A stretch of DNA of 64,000 nucleotides from the IMG/VR virus record IMGVR_UViG_3300028783_000001, positions 32,001-96,000 of that record; one strand, written 5' to 3'. Numbering within the stretch: position 1 is the first letter of the stretch; each line of letters opens with the position of its first letter. The stretch comes from a virus. Shown here one piece after another: positions 1-64,000 of this stretch. The position numbers and the translations under genes were made by a program. The notes under the pieces are model-generated. The model made no database searches. It saw only the letters and a list, made by a program, of their open reading frames with translations, and was not told the DNA's origin.

Positions 1-267
1 GCTCCTAACAAAGCGCTTGCAACCAAGGGTGCTACTATTCTCTGCACACGCGGAACGTGGAGCGCTGAAGCCGTTCAGGGTAAGGGCGTCATCATCAAGG
101 GCATCGGCTCCAGCAATATTGCTGGACCGTTGGGTTATCTGCGCAACCGACTTGGTGGAACGCCGTTCCTGCGCAAGGCTCGCGTTTACGTCGAGCTTAC
201 GGAAGCTCACGCGGCTCGCGCAGGGTTGACTCTGGCCAAGGACGGAACCTACATGATTGAGGAGTAA
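1..267 (+). CDS. 3' end of a hypothetical protein, truncated by the window edge
   Basis: Frame 1 is open from base 1 (APNKALATKG...DGTYMIEE) to TAA at 265-267 and is followed by a terminator. Confidence 0.7.
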   Translation, partial: APNKALATKGATILCTRGTWSAEAVQGKGVIIKGIGSSNIAGPLGYLRNRLGGTPFLRKARVYVELTEAHAARAGLTLAKDGTYMIEE

Positions 268-280
268 CAACTGAGTAAAG

Positions 281-313
281 AAAAGAGCCGGGCAGATAAT
301 GCCCGGCTCTTTT
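281..313 (+). terminator. Rho-independent terminator, potentially bidirectional
   Basis: AAAAGAGCCGGGCA-gataa-TGCCCGGCTCTTTT perfect 14-bp stem with A/T tracts. Confidence 0.85.
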
Positions 314-338
314 CGCACGTCGAAGTTGGGGAAACATA

Positions 339-524
339 ATGGGCATTCACGAACCGAGCAGCCAGCTGATCAAAGCGGTGGAAGATAGGTATATTCATGA
401 ATGGGATAATGGTCATCAGCCTGAGCTCATACGTTGGATGATCAAGACGATTGATGATGAGCGCCGTCGCGAGCAGGCCGCTCACTCTAAGCGCGCCAAG
501 CCAGCGGCTTGCATTAAATCCTGA
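339..524 (+). CDS. hypothetical protein
   Basis: 61-aa ORF with a GGGGGA SD-like sequence; fills the gap before the ligase RBS. Confidence 0.5.
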   Translation: MGIHEPSSQLIKAVEDRYIHEWDNGHQPELIRWMIKTIDDERRREQAAHSKRAKPAACIKS

Positions 525-537
525 TGGAGGTAGAGAC

Positions 538-2868
538 GTGAAACAGCCGATGCCTGTAAAGACAGGTTCCGCGCGTAAGCTAGTGGCGAAGCCCTTTTTG
601 GCAAAGGTTGTGACCAGGCTCACGCCGAAGCAGGTTGCCGCGCTCGTTCAGTTAGGTGAAAAGGGCGTTGTAGCTCTGCTTCGCAAATACGACGACGCCT
701 ACTACAACAAGGAAGCGCCGTTGGTCGAAGACTCGCGCTACGACGCCATTCGCGAGTGGTTCGCAGAGACCTATCCTCGCAACTCCTACAACGCAAGTGT
801 TGGAGCACCGCTTCCAGCCAAAATTCAAAAGGAAGAGTTGCCCATCATGATGGGCAGCCTCGGCAAGTTGCGGCCGGCAGATGTTGCCGGCTGGATGCGC
901 GACGTCGAGAAGGTAATTCCTCAGCCGCATGGTTGGATGCTTCAGCCGAAGTTTGACGGCAGTAGCGTGCTTCTGAAGTACGTGCCGGGAAAGACGGGGC
1001 TCACGTTGGCGAAGGCGTGGCGTCGCGGCAATGGTGACGTTGGTGGTGATGTTACTGCTACAGCGAGGCTCGTACAAGGCGTGCGCCGTGTATTGAACGC
1101 TGCAAGTAGCGTCGACCCAAAGGGCACCTACCTTGTCCGTGTCGAGGTTGTGATGCACCGCTCAATCTTCGACACCTACTATGGAGCAAACGCGCCGAAG
1201 GCTGCTGAGGACACTGACAAACTCGGTAAGGTATACACCGATCCGAGGTCGCTGTGCAATGGCCTCCTCAATCGCATGGATGCTAAGGCTTCCGCAGTAC
1301 AGCTTGGTCGCTGTACGGCCATCGCCTACTACATATTCCGGTGGAATGGGAAAACCTGGGTTCGTCCCACCAACGCTTCCCAGGAACAGCTCCAGCTAAC
1401 CCAGCTGGGGTTTACGACGGGGATGAATCCCACTCGCTATACTGCTGGGCACTTCAAACTGGCCAAGTGGGCTAAGGATGGTGACCTGCCGATGAGCCGT
1501 ATGCTCCCGGCCCATTCAATCGATGGGAATATCGGAAGCCTGTGCAAGTTTGACAAGACGCCGACGATTGCTGAGATTGTCGAGCGTCTGAACACGATCA
1601 AGCGCTCTATCGACGTTCCAATCGATGGGCTCGTGATCCAGCCAATGCTAAACGCGCCCTTCCAGAAGAAGGGAGACCACTTGGCGAAGCATCCATTCTT
1701 CGTCAAGTCGATCAAGCTAGACGCGCACGAACAAGATCACGTTGATACCAAGGCCGGCGTTATCAACGCCGACATATCCAAGCGTGGGTTGCTGAAGCCC
1801 GTTCTCGAACTGAACCCGCCGGTAATGTTTGGTGGCGTCGAGGTTACAAACGTCACGCTAAACAACTTCGCTCATGTGGTCAAGTGGGGGCTCCGGCCAG
1901 GTAGGCCGGTGCGCATCGTCCGAAGCGGCGACGTCATACCGCGCCTGGTTGCGGTGTTCGACAAGGGCAAGTGGATGCCGCTGCAGCTTCGTAAGACAAC
2001 CAAGATGGGTGACGGCATGGAGGCGTCGCGCATAGTTGCCCTACCAGGGATCAGCGATCCCAAGATTGCAGCGTCGCTGCCGAAGGTGTGTCCCGCGTGC
2101 AAGACGAAGCTCACGTGGACCAAGACGAATGGTAAGCAGATCGACCTCTGCTGTACAAACGTTAAATGCCCCGGTCGCCACGGTCAAGCGGTGGTGAGCT
2201 TCTTCCGCACGCTCGGTATCGAAGACGTAGCGGGCGCGACGATCAACGACATGGTCGCGGACGGCATGAATACGGTTCAGAAGATCCTGCGTGGCGCGAC
2301 CGCTGAGCGCCTCGCGAAGTTGGAAAGGTATGGAGAGAAGAAGGCTAAGACCGTGTCGGTAGCGATTGCTGGAATCCTAAAAAATAAGCCGTTGGCGAAG
2401 GTGATGCACGCGAGCGGCATATTCAGCTCACCGACTTTCTCTATGGGCGAAACAAGGCTGCAAGCAATCGTCGACGGTGTTGGCGCAGGCAAGATTGCCC
2501 GTGAAAGCGACATGATAATCCGTCGTAAGCTGGCGACGCTGAAAGGTCTCGGCCCTTCTGGAATCGATCTCTTCATCCAGAAGCTGGGGGAGTGGCGTAA
2601 GTTTTACGATACGATCAAGGATTTACACACAGAGAGCAGCGGCCCCAAGACGTTGAAGGGCATCACGGCGTGCTTCACCGGGTTCCGCTCACCGGAGATG
2701 GAGGGCTATATCATGTCTCGTGGCGGTCGCGTGGCCGGCATGAGCAAGCTGGTATCAGTTCTTTTTGCAGCATCATCTTCGAAGAAGACGGCCAAGGCTG
2801 ACGAGTATGGAATCCCAGTCGTAACTGAAGGCAAGGCTTGGGAGTGGCTGAAAGAGAGGGGAGGCTAA
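538..2868 (+). CDS. ligA: NAD+-dependent DNA ligase
   Basis: YDDAYYN...DSRYD (domain Ia), adenylation motif QPKFDG, RGNGDVG, PIDGLVI, OB fold (VTLNN, RSGDVIP), CPAC..C..C zinc finger, HhH, C-terminal BRCT (CFTGFRS). Start placed at GTG 538 after GGAGG. Confidence 0.95.
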   Translation: MKQPMPVKTGSARKLVAKPFLAKVVTRLTPKQVAALVQLGEKGVVALLRKYDDAYYNKEAPLVEDSRYDAIREWFAETYPRNSYNASVGAPLPAKIQKEELPIMMGSLGKLRPADVAGWMRDVEKVIPQPHGWMLQPKFDGSSVLLKYVPGKTGLTLAKAWRRGNGDVGGDVTATARLVQGVRRVLNAASSVDPKGTYLVRVEVVMHRSIFDTYYGANAPKAAEDTDKLGKVYTDPRSLCNGLLNRMDAKASAVQLGRCTAIAYYIFRWNGKTWVRPTNASQEQLQLTQLGFTTGMNPTRYTAGHFKLAKWAKDGDLPMSRMLPAHSIDGNIGSLCKFDKTPTIAEIVERLNTIKRSIDVPIDGLVIQPMLNAPFQKKGDHLAKHPFFVKSIKLDAHEQDHVDTKAGVINADISKRGLLKPVLELNPPVMFGGVEVTNVTLNNFAHVVKWGLRPGRPVRIVRSGDVIPRLVAVFDKGKWMPLQLRKTTKMGDGMEASRIVALPGISDPKIAASLPKVCPACKTKLTWTKTNGKQIDLCCTNVKCPGRHGQAVVSFFRTLGIEDVAGATINDMVADGMNTVQKILRGATAERLAKLERYGEKKAKTVSVAIAGILKNKPLAKVMHASGIFSSPTFSMGETRLQAIVDGVGAGKIARESDMIIRRKLATLKGLGPSGIDLFIQKLGEWRKFYDTIKDLHTESSGPKTLKGITACFTGFRSPEMEGYIMSRGGRVAGMSKLVSVLFAASSSKKTAKADEYGIPVVTEGKAWEWLKERGG

Positions 2869-2869
2869 C

Positions 2870-3061
2870 ATGGGTGGTCGATTCTTCTTCTACTACCGTC
2901 ACCGCGGTGTGATGTGTTACTGCTATACCGACGACAACGACAACTACATACCAAGCTGCGTTTGGTGGATAATCCCCGGTCTGGCGGAGATGGATGCCGC
3001 CGCCGAGGATCGGGCCAACCATGAGTGGAAGCGTATGAAGGGAGAGAAGTTATGCGCCTAA
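2870..3061 (+). CDS. hypothetical protein
   Basis: ORF with GGAGG SD directly after the ligase. Confidence 0.55.
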   Translation: MGGRFFFYYRHRGVMCYCYTDDNDNYIPSCVWWIIPGLAEMDAAAEDRANHEWKRMKGEKLCA

Positions 3062-3288
3062 CGCTGAAGAAGGGTGAGAAGGTTGAGATTACGCTAGACG
3101 ATACCGACGGCGTATTCACCTTCACGTATGGAACCGATGGTCCATCGGGAGAACATACGTATTTTGTCCGCGTAGAATGCGACATTCCCGATGACAAGGG
3201 GCGTGAGGGAGTACTCTACGAGGAGACTGGGCCTTCGTTTCGTATTTTTCCGTTCAGTATTTTTCCGTTCAATTGGCGCGGAGAATAA
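3052..3288 (+). CDS. hypothetical protein
   Basis: GGAG SD, tightly packed. Confidence 0.6.
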   Translation: MRLTLKKGEKVEITLDDTDGVFTFTYGTDGPSGEHTYFVRVECDIPDDKGREGVLYEETGPSFRIFPFSIFPFNWRGE

Positions 3289-3290
3289 CA

Positions 3291-3566
3291 ATGTTTGACA
3301 AGGCAAGAATGCTGGTAGGAACGCTGTTAGCGTGGGTTGGCTTTAGGATCATGCCAGCTCCGATGAGCGACATAGCTGCGCTCATGTCGATTCCGATGGA
3401 AATCCTAAACGCGATGGAGCGAGGGCGCACATTTGGAGTCGTGACGATTCCGTGGGGCGAGTTGGAGCCGTCTAAGCGAATGAGCGATGCCGCTACCGAC
3501 GCCCTCAGACAGGAGCGGCATTATATCGAGTCTGAAATTCGGCTACGTGAATCTGGAGAGAAGTGA
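3291..3566 (+). CDS. hypothetical protein with N-terminal hydrophobic segment
   Basis: GGAG SD, ATG 3291, translationally coupled to the next gene. Confidence 0.6.
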   Translation: MFDKARMLVGTLLAWVGFRIMPAPMSDIAALMSIPMEILNAMERGRTFGVVTIPWGELEPSKRMSDAATDALRQERHYIESEIRLRESGEK

Positions 3567-3832
3567 TGAAGCTAATCGTTCAAGAGCCTACTAATACGCC
3601 GCAGCGCAGGGTCTGGATAATCTCCCCAGAAGAGCTGAAGGGCATTCTCATCGACGCCATCGATAAGGACGGTCGCCTGTTTGGCGACTGCGACGATCAC
3701 TCCAACATCAAGGTGAGCGCGCTATCAGGCGCATATGGAGAGCTACTCCGGGTTCAGGTAATCGCTGATGACGTCAACCTTGACTGGGTAGATGTTAAAC
3801 CTGTACCACGCTCGTTTCATGGACTAGGCTAA
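3563..3832 (+). CDS. hypothetical protein
   Basis: GTGA overlap with the upstream gene. Confidence 0.6.
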   Translation: MMKLIVQEPTNTPQRRVWIISPEELKGILIDAIDKDGRLFGDCDDHSNIKVSALSGAYGELLRVQVIADDVNLDWVDVKPVPRSFHGLG

Positions 3833-4015
3833 ACTTCAGCTGGAGGGAGATAGATGTTGACTGAAGCTTTATGGCAGCTATTAGGCGTAGTAGTATTCTT
3901 TCTCCTAGCAGTAGTAGTGCTGAAAATCGGAGATAGGAAATGAGCGCGCTATCAGGCGCATATGGAGAGCTACTCCGGGTTCAGGTAATCGCTGATGACG
4001 TCAACCTTGACTGGG
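3714..4015. repeat. 75-bp perfect direct repeat (3714-3788 and 3941-4015)
   Basis: TGAGCGCGCTATCAGGCGCATATGG...CAACCTTGACTGGG occurs twice, 227 bp apart. Confidence 0.95.
3854..3943 (+). CDS. 29-aa single-TM peptide (MLTEALWQLLGVVVFFLLAVVVLKIGDRK)
   Basis: GGAGG SD; below the ORF-track cutoff; lies between the two repeat copies. Confidence 0.55.
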   Translation: MLTEALWQLLGVVVFFLLAVVVLKIGDRK

Positions 4016-4037
4016 CCGAGGTAAAGGGAGGGAGTAA

Positions 4038-4301
4038 ATGAAGATTATCAAGCTGAGAAGCAATCGAACCGAGAGGTTTATCTGGATTCCCATCTCAGAG
4101 GTTGGGGTATTTTACGGCACCTCGCCGCGAGGCGAATCTGTCTCGACGACAATTCACTCCCGCAATGACGATTTCACCGTACGGGAGACCCCAGAGCAGA
4201 TCATCTTGCTGATAGCCAGAGCGGCCGATTACGACCGCACCACTGTGGTCGTCAGTATCGACGTTGGTGACGGAAGTGAGATAAAGGTAGACTGCTATTG
4301 A
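4038..4301 (+). CDS. FlbD/SwrD-like small protein
   Basis: MKIIKL...TTI...FTVRETPEQI pattern resembles the FlbD family. Confidence 0.45.
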   Translation: MKIIKLRSNRTERFIWIPISEVGVFYGTSPRGESVSTTIHSRNDDFTVRETPEQIILLIARAADYDRTTVVVSIDVGDGSEIKVDCY

Positions 4302-4308
4302 TGAGTAA

Positions 4309-4791
4309 ATGGGCGGTAGGAGATTCAATATGAAAAGCATACGGCAAACGTTGGTCGACCAATATCGAAAGATTGATCCATCGCTGTCCGAGCGTGACGC
4401 CAACAATCGAGTTACCGACTTTGGCATAATCACGGGTACGGCAAACGAGCGGCAGAAGCGCTTTCTGAGCCTGGTTTCCGACGCGGCAAACCTAGCGCTA
4501 GCCGAGCGTGTTGTGCAGGCGATGCAGCAGATCATGCCTCCTGAGCGCATCTACTCACGTGATCTTGCGGTTTTGATGTTGATCATCATTAACATCATGC
4601 TCAAGGTGGAGGACGATAAGCAAGACACCTTCCTGGAGGATTATTTCCAGGCGACATCAATGATGCTGCGCCTCTCTCGGTTGGAGGATGACAAGCCAAT
4701 CGATCCTGGCGTAGAGGAGCGAGCCCACAAGGCTGCGTCCGACATGGACGATATCCTGAAGTGGTTTCCTCACGCCAAGGCCGATGAGTAA
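4309..4791 (+). CDS. hypothetical protein (start may be ATG 4330)
   Basis: Long ORF with AGGAG SD before ATG 4330. Confidence 0.65.
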   Translation: MGGRRFNMKSIRQTLVDQYRKIDPSLSERDANNRVTDFGIITGTANERQKRFLSLVSDAANLALAERVVQAMQQIMPPERIYSRDLAVLMLIIINIMLKVEDDKQDTFLEDYFQATSMMLRLSRLEDDKPIDPGVEERAHKAASDMDDILKWFPHAKADE

Positions 4792-4794
4792 ATA
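4785..4794 (+). promoter_or_regulatory. TGAGTAAATA motif (putative phage promoter), first exact copy
   Basis: Exact copies at 4785, 5083, 6391, 9238, 12907, 15336, 27916, 40422 and 41901, all at gene ends or in intergenic gaps on the coding strand. Confidence 0.65.
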
Positions 4795-4884
4795 ACCAAA
4801 GCAAAGGGCTGTGGCGCGGGTTAACATGTCGCGGGCGGCAGAGGTAATACGCATAACTGAGGAGAGTAAATAGGGAGGGTAGTC

Positions 4885-5085
4885 ATGACCTACGCTCAAG
4901 CGGAGCAAACCGTGTTTGCGAAGTTTAAGGAGATTGTAACTGAGCCGGTCAGCAAGTATGGATTCGGCGACGTAGGCGACGTGCTCATAGAGTTTTTGTG
5001 CGGACGCATTGGCCCGCGCGACGCCATTGAGCAAATGGAAGAGTTGCGACAGTTTTACGCCCGGAGAGGATTCTTACCGGACTGA
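4885..5085 (+). CDS. hypothetical protein
   Basis: GGGAGG SD, downstream of AGAGTAAATA (4863). Confidence 0.6.
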   Translation: MTYAQAEQTVFAKFKEIVTEPVSKYGFGDVGDVLIEFLCGRIGPRDAIEQMEELRQFYARRGFLPD

Positions 5086-5166
5086 GTAAATAAACTCGCG
5101 TAAGAGATTCGGCACGGGAACCGGCCCGACCGTGCTGCATATACCAGGGTCATAGCAAAGGGAAAA

Positions 5167-5631
5167 ATGAACATGGGTTTCTTTGACAACTTCTTCGGTA
5201 GCGCGAAACGCACTATCGCAGTCTACACCAACGACTACACCTTCCTGCATGCGGCTACCGCTGCTGCAGCGTTGGTCATCAATGCCGACGGCGTGGTCGA
5301 GAAGGCCGAGGTCGATTCGGCCCTGGAGGGTTTGCTCAACAATGAGATTCTCAAGGGCTCGTTTAAGAGCCTGGAGATTTCATCGTCGCTGACGGAGGCC
5401 ATCGGCCGGTCAAAGACTCGCTCCGGCAAGGTGGTTCTGAACCGTCAGCTGGAAGACCTCGCGGATCGTCCCGAAACGCAGCGCCAGGACGTGTTCCTGA
5501 TCGCCGCCGACGTTGGTGATACTGACAAGGAAACTGACGACCAACCCGGTATCGGCACCGCCGAACTAGCCGTTTTGAACGCCGTCGGCAAGCTGCTCGG
5601 CCTCGACGCTAACAAGCTTCTCGCTGCCTAA
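5167..5631 (+). CDS. terB: Tellurite resistance TerB family protein
   Basis: FLHAATAAAALVINADGVVEKAE...IAADVGD...GIGTAELAVL..VGKLLGL TerB pattern. Confidence 0.85.
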   Translation: MNMGFFDNFFGSAKRTIAVYTNDYTFLHAATAAAALVINADGVVEKAEVDSALEGLLNNEILKGSFKSLEISSSLTEAIGRSKTRSGKVVLNRQLEDLADRPETQRQDVFLIAADVGDTDKETDDQPGIGTAELAVLNAVGKLLGLDANKLLAA

Positions 5632-5645
5632 CAGGGAGTGAGGTA

Positions 5646-5750
5646 GGGAGTCGAGCGGCGTTGGTGATGGCGTCTCATTTAGGTGAGCGTGAGCCTTGAG
5701 TGATCGGGTTTTATGGTGCCGCTCGACTTTCCTTAAACTGGAGACGCCTT
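5646..5750 (+). promoter_or_regulatory. Structured 5' leader of terC (riboswitch-like)
   Basis: About 15-bp stem (5646-5660 with 5717-5731); loop segment GGCGTCTC (5669-5676) is complementary to GAGACGCC (5741-5748), which overlaps the SD. Confidence 0.45.
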
Positions 5751-6401
5751 ATGTTCCACACTCTAATGCTACTCATCGCAATCGTTTGGATTAACCTACT
5801 GTTATCTGGTGACAACGCGATCGTCATAAGCATGGCGTGCAGGAATATTCCTCTAGAGCAGCGGAGGGTGGGGATTGGTATTGGCGCTGGCGTCGCCGTT
5901 GCCCTACGACTCGTGCTCCTGTTCGCGGCGTCGTGGGTCCTACTTGTTCCAGGAGTTAAGTTGGCTTGTGGAGCCTTCCTCTTCTGGGTGGCGCTTGGTA
6001 TGCTACCCACGGGCGTTGAGGAACCTGTAGATGTATCGAAGGCACCTGGCAAGCTGCTAGCTGCGGTATGGACGGTGGCCATCGCAGACGTTACGATGAG
6101 CACCGACAACGTCGCTGCCGTCGCAGCAATCGCCAGCGGCAATTACACGCTGCTGGTGATCGGCATGCTGATCAGCATTCCGTTTGTCGTGATTGGCGCA
6201 ACGCTAATCTCGAAGGTGCTGGAGTTGTTTCCGATAATGGTTGTCGCTGGTGCAGCCCTTCTGGGCTACCTTGCGGCGACTACACTAGCGAGCGATCCGC
6301 TCGTCGCCATACCTTCTCCGTACTCAGTATTTAGCGGACTGGTAATCGCGGCAATCTTCGCAATGCTTGGCTTCCACCGACAATTGGTGCTGAGTAAATA
6401 G
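5751..6401 (+). CDS. terC: TerC/YjbE family integral membrane protein
   Basis: INLLLSGDNAIVI and ADVTMSTDNVAAVAA TerC motifs, multiple TM segments; start ATG 5751 after GGAG. Confidence 0.9.
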   Translation: MFHTLMLLIAIVWINLLLSGDNAIVISMACRNIPLEQRRVGIGIGAGVAVALRLVLLFAASWVLLVPGVKLACGAFLFWVALGMLPTGVEEPVDVSKAPGKLLAAVWTVAIADVTMSTDNVAAVAAIASGNYTLLVIGMLISIPFVVIGATLISKVLELFPIMVVAGAALLGYLAATTLASDPLVAIPSPYSVFSGLVIAAIFAMLGFHRQLVLSK

Positions 6402-6480
6402 GGGTTCTAGAATTAGTCGCAGGGATGACCCTACCTGGACTGATACGTCAACAGGGTCATTACGAAAAAGGGAATGTAAC

Positions 6481-6882
6481 ATGACTGGCAAGAATCACAG
6501 CAACGATCACGTCGCTCCTCCGGCCACCACCGAGACTCCGGTGACGGAAACTCCGGTCGAGGTCGTGCAGACGGCACAGACCGAAACGCAGCCGACGGCT
6601 GAGGCAACCACAACCGAGGTTCCGGTTACTGGTCCGGTGCCGGACGAAACGATTGCCCAGGCGACGGCTGAGACGATTAAGGTCACGCTGATTGGCGCGC
6701 TCGATGCGCTCTATGAGGGACCTGCCGGCAAGACTCTCAAGGACATGATCCCTGAGCTCGCCGGCACGAAGAAGTATCAGGCGCGCGAAATCATCGACGG
6801 CAAGGCGAAGATGATCAGCCAAGTCGTTCCTTGGATGCACTCTGCCACGATCAAGACGGTTGAGCACGCAGTTCACGGGTAG
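6481..6882 (+). CDS. Ubiquitin-like (ThiS/MoaD-type beta-grasp) protein with a Thr/Glu/Pro-rich disordered N-terminus, ending in Gly
   Basis: C-terminal ~70 aa IKVTLIG...PAGKTLKDMI...IIDGK...TIKTVEHAVHG* fits the beta-grasp pattern; lies upstream of E2-like and E1 genes. Confidence 0.6.
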   Translation: MTGKNHSNDHVAPPATTETPVTETPVEVVQTAQTETQPTAEATTTEVPVTGPVPDETIAQATAETIKVTLIGALDALYEGPAGKTLKDMIPELAGTKKYQAREIIDGKAKMISQVVPWMHSATIKTVEHAVHG

Positions 6883-6909
6883 TCGTGATTGCAATTAGGT
6901 AAGTAGCGT

Positions 6910-6943
6910 AGCGTCGTGGGATTCTGTCCCACGACGCTTTCAT
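6910..6943 (+). terminator. 12-bp hairpin with a short T tract (weak terminator or processing site)
   Basis: AGCGTCGTGGGA-ttctg-TCCCACGACGCT-TTCAT. Confidence 0.6.
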
Positions 6944-6961
6944 CGTTTCAAGGGGAACACC

Positions 6962-8473
6962 ATGGCTACTAGAAAACCAAGAGCTGCCGCCGCCGCACTC
7001 GAGATACCGCTCTACTTTAGAGATGGCTCGCTTAGAGTTCTTTCTGCAGAAAGAATTTGTGAGAGGGATAGGCCCGAATTTTTGATGATCATGAGTGCCC
7101 TCGGTATCGCGCCGATGAGCTACGAGAGTGCACAGAAGCTAATGGGTAGCGACGAAGATTCTGATGATGCAGCCCACTATAAGTCTAAGCGGCGTAAGCC
7201 AAAGCAGGAAGCTACCCTCGGTGATATCCTTGCACGCGCCCTAAACTCTAGTGATGGTACAGGTTCGGGTGGTGTAGAAGACACGACCGCAATCGTCGTG
7301 GACATCGCAAACGCGGCGACTTCTAAGCCAGTCAAGGTTGAAAAGCCTAGCGCCTACTATCCCGTATATCGATTTCATCGTGAGGCAATAAACCTCTCAT
7401 ATAGCCATATGGAGATTCTTAACTGTAACTTCGTGAAAGACTTAATCGCAAACGGTACCTACCTAATCCATACTCATGACAGGTACATTCGCGCAACGAC
7501 TCTTGAGGAGATTTCCGACGTCGAGACGCTTACACGGCTATCGCAGAAGATCTTTGACTGCAACCGCAGCTTCGATATGAAGCGCTACGACTACCTCCGC
7601 ACGCTAGTGTTTACGAGCGTCGTGGTTGATGGGGTTCACTGTAACAAGCGTCCCTTGGAGCTGCCAGCTGGCTGGCGTATTATTCCTGCATCTGAGATTG
7701 GGGATAAGCACGCTGATGATGTCCTATACGTCAACGTGGGTGGTCGTACCCTCTACTTTGCTGGCCTCAGATCGCGTTCACAGGCCAGAGCCATGATTAC
7801 CGATATCGTGCTAAACCATAATATCAGGTCGGAAGAGTTTGCGGCCATATGGGCCGGTGAAACGCTAAAGTCGATAGCGGACGAGCTGGCGTCTGCCGTA
7901 TGGCGTAGGAAAGACTATCTGCAGAAGATGCAGATAGAGGTAATATCAGAATCGCGCCTCAAAAAGATGCACGACATGTTGAAGACGGGTGGTTCAGCAT
8001 GGGTTACCAGCATGGTCGAGCAGCTGATGAACGCCGGGTTTGCGAGCAGTAGGTTCGTAGCCGCCGGCATCATCATGACCACGGGGGACATGTACATAAA
8101 TATCGGCGATCACGAGACTGAGCGAGAGACTCGTTATATCGGAAAGTATGAGGTCATTCTGGGAATGTCCAAGTCGGTGGCAATTCGCAATATCGCCAGC
8201 CCACGGAAGGGAGTTAATCACCCGGTGTTCGACGACGACAATTGCCTCGGTGGGTTTGGTGAGATCCTCACGAGGTGCTTCAGGACCGACGACTACCTAA
8301 CGCTTGGCCTATCGATCCTGGCAATGATCCAGCACTTCAATCCAAGCTATCTGGAAAATTTCAAGGAGTGGCCTTCGGAGATTCCTGCCGAGACATACGT
8401 GTGTAAGATACACACGCTTTACGGTGAAAGCGTTGAAGATTATAGTGGTGATGAAGAGGAAGACGAGGGGTGA
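6962..8473 (+). CDS. Large protein with a C-terminal prokaryotic E2/UBC-like domain
   Basis: IGKYEVIL...IRN...NHPVFDDDNCLGGF (His-Pro...Cys428-Leu-Gly) followed by helices; unknown N-terminal ~350 aa. Confidence 0.6.
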   Translation: MATRKPRAAAAALEIPLYFRDGSLRVLSAERICERDRPEFLMIMSALGIAPMSYESAQKLMGSDEDSDDAAHYKSKRRKPKQEATLGDILARALNSSDGTGSGGVEDTTAIVVDIANAATSKPVKVEKPSAYYPVYRFHREAINLSYSHMEILNCNFVKDLIANGTYLIHTHDRYIRATTLEEISDVETLTRLSQKIFDCNRSFDMKRYDYLRTLVFTSVVVDGVHCNKRPLELPAGWRIIPASEIGDKHADDVLYVNVGGRTLYFAGLRSRSQARAMITDIVLNHNIRSEEFAAIWAGETLKSIADELASAVWRRKDYLQKMQIEVISESRLKKMHDMLKTGGSAWVTSMVEQLMNAGFASSRFVAAGIIMTTGDMYINIGDHETERETRYIGKYEVILGMSKSVAIRNIASPRKGVNHPVFDDDNCLGGFGEILTRCFRTDDYLTLGLSILAMIQHFNPSYLENFKEWPSEIPAETYVCKIHTLYGESVEDYSGDEEEDEG

Positions 8474-8485
8474 TAGGGGCTCATG

Positions 8486-8511
8486 AGCCGTGTGGGACGT
8501 CCCACACGGCT
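8486..8511. repeat. 26-bp perfect palindrome between the E2-like and E1 genes
   Basis: AGCCGTGTGGGACGTCCCACACGGCT; no U tract follows. Confidence 0.9.
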
Positions 8512-8530
8512 AGACTCATAGGGAAACGAC

Positions 8531-9244
8531 ATGACATACGATCTTAGTAGGATTCGGCACGTGGTCGACGCTGACAAGTTTGATGGTGGGATAGCCGTCG
8601 TCGGCTGCGGTGCAATTGGTTCCCGTGTTGCTCACCTCTTATGCGACATGGGGTTTGGGGAAAAGTTGTGCCTCTATGATCCCGATGTGGTGGAGATGCA
8701 CAACTTGGCGTCGGCCACCTACGAGCTGTCTGATATTAGAACGTCAAGCCCTTACCCGAAGGTTGCCGCGCTTCGCTATCAACTGGAGCGCAAGTGGGGT
8801 GAGCCCATACGCTACTCAAATACGATGAGGATAACGCGTCGAGGCCAGTGTGGTCATAAAACGGTATTCACCTGCCTCGATAGTATGGCCGAGCGAAAGA
8901 AGGTGATGGGAACCGCTCTATTCCTTGATGGCCACGCGAAGTGGGTCTACGACGCCCGCATCACAGCTACGACTATCTTCGCCATCGGGTATGACATAAC
9001 GGACCCCAAGCAGCACCGCCATTACATGGAGGAGTTGTATGACGACCCGGATCCAGCGCAGGACGCTCAGATGGGCGGCTGCAATCAGAAAACGAGCGTT
9101 GCCTCGACGGCAGCCATCGCGGCCTCTCTCGTCGTGCAGCTGTTCATGAACCACGTGAACAAGGTCGACGGGCCAAATGAAATCGTCGTCTCATTACGTG
9201 ATTGGACGATGGATGCGCGTTTCTATGAAAAGACGCCTGAGTAA
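8531..9244 (+). CDS. ThiF/MoeB/E1 family adenylyltransferase
   Basis: VVGCGAIGS nucleotide-binding loop, DPDVVEMHNL, KVAAL, TCLDS..ER, DAR, candidate catalytic Cys184 (GGCNQ); no CxxC zinc motifs. Confidence 0.9.
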   Translation: MTYDLSRIRHVVDADKFDGGIAVVGCGAIGSRVAHLLCDMGFGEKLCLYDPDVVEMHNLASATYELSDIRTSSPYPKVAALRYQLERKWGEPIRYSNTMRITRRGQCGHKTVFTCLDSMAERKKVMGTALFLDGHAKWVYDARITATTIFAIGYDITDPKQHRHYMEELYDDPDPAQDAQMGGCNQKTSVASTAAIAASLVVQLFMNHVNKVDGPNEIVVSLRDWTMDARFYEKTPE

Positions 9245-9264
9245 ATAAGTAATAAGAGGTCGAA

Positions 9265-10266
9265 ATGAAACAGCCAATCCCATTCAAAGTTGGACGTTTC
9301 TATGTTTACGTCCAGTATCGTGATGCAGCCATGAGGACTCCCTTCTATGTTGGTAAGGGCAAAGATCGTCGGTGGGAATATCATGAATGGCGCGCGGCAT
9401 CGACCAAACACAGATCGCATCACTTGAACATCATCCGGCAGTTCCAGCGTGAGGGACTGCCGGTCCCCAAGAGGAAGGTCAAGACTGGTCTGACTGAGCA
9501 ACAGGCTTTTGATTTGGAGGTCATGCTGATCGCTAAGTACGGGATTGAGCGTGATGGTGGTTTATTAGTGAATGAATCGTATGGTGGCGATGGTGGAACT
9601 ACCGGATATGTGCATACGCGTAAATCGAGGAAAAAGATTGGTGCTGCATCAAAAGTGAATCATGCTAATCCAGCGACGAAGGCAAAGCATGCGGCATCAT
9701 CAAGAGCTGCCCACGCACGACCAGACGTAAAGGAAAAGCATCGTGCGGCGACTAAGGCAGCTCTTGCTCGACCAGAAGTAAAGAAGCGGCATATGGCGGG
9801 TAGCAAAGCAGTTATGTCGAGTGCTAAGATGCGAATTAGGACTGGCAGGGCTTCCAGAATTTCATGGGCACGACCAGAGGTTAAAGCCAAACGTCGTGCG
9901 ACTGATGCTTTACCAGAGACAAAACGAAGACGGAGCGAGGCGTCAAGAACTGCATTAGCACAACCTGGTGCAAGGAAAAAACAGCATGATGGGTTAGTGA
10001 AATGGTGGGCACGCAGGCGCGGTAAAAATAAGGAGAGACGCGATGAGAGACCTCAAGGAATGCCTGCAGGGCAACGTCACCTTTGTGGGGTATCGCAAAG
10101 GGATTCTTATATATACAAATGCTCCAATGGCTTTCTATTTGAAGTGCCGACCAGCGAAACAGGCGACGCCACCTTTCAGGCGACGGAGCGGGCTATGCTG
10201 CTCATGAATTGGATCAAGGCCGGCATCGCCTACATCGCGAAGCAGGGCGGCGAACTAAACGGGTAG
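9265..10266 (+). mobile_element. Free-standing GIY-YIG homing endonuclease with NUMOD3-like basic repeats; the C-terminal ~50 aa probably belong to the neighbouring frameshifted gene
   Basis: FYVY...PFYVGKGKDRR, AFDLE..LI..YG, LVN..GGDG, then ~17-aa ARPEVK repeats. Confidence 0.85.
10043..10266 (+). pseudogene. Small phage gene interrupted by a 2-nt frameshift in a TA run
   Basis: AAGGAG SD + ATG 10043 gives MRDLKECLQGNVTFVGYRKGILI; removing one TA at ~10108-10115 continues YKCSNGFLFEVPTSETGDATF... Confidence 0.6.
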
Positions 10267-10275
10267 GAGGATGCT

Positions 10276-10458
10276 ATGAGAGAAGATGTAACCGATGCGA
10301 TCTCCAAGGTCGCAAGCGCCTTCGAGGACGGACTGGATGCGGCCAAGAAGGATGCGAGAGGCGATTACTCGTACTACGAAGGCCCGATGGTCGCTGCAAG
10401 ACTTAAGTTTAGGGACGCGCTCGCCGAACTGGTGGAGGCGATTCTAGGGGAGGAGTGA
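10276..10458 (+). CDS. hypothetical protein
   Basis: AGGAGG SD. Confidence 0.6.
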   Translation: MREDVTDAISKVASAFEDGLDAAKKDARGDYSYYEGPMVAARLKFRDALAELVEAILGEE

Positions 10459-10706
10459 TGGAAAACGTACGAGACGTGATACAGCCACGGGAGCTGGAAA
10501 ATGATGTGGACAGCTACTGGAAGTCAATGTCAGCACGAGACACTGATGACATGTTCTCCTTGGCTTACCAATGGCAGGATAAGCCACACCGCCACGTGTA
10601 CAACCTGATCGCCTACATTCTGTGGCTGGAAGCAAAGCTTGGTATCGGGTTGATGGAAGAGCACGACCCGACGCTCAGGAGTCCAACAGAGGATGAGCTG
10701 CAATGA
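10455..10706 (+). CDS. hypothetical phage protein (YQWQDKPHRHVYNL motif)
   Basis: Coupled ORF with SD. Confidence 0.65.
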   Translation: MMENVRDVIQPRELENDVDSYWKSMSARDTDDMFSLAYQWQDKPHRHVYNLIAYILWLEAKLGIGLMEEHDPTLRSPTEDELQ

Positions 10707-11050
10707 GCGAGATCGTAGACAGGCTGTTGGCTGCGTGCCACGGACATCCCAACGCGGAGATACCATGGCCGCACCGGCCACTACACAGGGCTCGCGAGGA
10801 GATTGAGCGGCTGGAGGGAATCAATGAGACGCATCGTCGTGCGCAGGGATACCTATACGTCGGAATTGACGGCAAGGTGGTAAAGGCGCGTGACCTGGAG
10901 GATGCGCTAATTGAAGCCCGCGCTCGGATCGCTGAACTAGAAGCCAGGCTTGTAGGCATGCAGACGGGGATTCGCTTATATTCGCGAGATAAGCTAGAGG
11001 AAATCCTGGCTTGCACTGAAAGGTGCATATCACGAGAGGCTGAGTTATGA
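10703..11050 (+). CDS. hypothetical coiled-coil phage protein
   Basis: ATGA overlap; MSEIVDRL...AREEIERL pattern. Confidence 0.65.
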   Translation: MSEIVDRLLAACHGHPNAEIPWPHRPLHRAREEIERLEGINETHRRAQGYLYVGIDGKVVKARDLEDALIEARARIAELEARLVGMQTGIRLYSRDKLEEILACTERCISREAEL

Positions 11051-11478
11051 AGATTACACCAGAGATGATTAGCGAGATGGTCCAAGTGCTTCGTCTTATA
11101 GACGAAGGATTCCTTGTGCAAAAGCCCTTTCGTGAGAGGGCGTTGGAGACGGCAAAGGAGTTGCAAAAGCTGATATCGTGGAGCGACAACGCTACGGTAA
11201 TCGACCTTGAGGATTCTCCGGTGGACCCGTTGTCCGACCCACCAACCTACGACGACGTGTATATCACCACCGAGTATCGCAAGCGAATGGCGCTGAAGGA
11301 TTTGCCATACGGCTATCGCGTCACGTGCGACGTTCATTCGGGTTGGCAGGTATGGCTAACTGGTCCTTATGATAACCAGCTAATCGGCGGTGAGCATGCG
11401 GCATTTAACAAGGGAATCCGCATCGATGTATATGGCTTTGTCATATGCGACTCGCTGAGGGAGAAGAGCGATGGGTGA
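11047..11478 (+). CDS. hypothetical protein
   Basis: ATGA overlap. Confidence 0.6.
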   Translation: MKITPEMISEMVQVLRLIDEGFLVQKPFRERALETAKELQKLISWSDNATVIDLEDSPVDPLSDPPTYDDVYITTEYRKRMALKDLPYGYRVTCDVHSGWQVWLTGPYDNQLIGGEHAAFNKGIRIDVYGFVICDSLREKSDG

Positions 11479-11633
11479 GATTGTGTTTATCAACGGCAAA
11501 CATAAGGGTCACGCATGACGGATGACCAGCTTGGTGTAATACTCTGGGCTTTGATTGTCGTGCTAGTTGCGCTTCCGTGCAAGTATGACCCGGAAATTCG
11601 CCTCAAGGAGTGGGTAACGAAAAGGAGCAAGCA

Positions 11634-11765
11634 ATGACAATTACAAAATGGGAATACACGTATTGCCATCAAGATCAATTATCGGAATATGGTAGCCGTG
11701 GGTGGGAGGGCTACTCGCGAGACTCCAACTGCATCTATCTCAAACGTCCGATCCAGGGGGCATAG
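11634..11765 (+). CDS. DUF4177-like small protein (43 aa)
   Basis: MTITKWEY...LSEYGSRGWE...YLKRP; AGGAG SD; not in the ORF track. Confidence 0.6.
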   Translation: MTITKWEYTYCHQDQLSEYGSRGWEGYSRDSNCIYLKRPIQGA

Positions 11766-12106
11766 GGCTCGACTACATCGACCTTCACGTCAAGCCCGAA
11801 GAGGCGACCGCCATTCGCAAGGCCCTGCTAACCACAGGTTGGGGTTCGGAGTTTGTAACGCACTGGCCCAATACCGGCCTGACGCAGTATCGATTAACGC
11901 GCCTGCCGCAGATGGCGCAGGCATACAATGAAGGGGCGATCAAGATGACGACCAAGACGGAAACTACGAGTGCAACAACAAAGCTGTGCAACACGGTTGA
12001 CATCGTCTCTGCGATGATAGCAGCTGGCTGGATTCATTCAAATACGACAAACGACCATGTCTCTGGTACTCAGACAACCTACTTCGTACGTGTGGTGCCG
12101 GCATGA
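11702..12106 (+). CDS. hypothetical protein(s); true start uncertain, possibly ATG 11945
   Basis: Open frame coupled to the amidinotransferase by ATGA. Confidence 0.4.
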   Translation: MGGLLARLQLHLSQTSDPGGIGLDYIDLHVKPEEATAIRKALLTTGWGSEFVTHWPNTGLTQYRLTRLPQMAQAYNEGAIKMTTKTETTSATTKLCNTVDIVSAMIAAGWIHSNTTNDHVSGTQTTYFVRVVPA

Positions 12107-12909
12107 AATTCTTGATGGTCAACCCATCATACTTCGACGTCACGTATTCGATTAACCGGTGGATGCCAGACAACATCGGTCGCGTCGACACCGTAGAATC
12201 CGTATCGCAGTGGATGAAACTGCACGACTTCATAAGCAGCCACGCCGAGGTTACGACAATCCCCGGCGAACAGGGACTACCTGACATGGTGTTCAGCGCC
12301 AACGCTGGATTCGTCTTAGACGGTCTTGCCACAGTGTCAAACTTCAAGTGCGTGGAGCGGGAACGTGAGGAGGGATTCTTCGCAAACTGGTTCAGTAACA
12401 ACGTTGACTGTGCGATGCACATGCGCGTTCCATTCGAGGGAGCCGGTGACGCCCTGTGGGATGAATACAGTCGTTTAACGTGGTGCGGATACGGGTTTCG
12501 CTCCGACGCGCTCGCACGGACAATACTAGGTACGCGATACGGAATTAATGTTGTGTCACTCGGTCTCATAGATCCACGCTTCTATCACCTCGACACCTGC
12601 CTGTGTCCGCTATCGTCTGGGCATGTAGTCTACTATCCTGGTGCCTTTGATGCGCCGTCTCTTCTAGAGATTCGTGAGCGCGTCGAACCCTCGATGAGAA
12701 TTGAAGTCTACGAGCATGAGGCTCGCAACTTCGCATGCAATGGCGTCGAGGTGGGTGGTTACTACGTTGCCCACCGGCTATCGGATAGCCTACAGCGCCG
12801 GCTGTGCGACGCGGGCTATAAACCAATCGAACTTGAGCTGGGAGAGTTTATGAAGTCTGGGGGTTCAGCGAAGTGTCTGACCCTGCGTCTTGACTACGTT
12901 AGTGCGTGA
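12103..12909 (+). CDS. Amidinotransferase / dimethylarginine dimethylaminohydrolase-like (pentein) enzyme
   Basis: YSINRWM, LPDMVFSANAG, FEGAGD, FYHLDTC, GGSAKCLTL (catalytic Cys). Confidence 0.92.
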   Translation: MKFLMVNPSYFDVTYSINRWMPDNIGRVDTVESVSQWMKLHDFISSHAEVTTIPGEQGLPDMVFSANAGFVLDGLATVSNFKCVEREREEGFFANWFSNNVDCAMHMRVPFEGAGDALWDEYSRLTWCGYGFRSDALARTILGTRYGINVVSLGLIDPRFYHLDTCLCPLSSGHVVYYPGAFDAPSLLEIRERVEPSMRIEVYEHEARNFACNGVEVGGYYVAHRLSDSLQRRLCDAGYKPIELELGEFMKSGGSAKCLTLRLDYVSA

Positions 12910-12936
12910 GTAAATAAGAAGCGAAGGGAGACCATC

Positions 12937-13233
12937 ATGAGTGATTCCGAATACCAGGTTGGTGGCGAGGTTACAATCCGAGCCACGATTCGTCAGGTCG
13001 ATAATGGTACAGATGAGCCAATCCGTATTGATCACGGGGGTTGGATTCTGGCCAAAGATATCGTCTCTTACACGCCCGCACCAAAACCGTTTAGGCACGG
13101 CGACCCAGTAATCGCCGACGGCACAGAGCACTATGAGTTCATCGAACTTCGTGACGACCTCGCCATCCTGTGGTCACCTGCGAGAAGGGTGGCACAACAG
13201 TACCACATTACGCGGATCAAGCACAAGGGTTAG
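12937..13233 (+). CDS. hypothetical protein
   Basis: GGGAG SD, downstream of TGAGTAAATA. Confidence 0.65.
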   Translation: MSDSEYQVGGEVTIRATIRQVDNGTDEPIRIDHGGWILAKDIVSYTPAPKPFRHGDPVIADGTEHYEFIELRDDLAILWSPARRVAQQYHITRIKHKG

Positions 13234-13661
13234 TGGTAATGAAACAGACTGATGATGTTCGCCACCTAATTCGTGAACTGCGCAGCGCGTCGTGGCGCAA
13301 GAAGCCATCGGGATTTACGATGCGCAGATCAGCATCCATGCTGGAGACGCTGCACGACGAGCTGAGCTTTGGAGACCGCTACGCAGGAGACTGTGACGCC
13401 GGACAGCAGGCATTCTATGAGGATCAGATAACAAACCTTGAGGAGCAGGTTGAAGGAATAAGTGTTGATAATCTCCGCTTAGAGAAGCAGCTAGAGCATC
13501 GATTGAAGGAGATTGACGACCTAAACGCGATCATCGCAGCAAACTCGAAGGTCTACAATGAGAGCCTACTTCGTCTGGAGAATAGGGTAGCAGAGCTTCA
13601 CGGCCAGTTAACCGCATCAATCGTAGCTCACATCGACACAAAACTTGGAGACTCCACATGA
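13170..13661 (+). CDS. hypothetical coiled-coil protein (start probably ~13239)
   Basis: Heptad-rich ORF. Confidence 0.6.
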   Translation: MVTCEKGGTTVPHYADQAQGLVVMKQTDDVRHLIRELRSASWRKKPSGFTMRRSASMLETLHDELSFGDRYAGDCDAGQQAFYEDQITNLEEQVEGISVDNLRLEKQLEHRLKEIDDLNAIIAANSKVYNESLLRLENRVAELHGQLTASIVAHIDTKLGDST

Positions 13662-14497
13662 CCCTATCAATCAACCACCTAACGATCATGATGAACCGCG
13701 CCGTCGACATGCTGACGGTGGAGCTGGGTGAAGGGCGGCTCGTCGTCGCCAAGGAATCGTCAGATGAAGGTTTCGATGACAAGGACGTTGGTGCAGAGGA
13801 TGCTTACCGTCCACTAGATATCGACGATGATACCTTGGTTAACTGCGGACCTATCGCCGTCGCCATCGAGGCGGTGATGGATACCATGCTAAACCTCCTG
13901 GGGACAAACTCTCACGAGAAGCGCCTCATGGTTGCCGGAACGCTACTCGCATCTGTGGCGGTAGAGGCTACTGCGCCAGTAGATGGTGGTGGCGACTTCA
14001 GGACGTCGGCCTACAATCTCGGTGAGATTGATCCAAACAACGTGTTTGATAAGTCTTGCATCCTGGGCGTCGCCGCCCTAACGGTGGGAATCGCCAAGGG
14101 CATCGGTGACCTCATGGATAACAACGAGGAGTTGGAAGACGATCTGGACGCAGAAGGCCGCTCACTAGATGATCCCGACTACGACCACCGCGGTGGGGAG
14201 CTCATCGAGGATGAGGATGAAGATGAAGATCTGCGGGCGTTTCAGGCAGCTTCGGCCGACTGGGATGCTAAGAATGAGTTGCCTCCTGGTGGACACGATG
14301 GGCTAAGCATCGACGAGTGGATCGCTCGTGGCGGCTCAGAAGAATATGAGGACGATGGTAACCAGGTTGACGACGAGATGATCTGGGATCATACTCCCGG
14401 TAAGTTCTTTGCACCGGCGGGAGCACCACGCGGCGTGCTCGCACCTGAAACCGGAGCCGAGCATACGATATCGATGGACGACATTCCAACCAAATGA
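13658..14497 (+). CDS. highly acidic hypothetical protein
   Basis: D/E-rich ORF, ATGA overlap. Confidence 0.7.
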   Translation: MTLSINHLTIMMNRAVDMLTVELGEGRLVVAKESSDEGFDDKDVGAEDAYRPLDIDDDTLVNCGPIAVAIEAVMDTMLNLLGTNSHEKRLMVAGTLLASVAVEATAPVDGGGDFRTSAYNLGEIDPNNVFDKSCILGVAALTVGIAKGIGDLMDNNEELEDDLDAEGRSLDDPDYDHRGGELIEDEDEDEDLRAFQAASADWDAKNELPPGGHDGLSIDEWIARGGSEEYEDDGNQVDDEMIWDHTPGKFFAPAGAPRGVLAPETGAEHTISMDDIPTK

Positions 14498-15003
14498 TGG
14501 AGGCCGCAATGGAGTTTGGTTATGTGCCGCGACTAAGGTTTAATAGCAGCGACCTCGTCGGTGTCAAGGTACTGAATGGTGAGGAAGACCGGCGCAAGCG
14601 TTCGTGTATTGGATTCGAGTGGACGTTGAGCTGCGTGCGTGGAGTCTTGCCTGCTGGCGCAAGACTCCAAACCTATACCGCTCCATGGCGTCGTGGTTTT
14701 AGGCCACGCAAACCGAAGCCAGTAAAGCAGGATACTCAGAAGTCGCTTAGGGCGGCTCCACTAGATAGACCTATTCGCCCAACGGTGGTTAAGCAGCGTG
14801 CCCCAACATGCGTTCGTTATGCCGTTCCAGTAGACGGTGGGTGCGTCTATGCCGAGGCGCACAAGCTGCGTAGGTTTCAGTTTAATCCTGAAACCGGACT
14901 GAGGGAGGTAGCTAAGTGGGCTCGCTCGCGCGGCTCTAAGTGGGAGGTGTCGCTGACCAAGGGCGACGACTCGAAAGAGATTCACTACAAGTATGGAGAG
15001 TGA
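14494..15003 (+). CDS. basic hypothetical protein
   Basis: Coupled ORF. Confidence 0.6.
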   Translation: MMEAAMEFGYVPRLRFNSSDLVGVKVLNGEEDRRKRSCIGFEWTLSCVRGVLPAGARLQTYTAPWRRGFRPRKPKPVKQDTQKSLRAAPLDRPIRPTVVKQRAPTCVRYAVPVDGGCVYAEAHKLRRFQFNPETGLREVAKWARSRGSKWEVSLTKGDDSKEIHYKYGE

Positions 15004-15004
15004 C

Positions 15005-15331
15005 ATGGCAAACGAGAACACGGTAAGGGTGCTAGACATCGACGTCGCCCACGACCTAGACGAAGATGAATCCGAGGTCATCGTCTTGCTGGGACGCCTC
15101 CTGGGAACAGGTACCTTCGACCACGAAAATGAAGCGGAAGATGAGCTCAGCTTCTACGACTTCGTTCCTGCTGATGGAGTCCCACTGCCAGCGGGCTACC
15201 TAACTATTAACCTCGACTCTGGGGAGATGCGCGTTGACCTACGCCGGCAGGTCAAGCTGTTTCAAGACGCCGTTGACATGCTCAAGGACCTGCCGAGGTA
15301 TGTGCCTGTGCAAAACGACAATGGAAACTGA
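15005..15331 (+). CDS. acidic hypothetical protein
   Basis: GGAG SD, ATG 15005. Confidence 0.65.
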   Translation: MANENTVRVLDIDVAHDLDEDESEVIVLLGRLLGTGTFDHENEAEDELSFYDFVPADGVPLPAGYLTINLDSGEMRVDLRRQVKLFQDAVDMLKDLPRYVPVQNDNGN

Positions 15332-15492
15332 TTGGTGAGTAAATAAGGGAGTGGCCAGCAAGACGGCCCTCCCTTTTTCTGTATCTGGAGATGGCCTTAA
15401 TGAAATTCGGTCTAATTGGCGACTTGCATTTGGGAAAGCTCGATAAGCTGATGGGCCAAGGCGTTGGCCTACGCCGGCAGGTCAAGCTGTTT
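15231..15492. repeat. 32-bp direct repeat with 1 mismatch (15231-15262 and 15461-15492), encoding LRRQVKLF in two adjacent genes
   Basis: GCGTTG(A/G)CCTACGCCGGCAGGTCAAGCTGTTT. Confidence 0.9.
15345..15378 (+). terminator. Rho-independent terminator overlapping the promoter-like motif
   Basis: AAGGGAG(T)GGCC-loop-GGCCCTCCCTTTTT. Confidence 0.65.
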
Positions 15493-16407
15493 AAGACCCA
15501 GATTGGAATGCTTCAAGCGCGAGGCATACGTCACGCCGTGTTGCTCGGTGATCTATACGACGACCCCTACCCCACGCAGGAGCTTCTGATCACCCTGCTA
15601 AAGCTGCTATCTGATAGTAGCATGAGCTTCCTTGTCTATCATGGTAATCACGATTGGGATGACGCCGAACACAACTCGCTCAAGCTTCTGCGGGAGCTAC
15701 CGTCGGCGGGAGCCCTCACAAACGTGACCTTCATATCGACTCCGCAGGTGGTTGAGTGGTGCGGCATGCGCCTGTTTGTTATGCCGTGGGCTCCTCGTTA
15801 TGCTCCCATCAAGGAGCGCGTCGACCTAGTTTTGTTTCACGGCGACTTGATTGGTGCCAAGCGTGACACGGGCATGGTGATTCCAGACGGTGAGGGAATC
15901 CCACGCTCATTCTTCCGAGGAATGCCAGCCGTGTCAGGTCACCTTCACTCTCCTCAGCGGATCGGCAATATCTACTTCCCAGGAACAGCTGCACAGCTGT
16001 CGTTTGGTGAGCGACCGGAGAAGCGTATCTGGTTTGGCGAAAAGACGAGCGCTGGTGTGCGCCTCACAAACGTCGCGTTTGAACCACCTTGGCGTTTGGA
16101 AACTGCCGTCTACAATGAGGATGATCCACCAGCCTGCGACGTTCCCGGCACGCTATACAGCCTAGACATCTCCAAGGGGCGTCCTGGTCCACGTTGGCTC
16201 GAAAGCCACCCCCTCGTGAAGAAGACGAAGGGCAGCGACCGTAAGATTCAGGCAGCGTTGACTGAGAAGGTGGCTGAGCTTACGACTGCGCCAGTTGGCG
16301 ATGCGAGCGACCGTGAACTACTGCTCAAGTGGCTTCGCCTCAATACCTCTCTTGACAAGGTTCAGCGAGCGCGTGGAGTAAAAATAGATCGGGAGCTAGG
16401 AGCATGA
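15391..16407 (+). CDS. sbcD: SbcD/Mre11-like metallophosphoesterase (recombination nuclease subunit)
   Basis: GDLHLG, LGDLYD, GNHD, FHG, SGHLH, PGT..QLSFGE motifs. Confidence 0.85.
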   Translation: MALMKFGLIGDLHLGKLDKLMGQGVGLRRQVKLFKTQIGMLQARGIRHAVLLGDLYDDPYPTQELLITLLKLLSDSSMSFLVYHGNHDWDDAEHNSLKLLRELPSAGALTNVTFISTPQVVEWCGMRLFVMPWAPRYAPIKERVDLVLFHGDLIGAKRDTGMVIPDGEGIPRSFFRGMPAVSGHLHSPQRIGNIYFPGTAAQLSFGERPEKRIWFGEKTSAGVRLTNVAFEPPWRLETAVYNEDDPPACDVPGTLYSLDISKGRPGPRWLESHPLVKKTKGSDRKIQAALTEKVAELTTAPVGDASDRELLLKWLRLNTSLDKVQRARGVKIDRELGA

Positions 16408-16940
16408 TACCTGAAATGGATAGACGTAGCCTACTGAAGCTATTCGCGATAACACCGGTAGTTGGAATCGTTCCGCTGCCTGCAGCGGTCGTGCAAGTTG
16501 CGCCTGAGACCTGCCAGGTGATGACAGGAAGCCGTAGTTTAGTTACAATCCTAACGAACAAGGGGTTCCAAGCGATGCTCAATGCGATAGGAGGTGGGCC
16601 GTCTATAGCCATTGACAGGGTTGCTTACGGAACCGAGGGTGGCTACCACCCTCGCGTAACAGACATCGACGTCGATGGTCGTATCCACTCAATAACGTCG
16701 GGCAACGTTGCCTACTCGATCATCGATGAGAACACGTTGGGTTTTCGCTGCATTCTCGATGAGACGGAAGGCGACTTCATGGTGGGCAACGTTGGCCTAT
16801 TCTCTGGAGACGCTCTACTGATCAAGTCGGTTCTACCAAAGGCGCGGTGGAAGCACGCAGCCAATCCTCCTGGCATCGTGGGAAACCGTCGCGAGTTTAA
16901 TGTGATTCTCAGTATCCCAGTCATGGGGCCAATAACATGA
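16404..16940 (+). CDS. Twin-arginine signal peptide fused to a phage tail-collar / tail-fibre N-terminal-like domain
   Basis: MDRRSLLK + hydrophobic stretch; ILTNKG...GDFMVGNVGLF pattern. Confidence 0.6.
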   Translation: MIPEMDRRSLLKLFAITPVVGIVPLPAAVVQVAPETCQVMTGSRSLVTILTNKGFQAMLNAIGGGPSIAIDRVAYGTEGGYHPRVTDIDVDGRIHSITSGNVAYSIIDENTLGFRCILDETEGDFMVGNVGLFSGDALLIKSVLPKARWKHAANPPGIVGNRREFNVILSIPVMGPIT

Positions 16941-25908: not shown

Positions 25909-27153
25909 ATGAAGCTCAGTGGAGAGCAAACTCAGGTGTTGAAGCACCTACTGACGCAGACGACGGGTAGCTATCTCATAACCGGAAATGCAGGTTGCGG
26001 TAAAACTACACTTGCTGCTTACCTCGTGAGCCGTTTTCTTCGTAAAAACTCGCAGGTGCTGGTGATGTGTCCGACGCACCAGGCCAAGCAGCAATTCTCA
26101 AACAGGCTAGGCGAGCACAAGAATCTAAACCTCATCACGGTCGCCAAGTTTTTAGGCCAACGCCCGATAGTCGACAAGGCTAGCGGGCGTCTAACGTTTA
26201 CCTCTGGTGGTGGAACTGAGGAGACCGACTATCAGCTGATCGTGGTCGACGAGACGTCGATGGTCGGTGAGTATGAGTTGATGGAGATTGCTCGCGCCGC
26301 GATGCACTCGCTCGTCGTCTTCCTGGGCGACTTCGCCCAGTTGCGTCCCGTCATGAAGCGACAGGGAGACGCCTACACGCGTCTCCACACATTTCGCTTA
26401 GTAGAGCAGCACCGCAACCAAAACGCCATACTCGCCCTCTGCAATCGCGTCCGCGTGGGAGTTGATTATCCCCATACCAGCAACGGAATGATCCGCGTTC
26501 ACCGCGACCGGCGTAGCATGGTTCGCGACTTCCTACACGCGCTAACTACGGCAAAAGATCCGCTGGACGTCTGCTACCTCACATACCGCAACGCGCTCGT
26601 CAACCAGGTGCGCATGCTGGCACACCGTCGTTTGTATGGGGACGCCGTGTTCGCCGTAGGCCAGCAGCTGAGGCTCGACCAGATGTGTGCTGCGGGTTAC
26701 AACGGCAGCATCGTTTGCGTCGAGCAGGTTGGTCGCGTGAAGACGCGGGTGATCGACGGTGAGAAGTTTGAGGTGTATCCGCTTCGCGTGTTCAATCCTG
26801 ATACCGAGATTACCTACACGATCTACGCCGCTGGGATGAGCGAGCAGGCCAGGCAGGGAGCGCTGATCGAACGCCTATACGAGGCTAGCGCCAAGGCGTT
26901 TGCTCGCGACAAGGATGCGTGGAGGGAGGCGCGGAACGAGCTAGAGTTGGCCGAGACTATGGTGCGCCACTCTAGCCCATTCGTAGGCACTGTTCACAAG
27001 TCACAGGGACGGTCCATTGGTAGCGTGTTCGTCGATACGCTCGACATAAGCACGGGATCAGACAAGCGGCGTCTGCTCTATGTAGGCTACTCCCGCGCGT
27101 CACGCAGGCTGCATACGATTGCGGTCCCACTTAAGAAGCGGAGGGGAGCATGA
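25909..27153 (+). CDS. dda: SF1B Dda/RecD-like DNA helicase
   Basis: GNAGCGKTT, PTHQA, VDETSMV, GDFAQLRPV, TVHKSQG, LYVGYSRA. Confidence 0.9.
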   Translation: MKLSGEQTQVLKHLLTQTTGSYLITGNAGCGKTTLAAYLVSRFLRKNSQVLVMCPTHQAKQQFSNRLGEHKNLNLITVAKFLGQRPIVDKASGRLTFTSGGGTEETDYQLIVVDETSMVGEYELMEIARAAMHSLVVFLGDFAQLRPVMKRQGDAYTRLHTFRLVEQHRNQNAILALCNRVRVGVDYPHTSNGMIRVHRDRRSMVRDFLHALTTAKDPLDVCYLTYRNALVNQVRMLAHRRLYGDAVFAVGQQLRLDQMCAAGYNGSIVCVEQVGRVKTRVIDGEKFEVYPLRVFNPDTEITYTIYAAGMSEQARQGALIERLYEASAKAFARDKDAWREARNELELAETMVRHSSPFVGTVHKSQGRSIGSVFVDTLDISTGSDKRRLLYVGYSRASRRLHTIAVPLKKRRGA

Positions 27154-27926
27154 AGATCATCGGCGGAACCGACTACTACGACGTGGCCCTCGCTACCGGA
27201 CACGACGATAATATCGTCTTCATCCGCCAGGGGATCAAGGCCGGCTTGTATGGAATCTTTGACATAAACGCAATCCCATACGACCCACCTGAACTGGGTG
27301 AGCCTAAGTGGGGTTTAGATACCAAACCGCTGGGAAGCAAATACAACCGATGGCGTTACAACAACCGCTCGTGGGAATTTTCCTATAAGAGCGGTCGAAT
27401 TATTTTGTCCAAGGTGGTGGTATGGTTTTGTGGAACGCGTCACGGTGGAATACGTTGGACCTATTCGGACAGTTATACGACGTTGCGTTCACCTGATGAT
27501 CCCCTGACTCACAACCAAGTATTTTGGTCGCACCAACTTCTCTTGGACAGTCTAGCTAAGGCAGGCTTTGAACCTCAAACGACCGGTGACTGGCGCAGCA
27601 ACGATTCATCTGCGTCATCCTTGGAAAAGCATTTTACCAACACAGGTAAGCAAGTTGTCTACGACTGGTTGGTGGAAAGCAAATATGCTATAGCGGTTCG
27701 CGACGATCCGAGGATTGGCTGGATCATAAATGCCGACGTGTTGAAGCATGTGCAGTTTCAGCGCAAGCTAGATGCGTGGCAAGCATTTCAAGAGCTGTCA
27801 ATATTTGTCGGCAATCTTGCAACCAATGAGAATAGGATGGTGGAGATTACAGACCCTAAGATTAAGATTGCCAAGCACGGCTTTGACAAGTGGAGCTTTA
27901 GGAAGATGCCGGCAGTGAGTAAATAA
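27150..27926 (+). CDS. hypothetical phage protein
   Basis: MKII..DYYD ... AFQEL ... KHGFDKWSFRK, 258 aa. Confidence 0.75.
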   Translation: MKIIGGTDYYDVALATGHDDNIVFIRQGIKAGLYGIFDINAIPYDPPELGEPKWGLDTKPLGSKYNRWRYNNRSWEFSYKSGRIILSKVVVWFCGTRHGGIRWTYSDSYTTLRSPDDPLTHNQVFWSHQLLLDSLAKAGFEPQTTGDWRSNDSSASSLEKHFTNTGKQVVYDWLVESKYAIAVRDDPRIGWIINADVLKHVQFQRKLDAWQAFQELSIFVGNLATNENRMVEITDPKIKIAKHGFDKWSFRKMPAVSK

Positions 27927-27931
27927 GGGGT

Positions 27932-28228
27932 GTGCTAATGGCTAAGGGCAAAGCAGAGGACAAGAGACCAATCTTATTCAAGCAGGTGTATGATGCATTT
28001 GGTGGCCGTAGCCCTGGTGGTTATGGCCGCGACGTCGATGGGGAGCACGTTTTGTTCCTTGAGCGGGACATGCTGCACTTCTGTCCCGACTACCAGTCCG
28101 TAGTGGATTCGTTGAATGCAATGGAGCTCACTAGTTGCGCACGGGTTGAGGTGGTTGAGGAAATTTGGCTGGGTAAATCTAGGTTGTGTGGTCGAGAATC
28201 ACTGGAGCAGAACAATGACAAAACTTGA
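27932..28228 (+). CDS. hypothetical protein
   Basis: Follows TGAGTAAATA. Confidence 0.55.
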   Translation: MLMAKGKAEDKRPILFKQVYDAFGGRSPGGYGRDVDGEHVLFLERDMLHFCPDYQSVVDSLNAMELTSCARVEVVEEIWLGKSRLCGRESLEQNNDKT

Positions 28229-28592
28229 TGTCGATATTAACGCGCTCGACAAGTGCATCATTCACTGGAAGGAAAATGAGGTAGCGAAGACAATTGGTGA
28301 TACCAATATAGGTTCTGATGGGTGTGCCTTGTGTTCCATCTACAACCTCGATTGGAGTAACGACTGTCGTGGTTGTCCCATCAAGGCAAAGACTGGTCTT
28401 TATACTTGTTTAGGTACGCCATACGATAGCGTATCTAATATGATGGATCTCTGGTTTTATAGCATAGACACCGGTAAGTGGTACGCACCGATTGAGCAGC
28501 GCTTCCGGCGGTGGAAGTTTAACCAAGCCGCCAAGAAGTTTCGCAAGTGGCTGCAGGCGCTGAGGTTAGAGCTGGTTACGCACCATGGATGA
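28215..28592 (+). CDS. Cys-rich hypothetical protein (CALC..CRGCP..C)
   Basis: GGAG SD, ATG 28215. Confidence 0.6.
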   Translation: MTKLDVDINALDKCIIHWKENEVAKTIGDTNIGSDGCALCSIYNLDWSNDCRGCPIKAKTGLYTCLGTPYDSVSNMMDLWFYSIDTGKWYAPIEQRFRRWKFNQAAKKFRKWLQALRLELVTHHG

Positions 28593-28832
28593 CCCAGATA
28601 GACTCAACCGAGTCCACGTTGTGACCGTGCGAGGTCACGGTGACAAATTCTTCGTCTACCTGAACGATGGTTCTTCCGTCGCTTGGGAGGTTTGGATCAC
28701 ACTTAGCGAAGCAGAGCGAAGGAGTCAGTGATGACGATATTACAACTGATACAGGCCCACCCAGACGTAGGAAGCCTCGATTCCTGGTGGCTCGTGGTGG
28801 CGGTTTTCCTTATAGCCGTGATAGCGAGGTAG

Positions 28833-29093
28833 GTGATGAGGCTGATCAGCAAACCGCGCCGGATCGTTACGGAGATTGCACCGGGCTGGTCCGGTAGGGC
28901 CTACTGGGCCGACGTTATCATCGACTCGGAGGACGCCTCGCTGGAGCTTGGGCATCAGTATTCAGCCTTACTAATCAATGGGCTGCACATTGTTGGCGTG
29001 TTTCCGTTGGAGATGGTCCCTCGCAGTCCGCTTCACTCCAAGAGGGACTGCTACCGATGTGCCGTAAACTTCGTAGAGGAGGTTGGAAAATGA
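28833..29093 (+). CDS. hypothetical protein
   Basis: Coupled to the macrodomain gene. Confidence 0.5.
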   Translation: MMRLISKPRRIVTEIAPGWSGRAYWADVIIDSEDASLELGHQYSALLINGLHIVGVFPLEMVPRSPLHSKRDCYRCAVNFVEEVGK

Positions 29094-29536
29094 TAACGTA
29101 TAAGAGGGGCGATGTTACAAACGCGAGTGAGCAGCTAATCGTGCATGGCTGCAACGCGCAGGGCGTGATGGGATCGGGGGTTGCGCTAGCGATTAGACGC
29201 AAGTGGCCATGGGTCTACGACGCGTATGCTCAGCTGCAGCCACCAATCCGACTGGGCCACGTGCAGTTTATCGAGACGAAGCCTAATTCCAGCCAGTATG
29301 TGGGCAACGCAATCACTCAGGAGTATTATGGCAAGAGTGGCACGCGCTTTGTGTCCTACGATGCCATTGACGAGTGCATGCAGCGGGTTCACCTATTCCT
29401 ATACGACAACGAACTAATCGACTCGGTTGCGATGCCGAAGATTGGAGCTGGGCTAGGTGGTGGTGACTGGGGTGTAATCGAGGCTATCATCAAGGACCGC
29501 CTCGCTGATCACAACGTTTCCATCTATGAGCTTTAG
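29090..29536 (+). CDS. Macrodomain ADP-ribose-binding/hydrolase protein (Poa1p / T4 Tk.4-like)
   Basis: GDV, IVHGCNAQGVMGSGVA, MPKIGAGLGGGDW. Confidence 0.9.
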   Translation: MITYKRGDVTNASEQLIVHGCNAQGVMGSGVALAIRRKWPWVYDAYAQLQPPIRLGHVQFIETKPNSSQYVGNAITQEYYGKSGTRFVSYDAIDECMQRVHLFLYDNELIDSVAMPKIGAGLGGGDWGVIEAIIKDRLADHNVSIYEL

Positions 29537-29545
29537 GGGAACACC

Positions 29546-30430
29546 ATGCCGATACTGAATCTAACCGAGGGCTTCGCGCCATACGGCAAAGAGCCTAAGA
29601 TGAATACGATTGGCCTATCACGCAACAAAATCTTCTCTGGTGGTGAGATCGACGTTGCGTTGGACACGGCTATTCCGCACGATAACGTGATGATTACCAC
29701 ACGCCTTGTAAACAGCGACGACGTGATGCAATTGCTAATGGCGACCGACGCCCTACGGCGGCGGGGCGCGAAAAACATAAACGTCTTCTTTCCATACTGT
29801 CCGTATGCACGGCAGGACCGCGTATGTGGGCACGGTGAAGCATTCTCGCTGGAGGTGTTCGCCAAGCTGATCAACGCACAAAACTACCAGAGCGTCACAG
29901 TGTTCGACACTCACTCCGCAGTAGCGACGTCGCTAATCAACAACTGCAAAAACATATCTCCTGCGGGGTTTGCATCGAGTATCATCAACAGTTACTATGG
30001 TACGTTGGAAGACAAACCTGCAGAGTCCGACTACTTCTTGATCGCACCAGACTCTGGCGCCGCCAAGAAGGTTCAGGCCGTATGGGATATGACCGACTGT
30101 GAAAATCCTCCTGTCGTCTTCTTTAAGAAGCGTGGGATTGGTGGTCAGATTGATAGCATTGAAACGTCGTTGCATTCAATGTTTGGTAAGGATGCATGGA
30201 TTGTCGACGACATCTGCGATGGTGGACGGACGTTTATTGCGCTTACCAAGAAGCTGAAGGAGATGAACGTAGGTAACGTGTTTCTAATCGTATCGCACGG
30301 CATCTTCTCGTATGGTACCAAGTGCTTGGAAGACGCCGGCATCGAACATGTGTGGACTACGGATAGCTTCCCAGAAAAAGCTAGTGACTACGACCTCATT
30401 ACTCGCATGTCACTCAGCGACCTTATCTAA
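29546..30430 (+). CDS. prs: Ribose-phosphate pyrophosphokinase-like protein (probable ADPR-PP synthetase, Adps)
   Basis: FSGGE, PYCPYARQDR, DTHS, APDSGA, VDDICDGGRTF, SHGIFS. Confidence 0.9.
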   Translation: MPILNLTEGFAPYGKEPKMNTIGLSRNKIFSGGEIDVALDTAIPHDNVMITTRLVNSDDVMQLLMATDALRRRGAKNINVFFPYCPYARQDRVCGHGEAFSLEVFAKLINAQNYQSVTVFDTHSAVATSLINNCKNISPAGFASSIINSYYGTLEDKPAESDYFLIAPDSGAAKKVQAVWDMTDCENPPVVFFKKRGIGGQIDSIETSLHSMFGKDAWIVDDICDGGRTFIALTKKLKEMNVGNVFLIVSHGIFSYGTKCLEDAGIEHVWTTDSFPEKASDYDLITRMSLSDLI

Positions 30431-30441
30431 AGGATCATCCA

Positions 30442-32127
30442 ATGAGATACCTTCCCGTCAAGCAATACGACTTCCAGAATCCTGGCCTCCACGTTGATGG
30501 CTACAAGACTGGGCATATCAACCAGTTTCCAGACAACACCACTTTCTGCTATTCAAACTTCACGCCGCGCAGCACGAAGCACCTTGCGACGCTAGACGAC
30601 TTCGACGACCGCATCGTCTTCTTCGGGCTCAATGGGCTGATCCAGTGGTACCTCATCAACGAGTGGAACGATAAGTTTTTCAACCGACCAGTTGAGGCCG
30701 TCGTTAGCCTCTACCAAAAGACGATGGACGACTACCTCGGACCTGGAATCGTTGGAACGGATCACATCCGCGCGCTACATGAGCTGGGCTACCTACCGAT
30801 CCTCATCAAGGCATTGCCGGAAGGCTCGCGCGTAAACGTTCGCGTGGCGATGTGGACGATCCAGAATACGCTACCGGAGTTTTTCTGGCTCACGAATTAC
30901 CTGGAGACGCAGCTGTCGGCACAGTTCTGGAAGTCGCCCACGACCGCCACCACGGCGTTTGAGTTTAAGCGGCTGTTCATCCGCTACGCCCACCAAACTG
31001 GCGTACCGGTGGACTCTGTTGACGGACAGCTAGTGTTTAGCGACGTGCAGGGTCACGACTTCGCCATGCGTGGAATGTCCGGATGCACCGACGCCATCAT
31101 GCAGGCGGCGGCGCATCTGACGTCTCACCACGGCACCGATACCGTTCCGGCGATCCTCTACATCAAGGAGCTGTATGGGGACGACTCGTTTGTTGGCTGC
31201 TCGGTTCCTGCAACAGAGCACGCCGTCATGTGCATGGGCGGTAAGGACGATGAGGTCCACACAATCTACCGGCTTATTGCGGAAATCTATCCGAAGGGAA
31301 TCGTCAGCATCGTTTCCGATACCTGGGACTTCTGGAACACGTTGTGCAATACGACTAAGCTGCTCAAGCCAGAGATCATGGCTCGCGATGGCAAGGTTGT
31401 GTTTCGCCCAGACTCCGGCAATCCCGCTGACATAATCTGCGGAACTGCGCGGAGCATGGATTACTGCGGGAGCGTCCGCGACGCCTGCTCGGAAGCAAGG
31501 TATGCAGGAGTTGGCGTCTTCACTTATGGTGGAGCCTACTACGAGGTATGTGAATCACTGGCAGTGGCCCCCCATGGAGCATTTACGGTAGATGGGCTGT
31601 CCTATCTGCGCGTCGAACCAACTCCTGAGATGATGGGTGCTGTGCAGGTTTTGTGGGACAACTTCGGCGGAACCGAGACCGACAAAGGCTTCAAGGTGCT
31701 AGATTCACACGTTGGCCTAATCTACGGTGACTCAATAAACCTCAAGGTCGCAGAGGACATCTTCCAGCGGTTGATCACCAAGGGCTTCGCATCAAACAAC
31801 ATCGTGTTTGGCGTCGGCTCGTTCACCTACCAGTTTGTCACGCGCGATACGATTGGGTCTGCCATCAAAGCCACATACGGATGCGTCAACGGCGAATACC
31901 GTGAGCTGTTCAAAGATCCGAAGACAGACAACGGTGTGAAGAAGAGTGCACGCGGCCTGATCCGAATCGAGGGCAACGACGAAGATGGTTTCACCCAGTT
32001 CGACCAGCAATCTCTTGATGAGGTGACCAAGGGCCTTCTGAGGCCGGTATTTTATGAGGGAAAATACATCGATCACGGCGACACCATATCGGTGATCCGT
32101 GAGCGGTTAAACAAGCAGGTGTATTAA
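30442..32127 (+). CDS. nadV: Nicotinamide phosphoribosyltransferase-like protein (probable Namat)
   Basis: DGYKTGH, HDFAMRG, GTDT, SVPATEH, SIVSDTWD, RPDSG, IYGDSI, KDPKTD..KKSA.G. Confidence 0.92.
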   Translation: MRYLPVKQYDFQNPGLHVDGYKTGHINQFPDNTTFCYSNFTPRSTKHLATLDDFDDRIVFFGLNGLIQWYLINEWNDKFFNRPVEAVVSLYQKTMDDYLGPGIVGTDHIRALHELGYLPILIKALPEGSRVNVRVAMWTIQNTLPEFFWLTNYLETQLSAQFWKSPTTATTAFEFKRLFIRYAHQTGVPVDSVDGQLVFSDVQGHDFAMRGMSGCTDAIMQAAAHLTSHHGTDTVPAILYIKELYGDDSFVGCSVPATEHAVMCMGGKDDEVHTIYRLIAEIYPKGIVSIVSDTWDFWNTLCNTTKLLKPEIMARDGKVVFRPDSGNPADIICGTARSMDYCGSVRDACSEARYAGVGVFTYGGAYYEVCESLAVAPHGAFTVDGLSYLRVEPTPEMMGAVQVLWDNFGGTETDKGFKVLDSHVGLIYGDSINLKVAEDIFQRLITKGFASNNIVFGVGSFTYQFVTRDTIGSAIKATYGCVNGEYRELFKDPKTDNGVKKSARGLIRIEGNDEDGFTQFDQQSLDEVTKGLLRPVFYEGKYIDHGDTISVIRERLNKQVY

Positions 32128-32129
32128 AG

Positions 32130-32399
32130 ATGGCGCGCGGAGTAAAGAGGACGATACCAGGTCCCGACGATTATCCAGGAAAGCACTACTTCTGGGTGGA
32201 CGAGAGTGAGGCCCGCATGCTCTATCTCGAACATGAAAGGCGGTCCGCACAATACATCGCGGACCGCCTAAACGCCGAATTTCCTCAGCCGCTAGTTCTG
32301 ACGCGTAGTGCCGTTATTGCGAAGATGTGGAGGATGCGCGGCGGGGCTAAGTATCGCGTAAAAGCACCGTTTTCACCAGCCTCATATAGGGGATTATGA
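32130..32399 (+). CDS. gcrA: GcrA-like cell-cycle transcription regulator (N-terminal HTH)
   Basis: W...E...L...SAQYIA.RL...TRSAVIAKMWR. Confidence 0.7.
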   Translation: MARGVKRTIPGPDDYPGKHYFWVDESEARMLYLEHERRSAQYIADRLNAEFPQPLVLTRSAVIAKMWRMRGGAKYRVKAPFSPASYRGL

Positions 32400-32638
32400 T
32401 GCCGAAATATGCACTCAGACTGGATCCTGAATGTGGTGCTAGGAGTAGTGACTATATTACAAAGACTGGAAATTTCGTAAATAGCTTAGAAGATGCTCAC
32501 CACTTCCCTACGCTACGATTAGCAAGTCGAGCGCTAAGAGCGTGGGTTAAGATGGGCTCGGCTGAATCTCCGATGGAGATTGTCTTAGTCCCAAAGAAGG
32601 TTGTCAAGGCAACTGCGGAGAAGAAAACATGCCCCTAA
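32396..32638 (+). CDS. hypothetical protein
   Basis: ATGA overlap. Confidence 0.55.
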   Translation: MMPKYALRLDPECGARSSDYITKTGNFVNSLEDAHHFPTLRLASRALRAWVKMGSAESPMEIVLVPKKVVKATAEKKTCP

Positions 32639-32907
32639 CGCTCGTACAGGCCCAAGCCGCTGCCGTGATAGCTGCGCAGATTGCGCAGGTGCAAGACGCA
32701 ATCCCAAACGTCGAGGAGGCGCTGGCGTCCGATCTATCCGTATCGGGGATCGACGTCCTAGACATCCTTGGTGTGTCCATACCAATCTATGGATTCGTCT
32801 TATCACCGGCCGATAGCGCGGTGATTCTAAATCTAGTGTTGGCTAATCTGCAAGCACAGCTAGTGGACCTAAATGCACAGCTAATCGCAATCGACGTGAG
32901 CGGGTGA
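32629..32907 (+). CDS. hypothetical protein with no basic residues
   Basis: 92 aa containing no K, R or H. Confidence 0.6.
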   Translation: MPLTLVQAQAAAVIAAQIAQVQDAIPNVEEALASDLSVSGIDVLDILGVSIPIYGFVLSPADSAVILNLVLANLQAQLVDLNAQLIAIDVSG

Positions 32908-32911
32908 TGAC

Positions 32912-33346
32912 ATGATCGACAAGCTACTAAGAATGGTTGGGTTGCAGCGATGGCGGCGCCAGACAAATCTGTTTCAGACAGGGAAGTTTACGCTCGCGTC
33001 TGGACTGAAGAGCGACTTCAAGATTGAATGTGACGCATTGACCGATGAAGATTGGGATACCATCGCATTCCACCTACGAGACTACGCAGAGGAGTTTGGT
33101 GAGGTCATTGGGGTTCCGCGCGGTGGCCTAAAGCTGGCTAGAGCCTTGCAGAAATTCTGCGACTCTGGTAATGTATCCGGTCCTCGACTGGTAGTCGATG
33201 ACGTCATCACGACGGGAGGGTCGATCAGGAAGCTGATGACGCGTCCGACAGACGTTGGCCTAGTACTGTTCGCGCGAGACATAGACCGCTTGCCACCGGG
33301 AGTCTGCGCGCTCTTCACCATGACAAACTGGCGGAGATTTCCATGA
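32912..33346 (+). CDS. pyrE: Orotate phosphoribosyltransferase-like type I PRTase (short)
   Basis: GKFTLASG.KS, VPRGG, PRPP motif VVDDVITTGGS. Confidence 0.75.
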   Translation: MIDKLLRMVGLQRWRRQTNLFQTGKFTLASGLKSDFKIECDALTDEDWDTIAFHLRDYAEEFGEVIGVPRGGLKLARALQKFCDSGNVSGPRLVVDDVITTGGSIRKLMTRPTDVGLVLFARDIDRLPPGVCALFTMTNWRRFP

Positions 33347-33570
33347 AGGTTCAGATAAAGTGTGATGAACATCGAGCCGAGCTACTCGCTCGCGAGTTGG
33401 GTAAGATTCGCATCTGGCTTACTGGATGGCACGCGGTAATGATACTGCTAGTAGGTGGAATCCTCGGAGAGGGGCTAATCTTCGCGGCAATCCTTGGCAT
33501 GCGACGCGACATAGAGAAGCTACGCCTCGAACTGTTAAAGAAAATTAACCTCATCGGTTTAGGAGACTAA
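33343..33570 (+). CDS. small membrane protein
   Basis: ATGA overlap, one TM segment. Confidence 0.5.
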   Translation: MKVQIKCDEHRAELLARELGKIRIWLTGWHAVMILLVGGILGEGLIFAAILGMRRDIEKLRLELLKKINLIGLGD

Positions 33571-33572
33571 AC

Positions 33573-33773
33573 ATGGAAATTTGTATAATGATCCTACTGC
33601 CTGTGCTTATCGGACTCGCCCTTTGGATCGGTGACGCAACCCAGAACATGATTGCGCGCTTGGAGATTGACAGCAAGCAGAGGCACGAAGAGCTACTTGC
33701 TGAAATCCAGTTCCAGCAAAAGAAGCGAGAAGATGAGCGCAACTATCCGTATTCTAGTACGGGGGACTACTGA
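33573..33773 (+). CDS. small membrane protein
   Basis: AGGAG SD, N-terminal TM segment. Confidence 0.55.
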   Translation: MEICIMILLPVLIGLALWIGDATQNMIARLEIDSKQRHEELLAEIQFQQKKREDERNYPYSSTGDY

Positions 33774-33975
33774 AATGTGCTGGATCGCTCTAGTCTTATA
33801 CATACTCGGAACCTTCTGTGCTATGCACGATCTCTCACGCGAGGGTGACTTCGTTGGCGTACAGCTACCGACCATGATTATTCTCGCTGTAATGTGGCCA
33901 ATTTTTGTAGGTTATTTCATAATCGTTAATGCGCCGCGCGTCCTCAAAAGCTGGTTTGACGTGGGAGGCTAAGTC

Positions 33976-34248
33976 ATGAGTAACAAGATGCTACTGACGT
34001 TCCTCGTGTTTGCTGAGAGCGACGTGTTGATAGCTCAATGCGTCGAGCATGATATCTGTGTACACGGTAAAGACATGGAAATCCTACTAGACCGCATCAA
34101 CCATACATTAGCAGCGGAGCGTAAGATTGGAAACGAGGATCTGTCACATACTGGCGTACCACTAGCCGACGTCATTGCAAGAATCGAGCAACGAGTGAAA
34201 GCTGGTGCTGCCATGCTCGCCTTGACCGGAGTGGAGCGATTCCTATGA
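33976..34248 (+). CDS. HicB-like (partial RNase H fold) protein
   Basis: V..E.DVLIAQCVEHDICVHGKD. Confidence 0.5.
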   Translation: MSNKMLLTFLVFAESDVLIAQCVEHDICVHGKDMEILLDRINHTLAAERKIGNEDLSHTGVPLADVIARIEQRVKAGAAMLALTGVERFL

Positions 34249-34520
34249 GCACGAAGCAAAGTCGCAAGACTAAGCTGCGCAAGGATAGACAGGCAGCAGC
34301 GCGAGCGCGGCGGGCGCTGGAGGCTAGTGCCATCCCCCACGTCTACTCACTACGCGAGGCTATCAGGTACAACAAGCGTCGCCGTGATCCTATAGTTCGA
34401 TCTTACGAGGATAGCCTGGTCGAGCTACTCGCATCGATGCCTGGTTCAGACGAGTGGTCAGACGCTTTAGCTGACCAGATTTGTGAGCTAGAGGACGAGC
34501 GAATCCTTAAGGAGATATGA
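34245..34520 (+). CDS. hypothetical protein
   Basis: ATGA overlap. Confidence 0.55.
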   Translation: MSTKQSRKTKLRKDRQAAARARRALEASAIPHVYSLREAIRYNKRRRDPIVRSYEDSLVELLASMPGSDEWSDALADQICELEDERILKEI

Positions 34521-34523
34521 GAT

Positions 34524-34772
34524 ATGAGTTATACAAAACAAATGCCGATAGACGGCAATGTATTTTATATGACATCTACGGTCGACTCTCCAGTCGGTCC
34601 GACGTCCAGTATTGACGCGGAGTTTTATGTAACCGACGTTGCAGCGGTAAACGCTGCAGAGGGCGACGTCGAGGACAACGGCACCATGGTTATCTTCGAG
34701 TGCCGTGCAGTGAAGAGCTTCAGCAAATCTAGCAGCATCAAGACTACGCTCATTGGAGAACAACATGACTGA
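34524..34772 (+). CDS. hypothetical protein, paralog of the next gene
   Basis: Shared VxFECRAV motif. Confidence 0.65.
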   Translation: MSYTKQMPIDGNVFYMTSTVDSPVGPTSSIDAEFYVTDVAAVNAAEGDVEDNGTMVIFECRAVKSFSKSSSIKTTLIGEQHD

Positions 34773-35091
34773 TACAAAACGACTAGTGGTGCTTCCTACA
34801 GACGGATTGACCTTCTTCTCACTTGCTTTAGTAGACTGCGATGACGGCACTGTTTCCGAAAACTCAGACTTCTACAACTACGAGAGCCGGGAGCTTGCGG
34901 TCGCGGCTGCAAAGAAGATGAACGATGAGGACGGTGGAAGCTTTGTGGTTTTTGAGTGCCGAGCAGTAAACAACATCATCGAAAAGAAGGGTGTTACCGT
35001 TCAGGCAATCAAGAAGTTGGCGGTAAAGGAAGAGGCAAAGCCTATAGCAACCTCTATTTCCGCAGGAACCTGTGATAAGAAGGGCAACTGA
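34765..35091 (+). CDS. hypothetical protein, paralog of the previous gene
   Basis: Shared VxFECRAV motif. Confidence 0.65.
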   Translation: MTDTKRLVVLPTDGLTFFSLALVDCDDGTVSENSDFYNYESRELAVAAAKKMNDEDGGSFVVFECRAVNNIIEKKGVTVQAIKKLAVKEEAKPIATSISAGTCDKKGN

Positions 35092-35278
35092 AATGAGTCT
35101 TCTGGATATTCTAATCAGCGTGCTGGCCGCGCTATTCTGGACGGTCGTGCTGGGCTACGGCTGTAACTGGATCTTCGACCAAGCCCCTGGGTTGAGCCAA
35201 GCGGGAGTTGTCTGGATCATGATAGCCGCTTGGCAGTTTGTTCCAATCCTAATAAATATCATGAGGGCACCGTAGCTT

Positions 35279-35473
35279 TTGATTGGAATGCTGATGACCG
35301 ACATCTGTAGTTTGTGCCAAGGCACTGGAAACATTCTCTGCGTTCACAACGAACGCAGAGAATTTTGGTCTTGTGTGGCATGTGGTGGAGCCGGCGCGCG
35401 TGTAATGTACGGACCACCTACGATTCATATTCATGTCCCGAAGACTAAGAAACGCACGCAGAGTAAATGCTAG
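35279..35473 (+). CDS. small DnaJ-type zinc-finger protein
   Basis: CSLCQGTG...CVACGGAG. Confidence 0.55.
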   Translation: MIGMLMTDICSLCQGTGNILCVHNERREFWSCVACGGAGARVMYGPPTIHIHVPKTKKRTQSKC

Positions 35474-35489
35474 ATATAAGGAGACGATC

Positions 35490-36716
35490 ATGGGCAATTT
35501 CACGTGCGAAGTGGTAGAGGGTGGCGGACTGGTCAAGAAGTGGGATCATGGCGTGGTGTTCGAGGAACAGGCGCAGCAGCAGCTTCGCAACCTCGCAACG
35601 CTTCCGTTTGTGCACAAACACATCGCGGCCATGCCCGACACGCACTGGGGGATGGGAGCAACAATCGGATCGGTGATCGCGACGCGCGGCGCAATCGTGC
35701 CAGCCGCCGTGGGAGTTGATATCGGTTGTGGAATGATGGCCTATCGCTTGTCACTTACGGCAAACGATCTTCCTGACAACCTACACGCGATTCGTTCGGC
35801 AATTGAAAACGCTGTGCCTCATGGTCGCACAAACAACGGTGGTCCCGGCGACCGTGGTGCGTGGCACGACGTCACCGATGTTAACAAGGATCGCTGGGAC
35901 CGGCTTAAGGCGCGTCACGATGAGATTGTCGCCAAGCATCCTGGAGCGGATAGCCGCAATAAGGTGAAGCACCTCGGCTCACTCGGCACGGGAAACCACT
36001 TCATTGAGATTTGCCTAGACGAGGACGACCGCGTGTGGGTAATGCTGCACTCTGGGTCGCGCGGTGCCGGCAACCGCATCGGCGTCTACTTCATCAACAA
36101 GGCCAAGGAGGAGATGCAGAAGTATTTCATCGACAAGTATTTGCCGGATCGGGACCTGTCCTACCTCGTCGAGCATACAGACCTGTTCGACGACTACGTG
36201 GAGGCGGTCGAGTGGGCGCAAGACTTCGCTAGCGCCAACCGCGAGGCGATGATGGAAGCTACGTTGACCGTGCTGCGAGCATGGCTGCCACCGTTCACCG
36301 TGGACCCAGAGATGGCTGTAAGCTGTCACCACAACTACATCTCGCGCGAGAACCATTATGGTAAAAATGTAATCGTCACGCGCAAGGGCGCGGTGCGGGC
36401 TCGGACGACCGACCTCGGCATCATCCCCGGCTCGATGGGGACGGGATCGTTTATCGTGCGTGGCAAAGGTAGTCAGGATTCCTTCTGCTCGTGCTCGCAT
36501 GGTGCTGGTAGATCGATGAGTCGTACTCAGGCTCACAATACGATCACGCTTGAGGAACACGCGAAGGCGATGGAAGGGATTGAAGCCCGACTCGACAAGG
36601 ACGTTATCGATGAGTCGCCCGCCGCATACAAGGACATCAACGCGGTCATGAACGCCCAGACAGACCTCGTCGAAATCATCCATACGTTACGCCAGGTACT
36701 GAACGTTAAGGGGTAA
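35490..36716 (+). CDS. rtcB: RtcB family 3'-phosphate/5'-OH RNA ligase
   Basis: MPDTHWG, VGVDIGCG, GSLGTGNHF, HSGSRG, HHNY, RKGA, IPGSMG, SHGAGR, DESPAAYK. Confidence 0.96.
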   Translation: MGNFTCEVVEGGGLVKKWDHGVVFEEQAQQQLRNLATLPFVHKHIAAMPDTHWGMGATIGSVIATRGAIVPAAVGVDIGCGMMAYRLSLTANDLPDNLHAIRSAIENAVPHGRTNNGGPGDRGAWHDVTDVNKDRWDRLKARHDEIVAKHPGADSRNKVKHLGSLGTGNHFIEICLDEDDRVWVMLHSGSRGAGNRIGVYFINKAKEEMQKYFIDKYLPDRDLSYLVEHTDLFDDYVEAVEWAQDFASANREAMMEATLTVLRAWLPPFTVDPEMAVSCHHNYISRENHYGKNVIVTRKGAVRARTTDLGIIPGSMGTGSFIVRGKGSQDSFCSCSHGAGRSMSRTQAHNTITLEEHAKAMEGIEARLDKDVIDESPAAYKDINAVMNAQTDLVEIIHTLRQVLNVKG

Positions 36717-36990
36717 CGACTATGTTTGGAAACGAATGGGACGACTACCTACAAGCTCTCAATGTTGAGAGACAGCTTAGGTACCAGCTGGATGATTGCT
36801 TCCTCGTCTCGACTAATAACCCGCCTCACGATTCCCATGATCGTCGACGCATATCTGGGGAGGTTTTGTAGATGATCCACGACGACTGTGTCTTGACCGT
36901 GCTGTATGAAACCCAGCGTTGTCAGATGGTGGTATTTGTCCTGGTAGCAGCCATTGTATTGATGGCGACAATAAACTTTTTTGGGAGAAG

Positions 36991-37905
36991 ATGATGGCTA
37001 CATCAGCCGATGACTTAGAGCAGCAGTTAATCCAGCGGCTGATGTCAGCTCGTGCTACTGGTGCCTCCGTGCGATGCGCCCCGATGCTCGTCCTTAGTAG
37101 CGAGGATATTGAAATAATCATTGATGCGTTTCATGACCGCAACGATTATTTAGCTGCCATGAACCACTATGGCGACCTTGCGTTTGTCGACAACAATTCT
37201 GAGTCGCTAAAGACGTGGCGGGGCGTTGCCGAGGACATGGCGGCTGAGATGGCATCTATGCAATCTCTGATCGACGCTTATGAGGACGCCGATGACGACT
37301 CTTGGTGTGAGACTCAGGAAGTTATCAATGAGGACGACATAATTGGAGACCTCGACTGCGACAATGACGACGAGCTGGAGGAACCATTCAACGACTTGTT
37401 TACGGAGCGTCGCGCGCATATTGAGACTGAGAAAGTATTACGCACGGCAGTGCTCAACATGATGGATGGCGTAGCTAAGGACAAGGCAATTGCATACCTA
37501 GGGTTGTTGGTCCTCAAGCGTGAGGCAGACGGCATTGATGAGAATGCATACCCGCATGAGTTCACCAAGTCGCTTCTTAAGCAGATTGCCGATTTTGATG
37601 AGGCCGAGCGTCGCGGCGAGGTTCGGACGTTTACCACTCTCGATGAATTTTTCGAGGAGATGGATCAGGAGGACTCTGCTCCAGAAGACTTCGTACTTAA
37701 TAAGTTTACGGTATCGTCTGGTACATTTAAAGTCGGTGACGACTTTTTGAAGTTGCCGTCGGATGAACCCGCTATGGAATCCGAACTTACCCCTGAGGAA
37801 GAGGCCGAGCGTGATGCGATGATTGCTGGACTTACCGAAGATGAGCAGCTAGCCTATGGTGTGATGCAATTCTCAATGGCCGCTGACCGTCAGCGGAGGA
37901 GCTGA
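36991..37905 (+). CDS. highly acidic hypothetical protein
   Basis: GGGAG SD; D/E-rich. Confidence 0.7.
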   Translation: MMATSADDLEQQLIQRLMSARATGASVRCAPMLVLSSEDIEIIIDAFHDRNDYLAAMNHYGDLAFVDNNSESLKTWRGVAEDMAAEMASMQSLIDAYEDADDDSWCETQEVINEDDIIGDLDCDNDDELEEPFNDLFTERRAHIETEKVLRTAVLNMMDGVAKDKAIAYLGLLVLKREADGIDENAYPHEFTKSLLKQIADFDEAERRGEVRTFTTLDEFFEEMDQEDSAPEDFVLNKFTVSSGTFKVGDDFLKLPSDEPAMESELTPEEEAERDAMIAGLTEDEQLAYGVMQFSMAADRQRRS

Positions 37906-37907
37906 TT

Positions 37908-38315
37908 ATGGACGACCTCATAAACCCGGCTATGCAGATACTCGGCTATACCCTATTCACGTTGCTGATGGCCCTAGTGGCAATCGCCTTCTTCAAGACT
38001 GTAGATCAATCCATCGCTACTTTCCGTGAGTGGTGTGGATCGCGAGTGACTCCAGTAGAGCAGGCACCTCTAGCCAAACCACCAGTTTATTCACTAATCT
38101 TCAACACCAACCGCATGGATGCAATCTACGTAATCCCTTCCGGTGATGGAATCGACGAGGGGTTGGAGTGGTCTCTCGATGTTAAGAGTGTCGATATAAT
38201 ACGCTCACTGTTTGACCAGTGGGCCATGCGTAAGAGTATGGAGAAGCACGACGCCAAACTTATTACAGAGCATCCTCAAACTGATGCTCTGGGAATCCTA
38301 GATGGACAAAGCTAA
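37908..38315 (+). CDS. membrane-anchored hypothetical protein
   Basis: N-terminal TM segment; GGAGGAG SD. Confidence 0.65.
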   Translation: MDDLINPAMQILGYTLFTLLMALVAIAFFKTVDQSIATFREWCGSRVTPVEQAPLAKPPVYSLIFNTNRMDAIYVIPSGDGIDEGLEWSLDVKSVDIIRSLFDQWAMRKSMEKHDAKLITEHPQTDALGILDGQS

Positions 38316-40432
38316 TGGAAATGCTAGATACCGTCGCCCTGCACAGCTTTGCAGCGAACCACCATACAGAGGGACGTCTCGTAGACGCCGAACGAATCTA
38401 CCAGACTCTGCTTCGAATCGATCCATGCGATCACGTGACGCTACACGCGCTAGGCGTTATAGCTTATCAAAACGGCGACAACAAGAGCGCGTCCGACTTC
38501 ATAAATGCAGCGATCATCGTCGACGATTCAATCGTCGTGTATCACTTCCACCACGGTGTGGCTCTACAGCTACTGGGCAACTTCGACGCCGCCAAGGCTC
38601 GTTACGAGCACGCGATTAGGATGCAGCCTGTCTACGCAGACGCCTACAACAACCTTGCCTTCATCCACTTCACCAGTGCTGCCTTCGACAAGGCGGAGGC
38701 CTGCTTCAGGCAGGTGCTAGAGTGGATTCCAAACGCCGCTGAGGTTCACAGCAATCTGGGCAATACGCTCGGTGCTCAATTGAAATACAACGAGGCAGTG
38801 GAGGCGTATGATCGAGCGATTGCCCTGCAGCCGAGATATCCAGACGCATGGTACAACCGTGGCAACGCCCTGGTAGAACTCGACCAGCTATCTGCCGCAG
38901 TGGAGTCGTATAGGTCGGCAATCCGACTTGATCCAAACTACGTCAAGGCCCATAACAACATGGGCAACGTACTCATGTTAATGGGACGCATCGATGAGGC
39001 AAAGACGACGTTTGAAGATGTCCTACGCATTGATCCAACCTACGTTGACGCTCTAAGTAACCTCGCAGGAGCTCATCAAGGTAGTGGCAACAGTGCTGCC
39101 GCAGGCGAGGCAAGGGCTGCCGTTCTAGCAATCGACCCGACGCACATTAGCGCGTTTAGCAACACCATGATGATGCTGCAGTACCAGCCAAATAGCGTCG
39201 ATGAGCGAATTGCATGCGCGCACAGGTTTGGTGAGATGATCGACCGGGAGGATGCAGTCCCACCAATCCCCCACGACCTTTCCCCCAAACGTAAGCTGCG
39301 GATCGGCTACGTCTCCGCAAACCTGTGCCATCACCCGGTTGGGTTCCTGATGACGCGCGTCCTCGCCGCACATGACAAGGACAGGTTTGACATCTACTGC
39401 TACATGAGCGGCTCGCGACGTGATGATACCGCGCGCAGGATATACGATGACTGCACCCAGTGGCGGGTGATATTCCCCTTGTCAGACGATCAAGCTGCCG
39501 CAATGATTCGCTCAGACGACGTGGACATCCTCGTTGACCTAGACGGCCATACCGGAGGCAACCGTCTGGGCGTGTTTACGATGCGTCCGGCACCAATCCA
39601 GGTGAGCTGGCTAGGCTACATGGGAACTACCGGCCTCTCGGCAATGGACTACATCCTGATGGATGAAGCTACCGTTCCTCGCGTCGAACATGAATGGTTC
39701 TCTGAGGAGATTGTTCGCCTCCCATACGGGCGCTTCTGCTACGAGGCAATGTCTGGAACCCCAGACGAAGCGCCTCCGCCCTGCCTGGAAAATGGTTTTA
39801 TAACCTTCGGTTCGTTTAACAACCCCACTAAGTACAACGCCGACGTCATTGCACTGTGGTGTAGAGTTTTGCTGGTGGTGCCAAACTCGCGCATGCTCAT
39901 CAAGTGGCGGTCGCTGCAAGACGCCGGTGGATTGCGCGACAAGCTCATGGGATGGTTTGCAGACGGCGGCGTAGATGGGAGCCGCGTCGAGCTTCGCGGC
40001 TGGTCCAATCACGAAGATACGATGCGCGAGTATGCCGACGTCGACATCGCGCTAGACCCGTTTCCATTTAGCGGCGGTCTGACTAGCATGGAGGCGCTGT
40101 GGATGGGGGTTCCCGTCATCACGCTTCCTGGAGTCCAGCCGGCGTCGCGCCAGACGCTAAGCATGCTACAGGTAATTGGGTTACTAGGAACGATTGCTAC
40201 AAGCGAGGATCACTACGTCTCTATTGCAATAAACCTAGCCGGCGACTTAGATGGGTTGAGGCTGCGTCGCGAGGTACAGCGCGACAAGATGGAAGCGTCT
40301 CCTATGTGCGACGGTGAGTTATTTACCGGAGCGCTAGAAGTTGTCTACCGTGAGATGTGGTGGCACTACGTGGGGAGGGGTTCTAAGTCGATTGCGGGTG
40401 CACGCAGCAAGCCAACGGGACTGAGTAAATAG
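38315..40432 (+). CDS. TPR-containing O-linked glycosyltransferase, GT41 (OGT/SPINDLY-like)
   Basis: About 8 TPRs; RIGYVS...HPV, DILVDLDGHT, RPAPIQVSWLGYMGTTG, FGSFNN..K, DIALDPFPFSGGLTSMEALWMGVPV. Confidence 0.93.
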   Translation: MEMLDTVALHSFAANHHTEGRLVDAERIYQTLLRIDPCDHVTLHALGVIAYQNGDNKSASDFINAAIIVDDSIVVYHFHHGVALQLLGNFDAAKARYEHAIRMQPVYADAYNNLAFIHFTSAAFDKAEACFRQVLEWIPNAAEVHSNLGNTLGAQLKYNEAVEAYDRAIALQPRYPDAWYNRGNALVELDQLSAAVESYRSAIRLDPNYVKAHNNMGNVLMLMGRIDEAKTTFEDVLRIDPTYVDALSNLAGAHQGSGNSAAAGEARAAVLAIDPTHISAFSNTMMMLQYQPNSVDERIACAHRFGEMIDREDAVPPIPHDLSPKRKLRIGYVSANLCHHPVGFLMTRVLAAHDKDRFDIYCYMSGSRRDDTARRIYDDCTQWRVIFPLSDDQAAAMIRSDDVDILVDLDGHTGGNRLGVFTMRPAPIQVSWLGYMGTTGLSAMDYILMDEATVPRVEHEWFSEEIVRLPYGRFCYEAMSGTPDEAPPPCLENGFITFGSFNNPTKYNADVIALWCRVLLVVPNSRMLIKWRSLQDAGGLRDKLMGWFADGGVDGSRVELRGWSNHEDTMREYADVDIALDPFPFSGGLTSMEALWMGVPVITLPGVQPASRQTLSMLQVIGLLGTIATSEDHYVSIAINLAGDLDGLRLRREVQRDKMEASPMCDGELFTGALEVVYREMWWHYVGRGSKSIAGARSKPTGLSK

Positions 40433-40443
40433 GGAGAACGAAC

Positions 40444-40635
40444 ATGATGTTTGAATCCAGGTTTGACATTGGTGCGCGGGTGTGGATCGACGCCGACCGA
40501 ACACTGATTGGGGTGGTGTCCGGGTTCCTATGGAGAGTCGAAAAACCACAAGTTGAGGTGTGTTGGTTCCATAGCGGGACTCACCATAGCGAATGGATTG
40601 CCGAGTGGCGACTGACTCTGGTCAGGGGAGAGTAA
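40444..40635 (+). CDS. small SH3-like hypothetical protein
   Basis: Follows TGAGTAAATA; FDIGARV...VCWF. Confidence 0.6.
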   Translation: MMFESRFDIGARVWIDADRTLIGVVSGFLWRVEKPQVEVCWFHSGTHHSEWIAEWRLTLVRGE

Positions 40636-40952
40636 GCATGACAACAGGTAATCAATTAGCCGATGTATTGGTGGCGATTCAGACAGTGGGAATTGTAAGC
40701 ATAGTGCTCATACTGGCAAACTTGTTCATCAACCGTCTTGGCAAGCGGACAAAGAGTGCGGAAGTACGGCTTGCAACATCGGACCTCAAGACGCTCTACG
40801 TCCAGATTGGAGGTGGCCTAGGCTCCCCAGAGGACGGTAAGTCTTGTGCGTTTGTATACCTCGATGAGGCTGCGGCGGTACGGCTGCGTGACCAGATTAG
40901 CCTCTGGCTCGATATCAAAAATAATGCTAGAAAAGAAGGACGGGTAGAATGA
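40593..40952 (+). CDS. membrane-anchored hypothetical protein (start ~40638)
   Basis: TM segment plus a C-terminal helix similar to the next gene. Confidence 0.6.
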   Translation: MDCRVATDSGQGRVSMTTGNQLADVLVAIQTVGIVSIVLILANLFINRLGKRTKSAEVRLATSDLKTLYVQIGGGLGSPEDGKSCAFVYLDEAAAVRLRDQISLWLDIKNNARKEGRVE

Positions 40953-41242
40953 TCATGTGTCAAGTCCCAGAGTGGCTAACGTTTATCGAGGGCGTGACGG
41001 CCGGTGTGTTCGTCGCCCTCATGTTCCACCTAATCTCTATCACAAGCAAGGCGTTACCAAAGCATATTGTAATGAGCGTAAATGATAGTGATCCAAATGA
41101 GTTTTGTATTGGGTTTGAGAACCGTGAGTCCGGCAAGCCGGTAAATACTCAGGGAATCGCACTATCAGAGAATATTGCCTACATGCTTCGCAATGATCTT
41201 GATGCGTGGCTCTTGAACAAGGCAAAGGCAAGGGTTGACTGA
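40949..41242 (+). CDS. membrane-anchored hypothetical protein
   Basis: TM segment; LRNDLDAWL resembles LRDQISLWL of the previous gene. Confidence 0.6.
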   Translation: MIMCQVPEWLTFIEGVTAGVFVALMFHLISITSKALPKHIVMSVNDSDPNEFCIGFENRESGKPVNTQGIALSENIAYMLRNDLDAWLLNKAKARVD

Positions 41243-41610
41243 TGAGCACGAGCAAATACATAAATAATACCATGCGCCTGTTGTCCCGCGCGACAACGAT
41301 GTTGCTAGATGTATCCAGTTCAGACTGGAGAGCGTTTCGTCAGAGCCAGATACAGGAAGCAAAGAAGGTTCTTCATGAGGCATTGGAGCAGCTAACCCAT
41401 GCAGAGGTTGCGCTTGGGGAGGAAAAGGAATGATCAATGGACAGCCTACCGAATATCGCAAGGACGCAATGCCATTCATCAAATGGAAGCACATCGACGG
41501 ACCAGTGCTAGTACTTCGCGACGGTCGTATGTAATGGCTAACGTGGTGGGACCGCTTCCAGCTATGGTTGGGAGTCTTAGATGCGGAGAGCCTAGAAAGA
41601 GAGATCCAGC

Positions 41611-41907
41611 ATGCGAAATGGTTCTGACGGTGTGTGGTCGACCATCAGCTGGATCTTGGTCGCGATGTTCGTCGTCGGCTACATGTGGTTAATAACCACG
41701 CCAGCACACGCAGCGAATAGTGAGCCGGTGTGGCGCGGCGATTACCTGCGCGCCTGCCCTTCGGTAACATACCCAGATGGTATCTTCTGCGTGCCCTATG
41801 ATCAAAACGGTCCCAGGGTCATGCCTATAGGAGCAGACGGATGCTTGCCCAATTTCAAGTTGGACACAGGTTGGTGCGTAGAACGCCTGAATCCTACTAC
41901 TGAGTAA
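41611..41907 (+). CDS. secreted Cys-containing small protein
   Basis: Signal-like segment ending PAHA, four Cys. Confidence 0.55.
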   Translation: MRNGSDGVWSTISWILVAMFVVGYMWLITTPAHAANSEPVWRGDYLRACPSVTYPDGIFCVPYDQNGPRVMPIGADGCLPNFKLDTGWCVERLNPTTE

Positions 41908-42180
41908 ATAAAGGTTGAGGAAACGCTCAGGTGAGGGTACCCAAAACTCAAAAGAGGTATCCCACTATGAACATTGCATGCTTCAAAGACACGGCCATAA
42001 TCACAGTCGTTGCTGGTGTAGTGCTGGTAACGGCTGCTGCTATAACAACCAGGGTTGGAATCATCCCGGAGGGTGCCGCTTTCAAAAGCACCCAGCATTG
42101 GGTAGTTCGCGACGGCTGGACGCCTCCACGGACTGGCAATACCAAGGACTAGGGCAACTCAAATCATGTAGGAGACTCCC

Positions 42181-42657
42181 ATGACTATAGATGGTACGCC
42201 GAAGATCATGTTGCTGGCACACACCTACGGTGATATACCCACTGACATATGGATAGGGCTTATCATAGCATTCTTCCTGCTCCTAGTGTCCATCCTGTTC
42301 GCGTGGATAGTTTCGTTTCATAAACCGAAACGGCTACCGAGAACGGTAGCCGAACTTCGCGCTGAGGTCCTGGAACGCCACGATAAGCTTGGTGAGGATA
42401 TCTGTAGTCAGATTCTAGAACGCCGCCGCGCCGGCAACGCGATGATGTTCGACAGCACAGGTAAGCTGACGTATGCGCCGGCTCGGAGCTACAGCGTCGG
42501 TGACGACATCAAGTGGAAGAGCGATTACGCTTGGGGTAACACCAAAAGTGGTGATGACTTTCTTTGGGGAAAGATAATCGCCATTAAGGACGACGTCTTG
42601 TGGGTCACAGGGTATGAACGTGGTGCACTGATTCACAAGTCGCAGATAGTGGAGTAG
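42181..42657 (+). CDS. membrane-anchored hypothetical protein
   Basis: AGGAG SD, TM segment. Confidence 0.65.
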   Translation: MTIDGTPKIMLLAHTYGDIPTDIWIGLIIAFFLLLVSILFAWIVSFHKPKRLPRTVAELRAEVLERHDKLGEDICSQILERRRAGNAMMFDSTGKLTYAPARSYSVGDDIKWKSDYAWGNTKSGDDFLWGKIIAIKDDVLWVTGYERGALIHKSQIVE

Positions 42658-43365
42658 GACAATGCTCAGAATCCTAGCTACGTTGATAGTCGCGGTAAAC
42701 GCATTCGCACTATCCTTCATGACAGCGCTGACGCCAGAGATAGAGCGTAGCACGTTTACGCGCGGTGGCAGCATCGCTACGTTTGACGGTGCCTATCGCG
42801 CGACTACACTTCTGGTCATGAATCACTATCATCCAGTAGCGATGTGGACCATCGTTGGAGTAGCTGCCGGCGCGGTGCTTGCGATATGGAGCTGGCCAAT
42901 CCTAAACTTCTTGGGAGTGAAGCGATGAAAAATACGGTAGGCGAGCTTATCAAGGATCTAGACCAGCAGGCAATTGGTGCAATGGTGCGAGTGTTTGGAA
43001 AGTCGGATACCATTGCGATCATGTTTCACAACGAGCGTGCAGCGGCAGAATACCACTGGCACGACGATACAGTGGCCTTGGTCCTTGCAAGAATCAAAGC
43101 CTCGGTTGAGGATGCTCCTCTGAACGTGGATGGTGGACCATGAGTTATGCAAGATCATATCGTTGGCTGGCGGTAGACGGTCGGATGCACACGGCGACCG
43201 TCAGTAGCTACATGCGGAAGTCGGACTGCTGTGAAGACGTCGACCAGGCCGCATTGAACCTGGCAAGAGCAAACGGGTACCGTGGTGAGCCGCAGCCCAA
43301 GACGTGGATCGGCGTATGGTGGCTACAGATGCGTGGTCTGTGGAATGCATTGAGGGAGAAGAAGC

Positions 43366-43737
43366 ATGCTTGATCTTACCAAACCAGTTCAGACGCGGGG
43401 TGGATTACCCGCACGAATCGTGTGCACCGATATCAAGGGTAACTATCCGATAATGGCGCTGGTCCTTCGCGATGGAGCAGAGTTTCCAACTACACATCTT
43501 CCTGATGGACGATGGCATGTAACTTATGAGCATAGTGATAAGGATCTCATAAACGTTCCAGAGAAGCGAGTCGCCTACGCAAACGTCTACAAGACCTATA
43601 TTGGCGATACCCACGAAACGCTCGACCTGGCGCAAGTTGTGGCTAGATGTGCTTTCGATGATGGGCACTTAGGCACAATCAAACTCACTTTTGAGGGAGC
43701 CCAACTCAAAGACGTCTGCGTAGTGAGCAAGCCATGA
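43366..43737 (+). CDS. hypothetical phage protein (KPVQTRGG..ARIVCTD motif)
   Basis: Motif typical of proteobacterial phage hypotheticals. Confidence 0.65.
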   Translation: MLDLTKPVQTRGGLPARIVCTDIKGNYPIMALVLRDGAEFPTTHLPDGRWHVTYEHSDKDLINVPEKRVAYANVYKTYIGDTHETLDLAQVVARCAFDDGHLGTIKLTFEGAQLKDVCVVSKP

Positions 43738-43942
43738 AGGTTAAAGAGATTCGCTTCGACGTGAGGGCTACCATAAATATGGGGTCGTATGAATCACTCG
43801 TATTCGAGTATGGGGAGGTGCTCGACGTGTCCGACGAACCAGGTGTCTCAGAGATTCGGCGTAGACTACGTCATCGCTGCAAGGCTGTGGTTGAGCAGGA
43901 AATCGCAGCGGCACGGGCCGACGTCAAGAAGGTTGATAAGCG

Positions 43943-44221
43943 ATGACTGACGTCAAGTGGGACCCCTTGGGAGATGAGGATGTAATCCCAGTCGCGGTGG
44001 TTCTCCTGAAGTTTGATCAGCAAAGCTCGTTTGGGTGGGCAGACGGATATATAAGAAGTCAGTATCAGACTGAGCATTCTGGAGATTGTACCCATCATCC
44101 GTGGACCTGCTCACGCTGCGCGTGCGATAAATTTATGGGAAAGGCTCGAAAACTGTTAGCCGAGATGGAAGCCTCAGAGCTTGGTGGGGACCTAACGTTT
44201 GTCGCTATGGTAGATGATTGA
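43943..44221 (+). CDS. hypothetical protein (HSGDCT...CSRC)
   Basis: ATGA overlap. Confidence 0.6.
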   Translation: MTDVKWDPLGDEDVIPVAVVLLKFDQQSSFGWADGYIRSQYQTEHSGDCTHHPWTCSRCACDKFMGKARKLLAEMEASELGGDLTFVAMVDD

Positions 44222-44319
44222 GGACGCAATGGACAAGAAGCAATACGACATCAATACCGAGGAACTGGACGTAACCGTGAGAAGCGTGAGACGAGTTGTT
44301 TATTGAGGGAGACAAGGCG

Positions 44320-44790
44320 ATGCAGCATGAACGGGAGGCAGGTGCTCCTGTTGTTCACAAGCCATACCACGTGGACACATTAGGAGCGCCGTTTAAAGTC
44401 ATCCTTAAAAATGGGGTGAAGTTTGGCGTGGACAAAGAAACTGGCGAAGAGACCGTGTCCATTCCCGACACGATAGGTCTTATCAACGCTGTCGTGCGGG
44501 CCAGAGTTTGCCATGCTAGAAAGCTGAACGGAGAAGAAATCAAATTCCTGCGGAAGGCCGTGGGTGTCCGCGCAAAAGTGCTCGCGGAATTTTTGGATAT
44601 GACCCCAGAGCATTTTTCACGCTGCGAAAATGGTATGAAGACCATGTCCGTCCAGAGTGAAAAGCAGTTCCGTATTTCTGCCTATTTGGCGTCGATGTTG
44701 GAAACTCCTGAGGACATGTTCAATCGCAATATTCCCAAGCCAAAACTGCCAAGCAATGTGGCAAAAAAGATTGCCGCGATGATGGCATAG
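44320..44790 (+). CDS. XRE-HTH protein resembling MqsA/HigA-type antitoxins
   Basis: LNGEEIKFLRKAVG...LAEFL...EHFSRCENG. Confidence 0.75.
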   Translation: MQHEREAGAPVVHKPYHVDTLGAPFKVILKNGVKFGVDKETGEETVSIPDTIGLINAVVRARVCHARKLNGEEIKFLRKAVGVRAKVLAEFLDMTPEHFSRCENGMKTMSVQSEKQFRISAYLASMLETPEDMFNRNIPKPKLPSNVAKKIAAMMA

Positions 44791-44840
44791 GGCCGCTTAT
44801 TAGTCGAGTATATAGTCGCGTAATTTAACGGGAGGTCGTA

Positions 44841-45059
44841 GTGGTCAAGGCGGGATCAGCTGAAGAGGCGGCACTTTATTACTTCGAAGATTGGAAGATA
44901 AACGACATAACAGGAGTCGGCAACGTTCAGTATGTTCACATGACGCGCACGGCTTATGGCCTGCACATGGAACAGACGTTGCAAGCCACACACCTAGGAT
45001 CTGGAAACTGGCAGGTGCTCGTGAGCCACGTTCCAGAGACGCGAAAGATAATCAGTTAA
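44841..45059 (+). CDS. hypothetical protein
   Basis: GGGAGG SD + GTG. Confidence 0.5.
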   Translation: MVKAGSAEEAALYYFEDWKINDITGVGNVQYVHMTRTAYGLHMEQTLQATHLGSGNWQVLVSHVPETRKIIS

Positions 45060-45069
45060 TGTCGACGAC

Positions 45070-45106
45070 AAAACCCCGCTGGATTGCTCCAGCGGGGTTT
45101 TCTTTT
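45070..45106. terminator. Bidirectional Rho-independent terminator at the convergence point
   Basis: AAAACCCCGCTGGA-ttgc-TCCAGCGGGGTTTTCTTTT. Confidence 0.92.
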
Positions 45107-45116
45107 GCCTAGAATA

Positions 45117-45425
45117 TTATCCTGCGCCTAATGGAAGCCCGACCGTCTGGCGTTTGGTGCGCCCACCCAATGTGGTGATTGTGCATTGGAGAAGTGCCAT
45201 TGGCTGCGACTGCACATTATAACCACCTGAGATCCAGACGATCACCTTCTTTCCGTCTGGTGAAATTGAGTCATTGAAGGCTCGCAATCCAACAGGGGCG
45301 TCCCAGTGAACTGATATGATGGTATCCCCTGGATCGAGCCACGACGCGAAGTTTAGGCAGTAGTCAAGCGTATCACGTATGTCATGCAAAGGCCAATGCG
45401 GATAATTAGATAGCAAGTCGGACAT
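45117..45425 (-). CDS. small virion structural / fibre-associated protein
   Basis: LDYCLNFASWL..GDTI.S...VWISGG...CTITT..GR pattern; AGGAG SD. Confidence 0.65.
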   Translation of the reverse strand: MSDLLSNYPHWPLHDIRDTLDYCLNFASWLDPGDTIISVHWDAPVGLRAFNDSISPDGKKVIVWISGGYNVQSQPMALLQCTITTLGGRTKRQTVGLPLGAG

Positions 45426-45459
45426 GGCAAAACTCCTAGGGTTTCACTAAAAATTGGTA

Positions 45460-48400
45460 TTACCGAATGTTGATCGTGCGTGACTGGTAGCGGATAGCAA
45501 CCGTATTGAATGGTAGCTGTTCCCTAGCGTTTATGGTGATAGTCTCCACCCTACCAAGCTCCACGATAGCTTGTGCTAGTGGTATGGTAAACATATTAAT
45601 GGTGCTAGATAGTGATCTAGTTGTAGCTGTTGCATCTGCTGATATAGCATCACCACCTGGATCAGCAACTGCACCTTGAGTTGCTGCAACTGACCTAGCT
45701 GACGGTAGTGGTATGGCTTCAGTTACATACAACGGAGCTATATTCACAACTACGCCAGCTCTAGGTAGCAGCGCAAAGAGCCAAGGAGCAGTTAGCGGAG
45801 CTGATAATGCTCTACTACTAACGGCAACCCCTTTTGATGCTACGTCGGAATATGAAGCAGCAACTGCCGTTGCAACTGCAATAGTATTAGATTGGATTAT
45901 AAAGAATATTTGCGGAGCAAATACGCCAAGAATTTCTGCTGCGGATGTTCCTACCAACGCAGTTAGTATTACATCGGAGAAGTTTCCTGCTGATGCGGCT
46001 ACCAACGTGGATGCTACGGTAAACAACTTAATAGGCGTAAACAGGCCGCATGCCGACGTAGATACAGCTCCCATAGCTAGCAACCCTGTCTGGATTGCAT
46101 AAGTTGCCGCAGCAGTTGCTACGTTCGCTCCAGTAGGTGTAGAGCTTGTATTATGCAGCAACAACCCAGCAGAAGGGGTAGCTGCAACACCAATTAGAGC
46201 GATTGCACTAGTTGGTAACGGAGCTTGTGCCGTCGATGAAACTAATGCTCCTGTTAGAGTTTGTTGTGGAACAAATATTTTAGCTACCGAAGTAGCTTGC
46301 GCTCCTGATAGAGTCGGTTGCGTTACAAACCAACTGGCATTAGATGAAACTTGCAACCCGATTAAGGTAGGTGATGCATAAAACTGATTTGCTGTAGTGG
46401 TTACAAAGGTACCTACTACAGCAACCAAGGGGGTGAATCGGTTTGCCGTAGAGGTGGTTTGAGCACCGTTGATGGTTAGTGTAGTAGCTGTCTGTAATGA
46501 CTGACCAGCAGTAACAACCGCAGCACTATAGACGGTGAGATTCGGCCAAAATGAATTGCAACCAACCATTACTTGTGCACCGCTCAACACATCTTGCGGA
46601 GAGAAGATGCTGGCGATTGCAGATAATTGCGTTCCAAATAAGGTAGGTTCGGGCACAAACACCTGAGCTGACGTAACAATCTGTCCACCAGAGGTGGAAG
46701 GCGAGGACCAAAATCTTTGGGCTGCTGATAATACCGACGCGCCTGTTGTGGTTGGCGTCAATGTGGTTGATAGAACTTGTGCAGTAGTTACAGACTGACT
46801 ACCAACTGCTGTAGGTTTATTCCATAATGGACCTGCAGTAGCTGCTACGCTAATACCTGCAAGGACAGTCTGGAGAGTTATGCCGTTTAATGGTTGCCCG
46901 CTTACAGAGACGAATACTCCAATTAAGGTAGGTTTATTCCAGAATATATTAACCGACGACACTACCAACGTGCTTAGCACAATAGGAGCAAACCAGAAAG
47001 AGTTTGCAGCTTCAACTGCTTGTGCACCAACTACAGTTGGTTGTGGTATGAAAACGTTTGCTGTTGTGGTTACAGTAGAACCAAACAGCAATGCGCTAGT
47101 TGCATACGCCAAAGATCCAGCAGACGAACCGACTTGTACTCCAGTCGCTATCGGTTTAGGAAAGAATGTGTTTGCAGCACTTACCGCACCAACACTCAAC
47201 CAGATGCCCAATTGAATCGAGCCAGCAGACGCAATTGCGGCCACTCCTGGAAGTGTTGGTTTCTCCTGGAAATAATATGCACTCGTAGTGGCCTGCACAC
47301 CTGTTAATAATGGTGCCAACCAAAACAGATTGCACGAAGATACAACTGCTGTGCCAAGTATGGTGGGTTGATTATAAAATGATTGTCCGCTGGAAGCTAC
47401 CTGTGCTCCGGCTACTGCTACACCAACTTGTACCCACAGCGCATTTGCCGTAGTAGATACCGCAGCGCCGGTAAACGACGGTGCTACCTGCTGACCAAAT
47501 ATATTTGATGAGGTTATTACCGACGCACCGGTAACTGGTATGTTTTGACTGAATATGCTGGCGATGGCAACTGTCGCCGCGCCGACCAATACAGGCTTAG
47601 GCATAAACGCCGATGAACTAGCAACACTACTTACACCAACTAGGGTTGGCGACGTCCAAAACGGGTTTGCATAAGAAGTCGTGGTAGTTCCAATTATCGG
47701 TATTATCATCCACAGAGCATTAGCGGTTGAAACCGTGAGAGCACCAACTAACACTGGTTGTCTAATAAACATCACAGCATTAGTTGTGCTGCTAGTTCCA
47801 ATCAACGTTGGCTGAAGCCAAAATGCGTTTGCCGATGCTGTGGCTTGTGTTCCAGGTATGTAGGGGTTTGGTGAGAATGCGCTAGTTTGTGTAGCTACCT
47901 GACATCCAACAAAGCGAGGAGCTGAGTTGAATACATTTGCAGTAGAGTTTACCAGACCTCCGGTTAGTGTTGGAGAAGAGGCAAATGGACCAGCTGATGC
48001 AGTTGTCTGATTACCTGCCGCTGTTGGTTGTGGAACAAATATGCCGGCGGTTGATGAAGCCTGTGCACCGGTTGAAGTTGGTGCAGGGTTGAATACATTT
48101 GCAGTAGAGTTTACCAGACCTCCGGTTAATGTTGGAGAAGAGGCAAATATCCCAGCTATAGCCGACGACTGAACACCAGACAACGTTGGTTGTGGAACAA
48201 ATATATTTGCAGTAGAGCTAGCCTGCGCTCCAGCTGGAGTAGGTGCAGGGTTGAATATGTTTGCAGTAGTTGTTCCTAGTGCACTACCAAATATATGCTG
48301 AACAATTACAGGCACAAAAGATTGTGCTGCGGATGTAATCTGCGGTCCGATTAAGGTCGGTGATAGGACAAACGCATTCGCTATGGTAACAACTGGTGCA

Positions 48401-51078
48401 CCAATCAGCGTAGGTGATAAGAAGAAATTACCGGCTATTGCTGCTACTTGATAGCCAGTAGTTGTTGGAGATGGGCTAAACGCCCACGCAGTGGTTGAAA
48501 CTTGAGGTCCGGTTAGAGTGGGTCCAATCAATACAGGAACAAACGACTGTGATGAGGTTGCTACTTGAGATCCAGTTAGTAGAATCCTGGGCCACAGAGC
48601 ATTAGCAGTAGCAGTTACCTGCGCACCTGTTGCAGTCGGGTTTGGTATAAAGATTCCTGCATAAGAAGTAGTAGCTGCGCCGTTTGTCACAAGCGAGATT
48701 GTGACTCCGTTGTAGCTCATTGTAATTGACTGAACGGCCTCAGAAGTATTAACCGAACTGGTATATCCTGAAGTAGTTGTTACACCGCTTTCATCAGTAG
48801 CACTGCTATACAGCTGCCAGTCAGTACATCCTGCAGTTGGTGTATTGAAGAAGTTTGTCGTTCCATACGAGCCCCGGGTGGTGCAATAAAACGAAACAAT
48901 CAAGTCGCGCGTATAATCATAGACGAAGGGAACCGCATCTGATGTAAATGCACCAGGTCCAGGTATTATATATGAGGTATTTCCTCCAAAGGTAAGCTGG
49001 ACTTGATTCCCATCAAAGTCTGGAACTAAGGCGCTTGCAACAGGTGAATGACCAATCCACGCTGATGTAAATGCACCAGCCGAAGTTCCAGACGCAGCAT
49101 TAAACGTGACTAATATTACACCGGTAGCCGATGCCGGCCCCAACAGGTTCGCATTAAACTGCGACCGATCCGTCCAGCCAGACCAGTTTGGGGATGATCC
49201 TGATAGAGTTTGCGAGAATATCGTAGTGGTAATCGCTACAAATCCTGATGCGGAAGTTGTAGCTACAGTACCAGATAAAGTAGGTGATTCTGATATAACA
49301 AATGTTGGTCCTTGCGCCGCCGTAGATACACTAGCACCAAGTAGGTTGTCTGATATTGCTGATCCATACGTAACAATGATAAGACCTGGAGCACCAGCAC
49401 CATTTATAACGCCGTTACCACCAGCACCGCCGTATAGACCGCCTGCTCCACCTGAACCTCCACTAGAAGATCCACCTAGAGGCTCAGCACCAAGTGCGAC
49501 TCCTGCTGTTCCACTCGCTGGCGCAGATCCACCACCGCCGCCGCCGGAGCCGGCACTCGGCGTTGTTCCTGTATAAGTCGTCCCGTTCCAGGTATTAGTG
49601 GAAGTCCATTCTGTTCCGGTAGATCCAGCAGCTCCGCCGTTGGTGTTACCAATACCACCAACTCCACCATTACCATTGTCACCAACACCACCCGGACCGT
49701 TGTAGCCTCCGCTACTTCCACCAGCGCCATAACGTCCAGCCGCCCCACCACCACCGGCGTAGCCTCCGCTATTTCCCGCTCCACCAGCATATACTGTAGT
49801 GCCAACACAGTTTGTCGTCGCATTACTATCACCAGCTGCTAATACAGTAGCCGTGCTATAAAACCACGTATTAGCGGTTGCCGATCCCGCACCAGTAGTT
49901 CCACCACCAACACCCAGTTGATAGGAGATTGACCCACTACCAGACCAGTTTGTAATCTTAGAATAACAGCCACCATTACCATCGGTAGTTCCACCAGCTC
50001 CAATACATTCAATCGTATTGTCCGACGTATTCCAGTCTGCTGGAATCGTCCAATTACTCCCCCCTGTAAGGAAGATTACGTTTCTCGAAGTACCAGCGAC
50101 ACTAGTAAATAAACCTGCTGATGAAGTGGATCCAGCACCTGTAAATGGTGGTTGGACTTTAACCGGAATAAGCGTTTGAGCGGACGTCGTAACAGATGTT
50201 CCACCACCATAAGGGTTAGGCCAAAAGTTGTTTGCTAATGCTGTTATTGATGCTCCAGGTAGGGTAGTTGCGCTAACCGTATAGGTGATGATAATAACAC
50301 CACCGGCACCCGCGCCACCAGCTCCGGCTGATGTTCCATAAGATCCAGAACCACCACCTGCACCATATAGGCCACCAGCACCACCAGTATTCTGAACGCT
50401 CGACGATCCGTAGGAACCACCACCGCCACCACCTGAACCCGCTGCGCCAGCACCAAGCTCAGATCCATTTCCACCTACTCCACCAACTGTTGATCCAGAA
50501 GTGCCTGCTGCACCAGCAGATCCACCTGATGTTCCATCACCATTACCACCAGCACCAGCTGCGGAAGCAGTTGCGTTTGCACCAACTGCACCAACTCCGT
50601 TTGGTCCGCCAGCACCACCACCTCCTGAGCCGCTATAACCCGATGATCCAAAGTAGCCACCATTACCACCATTGTTTCTAGTGAGGTAGCCTGATGATGG
50701 AATGCAATTCGTTGCCAAACCACCAAGCGAGGCGGCGTTTGTTATTCCACCACCTGCGCCGCCTGGTGCACCAACGCTCGATCCTACAAGTGTAGTTCCA
50801 TTGAAGAAGGTGCTTCCACCAGCTACACCTGGATTTGCGGTGGTGCTGCTAGCAGCACCACCGGCTCCACCATTACCAACAGTAAACTGAATGTTTGCAC
50901 CAGGAGATACAGCAAGGGTAGCGATACTTACATAAGCACCACCTGCGCCGGCTACTGGGTAGTTGTAATAGTTTGCACCACCACCACCTGCGCCGATACA
51001 TTCAACTTTAAGTGACGTAACATTAGAGGGGACAGTCCACGGAGAGGTGGAGGCTGTCGTTAAGACAACAACAGTCAT
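45460..51078 (-). CDS. Very large Gly-rich / Ser-Thr-rich virion fibre-like protein with dozens of ~18-aa repeats
   Basis: Two Gly-rich domains (WTVP...ECIGAGG) then GAQxxSxAxxFxPxPTL-type repeats; almost no charged residues. Confidence 0.8.
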   Translation of the reverse strand: MTVVVLTTASTSPWTVPSNVTSLKVECIGAGGGGANYYNYPVAGAGGAYVSIATLAVSPGANIQFTVGNGGAGGAASSTTANPGVAGGSTFFNGTTLVGSSVGAPGGAGGGITNAASLGGLATNCIPSSGYLTRNNGGNGGYFGSSGYSGSGGGGAGGPNGVGAVGANATASAAGAGGNGDGTSGGSAGAAGTSGSTVGGVGGNGSELGAGAAGSGGGGGGSYGSSSVQNTGGAGGLYGAGGGSGSYGTSAGAGGAGAGGVIIITYTVSATTLPGASITALANNFWPNPYGGGTSVTTSAQTLIPVKVQPPFTGAGSTSSAGLFTSVAGTSRNVIFLTGGSNWTIPADWNTSDNTIECIGAGGTTDGNGGCYSKITNWSGSGSISYQLGVGGGTTGAGSATANTWFYSTATVLAAGDSNATTNCVGTTVYAGGAGNSGGYAGGGGAAGRYGAGGSSGGYNGPGGVGDNGNGGVGGIGNTNGGAAGSTGTEWTSTNTWNGTTYTGTTPSAGSGGGGGGSAPASGTAGVALGAEPLGGSSSGGSGGAGGLYGGAGGNGVINGAGAPGLIIVTYGSAISDNLLGASVSTAAQGPTFVISESPTLSGTVATTSASGFVAITTTIFSQTLSGSSPNWSGWTDRSQFNANLLGPASATGVILVTFNAASGTSAGAFTSAWIGHSPVASALVPDFDGNQVQLTFGGNTSYIIPGPGAFTSDAVPFVYDYTRDLIVSFYCTTRGSYGTTNFFNTPTAGCTDWQLYSSATDESGVTTTSGYTSSVNTSEAVQSITMSYNGVTISLVTNGAATTSYAGIFIPNPTATGAQVTATANALWPRILLTGSQVATSSQSFVPVLIGPTLTGPQVSTTAWAFSPSPTTTGYQVAAIAGNFFLSPTLIGAPVVTIANAFVLSPTLIGPQITSAAQSFVPVIVQHIFGSALGTTTANIFNPAPTPAGAQASSTANIFVPQPTLSGVQSSAIAGIFASSPTLTGGLVNSTANVFNPAPTSTGAQASSTAGIFVPQPTAAGNQTTASAGPFASSPTLTGGLVNSTANVFNSAPRFVGCQVATQTSAFSPNPYIPGTQATASANAFWLQPTLIGTSSTTNAVMFIRQPVLVGALTVSTANALWMIIPIIGTTTTSYANPFWTSPTLVGVSSVASSSAFMPKPVLVGAATVAIASIFSQNIPVTGASVITSSNIFGQQVAPSFTGAAVSTTANALWVQVGVAVAGAQVASSGQSFYNQPTILGTAVVSSCNLFWLAPLLTGVQATTSAYYFQEKPTLPGVAAIASAGSIQLGIWLSVGAVSAANTFFPKPIATGVQVGSSAGSLAYATSALLFGSTVTTTANVFIPQPTVVGAQAVEAANSFWFAPIVLSTLVVSSVNIFWNKPTLIGVFVSVSGQPLNGITLQTVLAGISVAATAGPLWNKPTAVGSQSVTTAQVLSTTLTPTTTGASVLSAAQRFWSSPSTSGGQIVTSAQVFVPEPTLFGTQLSAIASIFSPQDVLSGAQVMVGCNSFWPNLTVYSAAVVTAGQSLQTATTLTINGAQTTSTANRFTPLVAVVGTFVTTTANQFYASPTLIGLQVSSNASWFVTQPTLSGAQATSVAKIFVPQQTLTGALVSSTAQAPLPTSAIALIGVAATPSAGLLLHNTSSTPTGANVATAAATYAIQTGLLAMGAVSTSACGLFTPIKLFTVASTLVAASAGNFSDVILTALVGTSAAEILGVFAPQIFFIIQSNTIAVATAVAASYSDVASKGVAVSSRALSAPLTAPWLFALLPRAGVVVNIAPLYVTEAIPLPSARSVAATQGAVADPGGDAISADATATTRSLSSTINMFTIPLAQAIVELGRVETITINAREQLPFNTVAIRYQSRTINIR
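47926..48148. repeat. 61-bp near-identical internal repeat (47926-47986 and 48088-48148), 162 bp apart (3 x 54)
   Basis: One mismatch between the copies. Confidence 0.85.
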
Positions 51079-51112
51079 AGGTCACCTCCCTGTATTTTAG
51101 CTATATGGAGAG

Positions 51113-53701
51113 TTACCATGTGGACCCTCCTGTTGCGCGCGTAGATCGGTCACGTTGGATGTTTAGGGTACGACTCTGCCTGCCTCTGGTAGCGTACACC
51201 GTTCGTTTTGAAGGCGGCAGCACGACCGGGTTAATACAAATAGTTTCGACGCGTCCGCAGATTGCAATAGACGTAGCCGAAGGTAGCTGTTGCGAGAAGG
51301 ATTGGTGTGACAACGCACCTATGGTAGCAGTAGCACCACATGAATGTAGTTGTATGGTTGTAGTAAATGCACACGAAGCAGCGATTCCAGATGCCGTGGC
51401 ATGAAGCTCATCCTGCGGCATTGGATCGGGAACACCAACAGCCGTGGTTACTACCGCTGCAGACACACTTATTAGCAATGCCACTGCGAGCGACTGGGCC
51501 GACGCTAAGGCGGCAGACGCGCTACTGGCTGCTACCTGTGCGACGGTCGTTCCCGCCGACGTCGAGCATTCTGCACCAGATGCTACTGAGGCTATTGCAG
51601 GTTGGAACAGACCAGCCGAGGCCGTCGCCGGCGTTCCAGTTACGTAGACCTTTGGCCAGAATACGTTTGCTGAGGTAGTTGCCTGCGCACCATTGATAGT
51701 GGGTATTGATACGACAGTCCCGGCTGTAGCACTGACTGCTAAACCAGATAGCCCCGACGTGTGGGTAGTCGTTAGAGTCGCGCCGGTCGTCCCGACGGTA
51801 GCTCCCACGAGCAGCGGCTGCATTATTAGTGCCACTGGCTGTGCCGTCGACGCTACCGACGATCCAAGCAGTATTACCTGAGACCAGAATGAGTTTGCAC
51901 CTCCGGTCGCCTGGGCACCAAGTATGGTTGGCTTCATCCAAAACGGGTTTGCCGCTGGGGATACCGCCACACCAATCAGTGTGGGGCTAGACCAGAACCT
52001 ACTCGCCGATGATAAAACCTGCGCACCGACAGCAAACGGAGCAAACTGGTTGGCTGAGGCTACGACTTGTGCACCAACCAGCGAGGTGAATATAACGGCG
52101 ACCGTAACGATTACCTGTGCGGACGAAGTTGCCTGCGCACCATTGATAGTGGGTATTGATACGACAGTCCCGGCTGTGGATGCAGCCTGCGCTCCGATTA
52201 GGGTCAACTGCACTATTGGGGCCAGTGCCTGCGCCGACGACGTAACCGCCGTACCGCTTATCGCATACTGGATCTGTGGAGTGAGCGGTTGTGCAGATGA
52301 TGTTGACGCAACCCCAGGAAGTGCTTGGGTTTGTGTTGGGGCCAGCGCTTGTGCCGACGTCGTGGTCGACGCCCCAACGATTACCGGCGTGATAACCGGC
52401 GCTATGGATTGTGCAGATGTGGTAACAGATACACCCGGCAATGACTGCAGATGCTGAGTTGTGAGTGTCTGCGCCGAGGTGGTGGATGATGAACCAACAA
52501 GGCCAAACGAATTGACCGTTGCAGTTGACTGCGCTGCTGATACAACCGACGCCCCAATAACTAGCACCTGCGGCCAGAATGCACTTGCACTCGACGTCGC
52601 CGGCGCTCCTACGAGGACCGATTGTGCCGTTACTGTTACACCCTGTGCGGCGGTAGTTACAGACGCGCCAGTTACAACGGGGCTTGGCCAGAACTGATTA
52701 GCTACAGATATTGACTGCGCACCAGGCAGCGTAACTGGCGCTACAGCAGGTAGCGACTGCGCGGCTGTAGTGCACGAAGCACCAACGGCTACAGCTGCAA
52801 CGATTAATGATAGCGCCTGCGATGCCGTAGTTGCTACGGCACCTACGCCAGCGGTCTGTGCAATCGTGGAAAAGGTATTTGCTGCTACAGCCGACTGCGC
52901 CCCTGGGAGGGTAAGTTGCAACTGTGTCGATAGGCTTTGCGCGGTATTAGTTGCGGCCGCTCCAGTAAACGTCGACTGCACCTGTGTTGGTGCTAGTGTC
53001 TGTGCCGACGTTGTTGCAGCCGTTCCGATTAGGGTCGACTGCACCAGCGCAGATGAAAGGGTTTGTGCAGACGTCGTTGTTGACGCACCATTTAGCGTCG
53101 ACTGCACAGTTACAGGGGTAAGGCTCTGCGCCGATACAGATACAGACGCACCTGGTAGTGTAGGTTGTGACCATAACTGATTGGCAGTTGATGCGACTTG
53201 TGCACCAGCTGGTAATGCAGCGACCGTTGGTGAGAATGTGCTAGCCGAGGTGACGGTGGATGCACCGGCGACCATCGCCAGCATCAAGAAGATGTTTGGT
53301 GTCGAGGTAACCTGAGCGCCGGTGAAGGCCAGCTGCACGCTGGTCGGCCAAGGCTGTGCTGATGTTGAGACGCTAGAGTCCTGCAGCGTCCCAGAGTAGG
53401 ACGTTCCAGATTGAGGTGATAAGGCTCCAGCAGTGGTGGTTACTGACGTACCCGTCAGATTGATAGATTCAGAAATTACCCCAGCGTAAGCCCAGCTACA
53501 TGCGCCGATCAGCGCGTTGTTGAATGCGGAGAGGGCAAAGAGCGTCGTGGGCTGCGCTACGTAGCTAGTGCCGTAGTTTGTCAGATCGAGAATAAGCGGA
53601 GCCGTAGCACCCACTAAATTAGTGGGTGCTACGGCTCCAGTTGTTAGGAGAAGGTTTATATAACCAGGTTGGTTTTTGGCCAGTAGGGTCGTTGACGACA
53701 T
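51113..53701 (-). CDS. Ser/Thr/Ala-rich repeat virion protein, paralogous in its repeats and C-terminus to 45460-51078
   Basis: GAxxTxSAQxL repeats; C-terminal GRVETIxIN...QSRT.NI shared. Confidence 0.8.
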   Translation of the reverse strand: MSSTTLLAKNQPGYINLLLTTGAVAPTNLVGATAPLILDLTNYGTSYVAQPTTLFALSAFNNALIGACSWAYAGVISESINLTGTSVTTTAGALSPQSGTSYSGTLQDSSVSTSAQPWPTSVQLAFTGAQVTSTPNIFLMLAMVAGASTVTSASTFSPTVAALPAGAQVASTANQLWSQPTLPGASVSVSAQSLTPVTVQSTLNGASTTTSAQTLSSALVQSTLIGTAATTSAQTLAPTQVQSTFTGAAATNTAQSLSTQLQLTLPGAQSAVAANTFSTIAQTAGVGAVATTASQALSLIVAAVAVGASCTTAAQSLPAVAPVTLPGAQSISVANQFWPSPVVTGASVTTAAQGVTVTAQSVLVGAPATSSASAFWPQVLVIGASVVSAAQSTATVNSFGLVGSSSTTSAQTLTTQHLQSLPGVSVTTSAQSIAPVITPVIVGASTTTSAQALAPTQTQALPGVASTSSAQPLTPQIQYAISGTAVTSSAQALAPIVQLTLIGAQAASTAGTVVSIPTINGAQATSSAQVIVTVAVIFTSLVGAQVVASANQFAPFAVGAQVLSSASRFWSSPTLIGVAVSPAANPFWMKPTILGAQATGGANSFWSQVILLGSSVASTAQPVALIMQPLLVGATVGTTGATLTTTHTSGLSGLAVSATAGTVVSIPTINGAQATTSANVFWPKVYVTGTPATASAGLFQPAIASVASGAECSTSAGTTVAQVAASSASAALASAQSLAVALLISVSAAVVTTAVGVPDPMPQDELHATASGIAASCAFTTTIQLHSCGATATIGALSHQSFSQQLPSATSIAICGRVETICINPVVLPPSKRTVYATRGRQSRTLNIQRDRSTRATGGSTW

Positions 53702-53726
53702 GGTCTAAACCTTCTACTAGCAGTGA

Positions 53727-54512
53727 TCAGCGCTCGTAGTGACCTTCTTCTAGGTAGTTGAAAGCCGCGAAGCCAGTCGAGGATGGGAACCACAGGTACA
53801 CTAGCAAAAACTCCTGTGGGTTTAGAACAACCGGTGGGACTTGAGCAATAATGCGAGACGCAGCGTTTGCAGCTGCAGTCATAAGTGATCCACCAGCAAG
53901 GCCATCCACCGATCCAAACTGGATTACGTATTCATCCAATGCAATCGGAATCTGAGCTCGCAAAGGCTGGTTGCGCACAACGATACGAGCAGCGGCGGTG
54001 GCTGCCGGTAGCGTCATGTTGGCACCAGATGTAGGAATGTACAGGTTGCTAATCGACTGTGAACCAACACCAGAGTTGTGGTTCACAGCATTCTGTACCT
54101 GCGTAAAGTTTGCAGACGGAGTGCGGTACTGATCTACTACCATAGTTAGAAACGCGGTAACTGCGGAAGCGGGAGCAGTCGTCATCTGAAAGCGGATGTA
54201 GTCTGGAACCAAGTTTACACCGACACCATTGTCGTTGTTCATGATTACCGCTATTGGATACGATGTAGCATAGGTGGTATAAGCAGTTGTCACTCCGTAT
54301 GTAACCGCTGCCGAGTTTGGAGCCATACCGTTTGAGTAGTAGGAACCCTCTTCGGCTAGAGCAGCTTTGTTATGGAGAATGGGGATAATCGCCTGCTCAC
54401 CATAAGGTCCGGTGCGAAGTCCTGCTGGGGTTGATGGCTGACCGTCTTGCTGCTTCTGCGCGTAGCGCAGAAGGCGACCGACGATGCCACGCTGTACGAT
54501 TTCGTTTGCCAT
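53727..54512 (-). CDS. virion structural protein, paralog copy 2
   Basis: 261 aa, highly similar to 54534-55319. Confidence 0.8.
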   Translation of the reverse strand: MANEIVQRGIVGRLLRYAQKQQDGQPSTPAGLRTGPYGEQAIIPILHNKAALAEEGSYYSNGMAPNSAAVTYGVTTAYTTYATSYPIAVIMNNDNGVGVNLVPDYIRFQMTTAPASAVTAFLTMVVDQYRTPSANFTQVQNAVNHNSGVGSQSISNLYIPTSGANMTLPAATAAARIVVRNQPLRAQIPIALDEYVIQFGSVDGLAGGSLMTAAANAASRIIAQVPPVVLNPQEFLLVYLWFPSSTGFAAFNYLEEGHYER

Positions 54513-54533
54513 TGTTTTATTTCCTCGTTTTGG

Positions 54534-55319
54534 TTAGCGCTCGTAGTGACCTTCTTCGATGCAGGTAAAGGTTGGGAATGCAGCCTGTGATGGTCCCCAT
54601 AGATATACCAGCAAAAACTCCTGTGGGTTTAGAACAACCGGTGGAACCTGGGCTACAATACGTGAAGCGCCGGCTGCAGCGGCGGTCATTGGCGACCCAC
54701 CAGCAAGACCATCAACTGATCCAAACTGGATTACATATTCGTCTAGAGTCACAGGAACCTGCGCCCGAAGCGGGATGTTACGAGCAATGATACGGGCAGC
54801 GGCGGTAGCTACTGGTAGCGTCATGTTAGTGCCGGTCGACGGAACATACATGTTTGAAATGCTCTGTGAGCCAACACCGGTATTATGGTTCACAGCATTC
54901 TGTACCTGCGTAAAGTTTGCTGATGGTGTGCGGTACTGATCTACCACGAGCGTGAGGTAGTAGGCAGTAGCCGATGTTGGCACACCAACCATCTGGAAGC
55001 GAATGAAATCTGGAACCAGGTTGACGCCAACACCGTTGTCGTTGTTCATCAACACAACTAGTGGGTAGGATGTAGCGTAGGTGGTATACTGCGTGGTCAC
55101 GCCGTAGGTGATTGCAGCTGTATTAGGAGCAAGCCCATTTGAGTAGTAGGCTCCCTCTTCGGCTAGAGCGGCTTTGTTGTGAAGGATTGGATATGCAAAC
55201 TGCTCACCATAAGGTCCGGTGCGAAGTCCTGCTGGGGTTGATGGCTGACCGTCTTGCTGCTTCTGCGCGTAGCGCAGAAGGCGACCGACGATGCCACGCT
55301 GTACGATTTCGTTTGCCAT
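54534..55319 (-). CDS. virion structural protein, paralog copy 1
   Basis: First 120 nt identical to copy 2 (55200-55319 = 54393-54512). Confidence 0.8.
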   Translation of the reverse strand: MANEIVQRGIVGRLLRYAQKQQDGQPSTPAGLRTGPYGEQFAYPILHNKAALAEEGAYYSNGLAPNTAAITYGVTTQYTTYATSYPLVVLMNNDNGVGVNLVPDFIRFQMVGVPTSATAYYLTLVVDQYRTPSANFTQVQNAVNHNTGVGSQSISNMYVPSTGTNMTLPVATAAARIIARNIPLRAQVPVTLDEYVIQFGSVDGLAGGSPMTAAAAGASRIVAQVPPVVLNPQEFLLVYLWGPSQAAFPTFTCIEEGHYER

Positions 55320-55324
55320 GATGT

Positions 55325-55651
55325 TTATCCAATCTCTTTCGTGGTTACGGGCATACCGCCCTGAATCGTTGCCAAGTTTTGAAGCTCTGCTAGAATCTGC
55401 ATTAGCAGATCGCTTTGCTCTTTCATCTGCCTAGAGTAGGCTATACTCGTCACCAGCGCGGCCTCCCACCCTTGGGGCTCGTCGGGTACGACGCTGGCGA
55501 TGTTCAGGCCGGATATCGGATCGCCTATGGTCATTACCTGACGCATGACGGTAGTGGTGACGTTTGCGATTATAGCCTGTAGCGTAACTAGGTCGATGTT
55601 GCTGGTAGACGAGCCGGTGGCTATTACAGCGTCTGTTTTTAAGTTTGCCAT
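55325..55651 (-). CDS. hypothetical structural protein
   Basis: Packed in the - strand operon. Confidence 0.65.
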   Translation of the reverse strand: MANLKTDAVIATGSSTSNIDLVTLQAIIANVTTTVMRQVMTIGDPISGLNIASVVPDEPQGWEAALVTSIAYSRQMKEQSDLLMQILAELQNLATIQGGMPVTTKEIG

Positions 55652-55652
55652 G

Positions 55653-57032
55653 TTATACTCCAGGGACCGTATAAACGAATGCCAGGATAGCGAGTGGGGT
55701 CCCTGCCACGAACACTAGGTTTTGGAAGTTTAGGTCAGCACCACCCGTTCCGATGGTACCGTCGAATACCACCGTAAGATGATCCGACTGCGTCACCCTG
55801 AACCAGCTAGCATAGCCGCTATTCGTCACAGTGGTTGACGGTATCGGGTTTGCCGTTATCATCCCACCGGATATGGATGCTGCAAAGGGTACGCCGATGT
55901 TAAACGTAGCCAATGGTGCTGATATTGTAATATTCTCGGGGGTACCAACATATGATGGGTCCCCATAGATGTCGATGAATCCACCGTCTATGTACGGAGA
56001 TAGCGCTATGGCCTGAACGTTTGCGGCTCCCAGGGATAGGAACATTTGTTCACCTATGAGTGGTATTGGAATCGTCGGCGGTATGACAAACTGCCCAGCA
56101 CCAGATGCAGAGGTCGTGCCAAGGAGTGGTATCAGCGTCCAGAAGAGGTTGCCTTGGGCACCTACGTACGCTCCGGTTATCGTAGTCGGCTGCGCTAGAT
56201 AGGTAGCCGTAGTGGTTACCGATGCTCCGGTTATCGTAGTCGGCTGCGCTAGATAGGTAGCCGTAGTGGTTACCGATGCTCCGGTTATCGTAGTCGGTGC
56301 TTGCAGAAACAGAGCACCCATCTCGCCTTCTGGCGAGCCTTGTTGGTAGGACAAAGCCTGATGGTAAATCGCGTCTATCTCGCCGGGAGAAAGGACGCGG
56401 GCGTAAACCCTAGCGTCGTTTATCAGGCCACCAAATTCACGTCCCGCTGATGACGGGTCGTTGCCTATAAAGTTGTTGGCCCCGCTAGCTGCAACAAGCT
56501 GCACTCCGACACCGCCTGCGGTGGCGGACTGCACACCATTAACATACCCGATCAACCCAGCAGACGAAACCACGTATGCTACGTGATACCAAATACCAGT
56601 CTCTAGGACGGCTCCAGTGTTTTGATAAGCAGAGTTCGACCCTAAATAATTAACATAACAAGCCAGTTGCCCGCTGCTGGTTATGTAGCAGTTCCAATAA
56701 AAGTTTCCTCCTAATACATCGCTACAAAATATTCCTGAATATGCAGGCGTGAGTGAGTTTATGTACACCCAGCCTGTGAAGGTGACGGGCGAGACGTAGT
56801 TCAAATCAGCGAGGGAGCCAACATTTACATACTGAGTGCTGCCATTTAATAAAAGTCCTTGCCCAACAATTCCCGGCCCCGTGGTTGGCCCACCGATCAA
56901 AGTTCCATTGCGTTGGTTGCCGCTCCAGTCATACCCAGTGCCATCGACGCACCAGCGCCCCACGAGGCCGCTCTCATTTTCGAGAGGGCTTGTCGCTAGG
57001 ACGTTGAACTTACTGGGGGACCAGGGTGCCAT
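55653..57032 (-). CDS. LamG / concanavalin A-like lectin domain virion protein
   Basis: GLVGRW, DWSGN, LNGSTQYV, WYHVAYV, YVNG, FGGLINDARVYARVLS..EI. Confidence 0.85.
   Translation of the reverse strand: MAPWSPSKFNVLATSPLENESGLVGRWCVDGTGYDWSGNQRNGTLIGGPTTGPGIVGQGLLLNGSTQYVNVGSLADLNYVSPVTFTGWVYINSLTPAYSGIFCSDVLGGNFYWNCYITSSGQLACYVNYLGSNSAYQNTGAVLETGIWYHVAYVVSSAGLIGYVNGVQSATAGGVGVQLVAASGANNFIGNDPSSAGREFGGLINDARVYARVLSPGEIDAIYHQALSYQQGSPEGEMGALFLQAPTTITGASVTTTATYLAQPTTITGASVTTTATYLAQPTTITGAYVGAQGNLFWTLIPLLGTTSASGAGQFVIPPTIPIPLIGEQMFLSLGAANVQAIALSPYIDGGFIDIYGDPSYVGTPENITISAPLATFNIGVPFAASISGGMITANPIPSTTVTNSGYASWFRVTQSDHLTVVFDGTIGTGGADLNFQNLVFVAGTPLAILAFVYTVPGV
56170..56297. repeat. 54-bp perfect tandem repeat (~2.4 copies; PTTITGASVTTTATYLAQ)
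   Basis: Units start at 56170, 56224 and 56278. Confidence 0.92.
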
Positions 57033-57035
57033 GCG

Positions 57036-57521
57036 TTAGGCAATCGAACGGTTGTACGTTCGATATTTGCAGACATTGGAAGTCGTCGCCAGCGTCGCCC
57101 CCGTCTGGTTGTAGAAAGCGAAGCAGAATGATCCAGGCGGCAAAACGATGCGCGACAGCATCCCAGTACACACCTGGGTACCTACTGGGAGGATGATATT
57201 GCCAACCCAAAACTCAGCGGCAGGAGCGCCAACAGAGAGCGTGGTAGACAGTAGGTTATTGCCGTAAGTCGTGCCGTCCTGGTTCAGCGGGTAGATGTAG
57301 ATCCCCACGAAGTTCGGAGCCGCCGTCGTTATTGAGGCGAGCGAGATGGACACGTCCGCGAATACGTCCAACGCCGTGCCGTTCGCGATCACGACGCTAC
57401 TCAAGACAGCATCGCCGTTGATGAAGCTGGACTGATTTATTTCCGTGCTGCCGCCCGTGGCGAACGCATTGCCCCAGGTAAGGCTCTGGCCTGCGCCGGC
57501 TATCCATTTTTCAACTGCCAT
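57036..57521 (-). CDS. hypothetical structural protein
   Basis: AGGAG SD; beta-rich, charge-poor. Confidence 0.7.
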   Translation of the reverse strand: MAVEKWIAGAGQSLTWGNAFATGGSTEINQSSFINGDAVLSSVVIANGTALDVFADVSISLASITTAAPNFVGIYIYPLNQDGTTYGNNLLSTTLSVGAPAAEFWVGNIILPVGTQVCTGMLSRIVLPPGSFCFAFYNQTGATLATTSNVCKYRTYNRSIA

Positions 57522-57561
57522 TGTATTCTCCTGTATTTATCGGATGCGCCGTCTTGAGCGA

Positions 57562-58062
57562 CTAACTAAGATTACCAGCGCTTTCTAGATCGGGGTCACC
57601 TACGGGTGACGTAAGGCCACCACCACCCTGCGCTACGGTAGCCGCCCACCACGGAAGAGAGGTTTGCGCCAACCCCATTATGTTTGATACGTCGGTAGAG
57701 GTAATTCCTGTGTTTGTATCCGATGCCATCGCCTCTAGCATCGTGTTCACCGCTGAGTAGGTCACAACGTTTGAGGTCTCAAAAGTATCAAATGCGGGGT
57801 AGGTGAAAGTGACAAGTAGTTCTCTGACCAGCGCTATAATATTGGCGCTGGACCCATTCGGGGGTGTGGTGGCGTATGCCTGTAAGACTCCCAGTTTCAT
57901 GTTGAGCATCATATATCCCAAAACAGTGCTAGCCTGCACATCGATAGTCGGCCCAGGCACAGTTAGAGCATTGATCGCTGCAAGCTTCTGCGCCGTGGTA
58001 TAGGTTGGATTTGCGGTTGTGATGGTTGCCCATTCGGCAACGAGGCTAGCGTAGTAGGCCAT
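57562..58062 (-). CDS. hypothetical structural protein
   Basis: AGGA SD; charge-poor. Confidence 0.7.
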   Translation of the reverse strand: MAYYASLVAEWATITTANPTYTTAQKLAAINALTVPGPTIDVQASTVLGYMMLNMKLGVLQAYATTPPNGSSANIIALVRELLVTFTYPAFDTFETSNVVTYSAVNTMLEAMASDTNTGITSTDVSNIMGLAQTSLPWWAATVAQGGGGLTSPVGDPDLESAGNLS

Positions 58063-58084
58063 GAGTGGAATCCTATCTGTGTTT

Positions 58085-58430
58085 TTAGGCGCAGAAAAAC
58101 CGGCAGACGTCGACTACGACGCACCGGTTGTGGCAATCTGTATGGTAAAACGTTTAATGCGATATTAGGCGTGCGATTAGCTGCATCACAAGTGGACTCG
58201 ATGCCGGCCATGCCGCCTAATACCGTATAATAGACAAACTTTTGCCTAACCGAGATGATCTTAATCCGCCCAATGATACGCGCAGATGCAGCCGCTGTCG
58301 ATACTAGCGCACCGGACTCACGTCGGCGTGGAGTAATGATACCAGCAGCAGAACGCACGCAATCGCAGACAACCCCTGTTGGCTTAGCCACAAGGGTTGA
58401 AGCTGCTGTTGATGCGACTGCTGCCGGCAT
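58085..58430 (-). pseudogene. Short or degenerate paralog of the C-terminal part of the Ser/Thr repeat proteins
   Basis: IIGRIKIISVRQ resembles GRVETITIN; the 3' part appears to be frameshifted. Confidence 0.35.
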
Positions 58431-58472
58431 GTAGTTTGCCCTTTCATATACTCGGCAATGGAATCGCGAAAA

Positions 58473-59228
58473 TCAAGCGATTCTGAGGAGTCCTGTGCTG
58501 CTATTTGCGGTAGGTACGACCAGCGTAAATGTTCCGGCCGACACCGTCTGAACACCACCGAAGTCGTGGACGGACACCGTATGGTTGACGGCGATTGTCG
58601 AGGTCGTTCCGGCAGATCCGACACCGGGGGTAATTCCACCAGATGCTCCACCGAGGCGAGCAGATTTGTTGTAGATCACGCCGCAGTACACGGAGAATGA
58701 TGCGGAGGTCCACTGGATCGTGGTCGAGAAGGAGCCGACCGCAGTCTGAGACGACAGCACTGCCAAAACGTTTGCGAGTGCTAGGCCACCAGCGGTATAG
58801 GCGGAACCGGAGGTGTTGGTGCACTCGTCGGTGCCGATGTTGGTGACCGACGGGGTGCCGGTTCCAGGAGTTCCTGCATTGACGAGCAGGTTATTGTACT
58901 GCTGGGCGCTAGCGTTGTTGATCAGCGAGATGTACATGACGTCACCGGTAAACGTCGGGTTGGTTAGCGCGCCGGTTGAGGCGTTACTAAGCGTCAGGGT
59001 AGACTGGCCCGTAAGCTGAGCGACGACTGTGTTCGCGGCGGTGTTGGTTCCAGTAACGGCCATGCCGACTGCGATACCGCTGATGCCGGAACCACCCATG
59101 GCGGTCATTGCCGTGGTGGACGAGCAGGTGCAGGTCAGAGTAGTAACGGTGGCGAGGCACATTCCGCCGTTGAAGAAGTCGGTTTTCGCTTGACATGTGA
59201 TGGCTGTCGTGGCGCTTGCATAAGTCAT
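58473..59228 (-). CDS. structural protein, paralog of 59885-60598
   Basis: GTDE...YTAGG..L...WTSASF...IYN...HDFGG.QTV. Confidence 0.8.
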   Translation of the reverse strand: MTYASATTAITCQAKTDFFNGGMCLATVTTLTCTCSSTTAMTAMGGSGISGIAVGMAVTGTNTAANTVVAQLTGQSTLTLSNASTGALTNPTFTGDVMYISLINNASAQQYNNLLVNAGTPGTGTPSVTNIGTDECTNTSGSAYTAGGLALANVLAVLSSQTAVGSFSTTIQWTSASFSVYCGVIYNKSARLGGASGGITPGVGSAGTTSTIAVNHTVSVHDFGGVQTVSAGTFTLVVPTANSSTGLLRIA

Positions 59229-59263
59229 ATCTTGATTCCTTTATGTTGTGAGCTGCTCGCTAG

Positions 59264-59851
59264 TTATTCGGCAACCTTTGCAAGGTCGGTGCGGAGGTGC
59301 TCAGGAAGATGTTGCTGCATGAAGATGTGACCAACGTTTGCACCATGATGCTGAACGCCCTTCTTCCACGCGACGACGTGCGTGTCGGTTGGGTTCAGGT
59401 CGCAGTGACCAAGGCGGTTTGCATGGATCGCACAGGTGAAGTCGGGTGCTAGCATATCATTGCGGATGTGCTTCTGGACCTCTGGTTGTGCGAAATAGGA
59501 GGCAAACGCTGGGTTGATGTCTGCTTGAGCAACGATTTCTGCAACGCACTTGTCGAGTAGGTCGGGACACACGTCGTGGGATTCCATGGATTCGTGGAGA
59601 CGAAGGCCGGCCTTGTCAGTCAAAGCAGCCTGCTCACGATCGTGCACTTCCTGGTGATAGTTTGTGACGATGTCGAGCAGGTTTGCTTCGAAGAAGCGCT
59701 TATCCCGGCGAGCCTTCTTAGCCTCTGGGGTTCCAGTGGCTTCGTCGGCAATGTCGAAGACGGCCATGATGCGACCAACGGTAACGTCGGCCCACTTGTC
59801 GGCAGGATGGTTGCCAACGATGTTGTTAGTGATGAGGATTCCGAGTTGCAT
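59264..59851 (-). CDS. hypothetical protein, paralog of 60652-61182
   Basis: GILITNN...HPADKWA vs GILRTNNGPHSSVDWA. Confidence 0.75.
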   Translation of the reverse strand: MQLGILITNNIVGNHPADKWADVTVGRIMAVFDIADEATGTPEAKKARRDKRFFEANLLDIVTNYHQEVHDREQAALTDKAGLRLHESMESHDVCPDLLDKCVAEIVAQADINPAFASYFAQPEVQKHIRNDMLAPDFTCAIHANRLGHCDLNPTDTHVVAWKKGVQHHGANVGHIFMQQHLPEHLRTDLAKVAE

Positions 59852-59884
59852 GGAAGTGTTCCTTGTCCTAGAGAGATGCTATGA

Positions 59885-60598
59885 TCACGAGATCTGGAGA
59901 ATACTCGTGCCTTGTGCGTTTGTAGGTAACACGACCGTGAAGGTGCCGGAAGTCACCGTCTGTGTGCCGCCGAAGTCGTGAATGGAGATGGCGCGGTTTA
60001 TTGCAGATCCTGAGGCGTTGGCGGTTACGCCGTTTGCAGCTGCTCCGAGGCGTACGCTAGTATTATAGATTATACCGGCTGTGGTGGAAAACGATGCCGA
60101 AGTCCACGACGGGTTTGTCGTAAACGACCAGTAACCGGCTGTGGTTCCAACCGCAGGGGATATGTTTGTGAGAGCGAAGCCGCCAGTGGTATATCCTGAT
60201 CCTGACGTCTCATCGGTTCCGACGTTTGTTACCGATGACGCACCGGTTCCTGGCGTGCCGACATTTGTCTGCGTTCCAGAGAAGGTGGATACCGGAGACG
60301 CCTTAATGAGCAGCATGTTGAACACGTCGCCTGTGAAGGTCGCTGCCGTTAGTGCTCCCGTGGAGGCGACGCTTAGATCGACCGCCGTCTGGGAGACGAT
60401 CTTCGACACGACTCCGCCGGCTCCAGCGTTTGTGCCGGTAACGGCCATACCAACGGCGATGCCGGCAGTAGTCGAAAGGCCAGTCATATGTACTGTTGAC
60501 GAGCAGGTGCACGCCAATGTTGGGAGGGTTGCAAGAAAGCAGTGAGCTGCTTGGGCTAGCTCACTCTTCGCAGAATAGGTGAATGCGGTGGTAGCGAT
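59885..60598 (-). CDS. structural protein with a non-canonical (ATC or ACG) start
   Basis: Homology to the 58473-59228 N-terminus extends 27 codons upstream of TTG 60517; AGGAG SD lies 8 nt before ATC 60598. Confidence 0.7.
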   Translation of the reverse strand: MATTAFTYSAKSELAQAAHCFLATLPTLACTCSSTVHMTGLSTTAGIAVGMAVTGTNAGAGGVVSKIVSQTAVDLSVASTGALTAATFTGDVFNMLLIKASPVSTFSGTQTNVGTPGTGASSVTNVGTDETSGSGYTTGGFALTNISPAVGTTAGYWSFTTNPSWTSASFSTTAGIIYNTSVRLGAAANGVTANASGSAINRAISIHDFGGTQTVTSGTFTVVLPTNAQGTSILQIS

Positions 60599-60651
60599 GG
60601 CCGTTACTCCTGAGTCTGTGTTGTGGCAACGGCAGGCGTCGCCTTAGCGTG

Positions 60652-61182
60652 TTACGCGGCGTAGGGCACGTTTGCCTTAAACGCAATGGAGTAGGGATTT
60701 TCTGGATTCCGGTCTGCGTGCCACGACCGTTCTACTTGCATTGTAGACGTGATGTCCATCGAGACTCGCTGGCGAATCACAAGATCGAGTTGATCTGCAA
60801 ACGACACATGCTCAATGGTTCCGGCGTTTACTGGAACTACCTCAGCGGTTGTGACGAGGGCGAGTAGCGGCTTTACCGCCTCATGGATGTCGGCAACAGC
60901 CTTCTCAATCTCGGTATGCTCAGCGGCGTCGATGCTCTGGTCAAGACGGTCATGATTACCATCGAGCAAGAGTTGACGCTCTGAGCTCTGAGCAGCCTCA
61001 TGATGCTTCATCATAATCTTGGTAACGGCGGCGCGGAATGCATCCTTCTCCATTTCAATCTCAACATAACGTGGCGACTCTGGCTTGACCTCAAAGGCTA
61101 GCGCGAGCATCGAGGCCGTAGCATAGGCCCAATCGACGCTGCTATGCGGCCCATTGTTCGTGCGTAAAATGCCGGTGAACAT
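60652..61182 (-). CDS. hypothetical protein, paralog of 59264-59851
   Basis: Shared N-terminal motif and H.D.NP C-terminal motif. Confidence 0.75.
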   Translation of the reverse strand: MFTGILRTNNGPHSSVDWAYATASMLALAFEVKPESPRYVEIEMEKDAFRAAVTKIMMKHHEAAQSSERQLLLDGNHDRLDQSIDAAEHTEIEKAVADIHEAVKPLLALVTTAEVVPVNAGTIEHVSFADQLDLVIRQRVSMDITSTMQVERSWHADRNPENPYSIAFKANVPYAA

Positions 61183-61271
61183 GATTACATCCTTCTATCT
61201 GTATTCTAGCGTGATTGGTGACCAAACAGCTCGGCCGAGGTGTCTGAACAAAATTGGTTTACGACGTCTGC

Positions 61272-61463
61272 CTAGTGTTTCCACACAGGGACTCCGTAGT
61301 TTTTGAGAGGGGCCTCGTGGGTGTTGCTGCGGTGTTGATGAACCTGACGCTGTAGTGCCAGATATGGAATCGACATGTTGTCAGCAGGCATGGGTCCGAA
61401 GCCACCACTTGAGGCACATCCAGATAGGGCTACTAGTATGGTTGTGATTGCTAGGTATTTCAT
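61272..61463 (-). CDS. small lipoprotein (possible lysis accessory / o-spanin-like)
   Basis: MKYLAITTILVALSGC lipobox; coupled to the amidase. Confidence 0.6.
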   Translation of the reverse strand: MKYLAITTILVALSGCASSGGFGPMPADNMSIPYLALQRQVHQHRSNTHEAPLKNYGVPVWKH

Positions 61464-62080
61464 TTTCCACCCTTAAGCGAGTTTGCTAGCGCGAATAGCC
61501 TAGACCACTGTAGGTGCCCAGGGTCCCAGTGCACATCTGGGTCAGGCATGTCACCATGACCATACCACCCAGCTACATGACCAAACTTCCCAGCACTGCG
61601 GTTTGGATTATGTCCTGCGTGGGGCCAGTCGTCGTCTGTAAATGGACGCGACAGCGGAACCCCATACTCTCGCTCAATCTCAATCATGAGGTGAGCTAGG
61701 GCGATGTCGGTGTCACCGTAATCAACAATGTTCCCATCGGAGCGACCCAACCTTCCGTGGGGATACCACGGAGTCGTTTGGGCGAAACCAACCATCTCAA
61801 TCTGAACTATGGCTTCGTCGTTGTGAGCCCTACATGAAGATCCAATGAAGCCAACCTTCACCAGCTGGTTGATGCGAGGCTTACCTTGATATAACCCAAC
61901 CTCGAAGTGTGGAGCGTAGTGTCGCTCGAACACTTCTAGTGCACCGTCGAAGAAGCCTTCGGTCGTGTGTAGGATTCCAGTACGTGGGAGGTTTAGCTGG
62001 ACAGGATCATGAGAGAATGGGCAGGGTACCCAGTTTACGGCATAAGGTCCTGCCTGTGTGAGGATCGGCTTTAGAGACAT
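61460..62080 (-). CDS. N-acetylmuramoyl-L-alanine amidase (Amidase_2-like endolysin)
   Basis: ILHTTEG, PHFEV, QIEMVG, GH...HWDPG zinc-amidase motifs. Confidence 0.8.
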   Translation of the reverse strand: MSLKPILTQAGPYAVNWVPCPFSHDPVQLNLPRTGILHTTEGFFDGALEVFERHYAPHFEVGLYQGKPRINQLVKVGFIGSSCRAHNDEAIVQIEMVGFAQTTPWYPHGRLGRSDGNIVDYGDTDIALAHLMIEIEREYGVPLSRPFTDDDWPHAGHNPNRSAGKFGHVAGWYGHGDMPDPDVHWDPGHLQWSRLFALANSLKGGK

Positions 62081-62094
62081 GATGTTTCTCGCGT

Positions 62095-62757
62095 TTATCG
62101 AACTATATAGGAGACGACAATAAGGCCAGGAGTACCACTACCACCAGCACCACCATAAAGCCCGCCTTGCCCACCACCACTTCCACCACCACCACCTGAA
62201 CCGCCTGTTGGTGTAGTATTAGTGTAAGCGGTCCCATTCCAGGTATTTGTTGCAGTGTATTCTGCTCCAGCTGCTCCAGCTATTCCGCTACCAGACCCGC
62301 CAACACCCCCATTACCATTATCCCCAGCACCACCAGCAGACCCGCTACCGGATTTTCCAGCGCCGCTAGGCCCAGCTGCACCACCAGCAGACCCGCTTCC
62401 ACCACCACCTGCGTAGATAAGTGATCCTACACAATTTGAGGTTGATGTTGCCGCGCCGGCTGCCAACACTGTAGAGATGCTTTTGAACCAGGTGTTAGCT
62501 GACGATGATCCTGAGCCAATACTTCCACCACCAACTCCGATTTGATATGAAACAGAGTTGCCAGCGGTTAAACTGAGATTGGTGATATTAGCATAACATC
62601 CACCATTATGATTACTAGGATCGCCGCAACCAATGCACTCAATGGTGTTTGATAAGCTATTCCAGTCAGCTGGTACTGTCCACGATGTTCCAGCAGTAAT
62701 GAAGATCACTTTAGTGATAAGGGGGCATGACCCCATAATTCCAATTCTGTTGAGCAT
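62095..62757 (-). CDS. Gly-rich domain virion protein
   Basis: VIFITAGTSWTVPADWN...TIECIG paralogous to the second Gly-rich domain of 45460-51078; start ATG 62757. Confidence 0.75.
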   Translation of the reverse strand: MLNRIGIMGSCPLITKVIFITAGTSWTVPADWNSLSNTIECIGCGDPSNHNGGCYANITNLSLTAGNSVSYQIGVGGGSIGSGSSSANTWFKSISTVLAAGAATSTSNCVGSLIYAGGGGSGSAGGAAGPSGAGKSGSGSAGGAGDNGNGGVGGSGSGIAGAAGAEYTATNTWNGTAYTNTTPTGGSGGGGGSGGGQGGLYGGAGGSGTPGLIVVSYIVR

Positions 62758-62771
62758 CGCTACAATCCCTA

Positions 62772-63482
62772 TTAGATCATTAGATCGCCGAAGAGCAGCC
62801 AAGTATCTGGGAGAGCATACTTGATTAGCGTAGCGCCACTATACTGAACGCGCAGTACAAGCCCAATCGCTGTTAGGATTGTAACACCAGCCGTCGCTGC
62901 CACCGTTGTTTGTCCTGTACCATACTGCACTATATCAATGCTCTTACCAACAGGTACAGCTACTGAAGCATTTAGTGGTACGGTTAATGTGTTGGCTGTC
63001 GTCTTGTTCATAGCAACTAGCTTTCCGATATCAGAAAGCACTAGAGTATAGCTAGACGTCTGAGTATTGATGGCCTCAGTAAGCTGACTAGGTGCCATAT
63101 TGATTAGTTGCGAACCATCTACAGCGGGAATCTGTGCGGTTCCATTTAGCGCGATTAGCTGACCGGCAGCCGTTCCAGGTGTAAGGTCGCTCGCTAGCGC
63201 GGCAATGTATACAATGGATAATGAGTCGCACGTAATAGCTGCATTGGCATTGCTTGATGCGATAATAGTTGTTCGTGTAAGCGTTGTCCCAGAAGTTGTA
63301 TAGGTTCCCTGACCTACTTCCCAGTTTGTCCCATCCTCGATCACGTATGATACTACTGCTCCGTTTGTGATTCCGCCGGCGGCAAATGATTGGAATCCAG
63401 ATACAGCTGATCCGAGGGTTATCACACCAACCCCAGGCGTTCCACTAACTGTCATCTTTACACGATTAGCGAGTACACCCAT
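62772..63482 (-). CDS. tail-fibre-associated structural protein
   Basis: ANRVK...WEVGQGTY...LTR; INTQTSSYTLVLSD...TLTVP...QYGTGQ...W.LFGDL. Confidence 0.75.
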   Translation of the reverse strand: MGVLANRVKMTVSGTPGVGVITLGSAVSGFQSFAAGGITNGAVVSYVIEDGTNWEVGQGTYTTSGTTLTRTTIIASSNANAAITCDSLSIVYIAALASDLTPGTAAGQLIALNGTAQIPAVDGSQLINMAPSQLTEAINTQTSSYTLVLSDIGKLVAMNKTTANTLTVPLNASVAVPVGKSIDIVQYGTGQTTVAATAGVTILTAIGLVLRVQYSGATLIKYALPDTWLLFGDLMI

Positions 63483-63515
63483 TATAAAGCTCCTATTGTT
63501 TATTTAGCGTGTAAG

Positions 63516-63959
63516 TTATGCAATATAGCAACCAACTAGTATCTTCATCTCCCAATTGGCTGCTGTGATTGCTGTTAATACGCCGGTATTCTTACAGTAC
63601 ACCGACATAGCAGCGGTACTACTTACACTATAACCGACCGTATATGCGGTAAAAAACATAGATACGTTTTCTGGGTTGGTTCTATCCCCTATAGAATAAC
63701 CTAATTCAGCAGTCAAACATTGTAGAGTCAATTGTACATCTTGCGCGTGAGGCGCAATACCCAGGTTGCTAGTTGATGAATAATTTCCACCAGCTGCAAC
63801 TATGACAGGTGTTACCCATCCGCTGTTATACCTACGATTATATGCATAAGCGATAGCGCTGGTAACAGTCGTACCATTGGTGACACATTCGCCAAACGGA
63901 ACAGCAGTAACAATCTGCGCTAATGTGCCATTACCCATGTAGGCAATCTTATGCGTCAT
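63516..63959 (-). CDS. tail-fibre-like protein (may be the C-terminal part of a longer gene)
   Basis: GECVT..TVT...YAYN...LQCLTAELGYSIGD. Confidence 0.55.
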   Translation of the reverse strand: MTHKIAYMGNGTLAQIVTAVPFGECVTNGTTVTSAIAYAYNRRYNSGWVTPVIVAAGGNYSSTSNLGIAPHAQDVQLTLQCLTAELGYSIGDRTNPENVSMFFTAYTVGYSVSSTAAMSVYCKNTGVLTAITAANWEMKILVGCYIA

Positions 63960-64000
63960 ATCATATGTGAATTGACCCGCAGTGACGCTGGGTGTTCCAC

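Follow-up and report, generated by a model that had tools for sequence, protein, structure and literature searches.

A candidate ubiquitin-like tagging cassette in the genome of a jumbo phage

Does a phage carry its own enzymes for attaching a ubiquitin-like (Ubl) tag to other proteins? The question is raised by a large uncultured peat-bog phage (IMG/VR record IMGVR_UViG_3300028783_000001), where three neighbouring genes encode an acidic-tailed protein ending in glycine, a carrier-type protein with one invariant cysteine, and a ThiF-type activating enzyme. Such chemistry has so far been studied in bacteria mainly as anti-phage defence. The window analysed here is a stretch of 64,000 nucleotides, positions 32,001 to 96,000 of that record. 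A sequence-only reading of it had proposed an operon of a Ubl ending in glycine, a large E2-like protein and a ThiF/E1 enzyme, placed behind a short sequence motif. No paper describing such a cassette was found in the library searched.

Inspection of the window confirmed this observation, as all three open reading frames are present on the + strand where they had been placed (Table 1). Each is preceded by a GGGA-type ribosome-binding site 7–8 nt before its ATG. The TGAGTAAATA motif upstream of ORF1 is a recurrent signal, with 15 sites at no more than one mismatch, all on the + strand, against 2.35 expected, and the sites are located at gene ends or just before the next start. The region between ORF1 and ORF2 contains a hairpin that is possibly an attenuator or an RNA-stabilising element. 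Folding of 6880–6961 gave -31.1 kcal/mol (z -4.76), and none of 200 shuffled sequences folded as well, although a terminator scan did not call the hairpin because its T run is short. Furthermore, fragments of all three genes occur at 99% identity or more in RNA libraries of four peat studies, with the caveat that contigs from RNA libraries may contain DNA.

Table 1. Features of the cassette, with positions in the window
Position	Strand	Feature	Description
6391..6400	+	TGAGTAAATA motif	Intergenic motif overlapping the terC stop codon, 80 nt upstream of the ORF1 start
6481..6882	+	ORF1, Ubl-like tag	133 aa; residues 1-60 form an acidic low-complexity tail, residues 61-133 a conserved domain ending in His-Gly
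6910..6938	+	Hairpin	Perfect 13-bp GC-rich hairpin between ORF1 and ORF2, followed by UUUCAUCGUUUC
6962..8473	+	ORF2, member of a rare phage family	503 aa; middle region with the family's (I/V)EG(I/V)HF-type motif (VDGVHC here), a long helix, a UBC-like domain and an acidic C-terminal tail
7967..8404	+	Predicted UBC/E2-like domain of ORF2	Residues 336-481; His420-Pro421 and invariant Cys428 (codon 8243-8245) in the loop after the last strand
8531..9244	+	ORF3, ThiF/MoeB-type E1 adenylating enzyme	237 aa, single domain; crossover-loop Cys184 (codon 9080-9082)
9238..9247	+	Second TGAGTAAATA copy	Overlaps the E1 stop codon and closes the cassette

The identity of ORF3 is solid. It matches Pfam ThiF (PF00899) over residues 21–214 with 48.7 bits against a cut-off of 28.1 (E 7.2e-13), and a profile alignment (hhalign) to E. 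coli ThiF gave a probability of 98.3 and an E value of 1.2e-14. The nucleotide loop GCGAIG at residues 25–30 and D117 (CLDSM) align with the GLGGLG and CTDNM motifs of E. coli ThiF, and Cys184 aligns with Cys184 of that enzyme, although its chemistry was not assayed. R7, G25, G27, G30, D50, N58, K77, D117, R122 and C184 are invariant in six phage E1s. The structural zinc site of two CxxC pairs, which is present in ThiF and MoeB but not in every member of the superfamily, is lacking, as HYMEELY aligns where E. coli ThiF has C169 and C172.

ORF2 has no match among Pfam, PHROG, NCBIfam or PADLOC families, and belongs to a rare family with 25 representatives among 1.84 billion proteins. The earlier assignment of this protein as E2-like was based on a short motif only, contained in NHPVFDDDNCLGGF. 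Three results now support it. First, G394, N410, P421 and C428 are invariant in the 25 family members, which are highly diverged (mean column identity 16%), giving the pattern [H/N]-P421 ... C428-[LVI]-G. Second, an AlphaFold2 model of the C-terminal domain, built with the 25-sequence alignment, has a pLDDT of 84.7 and shows the order helix, strands, HP...C loop and three helices, with P421 and C428 both in the loop at model residues 153–173. Third, the only whole-domain structural matches of this model are UBC/UEV/RWD proteins, mostly catalytic E2s, at Z 4.1–5.4 with 106–123 residues aligned. The sequence-only reading had named the absence of a UBC fold around Cys428 as evidence that would count against it, and the model instead shows a UBC-type fold.

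The structural scores are nevertheless modest. In a VIA-align search against 48,161 chains, UBC13/Mms2, E2S, Ubc9, UFC1, Ube2K, Cap2 and CdnG-E2 matched at Z 4.5–5.4 with 104–120 residues aligned. Taken over both searches UBC13, E2S, Ubc9, UFC1, Ube2K, Ube2T and Atg10 matched at Z 4.1–5.4, with an rmsd of 3.7–4.3 and 98–123 residues aligned. These values are below the level of 8 that the tool regards as clear, Foldseek found no significant match in the PDB, and a residue-level superposition of Cys428 on an E2 catalytic cysteine was not obtained. The nearest named Atlas clusters, UQ_con and UFC1, are weak leads at 0.78 and 0.76. No Pfam family matched any of the 25 members at E 0.1 or better, and per-genome searches for PF00179 (UQ_con) and PF14461 (Prok-E2_B) returned nothing at E up to 10, whereas PF14457, PF14459, PF14460 and PF14462 were covered only by the hmmscan. 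In a second structural search the top rows were filled by catalytic E2s, the only non-UBC matches above Z 3.4 were RWD-like or helix-only, and the best unrelated match to the alpha/beta domain had Z 3.3.

Another possibility is that the E1 and the tag act alone, as in Urm1, SAMP or TtuB conjugation, and that ORF2 is a non-catalytic UEV/RWD-like partner: a scaffold, a receptor for the tag, or itself the main substrate. In support of this, RWD and UEV domains scored as well as catalytic E2s in the wide fold search (Knl1 RWD Z 5.4, Mms2 5.4, Tsg101 4.8), sequence matches to UQ_con or Prok-E2 families were not found, and small ThiF-type E1s can drive E2-free conjugation (PMC9574740). Formation of a Ubl~Cys thioester was not assayed. 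However, the cysteine is invariant across the family and follows an [H/N]-P motif in the loop that holds the catalytic Cys in E2s. RWD and UEV domains have no such cysteine. We therefore consider E2-independent tagging unlikely.

The tag, ORF1, ends in EHAVHG, and its residues 1–60 are 82% T/E/P/A/V/S/Q, carry a net charge of -8 and contain no aromatic residue. The C-terminal domain is homologous to proteins of three other phages, Xanthomonas phage PhiXhv-12 and phage records L004 and L005, that share the acidic tail and end in ASGG, ARGG and GRGG (hhalign E 7.1e-5 over 67 columns; shuffle z-scores 5.6, 3.0 and 4.1). Whether the domain has a beta-grasp fold, another point on which the sequence-only reading could have failed, was left undecided, as the tag was not modelled and the available Atlas model is poor (pLDDT 0.37). 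Pfam ThiS and ThiS-like returned nothing in the four phage records, a PDB profile search found nothing, comparison with ThiS, the partner of E. coli ThiF, gave only a 13-column local match, and one homologue gave Ub-RnfH at E 0.22. A crude propensity profile gave strand, coil, helix, then mixed helix/strand calls and a final strand, which fits a beta-grasp only loosely and is not a test of it.

Are the three genes neighbours by chance, with ORF1 just an acidic phage protein? This could be suspected, since ORF1 has no family match and a prediction of the complex gave no verdict. A failure of the genes to co-occur in other genomes had been put forward in advance as grounds for rejecting the operon, and we found the opposite. 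The trio is adjacent in all four records that could be inspected, those of the window, PhiXhv-12 (a cultured phage), L004 and L005, all jumbo phages, in two gene orders and with the tag gene on either side of the enzymes, next to the E1 or the ORF2-family gene, whereas E1 identity is only 31–32% between lineages. Chance is thus a very unlikely explanation. Contigs of matching size suggest two more co-occurrences, of 3,284 bp for entries P0003 and P0007 and of 206,146 bp for P0005 and P0009. L004 encodes two ORF2 paralogues for one E1 and one tag, as expected if ORF2 sets specificity. Compared with the L005-type phage, the window has the order tag, E2-like, E1 instead of E2-like, E1, tag, its tag ends in HG instead of GG and has a 3-residue insertion, and a strong hairpin separates the tag gene from the enzymes.

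As the sequence-only reading had guessed, no JAB or Prok-JAB match was found in any of the four records, of which one is complete by CheckV (100%) and one was deposited as a complete genome, while the 168.7-kb record containing the window is estimated to be 66% complete.

The small ThiF/MoeB type of E1 usually serves sulfur transfer in bacteria, and a sulfur-carrier pathway must be considered. The E1 would adenylate the tag, which would then be converted to a thiocarboxylate that donates sulfur for a thiolated nucleotide, a cofactor or a DNA/RNA modification, with Cys428 of ORF2 as a persulfide relay. The best NCBIfam matches of the E1 are ThiS adenylyltransferases, Cys184 aligns with that of ThiF, and the tag resembles ThiS/MoaD in core size and glycine end. 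On the other hand, no cysteine desulfurase, rhodanese, ThiG/ThiH or MoaE-type partner is located beside the cassette in the four loci, the Pfam ThiS model does not match, and the predicted fold of ORF2 is of the UBC type, not that of a sulfurtransferase. Furthermore, all four tags have a conserved acidic disordered extension of 60–100 residues, which sulfur carriers lack. In comparison with ThiF-ThiS and MoeB-MoaD pairs, the zinc CxxC motifs and the thiazole or molybdopterin synthase partners are absent, and a UBC-like protein with an invariant cysteine is added. This pathway appears unlikely.

Even less likely is modification of the ORF1 C-terminus to a peptide-nucleotide or other small product, as in MccB/RiPP systems. 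ThiF-like adenylyltransferases do assemble RiPPs (PMC12250964), and ORF1 is small with a conserved C-terminus. However, its conserved part is a domain of roughly 74 residues rather than a short core peptide, no protease, exporter or immunity gene is conserved next to the trio, and the predicted ORF2 fold points to a thioester relay.

We therefore favour, with moderate confidence, the interpretation that the cassette encodes a minimal, JAB-less, phage-borne Ubl conjugation cascade, and the sequence-only interpretation is in this respect supported. The analysis itself demonstrates the identity of the E1, the UBC-type fold (from the model) and invariant cysteine of ORF2, the glycine end, and the linkage of the three genes in four phage lineages, whereas the reaction steps are inferred and no chemistry was tested. 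ORF3 would bind ATP and adenylate the free C-terminal glycine of ORF1, and the activated tag would move to Cys184 of the E1 and then to Cys428 of ORF2, which would pass it to a nucleophile, probably a lysine, on an as yet unidentified target. The product would be a target carrying a strongly acidic, disordered tail of roughly 60 residues. More speculatively, the non-UBC two thirds of ORF2 probably choose the target and would stand in for an E3; such an adaptor role of the N-terminus had been proposed in the sequence-only reading, and was not examined here. As the tag is made with its glycine already exposed and no JAB protease was found, neither maturation nor removal by a cassette enzyme is expected.

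Related systems differ in several respects. The bacterial ISG15-like anti-phage operons Bil (BilABCD; PMC11601596) also have separate Ubl, E2-type and E1-type genes in one operon, with a predicted adenylate, Cys-to-Cys relay and transfer to the target. However, Bil has a JAB peptidase (BilC) and a multi-domain E1 (IAD-AAD-CYS, i.e. inactive and active adenylation domains and a Cys domain), whereas the phage E1 is a single ThiF domain, the E2-like protein is of a different sequence family and about two thirds non-UBC sequence, the tag has a long acidic disordered N-terminus, and the owner is the phage rather than the host. Operon types 6a–6e of Iyer, Burroughs and Aravind 2006 (PMC1779556), including the PRTRC cassette (type 6d), likewise combine E1-like, E2-like and Ubl genes, often on mobile elements, but those described there with a Ubl also carry a JAB, and ORF3 scores 19.3 bits for PRTRC_ThiF (TIGR03736) against a cut-off of 144.75. 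The only phage Ubl context in that paper is the lambda/T1 tail-assembly pair TAPI-TAPK, which has no E1 or E2. For type II CBASS, PADLOC E1-E2 models match the nucleotide-binding region of the E1, covering only residues 5–91, and Cap2 (7to3) matches the ORF2 domain at Z 4.6. Cap2, however, is an E2-E1 fusion, in contrast to the separate genes here, conjugates a CD-NTase rather than a Ubl, and works with a JAB (Cap3).

A more far-reaching and tentative reading is that jumbo phages run their own JAB-less, irreversible ubiquitin-like tagging system whose payload is the long polyanionic disordered tail rather than the Ubl core. The E2-like protein would pick host or phage targets directly through its large non-UBC region, without an E3, and the tail would then disable, shield or relocalise them, for example as counter-defence. 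Two E2-like paralogues in one phage would give two target sets.

Ubl conjugation in the bacterial world has been worked out as a host weapon against phages, where Bil tags a phage tail protein and Cap2 primes CBASS. The cassette differs in build, with a compact ThiF-type E1, a new family of large E2-like proteins that may carry their own target-recognition part, no protease, and a tag whose conserved oddity is its long acidic tail. The presence of the same trio in cultured Xanthomonas phages (PhiXhv-12 and relatives) makes the idea accessible at the bench, and it would also give a small three-protein tagging system for study. A phage-owned cascade would show that the virus side uses the same chemistry.

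The window (bases 32,001-96,000) forms part of a 168.7-kb IMG/VR virus record estimated to be 66% complete. The cassette sequence recurs at high word share in many peat and permafrost metagenomes, 21 studies in all, and the exact ORF1 protein is present on five contigs, the longest of 224.5 kb. The source is an uncultured jumbo phage of peat soils. The sequence-only reading had described three co-oriented genes for a ubiquitin-like protein ending in glycine (ORF1), a large E2-like protein (ORF2) and a ThiF/E1 (ORF3), and this observation is confirmed: the three + strand ORFs are as described, and each is preceded by a GGGA-type ribosome-binding site.

Coordinates of the features of the cassette and of other phage loci
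Feature	Record	Position	Strand	Description
TGAGTAAATA motif, full range	window	272-41910	+	15 sites with at most one mismatch, e.g. 4785, 5083, 6391, 9238, 12907, 15336, 27916, 40422, 41901
TerB-like gene and TerC gene	window	5167-6401		Directly upstream of the cassette; PHROG 'tellurite resistance', E 3.5e-16 (TerB-like), and membrane protein, Pfam E 1.4e-36 (TerC)
TGAGTAAATA motif	window	6391-6400	+	Overlaps the terC stop
ORF1	window	6481-6882	+	133 aa, glycine-ended tag
Ends of two RNA-library contigs	window	6845/6846		35 nt before the ORF1 stop, about 65 nt before the hairpin
Hairpin	window	6910-6938		Perfect, 13 bp; fold of 6880-6961: -31.1 kcal/mol, z -4.76
ORF2	window	6962-8473	+	503 aa, E2-like protein
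Acidic tail of ORF2	window	8440-8470	+	DYSGDEEEDEG
ORF3	window	8531-9244	+	237 aa, ThiF-type E1
TGAGTAAATA motif	window	9238	+	Overlaps the E1 stop
GIY-YIG homing-endonuclease-like gene	window	9265-10266		Follows the E1; basic repeat-rich middle
DDAH/amidinotransferase-like gene	window	12103-12909		3 kb downstream; Pfam DDAH_eukar, E 2e-8
ORF2-family paralogues	L004	6201-7970 and 8001-9803		Tandem, 589 and 600 aa
ThiF and JAB-like pair	L013 (OQ221555.1)	2286-4636		367-aa ThiF directly after a 414-aa protein

The 15 copies of the TGAGTAAATA motif, against 2.35 expected, occur only on the + strand and only in the + strand gene block. They are located at gene junctions in the first 42 kb, on or just after stop codons and 10-80 nt before the next start, and the motif looks like a phage promoter or an RNA-processing signal. 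The cassette is bracketed by this signal. The hairpin separates the tag gene from the two enzyme genes, and could raise tag levels over enzyme levels, a speculation that was not examined further here. The TerB-like and TerC genes are not conserved next to the cassette in the other phages.

ORF3 is an E1-type adenylating enzyme. It matches Pfam ThiF at 48.7 bits against a cut-off of 28.1, and its profile aligns with E. coli ThiF at probability 98.3 and E 1.2e-14. In this alignment Cys184 falls on ThiF Cys184, whereas no CxxC is found where ThiF has C169/C172. Three homologues about 50% identical and three phage homologues about 31-32% identical keep R7, the G25/G27/G30 loop, D50, N58, K77, D117, R122 and C184. 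Searches against NCBIfam and PADLOC gave only sub-threshold matches, to ThiF, MoeB, Cap2 and PRTRC_ThiF, and ORF3 is a compact ThiF-type E1 of no named subfamily. A sulfur-carrier role was considered as a rival to protein tagging.

ORF2 matches no Pfam, PHROG, NCBIfam or PADLOC model. An exhaustive phmmer search of 1.84 billion representatives revealed 25 proteins, aligned mainly over residues 290-500. G394, N410, P421 and C428 are invariant at a mean column identity of 16%, and the core reads RYxGxFE...RNxAxP...[H/N]P...C[LVI]G...DYY. A middle region with an (I/V)EG(I/V)HF-type motif (VDGVHC in ORF2) and an acidic C-terminal tail (DxDDEDxx in the consensus) are also features of the family. 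Rad6- and Cdc34-type E2s have similar tails, and the tail of ORF2 produced spurious PDB sequence hits to acidic proteins, Rad6 among them.

Whether the Cys428 region has a UBC fold had been put forward in advance as a point on which the E2-like assignment would stand or fall. Folding ORF2 from its single sequence gave a pLDDT of 34.7 and was of no use. With the 25-sequence alignment, however, residues 259-503 gave a pLDDT of 84.7, with a long helix, a helix, a sheet, a loop carrying H420-P421 and C428, and then three helices. Foldseek found no significant match against the PDB, and against BFVD only weak, unnamed phage proteins. VIA-align against 48,161 chains matched the alpha/beta domain (ORF2 residues 336-481) almost only to the UBC/UEV/RWD superfamily, including Ubc13/Mms2, E2S, Ubc9, UFC1, Ube2K, Tsg101, GCN2 RWD, bacterial Cap2 and CdnG-E2, at Z 4.5-5.4 with 86-120 residues aligned. 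In a second-look search catalytic E2s fill the top rows (Z up to 5.4, 113-123 residues aligned), whereas the best unrelated match to this domain has Z 3.3. These Z values are modest by the yardstick of the method itself, and the fold assignment rests on the consistency of the matches and on the invariant Cys in the loop where E2s keep theirs. The nearest named Atlas clusters, UQ_con and UFC1, are weak leads pointing in the same direction. A competing explanation is E2-independent tagging, with ORF2 as a non-catalytic UEV/RWD-like partner.

ORF1 is a glycine-ended tag with an acidic tail. Residues 1-60 are 82% T/E/P/A/V/S/Q, carry a net charge of -8 and have no aromatics, whereas residues 61-133 are mildly basic and end HG. 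No family model matches: Pfam, PHROG, NCBIfam and PDB profile searches gave nothing usable, an Atlas search gave no usable hit, and a word-index search found only ORF1 itself. Its relatives emerged from synteny, and the C-domain aligns end to end with them (hhalign E 7.1e-5 over 67 columns; shuffle z-scores of 5.6, 3.0 and 4.1). The beta-grasp fold, a further property on which the reading had been said to depend, has not been demonstrated; fold prediction covered ORF2 only. Pfam ThiS and ThiS-like (PF02597 and PF14453) are absent from the four phage records compared, comparison with E. coli ThiS gave only a 13-column local match at the expected place, and a crude propensity profile fits a beta-grasp only loosely. 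A predicted complex of the E1 (6-row alignment) with the tag domain (3-row alignment) scored 0.12 against a mark of 0.32, which speaks neither for nor against their association. MccB-like C-terminal nucleotidylation of ORF1 was considered as another rival reading.

The absence of the trio from other genomes had been named beforehand as an outcome that would refute the reading. The trio is conserved. Xanthomonas phage PhiXhv-12 (227.6 kb, cultured) encodes, in the same order, a 140-aa protein with an acidic low-complexity N-terminus that ends ASGG, an 892-aa ORF2-family protein (hhalign probability 98.9, E 1.4e-17, with HPH...CLGSF) and a ThiF annotated as 'thiamine biosynthesis protein' that keeps Cys184. 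Four sister phages share the cassette. The IMG/VR contig L004 (205.9 kb, complete, with terminal repeats) has two tandem ORF2-family paralogues that precede a single E1 and a single 176-aa tag ending ARGG, with a small HTH gene (97 aa) inserted between the paralogues and the E1. A further contig, L005 (140.9 kb), has an ORF2-family gene, the E1, and a 149-aa tag ending GRGG. A profile search confirmed the ORF2 family in all four records, and all four tags have tails of 60-102 residues with net charge -8 to -27. Two additional co-occurrences are suggested by contigs of equal size, 3,284 bp for the database proteins P0003 and P0007 and 206,146 bp for P0005 and P0009, although the contigs of P0003-P0010 were not themselves examined. 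Chance adjacency of the three genes was considered as a further rival. No JAB or Prok-JAB was found in any of the four records.

Other searches did not extend this distribution. Blastn and tblastn searches of the phage collection with the cassette of the window, ORF2, the database protein P0014 and the L005 ORF2 homologue found nothing. Neither did metagenome scans with the E1 alignment and with P0005, viral scans with alignment A1, P0005 and P0009, or a scan of genome contigs with alignment A7. The viral contig L002 has a 28%-identical partial ThiF but no ORF2-family neighbour, and was not considered further. In crAss-like phages, exemplified by Bacteroides phage PhiCrAssBcn20 (L013), the ThiF is paired with a protein that has a weak Prok-JAB match (E 4.9e-4). 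The neighbours do not match the ORF2 family and no obvious tag is present, and this is a different system.

Fragments of all three genes occur at 99% identity or more in RNA libraries from four peat studies, which is compatible with expression but does not prove it. These contigs leave parts of the cassette uncovered, which is uninformative. RNA contigs from two different peat studies (X20 and X21) end at the same place within ORF1, a weak and unexplained hint of an RNA end.

The cassette is read as working like Bil or the 6a-6e operons of Iyer et al. 2006, but is a member of none of them. It has no JAB and no multi-domain E1, the E2 and E1 are not fused, PRTRC_ThiF scores far below its cut-off, and the E2-like family is new at the sequence level. 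The only phage Ubl context in Iyer et al. is the tail-assembly pair TAPI-TAPK. The 2021 jumbo-phage survey (PMC7824862) mentions neither ThiF nor Ubl, and our literature searches found no description of a phage-encoded E1/E2-like/Ubl cassette.

The interpretation of the sequence-only reading, that the phage carries its own ubiquitin-like conjugation system, is supported. The best-supported reading, which we hold with moderate confidence, is a minimal Ubl cascade in which the E1 adenylates the glycine of the tag, the tag is relayed through E1 Cys184 and ORF2 Cys428, and is then transferred to a target. While the E1 identity of ORF3 and the conservation of the trio come from the analysis itself, all of these chemical steps are inferred. 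The large non-UBC part of ORF2 would act as a built-in specificity module, and the duplication of ORF2 in L004, against a single E1 and tag, is consistent with this reading.
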